Shown one piece after another: positions 1-44,111 of a DNA stretch of 44,111 bases. Under the pieces are notes generated by a model that searched no databases, was not told the origin of the DNA, and saw only the letters and a program-made list of their open reading frames with translations. The translations under genes and the position numbers were made by a program. Origin of the DNA: a virus (taxonomy: Duplodnaviria > Heunggongvirae > Uroviricota > Caudoviricetes); the IMG/VR virus record IMGVR_UViG_2563366879_000002, positions 1-44,111 of that record, one strand, 5' to 3'. Within the stretch, counting starts at the first letter, position 1. Each line of letters begins with the position of its first letter.

Positions 1-1236
1 CTACGATAACCGCACATTCAACATAGCTACCTGTTCGTCGTTCATGTCATCAATCCACATACCGTAAATTTCATACACCATCTGCGCAGTTTCATGCCCC
101 ATTTGGCTGGCTATAAATGCCGGGTTCGCTCCTGCCGTCAACAGCCAGCAGGCAAAAGTATGCCGCGTATGGTACGGATTACGGCGGCGAATACCAGCAC
201 GTTTTACTGCTGCATTCCACCTTGCCCCCAAACTGCTTACCGAGTAATAAGGTTTTTGTTTTCCGTTACACACCCTGGGCATGAAAACAAAATGCAGTTT
301 TTGCTTTTCGGTTCTGCCGTACTCCCGATGATAAAAGGTGATTTCGCTTTTGCGATGATGCCCGGTCAGTTTGTATTGCTCCTTCAGTGCTTCAAGAGCA
401 GGCTGCAGTAGTGTTACTGTCCGGATCCCGGCATTTGTTTTTGGGGGACCGAACATATCAAGTATCGTCAGGTTTCTTCTGACATTCACTATTCCCTTTT
501 CGAGATCCACATCCTCCCACGCCAGAGCTGCCAGTTCCCCGTGACGAAGTCCTGAGTAAACGGCAAATTTCCACAAGTTCTGGCTCTGTCCTTTTTCACT
601 TTCCATTAATGCATTGAATTCTGTTTTAGATAACGGATCAGGCTTTATTCTGTTTCGCTGTAATTTTTTTACTCCTTCAAATGGTTTGGTTGATATAAAT
701 CCCGACTGATACGCAAAACGTAACAGCGAACAGAGCAGGGCGATATAGTTATCAACTGTGCGTACGGTTCTTCCTTTTTTGTTGGATCTTGGATTATCCA
801 GGTAAAGCGTTTCTCCATGCAGCAGTTCATTCCGGTAATTTAAGATATCGCTATAACGAATATGTGATATCGGGGTACTTTCACAAATTATTATTCTGAG
901 TGTTTTTAATTGTGATTTCGTTTTCTTCATTGTGTTTGTTGTTAACTCTGTCTCTTTAATTTTTGTCCAGATATCACAAAGCTCCCCGAACGTTTTTATG
1001 ACTCTCGTTGTCACCATTTTTGCCCCAGTGCTGGACTGGGGAAAACGTCTTAAATACTCAAATTCACCGGAGTTTATTTCATGAACTATCAGCGCTCTTA
1101 AATTTCCGGCCTTTTTAATATTACTGTTTGTAATCTCCCAACCTTTTAATGTTTCCCGACATCGTTTTCCTCGAAACATGAACCAGATGCGAATGTATCT
1201 ACCTCTAATCTCGACACCTGTTGGTAATTTAGACAT
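1..1236 (-). CDS. intR: Phage integrase, tyrosine recombinase family (411 aa); its stop codon is the first triplet of the window
   Basis: Full-length minus-strand ORF; C-terminal catalytic region (HTRHTFACWLL...GHETAQMVYEIYG) typical of tyrosine recombinases; excisionase-like gene immediately upstream in transcription order; recalled as Rac IntR. Confidence 0.9.
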   Translation of the reverse strand: MSKLPTGVEIRGRYIRIWFMFRGKRCRETLKGWEITNSNIKKAGNLRALIVHEINSGEFEYLRRFPQSSTGAKMVTTRVIKTFGELCDIWTKIKETELTTNTMKKTKSQLKTLRIIICESTPISHIRYSDILNYRNELLHGETLYLDNPRSNKKGRTVRTVDNYIALLCSLLRFAYQSGFISTKPFEGVKKLQRNRIKPDPLSKTEFNALMESEKGQSQNLWKFAVYSGLRHGELAALAWEDVDLEKGIVNVRRNLTILDMFGPPKTNAGIRTVTLLQPALEALKEQYKLTGHHRKSEITFYHREYGRTEKQKLHFVFMPRVCNGKQKPYYSVSSLGARWNAAVKRAGIRRRNPYHTRHTFACWLLTAGANPAFIASQMGHETAQMVYEIYGMWIDDMNDEQVAMLNVRLS

Positions 1237-1237
1237 A

Positions 1238-1453
1238 TCATGATTCTTTGATAAACTGATTTATCTTTGGATAGTTGTACCAGATAATTCCTCGTTTGCT
1301 GTCTGGCTTACCTAAAGGAGATACTCGTTTGAAGTGGAAGCCCTCCACCCAACAGTTCTGGCGGTATGCTTCAATTTGTCTGGCCCCCAGACCAGTGCGA
1401 AGCATCAGGCCGTATTCAACCATCCACTCTTCATTAAAGATTACTTGTGCCAT
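1238..1453 (-). CDS. xisR: Excisionase-like small protein (Xis, YdaQ/XisR-like, about 71 aa); ORF track extends to 1477
   Basis: Small basic ORF directly upstream of int in the same orientation; internal start [10 protein letters not shown] matches the recalled Rac YdaQ N-terminus. Confidence 0.75.
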
Positions 1454-1552
1454 CGCATCACCTCTGGCAGGCGCCAATGTTAGACTGAAATTGACGCCCG
1501 ATGTTGATTATTAATAATCAGCTATGAAGTTTTAATTTGAATACAATGCAAC

Positions 1553-1813
1553 TCACGAGGACTGAAGTTTCTCGCAATTAAAATTAATCAGTTTTACTTT
1601 CTGCTCTCTGGAAACGCCTGCTTCTTTTTTACCTGAGAGCATTTTTTCGCATTCTGATTTCGTTAGTTTAGATTTTGAATATCTTGTCCAGTTAGTAGGA
1701 GTGCCACCTTCCTTTTCAATAGTGGCGGTAATTTTATACATGAACATCTCCATTATTATTTCCAGTGGTTCGTTTATTCCATCTTTCGAGTGCTTCTTTT
1801 TCACTTCCACCAT
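1553..1813 (-). CDS. Small hypothetical protein in the ydaC position of Rac; true start may be the internal Met (MEMFMYK, end about 1753)
   Basis: ORF track minus-strand ORF between xis and ralR; Lys/Glu-rich; no recognisable motif. Confidence 0.4.
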   Translation of the reverse strand: MVEVKKKHSKDGINEPLEIIMEMFMYKITATIEKEGGTPTNWTRYSKSKLTKSECEKMLSGKKEAGVSREQKVKLINFNCEKLQSS

Positions 1814-1928
1814 AACCGGTTCGGGATTCGCATCCGTTACACTTCGCTCGGTAATATCCTGAAATGGCTTTCACCGTTACTGATGGACAACCACAAAATG
1901 GACATGGTTTAACATTGTCATATCTCAT
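1734..1928 (-). CDS. ralR: Restriction alleviation protein Lar/RalR (64 aa, zinc-ribbon)
   Basis: MRYDNVKPCPFCGCPS...CNGCESRTGYGG...ALERWNKRT: CPFCG plus CxxC pair typical of Lar family; position upstream of recT as in Rac. Confidence 0.8.
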   Translation of the reverse strand: MRYDNVKPCPFCGCPSVTVKAISGYYRAKCNGCESRTGYGGSEKEALERWNKRTTGNNNGDVHV

Positions 1929-1983
1929 AACTTTTCTCATAAAAATATTTCAAGTTCGCGGTGCATTACACCGCCAGGCTGAA

Positions 1984-2793
1984 TTATTCCTCTGAATTAT
2001 CGATTACACTGTATTCCCCGGTTAATACAGAGGAATCTGCAGGATCGATTGTCAGTGGTTCCTTTTCATCCATTGATACTGCACGCTGGATCTCAATTGA
2101 TACGGGCAGATATTTGAACAGACGACGAATAGCCGTTTTCTTTGCCATTTCTTCCCAGTGAGTTACCCACGGCCCGTTATTACTAGCTTTACTCTGGCTG
2201 CGCACCAGCTCAATCTGTTTGTGCGTCATAACTTCAAACTGAGTACCTCCGTCTTTCAGTCTTGCGACAGCATAGACGTGGGTAACCGGGGCATCTTCGT
2301 TTTCTCCTGGGCGGTGTATTAACTTTTCATCAAGGCCAAATTCGAAATTAAACTCGTCACCTTCACGGACAACACGGGCTGACAGGCTGGCGATTTGACC
2401 TGAACGGCGAGCCAGATCAATCATGCCGCGATAGCCAATGATTAGCTGAACGTTTTTTTTACCGCTCTTTTCGTTTTTATTACCAAAAGGCAGTAAATAT
2501 GCATGACCGAGGGCGCTACCGGGCTCAAGTCCGAGCTGTGAACACTGTACGATTGCACTGACAAAACTCATAGTGTCACAGTTTCCTAACGCCGGAACTT
2601 TACGAATTTCTGTGGTGGCGATACGGATCATACGTTCAGCCGTCATATGGCGTGGAAGAGCTGCTGCCAGTTGCTCTTTCATTGATGGCTGGTTAATAAA
2701 ACTAATCACGTCGTTATTTTTAATTGCTGCTGGTGCACGGTTTCCCTGAGTTTTTTGCAGATCGGCTTTTGCGATTGGTGGTTGCTTAGTCAT
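1984..2793 (-). CDS. recT: RecT single-strand annealing recombinase (269 aa from internal Met [12 protein letters not shown])
   Basis: Protein matches the remembered RecT of Rac throughout; immediately downstream of recE in the same operon. Confidence 0.9.
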
Positions 2794-5437
2794 TTGCATA
2801 TTCCTTAGCCCAGCGGGGCAGTGATAACGTCTTAATAGCTGGCCATTCATCGGTATTGAGGCAGTCAGCCAGGGTTCGCAGATTGCGGTGATATTCCAGC
2901 TGACCTGCCAGTTTTGCTTCTTCGCCCATCATGAAAATTTCAACCGGATAACGTCCGCATTCAATAGTTGTGCTGGCAACCAGAAAAACGAAAGTTGGCT
3001 GCACTCCAAACTGTGCTTCATAACCGTCACTGTAGAATGCATCCTGAACGTGATAGCGGTAGTCGTAATAAGCGGTTTTGAATCGTTGAATATCCGCCGT
3101 AGTTTTCACGTCCATGATCCAGTGAAATTCAGGGATAATTTTGTCCGGACGGCACCGACACAAAATTCCTGTTTCAGGATCTTCCCAGTAAATTGATGAT
3201 TCAGCGTGTCCGGCGCTTTCAACAAGCCATTGCCCCAGCGGCAAAGCCATAACGCTTTGATACATGAGTTCAATTTTCCGGCCTTCTTCCGCAGTGATAA
3301 CCGTTTTTCCTGTGTTTGCGCATTCCATCAGAAACGCTTTCTCCTCTTCTTTTCCGGCGTTTGTACGGCGGTTAAATTCAGGTGCTACGATAAAGCGGTT
3401 ACTGAATTCTTCCGGTTCAAGTACCCGGCAGTGGAAAGCGGTTCCTAAATCGAGCGTTTTTGTCTTTGTGGTGTCCACGGGGGCATTTTTACGCCACAAA
3501 TACAGTGCCGGAGTATCAGCAATGTCATCGAGCTGAGACTTACTGACACCGGGACCCGCGTGGTAATTCTCATTCGAAATTCCGTAATAAATACCTGGCT
3601 CTATGTCTTCTACGATTACGGGATCTGCGACTTCGCCAGTTTCATCACTGCAATCGCGATGCGGATCGCTGCCAGCATTCTCATTGTGCGGATGTTCAGC
3701 GCCTTCCATTTTCTCCGGATCATTTTCCTTAGCTTCAACCTGATTCTCTTCATCGAATGTTTCCTGGTATGTTGCGTCGCCCATCACCGCACCACAGTCA
3801 GGGCAGTTATCCCCGCCAGTCTGACCGCAGGCATTGCAGGCTATTTCCGGTTCCTGTTGCACTACTGGCTCAGGTTGTTTCATATCCGGGCTGATTTTTT
3901 CCGTTTCTGGCTGGTTCTGGTACACAGAATCGCGAGTCTGGATCCCCTTAACCCATTTCGGATCGTTCGGGTCGCTAATTCCGTCAACAAATTCACCACG
4001 TGATGCAGCAAGCAATTTATCGGCATCGACAGGATTTTTTGATGGAATGTTTTTCCGGGCTTCATGGAGTTCTGCCCGCAGTTCCTGATATTTCGCATCA
4101 ACAGAATTTACCTGTGACTGAGCATCCAGTGGCTGCGTGTCCTGATGATGTTCAGTTGCGTCCGGTTCCATTGTTTCAGCCTCTCCCTGTTCATCTGCCG
4201 TTGTTCCAGATGGTTGCGGTTTTTCTTCATCATCCTGTTTTCCTTCTTCTGTTACTCGCTGCGGCATCGGGGCCGAGGAGCGACCGCAGGCAATATCCAC
4301 GATTTCCGGATCAGGGTTGGCATGATCGGTTTCAGTCAGTACTTTGTTCAGATATTCAGTGACGTGTGCGGGGATGACCTCGATCCCAATTGGTGCTTCT
4401 TTCACGGACGCAACCACGATGGCGCGGGAATAATCCAGCCCGCCAGGCATGGTGATGAATTTGTCGCGGAAAACAGAAAAGGGTGGTTTATTTTCAGCGA
4501 TAATTTCCTCAATGCGTTTAGCGTGTGCCGGATGAAGGTTATAGATGTCCACGTCCATTGAACGGGCCAGTACGCCAGTGGCTACATCGCGCGCCAGTGA
4601 CGTCAGATCGTGGACGAAACCTTCGCCGCGATCGGTGAGGTTCCCGCCGCCAGCATTAGCACCGGAAGCCGTGCGAGTGATGTGTGAAACACGATTCCCT
4701 TTTCGCCATTCTTTTGTCAGAAGACCGCGATCAATGTGTTCGGTATCCAGCCAGGCTGAAATGAAATTCTTAAATTCATAGGGCTGATGTTTTTTCGTGA
4801 TAGGGAAAACTGCCTTAATTGCATCAGTCAGGCGGAGCAGGGCGGCATTATCCAGAGTTGTCGGTTCTGCCATGCCGCGTATGGCCAACAGCAGATTCTG
4901 GACATAGCTGTTTTCCTGATCCATCTCAAGAGCAGTAATGTGTTCGCGTTGTTCACGGGTGGCATGATGCAGGTATTTCCGATCCCCGGCCGCATACGTA
5001 AAAATGTGCAGTAGACGCTGAGTGAACCGCAAAGTGGCTACAGAGACTTCACAATCCTGGCAATCCCCGTGGGCGTCTGCCTGCGCGTTTTCTTCCTGGC
5101 CTCCCGTCAGTTTTTCAGTTTCCTGAGCATTGTCCTGATAGTGAACGTCGTCTGGCGCTGCTCCCGGTTTTAGTTCCCAGGTCATGGAGTCTTTGCTGAG
5201 TTGATAGCGTTCACTCCAGGTAAAATCGATCTCACCTTCAGGGGGAAGGTCATTAACGACAGGAAAATTTGTGGCAACAGCTTTAAAATAGTTGCTCAGT
5301 TTTTTACCTGACTTAACGATCAGGTAGTCCAGAGTGACACAGGTCGATTCAAAATCGTCACTTGCCCACAGGACGACGTCAGGTTCACCGGATGATTTTT
5401 TCGCTTTTCGTAACAGGAAGAGTGGTTTTGTGCTCAT
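2786..5437 (-). CDS. recE: RecE exonuclease VIII (883 aa)
   Basis: Long minus-strand ORF; acidic Gln/Glu/Pro-rich central region and conserved C-terminal nuclease domain ([24 protein letters not shown]...) as in RecE; recE-recT arrangement. Confidence 0.9.
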
Positions 5438-5535
5438 TGTTTTTTAACCTCAACTCAGATTAAAATTACTGCGAGTGATGAATAAATGTCCCAGGTTCTT
5501 CACTCAGGCCTGCACGTCGTGCAGGCTTTCTTTTT

Positions 5536-5811
5536 TCAGATTTCACCTTTTAATTTCATTGCAATCAGAGTTGCCAGAAATCCGGCTTTTCTTTCTGCGG
5601 GCAGATTCTTTCCGATGTGAACCAGACTCACTTTTGTGACACCTTCATCAAGTGTTTTTACGTTGCCTGATGGGCCGTCAATATCAACCACAGTGAATGG
5701 GGTTTCTTTATTTTCTGTTTTAATCACGTAGCCAATACGCTTTCCTTCCAGATTAACCTCGTGAACAATGTCATCGGTAGTTACAACAGTGACTTCATAA
5801 TTGGTAATCAT
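5536..5811 (-). CDS. racC: RacC-like small protein (91 aa)
   Basis: ORF track ORF in the Rac racC position upstream of recE; sequence recalled as RacC. Confidence 0.6.
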   Translation of the reverse strand: MITNYEVTVVTTDDIVHEVNLEGKRIGYVIKTENKETPFTVVDIDGPSGNVKTLDEGVTKVSLVHIGKNLPAERKAGFLATLIAMKLKGEI

Positions 5812-5884
5812 TTTTTCTCCTTAATTAAGGTTGAGCGAATCCCTGCCATTGCTGGCATAAATTCAGTTTCGCATAGTCAGTTAA

Positions 5885-6055
5885 TTAAAGTTCGTGTGCC
5901 ATCTGGTCTTTTTCGGCACAATTTTCACTACAATATTTTTTCATTTCCGTCGTTGGGATAACTCCACGCATGAAATGAAGTGGTCTTTTAATGCTTTTGC
6001 TTTCTTCAATTCCTTTATTGCAAAGGTGGTAAGCACATTTTATTTTCTTAGTCAT
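5885..6055 (-). CDS. ydaE: Small Cys-rich protein YdaE-like (about 56 aa), not on the ORF track; coordinates approximate
   Basis: Hand translation of minus strand: [56 protein letters not shown]; start ATG overlaps the kilR stop (TGATG). Confidence 0.55.
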   Translation of the reverse strand: MTKKIKCAYHLCNKGIEESKSIKRPLHFMRGVIPTTEMKKYCSENCAEKDQMAHEL

Positions 6056-6276
6056 CACCATGACTCCGCCTTTACTGGTAAACCATCACGACCGAGGAAG
6101 ACTTTAATCATGCAGTCAGAAATGCATGTTTTTGTAGTCAGGTTACGAATATAAAGTTTTCGCTTTTTAATATTGTTTGCCGAGGCGATATATGTCCGGC
6201 CTTCATGAAGAACATAATCACCAGGAGTCACACACTGACGTGGTATTTCATCAGTTCCGAAGTGATGTGCAATCAT
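6055..6276 (-). CDS. kilR: KilR cell-division (FtsZ) inhibitor (73 aa from [10 protein letters not shown])
   Basis: Sequence matches remembered KilR; located between ydaE and sieB as in Rac. Confidence 0.8.
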
Positions 6277-6716
6277 AATTATCTCCATTTTTACAAATGA
6301 ACTTTGTTGATGCGGTGCCTGGTGCCTCCAGGTGACTGCAACCAGTTAACAATTACAGTCGGCTTTCCCACCCAAACCAATAAGGACTAACATGACTTTT
6401 AACTGTGCCGCGTGCGCTTAGCCGCATTCACCGCATCACAAAATTCACTTTAAAAAGGGCGGACATCAGTCGAACTTCAAGAAAAAACTGATGCCGCCAA
6501 GACTACACACAGCAGTGTTGTTATTTACAACCGGAGGCGCACTCCCACCATTTAAATTTAACAGACAAGACCGACTCTTTATGGATACCGGAAGTGCGCC
6601 TTCGTGTTGTGCCCGGTTTTATTTCACCACCTCCGGGCTTCGGTGGTCTCGGCTATACCCCTACAGCGAGAGCTTGTGTTAACATTTCAATACCCTTACA
6701 GTTGAGAATTATTGAT

Positions 6717-7205
6717 ATGTTGGATGTATTTACTCCATTGTTGAAACTTTTTGCTAACGAGCCACTCGAAAGACTTATGTATACGATTATCATTTTTGGT
6801 CTCACTCTCTGGCTGATACCGAAAGAGTTTACTGTCGAATTCAATGCTTATACTGAAATACCTTGGCTCTTTCAGATTATCGTTTTTGCCTTTTCTTTCG
6901 TGGTCGCCATTTCCTTCTCAAGATTGCGAGCACATATTCAAAAGCATTATTCATTACTACCAGAGCAACGAGTATTGCTTCGTTTATCTGAGAAAGAAAT
7001 CGCTGTATTTAAAGATTTCCTTAAAACAGGAAATCTTATTATCACTTCTCCTTGCCGTAACCCGGTTATGAAAAAATTAGAACGGAAGGGCATCATTCAA
7101 CATCAGAGTGATAGCGCAAACTGTTCTTATTATCTCGTCACCGAAAAATACTCCCATTTTATGAAGTTATTCTGGAACAGCAGGAGTAGACGTTTTAATC
7201 GTTAG
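6717..7205 (+). CDS. sieB: Superinfection exclusion protein SieB (162 aa from internal Met MLDVFTPLL); membrane protein
   Basis: Hydrophobic N-terminal segments (IIIFGLTLWLIP, LFQIIVFAFSFVVAISF); sequence recalled as SieB; plus-strand gene embedded in the leftward operon as in lambda and Rac. Confidence 0.85.
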   Translation: MLDVFTPLLKLFANEPLERLMYTIIIFGLTLWLIPKEFTVEFNAYTEIPWLFQIIVFAFSFVVAISFSRLRAHIQKHYSLLPEQRVLLRLSEKEIAVFKDFLKTGNLIITSPCRNPVMKKLERKGIIQHQSDSANCSYYLVTEKYSHFMKLFWNSRSRRFNR

Positions 7206-7357
7206 CTTACTGTGTGCTTCTCCAACCATCGGCGCGCACCAGTTTCGGTTTTAAATGTTTTGCTTTTGGTATACGTCATAGCAGTGAACGTTCCATCTTG
7301 GTTGGGGAACACGCCGCACACTAGGGATTCGTTATTGCCGAGGTCGATTTTTTGCAT
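7202..7357 (-). CDS. ydaF: YdaF-like small protein (51 aa), hand-translated; coordinates approximate
   Basis: MQKIDLGNNESLVCGVFPNQDGTFTAMTYTKSKTFKTETGARRWLEKHTVS; convergent with sieB with a few-nt 3-prime overlap. Confidence 0.5.
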   Translation of the reverse strand: MQKIDLGNNESLVCGVFPNQDGTFTAMTYTKSKTFKTETGARRWLEKHTVS

Positions 7358-7367
7358 TTTTCGCACC

Positions 7368-7502
7368 TCACATTTTGTTGTTGCGGATAGAGGCTTCTGC
7401 CTGCCAGAGATCCCAGTCGTTGCTGCGTAGAGCCTGTACAGCCTGGCTGTAAGTGATATCGCAACAATCCATCAAATACTGAACTACTTCGTAATGCACC
7501 AT
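7368..7502 (-). CDS. ydaG: YdaG-like small protein (44 aa), hand-translated; coordinates approximate
   Basis: MVHYEVVQYLMDCCDITYSQAVQALRSNDWDLWQAEASIRNNKM; first gene of the leftward operon downstream of the left operator. Confidence 0.5.
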   Translation of the reverse strand: MVHYEVVQYLMDCCDITYSQAVQALRSNDWDLWQAEASIRNNKM

Positions 7503-7694
7503 CTTATCTCTCCCCTTAACGCCGGGTGGCGGAACTAACTGCTGCACTGCAAAATTTGAATCCCGCCGTCATGTTCATACGCCTCGGGCTGGCTACTTAA
7601 CCCCTTACCACTGCCTGGTAACTCGAAGTATTGCCCTGCGTTCTGTGGGGCGGGGTGGGTGGTATGCTGGAACTATAGGTAATGCCTAATTGAT

Positions 7695-7716
7695 TGTCAA
7701 TAGGCTATGCCTAATG
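7695..7716. promoter_or_regulatory. Left operator element: 22-bp sequence TGTCAATAGGCTATGCCTAATG whose exact reverse complement recurs at about 8338-8359; contains the TTAGGC/GCCTAA half-site
   Basis: Direct reading of both intergenic regions flanking racR; additional half-site copies nearby (about 7679-7740). Confidence 0.5.
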
Positions 7717-7809
7717 TTTTGAGCGTAACCTAATAGGTGATGGCGACAGGAGAAAGTGATGGGGGGTTAAATAACGGAATCCAGGAGTTTTCCGTCAGAC
7801 CATATAAGT

Positions 7810-8286
7810 TTAAGTTCCAGTTTTTGTGATGTTCTGGCTTTTCCGTTCAGATTCTAGAGCTTTCAGATACTTACCCACTTTCATTTCCATCGCTGCTATG
7901 TAGGCGCGAACATCGTGGTCAACCCAATCTGGTTCTGTAGTATTTCCAGATAACAGGAAAGCTACAATCGCTCTTATTTCATCAGAGGCTGCTTGATAAA
8001 GGTTGTTTATATCTAAAAGTTCACTTTTTGTATCTGAATTGGTGGGGGTTGGTATGGGGTATTCGTTAAGCCCCCAATGCTCTGGACCAACAACATCAGA
8101 AAAGAAACGCCATAATTCTGGAAGTTTATCTTTACTTATGGAGCCTTTCTTAATCCAGTCATAAATTGATGGTGGTTGGACTTTGAAGTGGCGTGCGACC
8201 TCCGCCTTTGATTTGACGGATCCCGATGCGATTTTTTTGTTAATGGCCTGCTCTATCGCTCGGCCTAAGTCTTTACCACTAAGCAT
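7810..8286 (-). CDS. racR: Prophage repressor RacR (158 aa, HTH)
   Basis: Sequence recalled as RacR; divergent from the Cro-like ydaS; flanked by operator repeats. Confidence 0.85.
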   Translation of the reverse strand: MLSGKDLGRAIEQAINKKIASGSVKSKAEVARHFKVQPPSIYDWIKKGSISKDKLPELWRFFSDVVGPEHWGLNEYPIPTPTNSDTKSELLDINNLYQAASDEIRAIVAFLLSGNTTEPDWVDHDVRAYIAAMEMKVGKYLKALESERKSQNITKTGT

Positions 8287-8409
8287 TGCTTAATATTCTC
8301 CTATGCTCATTGCATTAGGCAATCCCTACCCTTATCGCATTAGGCATAGCCTATTGACATTTATGTTAGGCGTCGCCTAATATTTCTGTGTGTTTTTGGA
8401 GTTCATTCG
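8287..8409. promoter_or_regulatory. Divergent promoter/operator region between racR and ydaS with three ATTAGGC-based inverted repeats (including CATTAGGCATAGCCTATTGACA and palindrome TTAGGCGTCGCCTAA)
   Basis: Seen in sequence; architecture analogous to lambda OR between cI and cro. Confidence 0.55.
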
Positions 8410-8706
8410 ATGAAAAAAGAGAACTATTCATTCAAGCAAGCTTGTGCTGTTGTCGGTGGGCAATCAGCAATGGCTAGGCTTTTAGGTGTATCACCTCCAA
8501 GCGTAAATCAATGGATCAAAGGGGTACGTCAATTGCCTGCCGAGAGATGTCCAGCAATTGAACGTGCAACAAGAGGTGAGATTCTGTGCGAAGAGCTTCG
8601 TCCTGATATTGACTGGTCATATTTACGACGTTCGGCATGTTGTTCGCAGAATATGTCAGTGAAGCAACTAAATGACAGTAACAAATCCTCATTTGATCAT
8701 ACCTGA
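8410..8706 (+). CDS. ydaS: Cro-like HTH protein YdaS (98 aa)
   Basis: Sequence recalled as YdaS; first gene of the rightward operon opposite the repressor. Confidence 0.85.
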   Translation: MKKENYSFKQACAVVGGQSAMARLLGVSPPSVNQWIKGVRQLPAERCPAIERATRGEILCEELRPDIDWSYLRRSACCSQNMSVKQLNDSNKSSFDHT

Positions 8707-8728
8707 AACATCAAGAGGCAAATGATTC

Positions 8729-9151
8729 ATGAAAATCAAGCATGAGCACATCGAATCAGTGTTGTTTGCCCTGGCAGCCGAAAAAGGGCAGGCATGGGTA
8801 GCCAATGCAATTACTGAAGAATATCTGCGCCAGGGGGGCGGCGAATTGCCCCTGGTTCCAGGCAAGGACTGGAGCAATCAGCAGAATATCTATCACCGTT
8901 GGTTGAAAGGTGAAACGAAAACGCAAAGAGAAAAAATTCAGAAGCTGATCCCAGCAATTCTGGCAATCCTTCCGCGCGAGCTGCGTCACCGACTCTGCAT
9001 CTTCGATACCCTGGAACGCCGTGCATTACTGGCGGCGCAGGAAGCGTTAAGTACGGCAATTGATGCGCATGATGATGCAGTCCAAGCCGTTTACCGGAAA
9101 GCGCATTTCAGCGGCGGCGGGTCTTCCGACGATTCTGTCATTGTTCATTAA
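8729..9151 (+). CDS. ydaT: YdaT (140 aa), toxic/CII-like protein of Rac
   Basis: Sequence recalled as YdaT; immediately downstream of ydaS. Confidence 0.85.
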   Translation: MKIKHEHIESVLFALAAEKGQAWVANAITEEYLRQGGGELPLVPGKDWSNQQNIYHRWLKGETKTQREKIQKLIPAILAILPRELRHRLCIFDTLERRALLAAQEALSTAIDAHDDAVQAVYRKAHFSGGGSSDDSVIVH

Positions 9152-9163
9152 GCAAAAGTTTCC

Positions 9164-10021
9164 ATGCTGTTTGTGCTTATTCTAAGCAACCGGGCAGCAT
9201 CATACGGGGCAATTATGGCCGCATTACCATACATGCAACTGTACATAGCTGATTACCTGGCTGACACCATGCATTTGTCAGCAGAGGAGCATGGTGCGTA
9301 TTTGTTGCTGATGTTCAATTACTGGCAAACAGGAAAGCCAATACCTAAAAACAGGCTGGCAAAAATTGCCCGTCTGACTAACGAGCGATGGGCTGATGTT
9401 GAACCATCCTTGCGGGAGTTTTTTTGCGATAACGGCGAGGAATGGGTGCATCTTCGGATTGAGGAAGATCTGGCATCAGTCAGGGAAAAATTAACCAAAA
9501 AATCAGCCGCAGGAAAAGCATCGGTTCAGGCCAGAAGAAGCAGAAAGGAAGCAGATGTTCAAACAAAACAAGAGAGAAATTTAACAGGTGTTCAAACAGA
9601 TGTTGAAGTGGTGTTTGAACATGATGTCAACACAAAGGCAACTAATAAAGATACAGATAAAGATCTAAAAACAGATCCCCCCCTAAATCCCCCCCGGGGG
9701 AATCGAGGTGGCAAAAAGTTTGACCCTCTGGATATTGCTTTGCCGAACTGGATTTCTGTCTCGCTTTGGCGTGAGTGGGTTGAATTTCGCCAGGCATTGC
9801 GTAAACCGATTCGAACGGAGCAGGGCGCTAACGGGGCGATACGGGAGCTGGAAAAATTCCGCCAGCAGGGTTTTTCACCTGAGCAGGTGATTCGACACAG
9901 CATCGCCAATGAATACCAGGGCTTGTTCGCGCCAAAAGGTGTTCGACCTGAGACGTTACTCCGACAGGTTAACACCGTCTCGTTACCGGATAGTGCGATC
10001 CCGCCAGGCTTCAGGGGGTAA
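9164..10021 (+). CDS. ydaU: YdaU, replication-initiation-associated protein (285 aa)
   Basis: Position upstream of the DnaC-like gene, as for lambda O/P; recalled as YdaU. Confidence 0.75.
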   Translation: MLFVLILSNRAASYGAIMAALPYMQLYIADYLADTMHLSAEEHGAYLLLMFNYWQTGKPIPKNRLAKIARLTNERWADVEPSLREFFCDNGEEWVHLRIEEDLASVREKLTKKSAAGKASVQARRSRKEADVQTKQERNLTGVQTDVEVVFEHDVNTKATNKDTDKDLKTDPPLNPPRGNRGGKKFDPLDIALPNWISVSLWREWVEFRQALRKPIRTEQGANGAIRELEKFRQQGFSPEQVIRHSIANEYQGLFAPKGVRPETLLRQVNTVSLPDSAIPPGFRG

Positions 10022-10027
10022 CTGACC

Positions 10028-19316: not shown

Positions 19317-20108
19317 ATGAGCGAGAAATTAAAGATAGTCTATCGCCCATTACAAGAATTGTCACCGTATGCGCACAACGCCAGGACGCACAGTACTGAG
19401 CAGGTGGCACAACTGGTAGAAAGTATTAAGCAATTCGGCTGGACTAATCCGGTGCTGATTGACGAAAAGGGCGAAATTATTGCGGGTCACGGTCGTGTTA
19501 TGGCGGCTGAAATGCTCAAAATGGATTCTGTTCCGGTCATTGTTCTGTCTGGCCTGACGGATGAGCAGAAAAAGGCGTACCGCTTGGCAGATAATCGCCT
19601 ACCGATGAATGCTGGCTGGGATGAAGATCTGTTGCGGATGGAGCTGTCGGACCTAATCAATGCTGATTTTGATGTCTCCCTGACAGGCTTCAGCACGACA
19701 GAAATTGATGAACTGTTGACGAATGTTTTGCCCGGTACAGGAAATAAGGAGGAGCCGTATACGACGAAAATTGATACGCCTGTTTATGAGCCGTCGGGCG
19801 GTAAACCGGATATCAGTGAACTGTACGACGATACGAAAACTCAGGAGCTGATCAGCCGGATACGTTCGGCGTCCCTTGATCCTGATATTGAGAAATTCCT
19901 CCTGTGTGCGGCAGAACGTCACACGGTGTTTAATTTCAGCAGAATTGCGGACTATTACGCTCATGCCCCCGCTGAAATTCAGTGCCTTTTCGAGGAGTCG
20001 GCGCTGGTGATCATTGATTATCAGCAGGCTATTGAAAATGGATTTGTCCGAATGACGCAGCGCATGGTGGAGATCATGCATGGCGGGGAGGAGGAGGAAT
20101 ATGCGTGA
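19317..20108 (+). CDS. ynaK: ParB/Srx-like N-terminal domain protein (263 aa), YnaK-like
   Basis: ParB-type GxxR motif (IIAGHGRVMAAE) and Arg-containing DNA-binding segment; N-terminus matches remembered Rac YnaK fragment; acidic C-terminus. Confidence 0.7.
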   Translation: MSEKLKIVYRPLQELSPYAHNARTHSTEQVAQLVESIKQFGWTNPVLIDEKGEIIAGHGRVMAAEMLKMDSVPVIVLSGLTDEQKKAYRLADNRLPMNAGWDEDLLRMELSDLINADFDVSLTGFSTTEIDELLTNVLPGTGNKEEPYTTKIDTPVYEPSGGKPDISELYDDTKTQELISRIRSASLDPDIEKFLLCAAERHTVFNFSRIADYYAHAPAEIQCLFEESALVIIDYQQAIENGFVRMTQRMVEIMHGGEEEEYA

Positions 20109-21033
20109 TGATTTTTGCGCCTTTATTCTGACTCACGGGCGACCGGACAAAGTTCTGACTTACCGGACGTTGCGTCGTGCTGGCTATACCGGGAAAATTT
20201 TTATCGTTGTTGATGATGAAGATAAGACACGGCATCAGTACATGGCTGAATTTGGTGAACAGGTGCTGGTGTTTTCCAAAGCCGATATCGCCAGTCGTTT
20301 TGACGAAGCCGATAATTTCGGTGACCGCCGCTCAATTTTTTACGCCCGTAATGCCTGTTTCGACCTGGCAAAACTGGTCGGGTGTAAATACTTCATTCAG
20401 CTCGATGATGATTATCACGAGTTCCAGTTTCGGGTGGATCGCAACTATGACCAGGCCTATTTTCCGATAAGGAAACTGGATGCGATCCTTTCTGAAATGC
20501 TGGCGTACTACGAATCAATACCTGCTCTTTCCATCGCTATGTCGCAGGGCGGGGATTTTCTTGGTGACAATGGCGGCCATGCTTCGTGGGTGAAACGCAA
20601 GGCAATGAACAGCTTTATCTGTTCGGTTGATCGACCGTTCTCATTCATGGGGCGCATTAACGAGGATGTGAATACGTACACGAATCTCGGTCGCTGTGGT
20701 GAATTGTTTATGACGATCGGTGCTGTCCAGTTAGGGCAGAAACAGACGCAGAAAAACAGCGGCGGAATGACCGAGCTGTATCTGGATTCCGGAACCTACG
20801 TTAAAAGTTTTTACTCCGTCATGTATGCGCCGTCGTGCGTAAAAATCTCACTGATGGGTGCCAGCCATAAACGCATTCACCATCAGGTCACCTGGAACAA
20901 CGCTGCAGTAAAAATCCTTCACGAAAAATACAGGAAGAAGACACCCTGCATATCAATAGGGGTGACAAATGATTCCGTATTCGAAAGTCGAGTCTCTGGC
21001 AGCGTGCCGGATGACTGCACAACAAATCGCTGA
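20101..21033 (+). CDS. Uncharacterised protein (about 310 aa from MRDDFCAF) with GT-A-like features (Rossmann-like N-terminus, DxD-like FIQLDDDYHEF)
   Basis: ORF track ORF 20080..21033; GGAGGAGGAGGAA immediately upstream of the internal ATG; start overlaps the ParB-like gene stop; fold assignment is motif-based inference. Confidence 0.45.
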   Translation: MRDDFCAFILTHGRPDKVLTYRTLRRAGYTGKIFIVVDDEDKTRHQYMAEFGEQVLVFSKADIASRFDEADNFGDRRSIFYARNACFDLAKLVGCKYFIQLDDDYHEFQFRVDRNYDQAYFPIRKLDAILSEMLAYYESIPALSIAMSQGGDFLGDNGGHASWVKRKAMNSFICSVDRPFSFMGRINEDVNTYTNLGRCGELFMTIGAVQLGQKQTQKNSGGMTELYLDSGTYVKSFYSVMYAPSCVKISLMGASHKRIHHQVTWNNAAVKILHEKYRKKTPCISIGVTNDSVFESRVSGSVPDDCTTNR

Positions 21034-21220
21034 CGTTCTGGATGTTGATCTGAACCGACTGAAAGAAAATCGGGAAGCAATGACAGATTTTTATGCGGCC
21101 ATCCGTAAGGGCAGAGCGAAAGGTGAAGCCGAGTTACGAGCGGCATTGTTTAAGCTTGCCAGAAAAGGGGATGCCTTTGCTCTGCGCGAACTACTCAGGG
21201 TGGATAAAAATCAGGACTAA
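20969..21220 (+). CDS. Small helical protein (83 aa), possibly DNA-binding/packaging-associated; start may be the internal Met at about 21011
   Basis: ORF immediately upstream of the small terminase; overlaps the end of the preceding gene. Confidence 0.35.
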   Translation: MIPYSKVESLAACRMTAQQIADVLDVDLNRLKENREAMTDFYAAIRKGRAKGEAELRAALFKLARKGDAFALRELLRVDKNQD

Positions 21221-21223
21221 CTG

Positions 21224-22318
21224 ATGAGCAGACCGGACTGGGGGGCGTTGCAGCAGGAGTATATTGCTGAATACACCCGCTCCGGTATATCTCCGGTGGC
21301 ATGGTGTGAAGCAAGGGGACTGAATTACGCAACAGCCCGTCGTTACATCAAAAAACCTCCGAAAAATGCGCAGACAGAAATGCGCAAAACTGCGCAAAAA
21401 AGTGCGCAGAAAAAATCTGCGCAGACTGCACAAAAGCGGAACGAAAAATCTCAGGAAAAAAAGCCAGTATTCGATGCGTACCTGAATGAGGGCGATGCGG
21501 AAGAAATTTCGTTCTGTCCCGATGAATTCGGTATTTCAGACCAGCAGGCGAAATTCGCAATGCTGGTTGCCCAGGGGAAAAAACTCGTTGAGGCATATCG
21601 CCTGGCAGGATACGAGTCAGAGGGGAATGCGGCCTACGTAACCGCCAGCCAGCTCCTAAGAAATCCTAAGGTTTATCGTGCCATCAGCTACTTCCGCAAT
21701 CAGTACCAGAAACGCTATACCGCAGACCTGGATTTACTGGTGAGCCAGTTGATGGCCATTGTCCAGGCCGACCCCAATCAGCTTGCACAATTTCGCCGTG
21801 TTAACTGCCGTTATTGCTGGGGCGAGAATCATCTCTACCAGTGGCGCGATATAGCAGAATTCGACAAGGCAGCGGCGCAGGCTTCCAGAGATGGCAAACC
21901 CGAACCGGAATATGGAGGCCTCGGCTTTGTTGATAACGCCATACCCAATCCGGACTGCCCGAAGTGCTGCGGTGAGGGAACGGGACAGCTTTATATGGCT
22001 GATACCACTCTGCTTGATGGGGATGCGCGGCAATTATATGCAGGGGCAAAACTCGGAAAATTCGGCGTTGAGATCCTGCTGGAGGATAAGGCTGCCGCCC
22101 GGCGTGAATTGTTGCGTTTGCTTTCTGCTGGTGGGGCTTTATGTGCAGATAAGCGGCTACAGGAACTGGAAATTGAACGGCGCAGAATGGAAAACCAGAA
22201 GCTGCGCAAAGAGATCGAAACGGTGGAAGATAATGAACATCCCCAGCCTGTGGCGATCAATATTAATGTGGTTGATGCCAGAGTAAGGAGTGATGAAGAT
22301 GATCTCTCCGACGCTTAA
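21224..22318 (+). CDS. Terminase small subunit (Terminase_2-like core) with N-terminal HTH and C-terminal Cys-rich/coiled-coil extension, 364 aa
   Basis: Core AKFAMLVAQGKKLVEAYRLAGYESEGNAAYVTASQLLRNPKVYRAI resembles the terminase small subunit signature; precedes the large subunit. Confidence 0.7.
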   Translation: MSRPDWGALQQEYIAEYTRSGISPVAWCEARGLNYATARRYIKKPPKNAQTEMRKTAQKSAQKKSAQTAQKRNEKSQEKKPVFDAYLNEGDAEEISFCPDEFGISDQQAKFAMLVAQGKKLVEAYRLAGYESEGNAAYVTASQLLRNPKVYRAISYFRNQYQKRYTADLDLLVSQLMAIVQADPNQLAQFRRVNCRYCWGENHLYQWRDIAEFDKAAAQASRDGKPEPEYGGLGFVDNAIPNPDCPKCCGEGTGQLYMADTTLLDGDARQLYAGAKLGKFGVEILLEDKAAARRELLRLLSAGGALCADKRLQELEIERRRMENQKLRKEIETVEDNEHPQPVAININVVDARVRSDEDDLSDA

Positions 22319-23600
22319 TGTGCCTCAGGCGCGATTTCTTTCAATGCCCCATAAATTTAAAGCCTATATTGCTGGTTTTGGCTCGGGCAAAACATGGGTT
22401 GGGTGTGGCGGCATATGCAAGGGGATTTGGGAGCATCCAGGTATAAATCAGGGATATTTTGCGCCAACGTATCCCCAAATTCGCGATATTTTTTACCCTA
22501 CAGTGGAAGAAGTTGCTGCTGACTGGGGATTGAACGTAAAAATTAATGAGGGAAATAAAGAGGTTCACTTTTATTACGGACGCCAGTATCGGGGAACCAC
22601 TATCTGCAGATCGATGGAGAAGCCACAAACGATCGTCGGTTTCAAAATTGGTAATGCGCTGGTGGATGAACTGGACATTTTGCCGAAGGAAAAAGCCAGA
22701 ACGGCGTGGCGCAAGATAATTGCGCGTATGCGTTATAAGATTGATGGACTTCGCAACGGTATTGACGTTACAACCACGCCGGAAGGATTCAAATTTGTCT
22801 ACGAGCAGTTTGTTAAAGCCGTGCGTGAAAAAACAGAGCTGGCCTCACTGTATGGTCTGGTGCAGGCATCTACTTTCGATAATGAAAAGAACCTGCCAGT
22901 AGATTACATTCCTTCGCTTCTTGAATCATACCCTCCAGAGCTGATTAAAGCCTATCTTCGAGGACAGTTTACTAACCTGACAAGTGGTACTGTTTACCAT
23001 CAGTTTGACCGGAAACTGAATAATTGCGAAGAAGTGGAGCAGCCAGGGGAGCCGATTTATATTGGGATGGATTTTAACGTTGGAAAGATGGCGGGGATCG
23101 TCCATGTGCTGCGTTTGGGGCTTCCATGTGCGGTAACTGAAATCATCAATGCCTACGATACGCCGGATATGATCCGCATCATTAAAGAACGCTTCTGGCT
23201 GTATGACGGGAATGATTACCGGAAAGTGAGGGAGATTTATATTTATCCAGATGCTTCCGGAGATTCCAGAAAATCAAGTAACGCAAGTACGACGGATATA
23301 GCCCAGCTTAAGCAGGCTGGTTTTAACGTTGTGGTGAACAGCTCGAACCCGCCAGTAAAAGATCGCGTTAACTCAATGAATGCAATGTTCTGCAATGCCA
23401 ATGGTGAGCGTCGCTATAAAGTTAATGTGAAGCGTTGTCCGGTATATGCCGAATCTCTGGAGCAACAGGTCTGGGATGATAAGGGGGAGCCTGATAAAAA
23501 ATCTGGCAATGATCACCCGAATGATGCCGGAGGTTATTTCATCGTTAAGCAATTCCCTATTGTCAAACCGACCGGAAGAGTCACATCACTTCGGATTTAA
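22290..23600 (+). CDS. Terminase large subunit (ATPase/nuclease), 436 aa
   Basis: Walker A AGFGSGKT near N-terminus; acidic nuclease motif region; position between small subunit and portal. Confidence 0.85.
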   Translation: MMKMISPTLNVPQARFLSMPHKFKAYIAGFGSGKTWVGCGGICKGIWEHPGINQGYFAPTYPQIRDIFYPTVEEVAADWGLNVKINEGNKEVHFYYGRQYRGTTICRSMEKPQTIVGFKIGNALVDELDILPKEKARTAWRKIIARMRYKIDGLRNGIDVTTTPEGFKFVYEQFVKAVREKTELASLYGLVQASTFDNEKNLPVDYIPSLLESYPPELIKAYLRGQFTNLTSGTVYHQFDRKLNNCEEVEQPGEPIYIGMDFNVGKMAGIVHVLRLGLPCAVTEIINAYDTPDMIRIIKERFWLYDGNDYRKVREIYIYPDASGDSRKSSNASTTDIAQLKQAGFNVVVNSSNPPVKDRVNSMNAMFCNANGERRYKVNVKRCPVYAESLEQQVWDDKGEPDKKSGNDHPNDAGGYFIVKQFPIVKPTGRVTSLRI

Positions 23601-23602
23601 TT

Positions 23603-25009
23603 ATGGCTGATATATCAACACCCAACCTCGACTATAACGATATGCTGGAGGCGTGGGATATTAACGACGCATTGATGGGCGGTACGCTTGAAATGCGCAG
23701 GCAGGGGGAAAATTATCTCCCCAAATGGCCTAATGAAGATGAAGACGCTTATAAAAAACGCCTGTCTGTGGCTACGCTACTTCCTGTGTATGAAGAAAGC
23801 GTCAAACAAAATATTGGGCGCATATTTGCAGAGCCGACAGTATTGAGTGAGGAAACGCCGGAAAAAATCAGGGAATATGCAGAAAATATCGACATGGAGG
23901 GGAGCCGACTGGATGTGTGGGCGCAGCAATTTTTCAGTCTCGCATTTCAGTATGGTGTGGCACATGCTCTGGTGGACTATCCACGAACGGATATGAAAGA
24001 GATTCGGACAAAAGCCGATGAAAACGCGGCCGGTGGTCGCCCGTACGTTACGATGCTGAATCCACGCCAGGTTATTGGATGGAAATCGAAAGTTGAAAAA
24101 GGGAAAGTTGTTCTCACTGATTTGCGTATAAAAGAGGTCATCATTATTGATGGTGATGATTTCGGGCAGAAGAAGGTGGAGCAGATCCGCCATATTATGC
24201 CCCGTCGAGTTGAAATTTATCGACGCAGCGAAGGTACTAATGGCGAATCTGTCTGGACGCTTCATGAGTCATGGAATACCAGCCGTGATGATATTCCTCT
24301 GGTAACACTGTATACGAAGAAAACAGGGTTTATGCGTGGTACACCGCCATTGCTTAATCTTGGCTTGCTGAATATCAAGCACTGGCAAAGCCAGAGCGAG
24401 CAGGACAATATTCTTCATGTTGCCCGCGTTCCATTGCTGGTGGCCTACGGGCTGGACAGGAATGAAGAACTGACGGTTGGTGCATCCACCGCTACGATTT
24501 TTGAGGACAGAACAAAAAATGGCCTCGAATATGTTGAACATAGTGGCGCAGCGATAGAATCTGGCGAAACATCACTTGAGAAGCTGGAAAATCAGATGCG
24601 TCATGCCGGCGCTAAACTTCTGCGGGCTGAAAATACATGCACCAAATCTGTTGATCAGACTAATGAAGAGCGGATGCAGGAACACTCGCCGCTTTATACA
24701 ATGGCGAACTCCCTCGAAGATGCCCTCGATAATATTCTCCAGATAATGGCGGAATGGAGCGGAGAGAGTTGCGGTGGCAATGTGGATGTGCGCACTGAAC
24801 TGGATGTATCTGCCCAGGTGTTTGACTCATCCTCCGCGCTGGCTGTTCAGTCATTGCGTCAGGGCGGTGATATACGTCAGATTGATGCGGTTCGGGTGTT
24901 GCAGGCGTTGAAATTTATCGATCAGGATTCCCGTCCAGAGGAAGTGATCGATGAATTAAAAAATCAGAGTGTAATGCTGATGGAAATCAATGATGCAAAC
25001 CGTGAATGA
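23603..25009 (+). CDS. Portal protein (468 aa)
   Basis: Size and position immediately after terminase large subunit. Confidence 0.65.
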   Translation: MADISTPNLDYNDMLEAWDINDALMGGTLEMRRQGENYLPKWPNEDEDAYKKRLSVATLLPVYEESVKQNIGRIFAEPTVLSEETPEKIREYAENIDMEGSRLDVWAQQFFSLAFQYGVAHALVDYPRTDMKEIRTKADENAAGGRPYVTMLNPRQVIGWKSKVEKGKVVLTDLRIKEVIIIDGDDFGQKKVEQIRHIMPRRVEIYRRSEGTNGESVWTLHESWNTSRDDIPLVTLYTKKTGFMRGTPPLLNLGLLNIKHWQSQSEQDNILHVARVPLLVAYGLDRNEELTVGASTATIFEDRTKNGLEYVEHSGAAIESGETSLEKLENQMRHAGAKLLRAENTCTKSVDQTNEERMQEHSPLYTMANSLEDALDNILQIMAEWSGESCGGNVDVRTELDVSAQVFDSSSALAVQSLRQGGDIRQIDAVRVLQALKFIDQDSRPEEVIDELKNQSVMLMEINDANRE

Positions 25010-26105
25010 ACGGCTGCGTGATGAATCAATTGCTCATGCAGTCTGGATATCCCGCTATAGCACTGGTGTGGCTGCCAGAATGGTGAAAATACTGAATGAC
25101 AGCGATGCGGAGCTTACAGCTCGCCTGCTGGTAGCACTGGACAGCCTCGATCCTGGTAGTTTTACCGTTACGCGCCTGGAGTCACTTCTGGCGAGTGTCA
25201 GAGAAGTTAACCGCGCTGCTATTAACAGCATGTTTACCAGTCTCTCCGGAGAGCTGAACGAGCTGGCAATTTATGAGGCTGGTTATCAGTTAAGTCTGTT
25301 TGATTCTCTGCTACCTGATTTTGTTGCTGATGTTCACCCTCTGGTTGGTATCTCTTCTGATGCACTTTACGCCGCTGCAATGGCGCGACCATTCCAGGGA
25401 CGACTGCTCAGTGAGTGGGCCTCAGATCTTGAGGCGGATCGGCTCAGACGCATAACAAATACGGTGCGTCAGGGTTTTTTGCTGGGGGATACCAATGAGC
25501 AGATCGCAAGAAAAATTCGGGGACATGTCAGTAAGGGATTTCAGGATGGTGCATTGCAGATGAGCCGGGCTAATGCGGCCAGCATTGCAAAAACAGCGGT
25601 TGGACATCTTGCTGCTACTGCTCGTGAGAGTTTTGCACGCGCGAATAATGATTTGATTAAGGGTAAGCAATGGTTATCAACGCTTGATAATCGTACTACG
25701 CCACAATGTCGAATCAGGGATCGCCTCAAATATACGCTGGATAATAAACCTGTAGGTCACAGCGTGCCTTATTTGCAGGGGCCGGGAAAAATTCATTTCT
25801 GCTGCCGCTCAACGGAAACGTTCATTCTGAAATCAGCGAAGGAACTGGGTATTGATGTTCGTGATATTTCCCCGGCTGAGCGGGCCAGCATGGATGGCGT
25901 GGTGGCCGGAGATACAACCTACAGGGAATGGTTTTTGCGCCAGCCTTACACCAGACAAAAACAGATTGTGGGGGAAACCCGGGCAAAGCTGATTCGGGAT
26001 GGCGGTATGTCGCCAGATGAATTTTACACCGATAAAGGCGAATGGCTGACACTGAAGCAACTCCGAGAGCGTGATGCACAGGCATTCAGAAAAGCAGGGA
26101 TTTAA
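24990..26105 (+). CDS. Head morphogenesis / minor head protein (371 aa)
   Basis: Position after portal; typical packaging-head gene order. Confidence 0.55.
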   Translation: MMQTVNERLRDESIAHAVWISRYSTGVAARMVKILNDSDAELTARLLVALDSLDPGSFTVTRLESLLASVREVNRAAINSMFTSLSGELNELAIYEAGYQLSLFDSLLPDFVADVHPLVGISSDALYAAAMARPFQGRLLSEWASDLEADRLRRITNTVRQGFLLGDTNEQIARKIRGHVSKGFQDGALQMSRANAASIAKTAVGHLAATARESFARANNDLIKGKQWLSTLDNRTTPQCRIRDRLKYTLDNKPVGHSVPYLQGPGKIHFCCRSTETFILKSAKELGIDVRDISPAERASMDGVVAGDTTYREWFLRQPYTRQKQIVGETRAKLIRDGGMSPDEFYTDKGEWLTLKQLRERDAQAFRKAGI

Positions 26106-26209
26106 ATAAATCATTTATTACAACAGGCTACCTTCGGGGGGCCTTTTTTATTGCTGCGATCCGGATGGTGAGCAGCGCAACTGTCGGAAGACTTAAACCA
26201 GGTACTAAT

Positions 26210-26974
26210 ATGAAACTGAAAACGGTCGAGATTAACGGAAAACAATACGCAGAAATTGATACTGCTGGCCTGCCAGTCTATGTGCACGACGATGGTAAAG
26301 AAATCGGCTTCGATGCACCGCTGGCGACAAAAAAAATTACAGAGCTTAATGGCGAGGCAAAAAATCATCGCCTGGCTAAAGAAGCTGCAGAGGAAAAACT
26401 GGCTAAGTTTGCCGCTATCGAAGACCCGAAGAAGGCGATTGAGGCACTGGAAATGCTGTCAAAAATCGACCAGAAAAAGCTGATCGATGCGGGACAGGTT
26501 GACCAGGTTAAGGCAGAAATTACGAAAAATTTTCAGCAGCAATTAGATGAAGAAAAGCAACGCTCTCAGATGCTGGAGAAGCAGCTTTACGATTCTATGA
26601 TTGGCGGTAGTTTTGCAGGTTCAAAATATATTGCCGATAAAATTGCGATCCCGGCAGATTTATTACAAGCCCGCTTCGGACAGGCATTCAAAGTGGAAGA
26701 AGGGAAGATCGTTGCTTATGACGCTTCCGGCAACAAAATTTATTCCCGCGCGAAGCCAGGAGAACTGGCGCAGTTTGATGAGGCGCTGGAGTTCCTCGTC
26801 GAAAATTACCCTCAGAAAGACTACATCCTGAAAGCCAGTGGCAACAATGGCGGCGGTTCCCGTCCGACACAGCATGATATTGGTCAGAAAACGATGAAAC
26901 GCTCTGCTTTTGATGCACTGGATGTTGCAGGTAAGCAAAACGCACTGAAAGACGGTATCACAATCGTTGATTAA
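26210..26974 (+). CDS. Scaffolding protein (about 254 aa from MKLKTVEING), coiled-coil
   Basis: Lys/Glu/Ala-rich helical sequence directly upstream of the major capsid gene. Confidence 0.55.
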   Translation: MKLKTVEINGKQYAEIDTAGLPVYVHDDGKEIGFDAPLATKKITELNGEAKNHRLAKEAAEEKLAKFAAIEDPKKAIEALEMLSKIDQKKLIDAGQVDQVKAEITKNFQQQLDEEKQRSQMLEKQLYDSMIGGSFAGSKYIADKIAIPADLLQARFGQAFKVEEGKIVAYDASGNKIYSRAKPGELAQFDEALEFLVENYPQKDYILKASGNNGGGSRPTQHDIGQKTMKRSAFDALDVAGKQNALKDGITIVD

Positions 26975-27072
26975 TACATTTGCCAGCTTCCGGATGGGAG
27001 TTGGTGTCAGGGCTGGATAGCTCACTACTCAATCCATTCACAATTACGCAAATTTTTAAGGAATATTTAATT

Positions 27073-28212
27073 ATGGCTGGAAATACCCTGACCGGGTTGA
27101 TCCCGACTATTTACACCGCCCTGGATGTTGTATCCCGTGAGCAGGTAGGTTTTATCCCTGCGGTAGCAAAAAACGCAAAAGCTGACGCCGCAGCAAAAGA
27201 TCAGACGGTAACCGCGCCAGTTGCGCCTGAGGCGAAAACCGAAGATATCGTACCGGGGCCGTCAGCTCCGAATACCGGTGATCAAAATATTGGCACTGTT
27301 GATGTAAAAATTACTAAATCCAAAATGGCGCCGGTTAAATGGAATGGTGAAGAACAACTGGCTCTTGGCCCTTCAGGGACTTACAACACCATTCTGGCTG
27401 ATCAGTTCAAGCAGGCTTTTCGCGCCCTTGCAAACGAGGTTGAGGCTGATCTTGGTGCGTTGTATTTCGGTGCTTCCCGCGCCGTGGGAACCGCAGGGAC
27501 AACGCCGTTTGGTGTTAAAGATGATCTTTCTGATGCTGCTCTGGCTCGTCAGGTTCTGGAGGATAACGGCGCACCGACAACAGATCTGCAGATGGTGCTT
27601 GGTTCCACTGCCATTGCTAATTTGCGCGGAAAACAGTCTGTATTGTTTAAAGTGAATGAATCCGGCACTGAACAGCTACTGCGTGAGGGCGTGTTGGGGC
27701 GTCTGGAGGGATTCAATATTCACAGTTCGGCAGGTGTAAAACGAGCGCCAAAGGTTGCTGCAACTGGTTATCTCGTGAATGGCGAGAAAAAAGAAGGCGA
27801 TGTTCTTATTTCCATTGATACAGGTTCGGGGAGTATTTCTGCAGGTCAGATTGTTACGTTCGCTGGCGATCCGAATCAGTATGTTGTGGCAGCAGCGACC
27901 AGCAATCTGATTACTCTTGCAGCACCGGGACTGCGTCAGGATCTGGCCGATGATACTGCAATCACAGTTGTTGGCTCCTTTACTGCAAATATGGCGTTTG
28001 ATCGCAACGCGTTTCTGCTGGCATCCCGTACTCCGGCAATGCCGGAAGGTGGCGATAATGCTGATGATGTAATGAATGTTACGGACCCGATTTCAGGGAT
28101 TACGTTCCAGATTGCACTGTATCGTCAGTATCGCCAGGTGCGCTATGAAGTTGGACTGGCATGGGGTGTTTCGTCAGTGAAACCGGCACATGGTTGTCTG
28201 ATTCTTGGTTAA
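27073..28212 (+). CDS. Major capsid protein (about 379 aa from MAGNTLTGLIP)
   Basis: ORF track ORF 26980..28212 with internal ATG after an AAGGAA RBS; position after scaffold. Confidence 0.7.
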   Translation: MAGNTLTGLIPTIYTALDVVSREQVGFIPAVAKNAKADAAAKDQTVTAPVAPEAKTEDIVPGPSAPNTGDQNIGTVDVKITKSKMAPVKWNGEEQLALGPSGTYNTILADQFKQAFRALANEVEADLGALYFGASRAVGTAGTTPFGVKDDLSDAALARQVLEDNGAPTTDLQMVLGSTAIANLRGKQSVLFKVNESGTEQLLREGVLGRLEGFNIHSSAGVKRAPKVAATGYLVNGEKKEGDVLISIDTGSGSISAGQIVTFAGDPNQYVVAAATSNLITLAAPGLRQDLADDTAITVVGSFTANMAFDRNAFLLASRTPAMPEGGDNADDVMNVTDPISGITFQIALYRQYRQVRYEVGLAWGVSSVKPAHGCLILG

Positions 28213-28254
28213 ACATCCAAACGGGGCTTCGGCCCCATTTTTAATGGAGGGGAT

Positions 28255-28479
28255 ATGGCCGGATTAACTAAAGAGCAAAGAGCACAGCGTGAAGCCGCGC
28301 AAAAAAATGCAGTGGTGGAGCAAAATGTGGAGCAAATTCAGGAGCCACAAAAAACGCAAATTGAGTTAGTGGTTATGGTGACCGATTATCAGATGTTTCC
28401 CGGCGCACCAACTATCGCTAATGTTCATCCTGATGAAGTTGACAACTGGAAGGCTCTGGGCTGGAAAACTCAGGAGTAA
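28255..28479 (+). CDS. Small head-associated hypothetical protein (74 aa)
   Basis: ORF with GGAGG-like RBS between capsid and connector genes. Confidence 0.35.
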   Translation: MAGLTKEQRAQREAAQKNAVVEQNVEQIQEPQKTQIELVVMVTDYQMFPGAPTIANVHPDEVDNWKALGWKTQE

Positions 28480-28482
28480 CAC

Positions 28483-28878
28483 ATGATCACTTACGTGACC
28501 TGTGATGACGTTGATAATGCGTTTGGGAACGCCTGGACGAGTGAGAACGCTAAAAATAAAGCTGTTTTAATGGCTAATGCCTGGCTTAATGGCTTCGGCC
28601 TGAAAATTAACCCATCCCGTATTCCGGAAGAGGTAAAACTTGCGGGAGCATATGCAGCCAGAATTGCCTCTGTCGGTAAGTTGTTTCAGCAGAAAAATGA
28701 TTCTGGCGTTGTTATCAGTAAAACCGTGTCGGCTGACGGGGTCAGTGTATCGAAATCATTTGCTGAATTGCCAGCAAACAGCACTGCATTGCTTGAACCC
28801 GATTTACAGCTTGCGATAGCACTGCTGAAACCGTACGGACTTAGTCGCTCACAAGTCAGGGTTGTGAGGGGGGGATGA
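28483..28878 (+). CDS. Head-tail connector/adaptor protein (131 aa)
   Basis: Position and size; translationally coupled to neighbours. Confidence 0.4.
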   Translation: MITYVTCDDVDNAFGNAWTSENAKNKAVLMANAWLNGFGLKINPSRIPEEVKLAGAYAARIASVGKLFQQKNDSGVVISKTVSADGVSVSKSFAELPANSTALLEPDLQLAIALLKPYGLSRSQVRVVRGG

Positions 28879-29261
28879 TGGGGCTTCGTGAAGAGATTCA
28901 GTCAGAGGTTGCCGCTGCTTTTGATGAGGATTTAGCAGACGCCGTGAGTGATTTTTCTGGTTCTTACGTTACGCACCGGAACTGGGATCCTGTGACGGAA
29001 ACTGGCGGCGAATCCACAGCAACCTATACCGGGCGAGGCGTGTTGACGCGTTATAAGCTGGGCAGAATTGATGGGATTAATATTTTGCATGGTGACCTTA
29101 AATTAACAGCTCTGGTATGCGAGGTTACGGATAAACCCGCTGTCGGCCATATTATTGAGATTTATGATCCTGTATCAAGGCAGTTGCAACGATACGAGGT
29201 AATTACAGCGAGTGTAGATCCTTCCGCATCAGTTTACTCAATCCAGTTAAGGAGAGCGTAA
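28875..29261 (+). CDS. Head closure / head-tail joining protein (128 aa)
   Basis: Position and overlapping start/stop. Confidence 0.4.
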   Translation: MMGLREEIQSEVAAAFDEDLADAVSDFSGSYVTHRNWDPVTETGGESTATYTGRGVLTRYKLGRIDGINILHGDLKLTALVCEVTDKPAVGHIIEIYDPVSRQLQRYEVITASVDPSASVYSIQLRRA

Positions 29262-29642
29262 ATGGCAAAGGCATGGGATATCGAACCGTCAATATTTGCC
29301 GGGATGATTGAGGAAGATGTGGGGCTGAAAATTCGCTACATCGCTATTCAGATTCTTACTGCTATCGATATTGCTGCTCCGGTTGATACCGGGCGTTTCA
29401 GAAATAACAACATGGTGTCGTTACAGCATCCCGATTTTGGTATATCTGATAACGTGGATCCGAACGGTACGATTGCGGTTCAGCGTGGGATCGGGGTTAT
29501 TTCGAAAGCTGCAAATTACGGAATTATTTATATCCAGAATAACCTTCCTTATGCAGAGGCTCTTGAAAACGGTCATTCACAACAAGCGCCAACTGGCGTG
29601 TATGCCAACGCTTTTCATGGTGTTTTACAGGCTTACAAATGA
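29262..29642 (+). CDS. Tail completion / neck protein (126 aa)
   Basis: Position in head-tail joining cluster. Confidence 0.4.
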   Translation: MAKAWDIEPSIFAGMIEEDVGLKIRYIAIQILTAIDIAAPVDTGRFRNNNMVSLQHPDFGISDNVDPNGTIAVQRGIGVISKAANYGIIYIQNNLPYAEALENGHSQQAPTGVYANAFHGVLQAYK

Positions 29643-30031
29643 CGTTTACTGAAATCAGAAATACGGTCATTTCCAGAATGACGGCACAGACGGTTATTAA
29701 TGGAAAAGACGTATTGTATCCGAACGGGCCAACGTTCGATCCTTCCGGTAAGTTAATCTGGGCGCGGTTAAGTAATATTCCCGGGCAGGCTGGAGTTAAT
29801 GAAATTGGCGCGGGGCCGGTTGTTTATCGCACGGGGATAATCATTATTCAGTTATTTGTCCCCGCAGGTTCTGGTTCAAAACTCATTACTGAGACAGCCG
29901 ATAAATTGCGGGAACTGTTTGAGTTTCAGGATGACGACCGTCTCAGTTACCAGGCTGTTTCCTCAATAACCGTTGGCGAAAAGAATGGCTGGTTCCAGCT
30001 TAATCTTCAAATTCCATATCGCGCGCTCTAG
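29639..30031 (+). CDS. Tail terminator-like protein (130 aa)
   Basis: Position immediately upstream of the major tail protein. Confidence 0.4.
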   Translation: MTFTEIRNTVISRMTAQTVINGKDVLYPNGPTFDPSGKLIWARLSNIPGQAGVNEIGAGPVVYRTGIIIIQLFVPAGSGSKLITETADKLRELFEFQDDDRLSYQAVSSITVGEKNGWFQLNLQIPYRAL

Positions 30032-30057
30032 CGCAATTAATGACATAGGAGGCTCCT

Positions 30058-31020
30058 GTGAGTTCAGGTGCAAAGGTTATCTCGGCATTTATCCGGGAGA
30101 CAGTTGCAGGCGCCACACCAGCAAGTGGTGACTGGAGTTTATTAAAACGCACAAGCTGGGGAGTAAAACCCACCCAGAATAAAGGCGAAAATAATGAGAT
30201 TGGTGGCTCCCGGATGGCTCAGGGGGCGACGCCTGGCACTGTGGATGTTGGCGGTGATGTTGGTACCAAATTTCGCTGGGGTCAACATGATGATTTTCTT
30301 GCATCCTGTTTCGGCGCGGAATGGTCAGGTGATTCTCTGACAATGGGGAATGAGCGAATAACATTTTCTCTGGCGACCTATGCGTCCGATGTCGGAATTG
30401 CCTCTGTTGTCAGAGGAGCGCAGGTTGGCTCATGGAAAATGCAGATCCCTAACGACGGCGATATTACGGCGACCGTAACCTTTGCCGGGCTGGACTGGGA
30501 ATCAAAGGCCGATGATACGAATTTTATCAAAGGCGAACCTGTGGATAGTGCAGGAAAGCTACGTTATTCGTTTAAGGAGGTTTCAGCAGTAAGCCTGAAT
30601 GGTGTTGCCGGAGGTAACGGTTTTTGTATCGACAGTTTTGATATTCAGTTCGATAACAAACTCCAGACACAGCGTTGTATCGGGACTGGCTCGCCTTATG
30701 CAGGAGCAAATATTCCGACTACTTTTACACCGTCCGGTACGGTGACGCTTTCATGGTCTAAAGCCGCGTGGGAAATCTGGAGTAAAACACTGACTGGAGA
30801 AACAGTTCCGTTCAGCTTCACGCTTTCGAATGGAGAGGGGGCATACACTTTCAGTTTCCCGAAGGTTCAGGTGTCAGGTGAATGGCCTGATGGGGGTAAT
30901 ACCGACATTATCCAGGTTCAATTGAGCATTACCGCAGCAGATGAAGCACCTACGATAACCAGAAAAAAAGCCTCCCCGGCTGCCGTGATCGCAAAAGCCA
31001 GTGCTGAGGCGATTAGTTGA
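30058..31020 (+). CDS. Major tail (tube) protein (320 aa)
   Basis: Position directly upstream of the G/G-T chaperone pair and tape measure. Confidence 0.6.
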   Translation: MSSGAKVISAFIRETVAGATPASGDWSLLKRTSWGVKPTQNKGENNEIGGSRMAQGATPGTVDVGGDVGTKFRWGQHDDFLASCFGAEWSGDSLTMGNERITFSLATYASDVGIASVVRGAQVGSWKMQIPNDGDITATVTFAGLDWESKADDTNFIKGEPVDSAGKLRYSFKEVSAVSLNGVAGGNGFCIDSFDIQFDNKLQTQRCIGTGSPYAGANIPTTFTPSGTVTLSWSKAAWEIWSKTLTGETVPFSFTLSNGEGAYTFSFPKVQVSGEWPDGGNTDIIQVQLSITAADEAPTITRKKASPAAVIAKASAEAIS

Positions 31021-31068
31021 TTTTCCGTTATTCCCCCTGTGGTACTGCACTACAGGGGGGCGCATTGA

Positions 31069-31530
31069 ATGAGGTTATGGATGTTTATTCTTAATCAGAA
31101 AATTATCATCGGTGGTGAACGCTGGTTTACCCCAATGAAGGACTTAAAACCTGTAGACGGGTTAAAACTGTTGGTGGCAAGCAGCGATAACGATCAGTAT
31201 CGCTCCCGTAATGCATTAATCCGTCGCCACATTGAGAAAATGGATGCCAGTTTGCACGTCGGAACGAAGGAGTTTGATATTGCAAAGGTTTCCGAGGTGG
31301 ATTCTGTTGATGATTTACTCATTGATAATGCTGCTCGTTATCTGCTGAAAGACTGGAAAGGGGTTGGTGAACTGGTTGATGGTGTTGAGGTTGCACTGGA
31401 ATATACGCCAGAACGAGGGATCGCGCTGCTTAAGCAGAATCCGGAGTTGTACTGGCAGATCCTTGCAGAAGCAGTCAGCATCGCCCAGGGTAAAGAGCAG
31501 CAGAAGCAGGATACGATAAAAAAGCCATAG
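31069..31530 (+). CDS. G: Tail assembly chaperone G (153 aa)
   Basis: Position upstream of tape measure; ends with slippery heptamer A-AAA-AAG. Confidence 0.7.
   Translation: MRLWMFILNQKIIIGGERWFTPMKDLKPVDGLKLLVASSDNDQYRSRNALIRRHIEKMDASLHVGTKEFDIAKVSEVDSVDDLLIDNAARYLLKDWKGVGELVDGVEVALEYTPERGIALLKQNPELYWQILAEAVSIAQGKEQQKQDTIKKP
31518..31524 (+). other. Programmed -1 ribosomal frameshift slippery heptamer A AAA AAG at the 3-prime end of G
   Basis: Zero-frame codons ATA-AAA-AAG-CCA-TAG; the -1 frame is open from 31524 to the stop at 31836-31838 and coincides with the frame of ORF 31605..31838. Confidence 0.7.
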
Positions 31531-31838
31531 CCGCCCAGCGGTGGTTATCGGAGTTCGGGGGAGAAAAGGGTGAAAAGGCAAGATGGAAGCGAGAAAAACT
31601 CAGGTTGCCACCGATACCGGAACCAGAAATAGACCCGGTGCTTAAGGAATTGTTGTACGCCTATTCGGTAATATCCCGTGCCCGACGTTATGCTGGAATG
31701 ACTGGGGTGCCTTTGCCTTTATCTCTGACAGAGATAAATGAATATTTAGCCACTCATCCGGTATTGATTGAGCGCGATGAATTTGAAGCAGTGATCTTTG
31801 CACTGGATGACCAGTATTTTCAGGAGCAGTGTGTGTAG
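31524..31838 (+). CDS. T-domain extension of the G-T fusion tail assembly chaperone (made by -1 frameshift from G)
   Basis: Open -1 frame continuous from the slippery site; conserved lambda-like G/G-T arrangement. Confidence 0.65.
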   Translation, partial: AIAAQRWLSEFGGEKGEKARWKREKLRLPPIPEPEIDPVLKELLYAYSVISRARRYAGMTGVPLPLSLTEINEYLATHPVLIERDEFEAVIFALDDQYFQEQCV

Positions 31839-32001
31839 TTGTTAATTACGTACACTCTGTTACAGAGATGTGATGGTGTCTTTAATTAAATCGATGATGC
31901 TCCTGGAGAAAAGCATTGCGTGGCCTCGTAATCGCTATATCTACTATTATGTCGCCTGAAACCCACTTCGGTGGGTTTTTTGTTGTCAGGAGTTTTAATG
32001 A

Positions 32002-35000
32002 ATGGCAGAGCAAACCTCGCGTCTCGCAATAATTATTGATAGCACTGGAGCGAAAAATAATGCTGACAATCTGGCCTCCTCATTAGTCAAAATGACGCAG
32101 GCTGGGGAAACTGCTGCAAATAGCGCAGGGAAAGTGACTAAGGCAACAGAAGATGAGAAGAACGCGCTCGCAAAATTAAAAGCAGCTATTGATCCAGTTG
32201 GTGCCGCAATTGATACTGTCGGTCGACGCTATTCTGAATTAAAGAAATTTTTCGATAAAGGGCTTATTGATAAAGAAGAATATGAATTTCTTGTCCGTAA
32301 ACTTAATGAAACCACAGAGGAATTGAGCGGGGTTGCGCAAGCGCAGAGAGAAGCCGAGAAGGCCGGAAAACTTGCTGCCGCCCAGCAGGAAGCGCAGGCT
32401 CAGGCCTTTCAAAGAATGCTGGACAAGATCGACCCTCTGGCTGCGGCGCTAAGAAATCTTGAACAACAGCAGGATGAACTTAATGCTGCGTTTGCATCCG
32501 GGAAAATAAATGGTTCTCAGTTTGAGAATTATAGCCGAAAAATACAGGAAACACGGCGAGAGCTTACCGGAGAGGCTCAGGCAGAGCGAGAAGCAGCAAA
32601 AGCACATGATGAACAGGTTGCTGCTTTGCAACGTCTGATTGCTCAACTTGATCCTGTCGGAACTGCTTTTAATCGTCTGGTAGAACAACAGAAACAGCTC
32701 AATGAAGCAAAAGCTAAGGGGATGCTTTCTCCTGAAATGTATGAGGAGCTCTCTGGAAAACTTCGTGCTATGCGGAGTGAGCTTGAGGTTACTCAATCGC
32801 AATTAAGCAAAACCGGAATGTCGGCAAAACAAACGGCTTTTGCTATGCGCATGTTGCCTGCACAAATGACGGATATTGTTGTTGGGTTGTCCACTGGTCA
32901 GTCGCCATTTATGGTGTTAATGCAGCAGGGCGGCCAGCTAAAAGATATGTTCGGTGGGATTGGCCCGGCGATCAAAGGTGTAGGTTCTTATGTGCTGGGA
33001 TTAATTAATCCTTTTACCCTGGCCGCAGCAGCCGTTGGCGTCTTAGGGCTGGCTTACTATAAAGGCTCTCAGGAGCAGGACGAATTTAATAAATCTCTTA
33101 TTCTTACCGGAAATCAGTTGGGGACAACCAGCGGGCAATTGGCCGATATAGCTCAACGTGCCGGGAATGCGGCTGATTCGACAACTGGCGCTGCGGCGGC
33201 AGTATTAAACCAGCTTGTGCGTTCGGGAAAGGTAGCGAGCAGTTCGCTGGAGCAAGTGACGACAGCGATAGTAAAAACGAGCGAAGTAACAGGAATATCA
33301 ACCGAACAACTGGTTAATGACTTCAATGAAATTGCAAAGGATCCTGTCAGTGCTATATCAAAACTTAATGATCAGTACCATTTTCTGACACTTGCGACTT
33401 ATAACCAGATTAAGGCGCTACAGGATGAAGGGAACCAGCAGGAGGCCGCCCGCATTGCGACAGAAGCATACTCATCCTCAATGATCCAGCGCACCAACCA
33501 GATTAAAGAAAATCTTGGTTATCTTGAGACTGCATGGAAAGCTGTCGCAGACTCCGCAAAATGGGCATGGGATTCCATGCTGGATATTGGCCGTGAGGCC
33601 TCCCTTGATCAAAAAATCTCAGATGTTCTCCGTCAAATTGATGAAATAGAAAAAAATACCCGACCCGGAGTTTTCGGGTTAGGTGGCATTGGAGATGGCG
33701 GAGCTCAAAATAAAAAGCTGGCACGATTAAAGCAGCAATTGGGCGTACTTCAAGCAGAAAAAATTGCTCAGGACGTACTAAATTCATCAATAAACGATTA
33801 CAACAAGCGACAACAGGAAGGAATTGAACTCAGACAGAGAGCAGATGCTTTTTCAAAACAATATCAGACCCGGGAGCAGCAGAGAGCTAGTGAACTTGCA
33901 AAACTGGAAAAGCTAAAGAATCAGTATTCAAAGGAAGAATATAATAATCTTATCGCTCAAATAAATGAGCGTTATAAAGATCCAAAGCAACCAAAGGCGA
34001 AAGGTTATTCGGATGATGCTGCCCAACGAATGATTGATCATCTGAATCAACAGAATGCGTTACTAAGTTCACAAGCTGAATTGACCGTTAAATTAAGTTC
34101 CTCTGAACAGGAACTGGTTAAGTGGCGTCAGCAGATTGCCGACCTGGAGTCACGACCGTCATCGAAATTAACCCAGGATCAGAAATCGCTTCTCTTACAC
34201 CGGGAAGAAATAACCGCGTTGATGGAGAAAAATGTTGCGATTGAAAAAAATAACAGGCTAATCAAGGAATCCGCCGAAATAGCTGCATGGCGTGATTCAT
34301 TGCAGGCTTCGATTGATAATCGTCAACAGGGGTATGACATTCAGATTGCTGGTTATGGGGTTGGCGATAAAAATCAGCAACGCCAGCAGGAATTACTGCG
34401 GATTGAACGTGAATATAACAATCAGCGTCTGCAACTTGAACGTGACTATGCAGATAAATCCCGTGGAATGTCAAATCATGTTTTTCAGGAGAAAATGCAG
34501 GCTCTGAATGATGCTCTGGAACGAGAAAAAGAAATTGTCAGCCAGATAAACGAGCAGCTCGATATTCAGGCAGGAGACTGGATTAGTGGTGCCTCCCAGG
34601 GATTCAATAACTGGCTGGATGACACTAAGGATATCGGTGCGCAGATAAAATCAACCACGACTCAGATGTTTGATGGGATGACCGATGCGCTAGGTGATTT
34701 TGTCACGACAGGCAAGGCAAATTTTCGTTCTTTCGCTACTTCCGTGATTTCGGATCTTAGTCGAATTGCATTAAAGGCTTCAATTACTGGGATTTTCGAC
34801 AGCATTAGTAACAGTTCTTCTGGGGGTATTTTAGGAACTATCGGGAGTGCTATTAGTAAATTTATTCCGAATGCAAAGGGCGGTGTTTATGAGTCTCCGT
34901 CATTGAGTACATATTCGAACGGTATTTATGACTCCCCGCAATTTTTTGCTTTTGCAAAAGGAGCTGGTGTTTTTGGTGAGGCTGGACCGGAAGCTATTAT

Positions 35001-35235
35001 GCCATTAACGCGAACTTCCGATGGTTCTCTTGGTGTCAGAGCTATTAATAGTAAAAGTGGTAATGGAGGCAGAGATATTACTTATGCCCCTGTATACCAA
35101 ATCACTATTCAAAATGACGGCCAGAATGGAGAGATTGGTCCTCAGGCAATAAAAGCACTTATGGGGATGGTTGATCAGCGGGTGCAGGGCGCTCTGTTAA
35201 ATATGCGACGTGATGGAGGAATGTTAAGTGGCTAA
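32002..35235 (+). CDS. H: Tail tape measure protein (1077 aa)
   Basis: Very long Ala/Gln/Glu-rich coiled-coil protein following the G/G-T chaperones. Confidence 0.9.
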
Positions 35236-35566
35236 TACGGAAGAATTTTACTGGTTACCAGAGGATGGAATGAAAACAGAAAATAAGCCATCGATAAAAA
35301 CTGTAAGATTTGGCGATGGTTATGAACAACGAAGCCCAAACGGACTTAATCATTCTCTGCGTGTTTTTACCTGTGATTTCAGGGTTGAGGCGAATGAACG
35401 TAATTCATTTGAACTGTTTCTGGCTCGGCATGGAGGCTATAAATCTTTTTTTTGGCGCCCGCCGGGTATTAACAGAAAAATCAGAGTGGTGTGTCGAACG
35501 TGGTCAGCGACAGAACATATCACCTATACCGATTTTTCGTGTCAGTTTGACGAAGTGGTGAGCTGA
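35228..35566 (+). CDS. M: Minor tail protein M (112 aa, GTG start overlapping H stop)
   Basis: Recognisable similarity to lambda M ([25 protein letters not shown], ending FDEVVS). Confidence 0.85.
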
Positions 35567-36264
35567 TGCAGGACATACGACAGGAAACACATCATGAGAC
35601 GACACGCCTCACTCAGTCAGCCCAGGTGGTGCTATGGGAAATCGATCTGGCAGAGGTCGGTGGTGAACGTTATTTTTTCTGTAATGAGCAGAACGAAAAA
35701 GGTGAGCCGGTTATCTGGCAGGGGCGGCAGTATCAGGTATACCCCATTCAGGGGACGGGATTTGAACTGAACGGCAAGGGCAGTGCTGCCCGTCCGACAC
35801 TGACGGTTTCTAACCTGCACGGCATGGTCACCGGGATGGCGGAAGACCTGCAGAGTCTGGTCGGAGGAACGGTGGTCCGGCGTAAGGTTTACGCCCGTTT
35901 TCTGGATGCGGTGAACTTCGTCAACGGAAACAGTGACGCCGATCCGGAGCAGGAGGTGATTAGCCGCTGGCGCATCGAGCAGTGCAGCGAACTGAGCGCG
36001 GTGAGTGCCTCTTTTGTACTGTCCACGCCGACGGAAACGGACGGTGCCGTTTTTCCGGGACGTATCATGCTGGCCAACACCTGCACCTGGACCTATCGCG
36101 GTGATGAGTGCGGTTATCACGGTCCGGCGGTCGCGGATGAATATGATCAGCCGACGTCCGATATCACGAAGGATAAATGCAGCAAATGCCTGAGCGGCTG
36201 TAAGTTTCGCAATAACGTCGGCAACTTTGGCGGCTTCCTTTCCATTAACAAACTTTCGCAGTGA
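35566..36264 (+). CDS. L: Minor tail protein L (232 aa), nearly identical to lambda L
   Basis: MQDIRQET...VVLWEIDL..VGGERYFFCNEQNEKGEPV...CSKCLSGCKFRNNVGNFGGFLSINKLSQ matches remembered lambda L. Confidence 0.9.
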   Translation: MQDIRQETHHETTRLTQSAQVVLWEIDLAEVGGERYFFCNEQNEKGEPVIWQGRQYQVYPIQGTGFELNGKGSAARPTLTVSNLHGMVTGMAEDLQSLVGGTVVRRKVYARFLDAVNFVNGNSDADPEQEVISRWRIEQCSELSAVSASFVLSTPTETDGAVFPGRIMLANTCTWTYRGDECGYHGPAVADEYDQPTSDITKDKCSKCLSGCKFRNNVGNFGGFLSINKLSQ

Positions 36265-37013
36265 ATCCCATGACAGAGACAGAATCAGCGATTCTGGCGC
36301 ACGCCCGGCGATGTGCGCCAGCGGAGTCGTGCGGCTTCGTGGTGAGAACACCGGAGGGGGAAAAATATTTTCCCTGCGTGAATATCTCCGGTGAGCCGGA
36401 GGAGTATTTCCGGATGTCGCCGGAGGACTGGCTGCGGGCAGAGATGCAGGGTGAGATTGTGGCGCTGGTCCACAGCCACCCCGGTGGTCTGCCCTGGCTG
36501 AGTGAGACCGACCGGCGGCTGCAGGTGCAGAGTGATTTGCCGTGGTGGCTGGTTTGCCGGGGGGCGATTCACAAGTTCCGCTGTGTGCCACATCTTTCCG
36601 GGCGGCGCTTTGAGCACGGGGTGACGGACTGTTACACGCTGTTCCGGGATGCTTACCATCTGGCGGGGATTGAGATGCCGGATTTTCATCGCGAGGATGA
36701 CTGGTGGCGTAACGGTCAGAATCTCTATCTGGATAATCTGGAGGCCACAGGGCTGTATCAGGTGCCGTTGTCAGCGGCGCAGCCGGGCGATGTGCTGCTG
36801 TGCTGTTTTGGTTCATCGGTGCCGAATCATGCCGCCATTTACTGTGGTGACAGCGAGCTGCTGCACCATATTCCTGAACAACTGAGCAAACGAGAGAGGT
36901 ACACCGACAAATGGCAGCGACGCACACACTCCCTCTGGCGTCACCGGGCATGGCACGCATCTGCCTTTACGGGGATTTACAACGATTTGGCCGCCGCATC
37001 GACCTTCGAGTGA
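36261..37013 (+). CDS. K: Tail assembly protein K (JAMM/MPN plus NlpC/P60-like), 250 aa from GTG/ATG near 36261-36270; lambda-annotated start would correspond to 36414
   Basis: Matches remembered lambda K; MPN-type motif HSHPGGLPWLSETD. Confidence 0.85.
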   Translation: MNPMTETESAILAHARRCAPAESCGFVVRTPEGEKYFPCVNISGEPEEYFRMSPEDWLRAEMQGEIVALVHSHPGGLPWLSETDRRLQVQSDLPWWLVCRGAIHKFRCVPHLSGRRFEHGVTDCYTLFRDAYHLAGIEMPDFHREDDWWRNGQNLYLDNLEATGLYQVPLSAAQPGDVLLCCFGSSVPNHAAIYCGDSELLHHIPEQLSKRERYTDKWQRRTHSLWRHRAWHASAFTGIYNDLAAASTFE

Positions 37014-37558
37014 AAACGGGGTCCGAAGCCATCCGGGCGCTGGCCATGCAGATCCCGGCGTTTCGTCAGAAACTGAGCGACGGCTGGTACCAGGTACGCA
37101 TTGCCGGGCGTGATGCAGGTGAAACCGAATTGTCTGCCCGTCTTAATGAGCCGCTGGCAAATGGTGCCGTGATCCACATCGTGCCGCGTCTGGCGGGAGC
37201 TAAAAGTGGCGGTGTGTTTCAGGTGGTGCTGGGGGCGGCGCTGATTGCGGTGGCATGGTGGAACCCTGTGGGCTGGCTGGGTGCCGCGGCTGTATCGGGC
37301 ATGTATGCGGCAGGGGCCAGTATGATCCTGGGCGGAGTGGCGCAGATGCTGGCACCGAAAGCCAGGACGCCCACGGCAGCAAGTACAGATAACGGCAAAC
37401 AGAACACCTATTTCTCCTCACTGGATAACATGGTTGCCCAGGGCAATGTTCTGCCCGTTCTGTACGGTGAAATGCGCGTGGGGTCGCGGGTGGTTTCTCA
37501 GGAGATCAGCACGGCAGACGAAGGGGATGGTGGTCAGGTTGTGGTGATTGGTCGCTGA
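36911..37558 (+). CDS. I: Tail assembly protein I (215 aa)
   Basis: MAATHTLPLASPGMARICLYGDLQRFGRRIDLRVKTG... matches remembered lambda I; overlaps the 3-prime end of K. Confidence 0.85.
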   Translation: MAATHTLPLASPGMARICLYGDLQRFGRRIDLRVKTGSEAIRALAMQIPAFRQKLSDGWYQVRIAGRDAGETELSARLNEPLANGAVIHIVPRLAGAKSGGVFQVVLGAALIAVAWWNPVGWLGAAAVSGMYAAGASMILGGVAQMLAPKARTPTAASTDNGKQNTYFSSLDNMVAQGNVLPVLYGEMRVGSRVVSQEISTADEGDGGQVVVIGR

Positions 37559-37615
37559 TGAAAAACGTTTTATGTGAAACCGCCTCCGGGCGGTTTTGTC
37601 GTTTATGGAGCGTGA

Positions 37616-41017
<3,402 letters not shown>

Positions 41018-41034
41018 ATTTTATAACCCATATA

Positions 41035-41062
41035 CGGGCACCAGAAATGGTGCCTTTTTTTT
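41035..41062 (+). terminator. Rho-independent terminator after J (GGCACC-AGAAAT-GGTGCC followed by T8)
   Basis: Seen in sequence; coordinates approximate. Confidence 0.6.
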
Positions 41063-41083
41063 GCAGAAAAGCGAGAGGTAATT

Positions 41084-41683
41084 ATGCGTAAACTTTATGC
41101 AGCCATTTTGTCCGCAGCCATTTGCCTGGCCGTATCCGGTGCGCCTGCATGGGCGTCTGAACATCAGTCCACGCTGAGCGCGGGGTATCTTCATGCCCGG
41201 ACGAACGTTCCCGGCAGTGATGATCTGAACGGGATTAACGTGAAATACCGTTATGAGTTTACGGACACACTGGGGATGGTGACGTCGTTCAGCTATGCAG
41301 GAGACAAGAATCGCCAGCTGACCCATTACAGCGATACCCGCTGGCATGAAGATTCCGTGCGTAACCGCTGGTTCAGCGTGATGGCGGGGCCGTCTGTACG
41401 CGTGAATGAATGGTTCAGCGCGTATGCGATGGCAGGCGTGGCTTACAGCCGTGTGTCGACTTTCTCCGGGGATTATCTCCGCGTAACTGACAACAAGGGA
41501 AAAACGCACGACGTGCTGACCGGAAGTGATGACGCTCGCCACAGTAACACCTCTCTGGCGTGGGGAGCTGGCGTGCAGTTTAACCCGACCGAATCCGTGG
41601 CCGTTGATGTCGCTTATGAAGGCTCCGGCAGTGGCGACTGGCGCACTGACGGTTTCATCGTGGGTGTCGGTTATAAGTTCTGA
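41084..41683 (+). CDS. lom: Lom-like outer membrane beta-barrel protein (Ail/Lom family), 199 aa, with signal peptide
   Basis: Signal peptide AAILSAAICLAVSGAPAWA; C-terminal VDVAYEGSGSGDWRTDGFIVGVGYKF matches remembered lambda Lom. Confidence 0.85.
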   Translation: MRKLYAAILSAAICLAVSGAPAWASEHQSTLSAGYLHARTNVPGSDDLNGINVKYRYEFTDTLGMVTSFSYAGDKNRQLTHYSDTRWHEDSVRNRWFSVMAGPSVRVNEWFSAYAMAGVAYSRVSTFSGDYLRVTDNKGKTHDVLTGSDDARHSNTSLAWGAGVQFNPTESVAVDVAYEGSGSGDWRTDGFIVGVGYKF

Positions 41684-41708
41684 TTAGCCAGGTAACACAG
41701 TGTTATGA

Positions 41709-41737
41709 CAGCCCGCCGGTTCAGGCGGGCTTTTTTG
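41709..41737 (+). terminator. Rho-independent terminator after lom (GCCCGCC-GGTTCA-GGCGGGC followed by TTTTTT)
   Basis: Seen in sequence; coordinates approximate. Confidence 0.65.
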
Positions 41738-41747
41738 TGGGGTGAAT

Positions 41748-44111: not shown

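Follow-up and report, generated by a model that had tools for sequence, protein, structure and literature searches.

In phage lambda, the repressor gene lies between two operator clusters that overlap outward-firing early promoters; the palindromic sites follow one another in tandem at intervals of about 2.4 helical turns. On the right there is a divergent cro-like gene, and the long early-left operon has xis-int at its far end. The lambda operators are 17 bp long, with three sites on each side, and OL and OR are about 2.3 kb apart. For the Qin prophage, DicA/DicC together with dicBp were reportedly described by Bejar in 1988. The Qin repressor is short and not of the SOS type, and its operators are found at two places, between dicA and dicC and at dicBp, which lies downstream of dicA and corresponds to PL (Ragunathan and Vanderpool 2023, PMC10448788). 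Prophage CP-933P (PaaR2/YdaS/YdaT) combines a backbone resembling that of the E. coli Rac prophage, with ydaS-ydaT on the right, with an octameric repressor, operators on both sides and a PL whose −35 and −10 hexamers are identical to those of PR; PL933P and OL1-3 were tested with reporters (Jurenas et al. 2021, PMC8630535). PL933P (phage Evi locus) is located directly upstream of a leader that is shared with Rac.

In Rac, published work covers the right-hand side of the repressor gene racR. GCCTAA/TTAGGC repeats were reported with EMSA and ChIP-qPCR data (Krishnamurthi 2017, PMC5700373), and RacR DNase I footprints led to the ATTAGGC and WTAGGC-n3-GCCTAW motifs (Wisniewska 2022, PMC9638921), and the same study mapped PydaS (−35 TTGACA, −10 TAATAT) through primer extension combined with mutation of the −10. 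There, the OR1 region is protected first at low RacR concentration, OR2 lies inside the footprinted region, and OR4 is also an off-target site of C.Csp231I (PMC9638921). Four inverted repeats were counted at the right, and the RacR octamer detected by size-exclusion chromatography was explained as four dimers bound to four adjacent repeats (PMC11014345). Repression of ydaS-ydaT via OR is documented (PMC5700373, PMC9638921). The probes in the published EMSA, footprint and ChIP-qPCR experiments came from the racR-ydaS region only (a 123-271-bp fragment), and sites 3' of racR or a ydaG promoter are not mentioned in PMC5700373, PMC9638921 or PMC11014345.

Here, we analyzed the complete 44-kb stretch of the E. 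coli Rac prophage (hereafter, the window). Two patches of operator motifs flank racR (Table 1), and we estimate at about 85% the probability that these are the left and right RacR operator-promoter regions of the Rac immunity module, the left half being a prediction. The arrangement is an ordinary lambdoid OL/OR one, half of which was already known. Gene coordinates of the leftward block were transferred from a reference annotation (locus coordinate = window coordinate + 51).

Table 1 Features of the racR immunity region and the leftward early block in window coordinates.
Feature	Position	Strand	Sequence or remark
Leftward early block	7-7547	-	Presumably served by PL-Rac; RefSeq annotation of a 99.9%-identical genome; also includes ydaE, racC, ralR and a ydaC-like gene
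intR	7-1242	-	
xisR	1244-1459	-	
recT	1991-2800	-	
recE	2793-5444	-	
kilR	6063-6284	-	
sieB	6715-7203	+	Opposite orientation, inside the leftward block
ydaF	7202-7366	-	
ydaG	7368-7547	-	
Predicted 5' leader of PL transcript	7548-7665	-	Segment of ~115 nt
Predicted −10 of PL-Rac	7672-7677	-	TATAGT; promoter scan; overlaps outer 3 nt of OL1
OL1 (predicted)	7675-7689		ATAGGTAATGCCTAA on +, TTAGGCATTACCTAT on -; 2 mismatches to TTAGGC-N3-GCCTAA
Predicted −35 of PL-Rac	7695-7700	-	TTGACA; promoter scan; first T is last base of OL2
Left arm of 22-nt inverted repeat	7695-7716		TGTCAATAGGCTATGCCTAATG; OL2, rest of −35 and 2 nt
OL2 (predicted)	7700-7714		ATAGGCTATGCCTAA on +, TTAGGCATAGCCTAT on -; 1 mismatch to TTAGGC-N3-GCCTAA
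Weak candidate third left site	7719-7733		TTGAGCGTAACCTAA; 3 mismatches; centre 19 bp from that of OL2
Hairpin just 3' of racR stop	7772-7797	-	Tentative racR terminator
racR	7810-8286	-	Repressor, 158 aa
OR4 (O3 of PMC9638921)	8279-8293		CTAAGCATTGCTTAA; 3 mismatches; racR start codon in spacer
OR3	8315-8329		TTAGGCAATCCCTAC; 2 mismatches
Right arm of 22-nt inverted repeat	8338-8359		CATTAGGCATAGCCTATTGACA, exact reverse complement of left arm
OR2	8340-8354		TTAGGCATAGCCTAT; 1 mismatch; last T is first base of PydaS −35
PydaS (PR analogue)	8354-8383	+	−35 TTGACA 8354-8359, 18-nt spacer, −10 TAATAT 8378-8383
OR1 (O1 of PMC9638921)	8366-8380		Perfect palindrome TTAGGCGTCGCCTAA; overlaps PydaS −10
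ydaS (Cro-like)	8410-8706	+	Pfam YdaS_toxin/P22_Cro
ydaT (CII-like)	8729-9151	+	Pfam YdaT_toxin

In layout, Rac matches the lambda organization described above, with sites 25-26 bp apart and a predicted left promoter, and it also has a leaderless repressor mRNA and an octameric repressor (PMC9638921, PMC11014345). In contrast to lambda, the Rac operators are 15 bp long (6-N3-6), two clear sites on the left face four on the right, only about 0.65 kb separates OL from OR, RacR has a C-terminal domain with no relationship to CI's S24 domain, and YdaS reportedly does not repress racR. CP-933P differs from Rac in the repressor (PaaR2), in the operator motif (GTTTAGTAA-type) and in having a toxin-antitoxin pair co-transcribed with the repressor (PMC8630535); furthermore, its left promoter and operators were assayed, whereas those of Rac are predicted here from sequence. 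In Qin, the repressor family and the operator sequence are different ones, and Qin-like loci with other repressors have a Rac-type leader after the position equivalent to dicBp. The right-hand sites between 8279 and 8380 are the published RacR operators O1-O3/four inverted repeats, with the consensus WTAGGC-n3-GCCTAW in common. The first-pass annotation had proposed an OL/OR-type RacR operator set with operators that were not mapped; the right-hand operators had in fact been published (PMC5700373, PMC9638921, PMC11014345). The central reading of that proposal holds with three corrections: the right-hand operators were already mapped, the 22-mer is not itself the operator, and single-operon control of the distal genes from the left site is plausible only, with sieB oriented the opposite way inside the block. 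The right half agrees with the published footprints, and the left half stands as a prediction.

An exact 22-bp inverted repeat around racR had also been annotated, and it lies at the positions given there, far beyond chance expectation. In 300 first-order Markov resamples of the region 7000-9200, the longest non-overlapping exact inverted repeat had a mean length of 10.5 nt and never exceeded 15 nt. The 22-nt pair lengthens to 33 nt at 85% identity, and there are no other exact inverted 16-mers up to 5 kb apart in the whole window. The 22-mer as a whole is not an operator unit: it consists of a single 15-bp operator (TTAGGC-N3-GCCTAT), the remainder of an overlapping −35 hexamer (TTGACA) and 2 nt of flanking sequence. 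The exact 22-nt identity amounts to these elements being common to both cassettes, and its exactness is incidental and strain-specific, the right-hand spacer in K-12 being ACA, not ATA (21/22 matches). The O157-class copies of the repeat differ elsewhere, outside the half-sites.

The TTAGGC/GCCTAA palindromes of the racR-ydaS region were likewise found where they had been placed, at 8312-8321 (CATTAGGCAA) and in OR1. When up to 2 mismatches to TTAGGC-N3-GCCTAA are allowed, the window contains five sites (7675 and 7700; 8315, 8340 and 8366), all confined to the two patches (1.28 expected; 5 reached in 3 of 100 shuffles). With 3 mismatches, the count in the whole window is at background (16 observed vs. 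15.85 expected), and in the absence of enrichment at this level, the sites at 7719, 8254 and 8279 are not callable from the window alone. The position of OR4 is occupied by a stronger site in relatives. OR3 is the counterpart of the −35-proximal operator of the relatives, with the −35 hexamer now missing, and the right-hand region includes a 25-bp tandem duplication (8300-8324 and 8325-8349, 72% identity). Centre-to-centre distances are 25 bp for OL1-OL2, 26 bp for OR1-OR2 and 25 bp for OR2-OR3 (about 2.2-2.5 turns), which, judged by spacing alone, is suited to pairwise cooperative binding.

The left pair (7675-7714) is the only part that seems new, yet it was to be expected given the arrangement. 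The predicted promoter, PL-Rac, scored 11/12 in the promoter scan (TTGACA-17-TATAGT, minus strand, 7700-7672), and its transcript would start at about 7665. The one mismatch in OL2 is the T that it shares with the −35 hexamer, and the left half of OL1 reads ATAGGT (ATAGGA in the O157 class). OL1 and OL2 are both predicted to be bound by RacR. A third left operator at 7719-7733, at the odd spacing of 19 bp, is uncertain: the candidate overlaps an invariant palindrome, ACCTAATAGGT, at 7729-7739, the block 7729-7744 is unchanged among 4 sequences, and the E. ruysiae copy has 2 mismatches; no third left site was seen in the non-Rac relatives. Literature searches on sbcA/recE promoter control, operator strings and genome-wide RacR binding returned nothing on the left sites, which does not mean that they were never described. 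Two other candidate features were discarded. The lone AATCAA half-site in the PL spacer is not conserved and does not make a YdaT box, the real one being at 8722-8739, and the complementarity between 7594-7612 and 7755-7773, which the O157 class does not preserve, was put down to chance.

RacR encoded in the window is 99% identical to K-12 RacR and 91% identical to the O157-class protein, and its N-terminal HTH domain shows high conservation throughout the family. Pfam gave no Peptidase_S24 hit in RacR, which thus lacks the mark of the autocleavable S24 repressors, although S24 is carried by some relatives with the RacR-type N-terminal domain and operators (L018, L036, P0103, P0105, P0114, P0118). 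Among sequences of the 87%-identity class, hardly any change falls in the half-sites or in either TTGACA hexamer, whereas flanks vary and operator spacers change (GTC to TAA, ATA to ACA, TAT to TAC). The OL1 half-sites are kept in this class except for T to A at the spacer-adjacent position. The −35 TTGACA of PL-Rac is invariant in K-12 and the O157 class, and in the latter, the OR1 spacer changes from GTC to TAA with the half-sites kept. Phage vB_EcoS-683R6 has the same cassette, 98% identical.

In 13 loci outside Rac with a gene for the RacR N-terminal domain (Mixta, Morganella, Proteus, Erwinia, two from Achromobacter, Burkholderia, Sphaerotilus, Comamonas, Rhodoferax, Herbaspirillum and 2 MAGs), a pair of sites 24-26 bp apart was found 61 to 2458 bp past the repressor stop, the interval holding other genes. 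Klebsiella phage KpF5 has a downstream pair too, and a Nitrosomonas MAG has a pair at 3 mismatches. In all of these non-Rac loci (15/15), which reach into Betaproteobacteria, the O2/−35/O1/−10 layout points the promoter away from the repressor gene; by comparison, the background of lone sites is about 6 in 175 kb. The downstream pair is missing, even at 3 mismatches, in 11 of the 29 genome loci, with ~2.3-3 kb of downstream sequence available, and in some of these 11 the upstream motif has diverged too. Two-sided motif clusters around the repressor gene are found here and in the 15 non-Rac relatives, and an outward sigma-70 promoter overlaps each cluster at the sequence level (PydaS mapped, PMC9638921; PL-Rac predicted).

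The leader segment is common to lambdoid prophages with other immunity types, and the homology to these prophages stops at 7662-7669, adjoining the PL −10, where the predicted start is located. At this breakpoint, the operator motif is a different one in each immunity type, which indicates that operators travel with the repressor as an exchangeable immunity module. A conserved RNA structure in the leader (nut/put-like) received no support and was dropped: the single-sequence fold gave z = −0.47, and when 9 copies, one of them from an Actinobacillus phage, were aligned, the covariation term was +0.31 and only 2 single-sequence compensatory events were seen. An Rfam search of 7200-9200 yielded nothing relevant. 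The hairpin following racR might insulate PL from racR read-through, a tentative suggestion: its 8-bp stem survives a two-sided change in the O157 class, it is weak (z only −1.2 and −0.8, poor U-tract), it is absent in Mixta and Morganella, and it is not conserved outside Escherichia.

Derepression in both directions on RacR loss is on record, the leftward genes having been followed by RNA-seq and qRT-PCR (PMC6765115, PMC11014345, bioRxiv 10.64898/2026.09.06.749655). In the published RacR-depletion data, ydaG, ydaF, kilR, racC, xisR and intR rise 40- to 100-fold. This rise persists with a Cascade roadblock at +3 or +58 of racR and, thus, the leftward transcripts must start downstream of the roadblock, whose position argues for an origin beyond racR. 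It is plausible that the distal genes (kilR, recET, int) run as one operon from the left site. Deletion of racR is viable in a ydaST-deleted background (Krishnamurthi et al., PMC5700373), so derepression of the left operon, kilR included, is not lethal; this is compatible with Rho-dependent or other attenuation but does not fix the strength of PL-Rac. Separately, leftward induction could be partly secondary, through YdaS/YdaT action or prophage excision.

Under the operator-promoter reading, RacR dimers recognize the 15-bp sites TTAGGC-N3-GCCTAA within an outward cassette in which the last T of O2 starts the −35 TTGACA, O1 follows 5-6 bases on, and the last three bases of O1 start the −10. Given that O1 and O2 overlap both hexamers, bound RacR would occlude −35 and −10 alike. 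On the right, RacR at OR1-OR4 (8279-8380) represses PydaS (ydaS-ydaT) and autoregulates racR, as experiments in the literature show. On the left, OL1 and OL2 (7675-7714) would control a near-consensus promoter firing leftward via ydaG-ydaF toward kilR, recET, xis and int; we infer this function from the conservation in the 87% class, the cassette in 15 loci, the positional homology with PL933P and dicBp, and the published leftward derepression. Because RacR is reported to be octameric, it is also conceivable that a pair of dimers on OL1-OL2 and another pair on OR1-OR2 bridge in a lambda-like loop. This is speculation that the geometry would permit (centres 640-691 bp apart). A more far-reaching version, to which we give somewhat less than even odds, holds that the octamer is this very bridge instead of the published row of four dimers on the right-hand repeats, closing a loop of ~0.65 kb over racR, coupling the silencing of kilR-recET-xis-int to that of ydaST and making autoregulation at OR3/OR4 loop-dependent, and that the cassette is an ancient portable unit, spread from Enterobacterales to Burkholderiales, of repressors with unrelated C-terminal domains.

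The left sites could also be bound by RacR mainly as auxiliary loop anchors that tighten PydaS repression and tune racR autoregulation. This account, which is compatible with the main one, we regard as unlikely albeit deserving consideration: in size-exclusion chromatography, RacR behaves as an octamer (PMC11014345), and in lambda it is an octamer that links OL to OR; furthermore, there are exactly two good left sites with OR1-OR2-like spacing. However, a near-consensus outward promoter, needless for a pure anchor, overlaps the left sites in the same register as in 15 distant loci, and the leftward genes are derepressed on RacR loss. The conservation data bear on whether the left copy is instead a non-functional relic, that is, duplicated right-hand control DNA decaying in a cryptic prophage. 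Rac is indeed defective, and the tandem duplication within the right-hand region demonstrates that duplication occurs here; nevertheless, in the 87% class the left half-sites and −35 are preserved next to bases that vary, and the same cassette is present in the functional phages vB_EcoS-683R6 and KpF5 as well as in distant genera, so that decay is very improbable.

Reading the palindromes as intrinsic terminators, for example, for sieB or against read-through into racR, is more doubtful still and was rejected. A terminator scan does flag 7701-7713 and 8363-8383 on the + strand, but both hairpins are nothing other than operator palindromes, their stems of 5 or 9 bp contain only 3 G-C pairs, their number matches what shuffling yields (2 vs. 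1.5 expected), and the one at 8363 lies inside the mapped PydaS promoter (PMC9638921). The least probable reading takes the 22-nt arms for the terminal inverted repeats, or else the recombination sites, of a mobile cassette carrying racR. Perfect inverted repeats bracketing a single gene at ~620 bp, the exchange of immunity modules among lambdoid phages and the homology breakpoint next to the left arm would be in line with mobility. Yet racR is the only gene between the arms, with no transposase or recombinase, TAATTGAT and TTTATGTT, which flank the arms, do not form a direct repeat, and the arms do not have the properties of IS/MITE-type terminal inverted repeats. Moreover, in relatives the arm-gene distance lies anywhere between 61 and 2458 bp and the contents between the arms vary, and the arms resolve fully into operator and −35 and are inexact in K-12.

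Most E. coli strains carry Rac, at least in part, and current work examines racR-ydaST both as a lethal "toxin-repressor" switch and as a module on which restriction-modification regulators act through cross-talk. The general picture of lambdoid regulation is unchanged by the left sites of Rac. The predicted left operator-promoter region would provide a testable mechanism by which RacR loss switches on kilR, recET, ralR, xisR and intR, leading to filamentation, recombination and excision, and the left sites offer an alternative reading of the RacR octamer. The O2/−35/O1/−10 cassette may also serve as a simple rule to find PL and PR in prophages that encode a RacR-type DNA-binding domain.

The 22-bp inverted repeat flanking racR that the first-pass annotation had described is exact, with TGTCAATAGGCTATGCCTAATG at 7695-7716 and its reverse complement at 8338-8359; when the 2.2 kb around it were resampled 300 times under a Markov model, the longest inverted repeat obtained by chance was 15 nt, and the whole window holds no further inverted 16-mer pairs within 5 kb of each other. 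The palindromes built on TTAGGC/GCCTAA, reported there too, were recovered as CATTAGGCAA (8312-8321) and TTAGGCGTCGCCTAA (OR1 in the table). With the search pattern TTAGGC-N3-GCCTAA, modelled on the perfect palindrome TTAGGCGTCGCCTAA, five matches with at most two mismatches were found vs. 1.28 expected, all five confined to two patches (7675 and 7700; 8315, 8340 and 8366). At three mismatches, the window-wide enrichment is gone, so that weaker sites need outside support. In K-12, the 22-mer matches at 21 of 22 positions, and the spacer of OR2, a right-hand RacR operator, is ACA vs. ATA here.

Segment 7550-8450 shares 99.9% identity with an E. coli chromosome and 98.3% with K-12, in which racR and ydaS are annotated; the locus is the immunity region of the Rac prophage, integrated beside ttcA. 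Promoter scanning combined with the operator sites showed that the left and right patches share one build (table). The predicted left promoter (11/12, 17-nt spacer) faces left, in the direction of ydaG, and its transcripts would start near 7665. Given the shared anatomy of OR2 and OL2 with the adjoining −35 hexamers, the 22-mer consists of O2 (15 nt), the remaining five −35 bases and two flanking bases.

Features of the Rac immunity region (gene map from the annotation of a near-identical genome and Pfam; OL, predicted left RacR operators; OR, right RacR operators; PL, predicted leftward promoter; PydaS, rightward promoter)
Feature	Position	Strand	Sequence	Remark
intR	7-1242	−		
xisR, ralR, recT		−		leftward block between intR and recE
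recE	2793-5444	−		
racC, ydaE		−		between recE and kilR
kilR	6063-6284	−		
sieB	6715-7203	+		inside leftward block, opposite strand
ydaF	7202-7366	−		
ydaG	7368-7547	−		
racR	7810-8286	−		
ydaS	8410-8706	+		
ydaT	8729-9151	+		
ydaU onward		+		right of ydaT
PL −10 (predicted)	7677-7672	−	TATAGT	overlapped by OL1
OL1	7689-7675	−	TTAGGCATTACCTAT	five bases past −35; overlaps −10
PL −35 (predicted)	7700-7695	−	TTGACA	starts at last T of OL2
OL2	7714-7700	−	TTAGGCATAGCCTAT	last T is first T of −35
OR4 (weak)	8279-8293			racR start codon within spacer
OR3	8315-8329			upstream of OR2
OR2		+	TTAGGCATAGCCTAT	last T is first T of PydaS −35
PydaS −35	8354-8359	+	TTGACA	starts at last T of OR2
OR1	8366-8380	+	TTAGGCGTCGCCTAA	six bases past −35; last three bases begin −10
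PydaS −10	8378-8383	+	TAATAT	overlaps end of OR1

The first PL genes have uncertain start codons: ydaG is readable from GTG at 7547 (59 aa), its RefSeq form being 44 aa from ATG at 7502, and ydaF is a 54-aa ORF here but is annotated as 40 aa in the near-identical genome. The published YdaT box ATGATTCATGAAAATCAA (PMC11879457) lies across the ydaT start codon (8722-8739), unchanged in this strain.

Published EMSA, ChIP and footprints make the right-hand half established biology. In the 123 bp between racR and ydaS, Krishnamurthi et al. (2017; PMC5700373) described three GCCTAA/TTAGGC repeats of variant sequence; RacR formed three complexes with the DNA, was enriched there in ChIP-qPCR and repressed a ydaS reporter. 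Footprinting of RacR by Wisniewska et al. (2022; PMC9638921) covered a 271-bp fragment and gave the sites O1-O3, the monomer motif ATTAGGC and, as operator, WTAGGC-n3-GCCTAW; these authors also mapped PydaS (−35 TTGACA, −10 TAATAT) and three racR promoters, and found the PydaS region to be protected first, at the lowest RacR concentration. Four inverted repeats were counted, and an octameric RacR was observed by gel filtration, in PMC11014345. Others have thus shown binding of RacR to the right-hand sites, repression of PydaS and autoregulation, and the operators on this side, initially read from the sequence alone, had already been mapped (PMC5700373, PMC9638921, PMC11014345). These three papers mention no ydaG promoter, no site downstream of racR and no looping, and Jobling's letter, the YdaT paper and a 2026 CRISPRi preprint are likewise silent on all three. 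The left operator strings are absent from the searchable literature; an older description, e.g. in the Rac kil gene work (1996), is possible.

Lowering RacR raises expression of ydaG, ydaF, kilR, ydaE, racC and ydaC by 40- to 70-fold and that of xisR and intR by about 100-fold (PMC6765115, PMC11014345 and bioRxiv 10.64898/2026.09.06.749655, jointly). Published data also show the same leftward genes induced by Cascade parked at +3 or +58 of racR; because this block halts read-through from the racR promoters, the start of the induced transcripts must lie beyond it, on the downstream side.

The 115-nt segment left of the predicted start (7550-7666; the predicted PL leader on the − strand) is present in 3457 of the 5426 complete E. 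coli genomes vs. only 1086 for the racR part, as well as in some 11 phages of Escherichia and, with 82% identity, an Actinobacillus phage. In phages and prophages of other immunity types, it always separates the first leftward gene from the 3′ end of a different repressor gene, and just to its right each type has a repeat motif of its own that is found again between its repressor and cro genes. At this position, the CP-933P/PaaR2 type has PL933P with the reporter-tested OL1-3 (PMC8630535), and Qin has dicBp (PMC10448788). These type-specific motifs mark the homology break at 7662-7669 as the left edge of an exchangeable immunity module, which places the Rac left pair inside that module. The leader segment itself is unannotated, with a nearly invariant core and a very C-rich, G-poor 5′ end (ACCACCCACCCCGCCCCACA) that looks rut-like; no Rfam match, significant fold or covariation was detected for it. 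Around 7569-7590 (−), the conserved leader has a GAGG and, 8-9 nt further on, ATG(AAC)ATGACGGC, which in the window opens an ORF of about 20 codons that stops short of ydaG; the annotation of phage Tritos begins a 78-aa protein at this ATG, apparently a longer DUF1391/YdfA form. The ORF may encode a leader peptide or belong to an N-terminal extension that is missing from the annotation.

In O157:H7-type and related prophages (region about 87% identical, RacR 91% identical), hardly any base of the half-sites or of the two TTGACA hexamers changes on either side, and differences fall in operator spacers (OR1, GTC to TAA; OL2, TAT to TAC) and in inter-operator and flanking bases. What selection preserves is the half-sites and hexamers rather than the repeat itself. 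ACCTAATAGGTGATGG at 7729-7744 is also identical between Rac and these sequences while its surroundings vary; it holds two RacR-like half-sites facing outward, in the opposite arrangement (CCTAAT/ATAGGT), and might be a RacR-monomer half-site, a site for another protein (YdaS?) or a chance occurrence.

The N-terminal domain of RacR (residues 1-75) is very conserved among homologues of 42-64% overall identity. Among 29 loci, one genome per species, 13 non-Rac loci (Mixta, Morganella, Proteus, Erwinia, two Achromobacter, Burkholderia, Sphaerotilus, Comamonas, Rhodoferax, Herbaspirillum and two MAGs) have a site pair 24-26 bp apart, 61-2458 bp beyond the repressor stop codon, always laid out as GCCTAT-TGACA-5/6 nt-TTAGGC-N3-GCCTAA-TAT and directed away from the repressor; the background is about six isolated sites in 175 kb. 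Klebsiella phage KpF5 has the same layout 1396 bp downstream of the repressor, and it also occurs, at three mismatches, in a Nitrosomonas MAG. In 11 of the 29 loci, three of which lack the upstream motif too, no downstream pair was detected even at three mismatches within the 2.3-3 kb covered.

Where the pair is distant from the repressor (0.7-2.5 kb), the gap is filled by same-sense genes, much as rexAB fills the equivalent gap in lambda. They encode an ankyrin-repeat protein in Burkholderia (L023:3490-5281), an LprI-domain protein and a 360-aa unknown in Herbaspirillum (L036:1974-3932), and a DUF450 protein in KpF5 (L007), and may be accessory or defence genes expressed in lysogens. The RacR N-terminal domain (70-82% identity) also occurs fused to a Peptidase_S24 (LexA/CI-type) C-terminal domain (proteins P0103, P0105, P0114 and P0118; loci L018:3001-4098 and L036:1268-1951), mostly in Betaproteobacteria and Pectobacterium, and TTAGGC-N3-GCCTAA operators flank these repressor genes on both sides too. 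The fusions represent domain swapping between SOS-cleavable and non-cleavable repressor scaffolds. A 5.2-kb contig of a MAG labelled Candidatus Nanosynbacter (L010, JARKOR010000130.1), with a 99%-identical E. coli racR locus, is almost certainly a binning contaminant.

We infer with high confidence that RacR dimers on OL2 and OL1 would block both hexamers, −35 and −10, of a strong leftward promoter heading the early-left operon. The OL/OR-type operator set initially proposed for RacR stands on published binding and PydaS repression for its right half, and its left half is deduced from sequence comparison and others' expression data. More speculatively, a RacR octamer could join OL1-OL2 to OR1-OR2 (640 and 691 bp between centres) and so close a loop like that of lambda. 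The authors of PMC11014345 themselves read the octamer as four dimers on the four adjacent right-hand repeats; the second, two-site cluster at OL makes the lambda-type reading worth testing.

Relative to the repressor start, the right-hand sites lie at −87, −61, −36 and 0 in Rac vs. about −60, −35 and 0 in relatives, i.e. Rac has one extra 25-26-bp operator unit, and the racR-ydaS intergenic region contains a 25-bp tandem direct repeat (8300-8324 and 8325-8349, 72% identity). Rac OR2 with its −35 is the sequence seen at the relatives' OL2 (TTAGGCATAGCCTATTGAC), and OR3 (TTAGGCAATCCCTAC) resembles their −35-proximal right operator (TTAGGCAATTCCTAT), its −35 lost. Judging by visual comparison, a duplication or conversion that put an OL2-type unit on the right of racR would explain the identity, such a unit bringing 22 matching bases rather than the constrained 17 alone.

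The right half of this switch was known already; the left half appears to be a new case of a familiar arrangement and is unsurprising to phage biologists. The Rac module differs from lambda in operator length, site number, the non-S24 C-terminal domain of RacR and the short OL-OR distance, and the CP-933P and Qin switches, which share the common backbone, are closest to it. At every sequence-level criterion tested, it agrees with the lambdoid arrangement: in function and layout, the Rac module is a lambdoid OL/PL-repressor-OR/PR switch.

Follow-up and report, generated by a model that had tools for sequence, protein, structure and literature searches.

What do a ParB-like protein and a glycosyltransferase do together, and onto what is the sugar transferred? 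The question is raised by two overlapping genes, here ORF1 and ORF2, that lie between the trkG moron and the packaging genes of a Rac-like E. coli prophage, which we analysed within a 44,111-nucleotide stretch of viral DNA (the window; Table 1). A preliminary description had held the intact pair to be essentially unstudied, and our literature search agrees with it: we found no direct characterisation of a ParB plus glycosyltransferase pair, and no study of the function of ynaK or ydaY, the K-12 Rac genes to which the pair had been linked.

Two coupled genes ahead of the terminase genes

When the junction between the two genes is read directly from the sequence, it is apparent that they overlap by 8 nt. 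The ATG of ORF2 (20101-20103) and the TGA of ORF1 (20106-20108) both fall within ATGCGTGA, and the ribosome-binding site of ORF2, GGAGGAGGAGG, is situated inside the end of ORF1; the translational coupling, stop/start overlap and strong ribosome-binding site claimed in the preliminary description are all borne out. Alignment of homologues places the conserved start of ORF2, MRDDF, at 20101, and the longest reading, from 20080, was therefore rejected. In the E. coli lineage the last ~25 residues of ORF2 form a tail without conservation, which overlaps the next ORF. The 1717-bp segment was found in 1580 of 5426 complete E. coli genomes (889 at at least 80% coverage), and the prophage carrying the pair in about 16% of complete E. 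coli genomes, roughly one in six. This is not a chance pair of ORFs: it is prevalent in E. coli and conserved across phyla.

The base composition of the pair (G+C 0.47-0.50) resembles that of the packaging genes, as opposed to 0.31-0.40 for trkG. A terminator-like hairpin follows the moron, and no promoter-like site was found between this hairpin and ORF1; late transcription would have to read through it.

Table 1. Features of the two-gene locus and its surroundings, in window coordinates.
Feature	Coordinates	Strand	Description
Terminator-like hairpin	19266..19289	+	10-bp stem with 7 G-C pairs, then TGCGTTTTAT; after the trkG moron, 28 nt before ORF1
ORF1	19317..20108	+	263 aa; ParB-like partner protein; full-length form of K-12 ynaK
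ParB/Srx nucleotide-binding-type domain	19317..19601	+	aa 1-95; N21-x-R23, G57-H-G-R60 and D92-N93 align with ParB boxes I-III
Linear motif EPYTTKIDTPVYEPS	19752..19796	+	aa 146-160, in linker predicted to be disordered
C-terminal helical domain (CTD)	19824..20081	+	aa 170-255; FLxxAAxRHxxFxFxxIAxYYAH...LFExSALVIIDY..AIxxGF; without Pfam family
ORF2 ribosome-binding site GGAGGAGGAGG	20089..20099	+	lies within the end of ORF1
ORF2	20101..21033	+	310 aa; TAGT-family GT-A glycosyltransferase
DxD motif	20404..20412	+	D102-D103-D104 in LDDDY
83-aa ORF	20969..21220	+	terminase-small-subunit-like (phrog_309, 8e-23); directly after the pair in Enterobacterales relatives
Terminase small subunit	21224..22318	+	
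Terminase large subunit	22290..23600	+	

ORF2 is a TAGT-family glycosyltransferase

ORF2 had been described as an uncharacterised GT-A-like protein with a DxD-like motif, features suggestive of a nucleotide-sugar-transferase fold that was to be checked by structure and profile searches. These searches confirm the transferase fold, and the protein belongs to the known family Pfam PF20691, TAGT (TET-associated glycosyltransferase), which it matches at 6e-35 (121.5 bits against a cutoff of 27.5) over residues 8-222 and profile positions 4-205 of 205, and to phrog_842 (8.6e-104). The DDD motif is invariant among 28 homologues, and ORF2 has both the GT-A fold and the acidic DxD nucleotide-sugar/metal motif that mark a TAGT enzyme. 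The AF2 model is poor for the C-terminal half of the TAGT protein, PDB sequences searched with the TAGT profile yielded only chance matches (E ~1, T4 gp54), so that the fold had to be established by a fold search, and NCBIfam has no model for either TAGT or the 83-aa ORF.

Members of PF20691 include the T2/T6 beta-glucosyl-HMC-alpha-glucosyltransferase, the 5mYOX-associated phage GT-A enzymes, the kinetoplastid base-J glucosyltransferase and GREB1, a protein O-GlcNAc transferase (PMC7968844). ORF2 shares the GT-A fold, the DxD motif and a significant family match with the characterised members and is ~23-25% identical to T-even-type ones (from Aeromonas phages Aeh1 and 65), but it has an obligatory partner protein, whereas none has been described for them. 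It corresponds to the "solitary TAGT homologs" reported from 288 of 753 GT-encoding phage genomes, the function of which was left open (PMC13216743); in another survey, ~65% of phage GT contigs had no base-modification neighbour (bioRxiv 10.1101/2023.12.21.572611). Because the characterised phage TAGT members glycosylate DNA (PMC13216743, PMC13390438, bioRxiv 10.1101/2023.12.21.572611), DNA modification is, by analogy, the leading though unproven reading of the pair. Of the two roles put forward in the preliminary description, phage DNA modification and prophage defence, it is the first that we retain, the second being unlikely for reasons given below.

ORF1 has a ParB/Srx domain, a disordered linker and a helical CTD

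The ParB/Srx-type N-terminal domain that had been proposed for ORF1 is supported by profile searches, in which residues 23-90 match Pfam ParB_N (PF02195; 29.4 bits against a cutoff of 26.3) and the protein matches phrog_620 (6e-90); domain match and fold together place it in the ParB/Srx superfamily. In the alignment, N21/R23 and D92-N93 correspond to boxes I and III, while Box II reads GHGR, not GERR; Bacteroides homologues (GNGV) and the one from locus L020 (GHGT) lack its arginine. The domain may well bind an NTP. Residues 3-141 also match phrog_498, a family of ParB-methyltransferase fusions (1.6e-51), and residues 10-141 the PADLOC model MTase_II (4.5e-38). Both alignments end at residue 141, and no methyltransferase domain was matched in ORF1 by Pfam, PHROG or PADLOC profiles; the preliminary description had seen no methyltransferase motif either.

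In the AF2 model, ORF1 consists of the nucleotide-binding domain (NBD, residues 1-95), helices at residues 103-134, a disordered linker and the helical CTD (residues 170-255). The linker (residues 136-169, pLDDT <50) contains a motif with the consensus Y[ST]..K...P.Y.P. Every homologue examined, whether from Bacteroides phages, a haloarchaeal virus or the lineages between them, retains Y148, P155 and Y157. The CTD itself is poorly modelled by AF2. A Pfam search with 15 diverse CTDs returned only weak, short matches to PF23887 (phage L5 gene 47-like) for 4 of the 15; with a best E of 0.009 these were insignificant, and PF23887 was dismissed as the CTD family. Nor did the same search demonstrate that the CTD is homologous to the dimerisation domain of ParB.

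Compared with the CTP-dependent clamps ParB, Noc and KorB, ORF1 has a matching N-terminal fold and largely keeps boxes I-III (N-x-R, G-x-x-R, D-N), but it differs from them in other respects. With a pI of 4.6 it is strongly acidic, a trait that nearly all of its homologues share; Pfam searches recognised no DNA-binding domain in it and no helix-turn-helix (HTH) family; its score against the partition ParB model TIGR00180 (38.2 bits) is under the cutoff of 58.45; and no parA is annotated in the prophage, nor is there a parS-type architecture.

The conserved unit is the CTD and the TAGT enzyme

The neighbourhood analysis that had been suggested for lambdoid prophages was extended beyond them, and the two genes proved to be strictly co-conserved. 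In loci seeded with TAGT, a CTD gene lies immediately upstream in 101 of 101, and in loci seeded with the CTD, a TAGT gene lies downstream in 80 of 80, with the stop/start overlap present in 57 of 66 dereplicated pairs. The CTD profile collects 5598 proteins at E <= 0.001. Mean pairwise identity is 0.52 for the CTD and for TAGT as against 0.40 for the faster-diverging ParB domain, which among relatives may be fused, encoded separately or absent while the CTD is retained. The obligate partner of TAGT is therefore the linker motif plus the CTD, not the ParB domain, and the minimal conserved unit is CTD and TAGT alone, with no conserved third gene. The earlier hypothesis of a DNA-targeting module paired with a transferase was right about the transferase; since many partners lack a ParB domain, it over-reads the ParB part, and no DNA-binding domain was recognised in ORF1.

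No natural CTD-TAGT fusion occurs among 142 cluster representatives. Where TAGT is extended at its N terminus, the extension is another TAGT, a class I methyltransferase or a P-loop protein; sulfotransferase fusions occur as well. In some relatives a His_Phos_1 plus cytidylyltransferase-like gene separates the partner from TAGT, and in some a Methyltransf_23 gene is inserted in or fused to the cassette. Accessory genes of these kinds suggest that the enzyme uses nucleotide-sugars and tailors glycans.

The module is found in phages of Bacteroides, Lactobacillus, Nocardia and Vibrio and in a haloarchaeal virus, and in unrelated phage types it is placed between the replication/lysis genes and the terminase. 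In lambda-like, HK97-like, P22-like and Bacteroides phages the pair immediately precedes terS/terL. In Lactobacillus phage c5 it comes straight after cos, in Nocardia phage NTR1 it is ahead of TerL, and in the haloarchaeal virus HHTV-2 it is ~3 kb before TerL; in locus L016 it sits between DNA polymerase A and the beta clamp, and in Vibrio phage pv27 between primase/exonuclease and helicase. It is always co-oriented with late or replication operons, and no integrase is annotated in c5, pv27 or NTR1. One relative has three to four GT2 genes adjoining the capsid gene.

Parallels with ParB-partnered DNA-modifying enzymes

The closest studied parallel is the phage thymine dioxygenase 5mYOX176, which needs ParB176 to act on double-stranded DNA (O'Toole et al., PNAS 2026, PMC13229309). 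Both systems are phage pairs of a ParB-like protein and an enzyme, and 5mYOX176 modifies DNA. Activators of the ParB176 type are described as having an NBD, short helices, a ~50-aa disordered linker, a CTD and no DNA-binding domain, and at the level of this described architecture the AF2 model of ORF1 has the same layout. Cognate 5mYOX/ParB pairs are specific (PMC13229309), for which the strict co-occurrence and co-variation of CTD and enzyme offer a counterpart here. The NBD and CTD are both required in that system, however, whereas here the NBD has been dispensable in evolution, being absent or a separate gene in many relatives. ORF2 is, moreover, a GT-A glycosyltransferase and 5mYOX an Fe/2OG dioxygenase, with no dioxygenase in the prophage, and the GT-associated dioxygenases in PMC13229309 are the ParB-independent ones, unlike the ParB-partnered ORF2. 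The TAGT/ParB prediction was first made by Iyer et al. 2013 (NAR 41:7635), as cited in PMC8256090 and PMC13229309.

A second parallel is provided by the ParB-DNA methyltransferase fusions (phrog_498, MTase_II), which occur in the same prophage habitat and the N-terminal module of which is closely related to the first ~140 residues of ORF1. There the methyltransferase is part of one polypeptide, whereas here the enzyme is a separate glycosyltransferase. ParB-N6_N4 MTase and ParB-Methyltransf_23 fusions have been surveyed, with no mention of glycosyltransferase partners (PMC12704722); the Methyltransf_23-type gene in some relatives of the cassette recalls the latter.

By analogy with the ParB-dependent thymine dioxygenases, our best explanation, which we hold tentatively and give somewhat under an even chance, is that the pair is a two-subunit, late-expressed phage DNA glycosyltransferase. 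ORF2, with its GT-A fold and DDD metal/nucleotide-sugar site, would be the catalytic subunit, and ORF1 an obligatory accessory subunit that forms a complex with it, the linker motif and CTD binding or completing the enzyme. The ParB/Srx domain may be an optional regulatory or DNA-engaging add-on, of a kind that phage DNA methyltransferases also carry as a fusion. The pair would be transcribed with the late operon, just ahead of the terminase genes, and would glycosylate the replicated phage DNA, with a nucleotide-sugar as donor, before or during packaging, ORF1 enabling action on double-stranded DNA much as ParB176 does for 5mYOX176. Virion DNA modified in this way could be shielded from host nucleases in the next infection. 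In this scheme, complex formation, late timing, the DNA acceptor and the protective role are what we infer.

The identity of the acceptor

The DNA-centred context of the pair (terminase, cos and replication genes) counts for a DNA acceptor. Against DNA glycosylation stand the lack of a hydroxymethyl-base source, the presence of GREB1 in the family, the acidity of ORF1 and its lack of a DNA-binding domain, and the frequent absence of the ParB domain or, in some homologues, of the Box II arginine. The annotations of the near-identical prophage record, c5, phi jlb1 and HHTV-2 include neither an enzyme that forms hydroxymethyl-pyrimidines (a TET/JBP-type dioxygenase or a thymidylate-synthase-like hydroxymethylase) nor a DNA methyltransferase, and the unnamed genes of the prophage are too small to encode an enzyme of the first kind. 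Among ~20 diverse neighbourhoods of the pair there was likewise no supplier of a hydroxylated acceptor (TET/JBP dioxygenase, dCMP/dUMP hydroxymethylase or first DNA glucosyltransferase). Nor does the prophage genome have an alpha- or beta-GT, so that none of the known acceptors, 5hmC, 5hmU and glucosyl-5hmC, is provided. To our knowledge, all characterised TAGT-family transfers are to a hydroxyl group, which canonical DNA bases do not offer for such a transfer, and we know of phage DNA glycosylation only on phage-made hydroxymethyl- or hydroxy-pyrimidines. With no hydroxymethyl-pyrimidine source annotated, the acceptor would have to be something other than a phage-made 5-hydroxymethylpyrimidine.

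A bolder form of the DNA glycosyltransferase reading would have the CTD partner and TAGT act as a two-component enzyme that adds sugar to canonical, non-hydroxymethylated DNA, at a base nitrogen or oxygen or at the backbone, with the ParB domain as an optional DNA-engaging regulator. We consider this doubtful. It would cover tailed viruses of Proteobacteria, Bacteroidota, Firmicutes, Actinobacteria and haloarchaea, Rac-like prophages included, and if true it would add a chemically new class to the natural DNA modifications, one for which a minimal module of two genes suffices, with a bearing on restriction evasion, sequencing artefacts and enzymatic DNA-labelling tools.

The transferase might instead glycosylate a protein. 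The substrate could be ORF1 itself, at the invariant Tyr or the Thr/Ser of Y[ST]..K...P.Y.P, by glycogenin-like self-priming or as a presented substrate loop, or another protein that ORF1 recruits, from the packaging machinery, the virion or the host. What is universally conserved in the partner starts with just this short motif, which is rich in Tyr, Thr and Ser and lies in a stretch of predicted disorder, although it could equally be a docking peptide. Virion glycosylation occurs in mycobacteriophages, and the GT2 genes beside the capsid gene in one relative fit such a role, as do the acidic partner without a DNA-binding domain and the missing source of a hydroxylated base. The family, too, offers a precedent in GREB1 (PMC7968844). 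Most loci, however, sit among replication and packaging genes rather than structural-protein genes, ParB domains of this type occur fused to DNA methyltransferases, and the enzyme activated by the closest experimentally studied partner architecture works on DNA (PMC13229309). A protein acceptor, which would make the pair a new conserved phage glycoprotein system, is on balance unlikely.

With the acceptor left unconstrained by the data, there are other candidates: RNA, such as a modified tRNA base that bears a hydroxyl, a DNA modification made by the host, or a nucleotide or small molecule. ORF1 would then act as an allosteric subunit. The nucleotidyltransferase-phosphatase, class I SAM methyltransferase, sulfotransferase and P-loop genes found around the cassette are typical of small-molecule or glycan tailoring. 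Yet no third gene is conserved that would define a pathway, and the terminase/replication neighbourhood is kept across unrelated phage types, which makes such an acceptor improbable.

We find it harder still to credit a lysogen-expressed defence or superinfection-exclusion system that hyper-glycosylates or otherwise spoils incoming phage DNA, for example DNA containing hmC, hmU or glucosyl-hmC, or that drains UDP-glucose. The idea has been raised for prophage GTs (bioRxiv 10.1101/2023.12.21.572611), the T2/T6 TAGT enzymes act on glucosyl-hmC DNA (PMC13216743), and the pair adjoins a moron in a widespread prophage. Its G+C is that of the phage backbone and unlike that of trkG, however, and the hairpin directly upstream is followed by no promoter-like site. 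In PADLOC-DB 2.0 TAGT has no match and the sole match of ORF1 is to the N-terminal module of a methyltransferase model. The pair also occurs, co-oriented with late or replication operons, in c5, NTR1 and pv27, which have no annotated integrase or carry it in a replication module. Weakest of all, and very improbable, is an independent ParB-like partition, packaging or nuclease protein beside an unrelated transferase: databases do label ORF1 homologues "ParB-like partition protein/nuclease" and a packaging accessory factor could suit the cos/terminase neighbourhood, but the genes co-occur in 181 of 181 loci over both search directions with a conserved stop/start overlap, the ParB domain is frequently lost while the CTD remains, and HTH, ParA, parS-type architecture and a sufficient TIGR00180 score (38 bits against 58) are all lacking.

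A large share of the solitary TAGT enzymes comes as a strict two-gene unit with a partner domain not described before, and the ParB fusion found in E. coli ties this unit to the newly found principle of ParB-activated DNA-modifying enzymes. The intact copy in a genetically tractable E. coli prophage makes the acceptor, the sugar donor and the role of the partner directly testable.

The remnant in K-12 Rac

K-12 Rac had been described as keeping fragments of both genes, as ynaK and ydaY. Homology between K-12 Rac and the window ends at 19570 and restarts at 31179, and from this junction it follows that ynaK is the start of ORF1 (its first 254 nt), as described, whereas ydaY derives from a region ~11.6 kb further downstream and nothing of ORF2 remains; ydaY was accordingly rejected as a remnant of ORF2. 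As a separate observation on the prophage, the IS3 element present in the head gene of NZ_CP013025.1 is missing from the window, whose minor head gene is intact.

Organization of the pair in the prophage

The window, a Rac-like lambdoid prophage, starts with an integrase adjoining ttcA. Over positions 8723-26009 it shares 99.7% identity with the E. coli 2009C-3133 prophage, although the IS3 of that prophage is missing here, so the strains differ. A two-gene cassette had been described between trkG and the packaging genes, with overlapping stop and start codons, and both features were confirmed: ORF1, encoding a ParB-like partner protein, and ORF2, encoding a transferase, have the lysis genes and the G+C-poor trkG moron on their 5' side and the terminase genes on their 3' side. 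The longest listed reading of ORF2 opens at 20080; MRDDF is the start in all homologues, and the real start is therefore the downstream ATG. No promoter-like site was seen on inspection of the sequence between the trkG hairpin and ORF1, and the G+C content of the pair (0.47-0.50) equals that of the packaging genes (trkG moron, 0.31-0.40). We infer that the pair is probably transcribed within the late operon. The unconserved tail of the E. coli-lineage transferase overlaps an 83-aa, terminase-small-subunit-like ORF (phrog_309). Homologues from Salmonella, Klebsiella, and more distant sources stop about 20-25 codons sooner, and there the small ORF has no such overlap. Elsewhere, the prophage carries two tRNA genes and, in its nin-like region, an ORF whose counterpart in a near-identical record is named epoxyqueuosine reductase QueH, a tRNA queuosine-pathway enzyme; we saw no connection between this ORF and the pair.

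Features of the window around and beyond the pair
Feature	Position	Strand	Remarks
228-aa ORF	12154-12840	+	nin-like region; CCAPCS motif
tRNA-Thr(TGT)	15484-15559	+	upstream of lysis genes
tRNA-Gly(TCC)	15563-15637	+	upstream of lysis genes
Terminator-like hairpin	19266-19289	+	strong; 3' of trkG
ORF1	19317..20108	+	263 aa
Linker motif, EPYTTKIDTPVYEPS	19752-19796	+	conserved across homologues
GGAGGAGGAGG	20089-20099		just ahead of ORF2 start
ATGCGTGA	20101-20108		common to ORF2 start and ORF1 stop
ORF2	20101..21033	+	310 aa; start ATG 20101
Overlap of transferase C-terminal tail with next ORF	20969-21033		65 nt; tail ~25 aa
Minor head protein gene	24990..26105		371 aa; intact, without IS3

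The transferase and its partner

That the second protein is a transferase, as proposed in the preliminary description, is borne out by its matches to Pfam PF20691 ('TET-associated glycosyltransferase', TAGT; 6e-35) and PHROG 842 (8.6e-104; annotated as beta-glucosyl-HMC-alpha-glucosyltransferase), and by D102-D104 (LDDDY), NEDVN, GGMT, and R-x-HH, which are invariant or nearly so among 28 homologues (down to 59% identity). In the AF2 model the initial ~150 residues are placed with confidence, whereas the remainder is poorly modeled. PGAP names the protein 'GREB1-related protein' or 'hypothetical protein', depending on the genome. The second glucosyltransferase of T2/T6 belongs to TAGT, and a 2026 study found 'solitary' TAGT homologues of undefined function in 288 of 753 GT-encoding phage genomes (PMC13216743). 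Some homologues carry an N-terminal P-loop (GxxxxGKS/T) domain of ~180 aa (P0271, P0308, and P0318, aa 1-180) that has no Pfam match, and others a C-terminal class I methyltransferase or sulfotransferase domain, or a second TAGT domain.

ORF1 has the ParB-type N-terminus first noted: its initial ~140 residues closely resemble the module found at the N-terminus of phage ParB-methyltransferase fusions (phrog_498, 1.6e-51; PADLOC MTase_II, 4.5e-38), with GHGR aligned to the GERR box and ADN to the EN box of Noc/ParB, and Pfam, PHROG, and PADLOC profile searches found no methyltransferase domain, again as described. Beyond the ParB domain, the AF2 model has short helices (aa 103-134), predicted disorder (aa 136-169), and a helical C-terminal domain (CTD, aa 170-255). 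The protein is acidic (pI 4.6), and no HTH was found by Pfam search. What is universally conserved among homologues is a short motif in the predicted disordered linker, Y-[ST]-x-x-x-x-x-P-x-Y-x-P, together with the CTD behind it. Pfam has no model for the CTD; a profile search with it returned 5598 proteins, the best-scoring mostly stand-alone, ~130 aa, and without a Pfam domain.

Co-occurrence of partner and transferase

The pair is co-conserved in both search directions. Among 101 TAGT-seeded loci (80 on viral contigs and 21 on contigs taken at one genome per species), from hosts including Bacteroides, Lachnospiraceae, Faecousia, Desulfovibrionaceae, Thiotrichales, and Hyphomonadaceae, the gene immediately upstream encodes an ORF1-type CTD in every case (E <= 1e-29). 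Conversely, all 80 CTD-seeded viral loci have a same-strand TAGT downstream, directly adjacent in 75 and separated in the other five by a 1-kb gene whose product joins a histidine phosphatase to a cytidylyltransferase-like domain. Of the 66 pairs left by dereplication (90% identity), 57 have overlapping stop and start codons, in most cases by 8 or 11 nt. Divergence is equal for TAGT and CTD (mean pairwise identity 0.52 each) and faster for the ParB domain (0.40). The ParB domain is an optional part of the partner: its Box II arginine is missing in some homologues, and it is absent from Vibrio phage pv27 and four other loci (L016, L102, L195, and L197). A P22-like viral contig (L196 1850-4418) encodes ParB_N alone (125 aa), a CTD-only partner (129 aa), a histidine phosphatase plus cytidylyltransferase-like protein (317 aa), and TAGT (291 aa), followed by the terminase; the ParB and partner domains can therefore be separate polypeptides. 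Thus, the pairing first described as ParB-like plus glycosyltransferase is real, but is one form of a general unit of partner domain plus TAGT, whose constant partner portion is the linker motif and CTD.

Genomic context and accessory genes

In most loci the context is DNA replication or packaging, not structural-protein or envelope genes. Four unrelated types of head module have the pair directly 5' of their terminase genes: P22-like (the window and L196), lambda-like (L103), HK97-like (L105), and Bacteroides phages with gp3- or Sf6-type small terminases. It immediately follows cos in Lactobacillus phage c5 (ORF1/ORF2), lies between the late activator and terS in phi jlb1, precedes TerL in Nocardia phage NTR1 (Orf1/Orf2), and stands 3 kb before TerL in haloarchaeal virus HHTV-2 (genes 21/22). 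Other pairs sit in replication modules: between DNA polymerase A and a beta clamp (L016), 3' of a primase-helicase (L100), behind DUF1376 replication proteins (L102 and L195), and between primase/exonuclease and helicase in the 191-kb pv27.

An HK97-like phage whose pair precedes the terminase also encodes three to four family-2 glycosyltransferases in a row just behind the capsid gene (L105 16837-18894; L106 8659-10716), which could serve to build additional glycans or to glycosylate the virion. On a contig from Faecousia (Firmicutes), the pair is followed by a large terminase gene (L011 8805-11318) that includes a LAGLIDADG domain, probably belonging to an intein or a homing endonuclease, and a second small ParB_N protein (L011 6875-7444) is encoded directly after the transferase.

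Neighborhoods and homologous proteins of relatives showed further components, either as inserted genes or as fusions. One is a histidine-phosphatase/cytidylyltransferase-like protein with the look of a donor-synthesis enzyme; the others are class I SAM methyltransferases (Methyltransf_23/11/12), a sulfotransferase, P-loop proteins, and a second TAGT. Such a set would be expected for a nucleotide-sugar-using enzyme whose product is further tailored. Neither this prophage, whose unnamed genes are too small, nor the complete genomes of c5, phi jlb1, and HHTV-2 have a gene annotated as a TET/JBP-type dioxygenase, thymidylate-synthase-like hydroxymethylase, or DNA methyltransferase; the acceptors of characterized TAGT enzymes (5hmC, 5hmU, and glucosyl-5hmC) are therefore not supplied.

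Proposed function and alternatives

Judged from sequence, the pair appears to be a TAGT enzyme that has no source of hydroxymethyl bases and depends on an obligatory partner domain, not described before and often fused to ParB. We tentatively suggest, at somewhat under even chances, that it forms a two-subunit glycosyltransferase, made late and acting on phage DNA around replication and packaging. TAGT would be the catalytic subunit, bound by the linker motif and CTD of the partner, and the ParB domain, where present, would help the enzyme act on duplex DNA. The two-subunit part is well supported, as partner and TAGT co-occur, are coupled, and diverge equally. That DNA is the acceptor is suggested by the enzyme's family, its genomic context, and a ParB domain of the methyltransferase type, for which there is a 2026 analog.

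That analog, the closest experimental one, is a ParB-dependent phage thymine dioxygenase (PMC13229309). Its ParB comprises a nucleotide-binding domain, a brief helical stretch, a disordered linker of ~50 aa, and a CTD, without a DNA-binding domain, a layout that the ORF1 model shares; it is required only on dsDNA, is pair-specific, and tolerates mutations of NTP-binding residues (PMC13229309). A survey of phage DNA glycosyltransferases lists ParB-like genes among neighbors and finds no base-modification neighbor in ~65% of GT contigs (bioRxiv 10.1101/2023.12.21.572611), and a TAGT/ParB prediction, cited by PMC8256090 and PMC13229309, dates from 2013. Among the ParB-fold proteins surveyed in a 2025 paper are prophage methyltransferase fusions, but no glycosyltransferase partners (PMC12704722).

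The main weakness of DNA as acceptor is the missing hydroxylated base, together with an acidic partner that has no DNA-binding domain. That the module glycosylates canonical DNA is unlikely; if true, this would be a new class of DNA modification. A protein acceptor, possibly the partner's own Tyr/Thr motif, is an unlikely alternative, and has a precedent in GREB1, a protein O-GlcNAc transferase of the same family (PMC7968844). The data place no constraint on the acceptor, and a small molecule, RNA, or host-made DNA modification may be considered, which we regard as improbable. Expression in the lysogen as a defense cassette, as once proposed, is quite improbable given the composition of the pair, the upstream terminator-like hairpin, its presence in phages without an annotated integrase, and the absence of a PADLOC match. 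The strict co-occurrence makes it very improbable that partner and TAGT are unrelated neighbors.

The original observation is thus confirmed and its interpretation partly supported. The module is widespread, its conservation reaching from E. coli prophages to a haloarchaeal virus, and directly testable in E. coli.

K-12 Rac and the annotation of ynaK

Literature searches found no paper characterizing the pair or the function of ynaK/ydaY. Both K-12 genes had been taken for fragments of the pair. In MG1655 Rac (L107 5630), a deletion of ~11.6 kb fuses window position 19570, inside ORF1, to 31179 in the tail region, removing most of ORF1, ORF2, and the terminase, portal, and head genes; ynaK is indeed the ORF1 stump, but ydaY comes from the far side of the junction and is ruled out as a fragment of the transferase gene.

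In the 2009C-3133 prophage (NZ_CP013025.1, locus L001), an IS3-family element (L001 26694-28001) sits in the minor head protein gene, close to its 3' end (~window 26009), and PGAP names the 99-nt remnant behind it 'ParB/Srx family', which looks like an annotation artifact. In the same record, ORF1, although intact at 263 aa, is annotated by PGAP over only its initial 258 nt (L001 20001-20258), as a 'ynaK' pseudogene with a missing C-terminus; apparently the truncated K-12 YnaK served as reference. The full ORF1 protein is annotated in other genomes.
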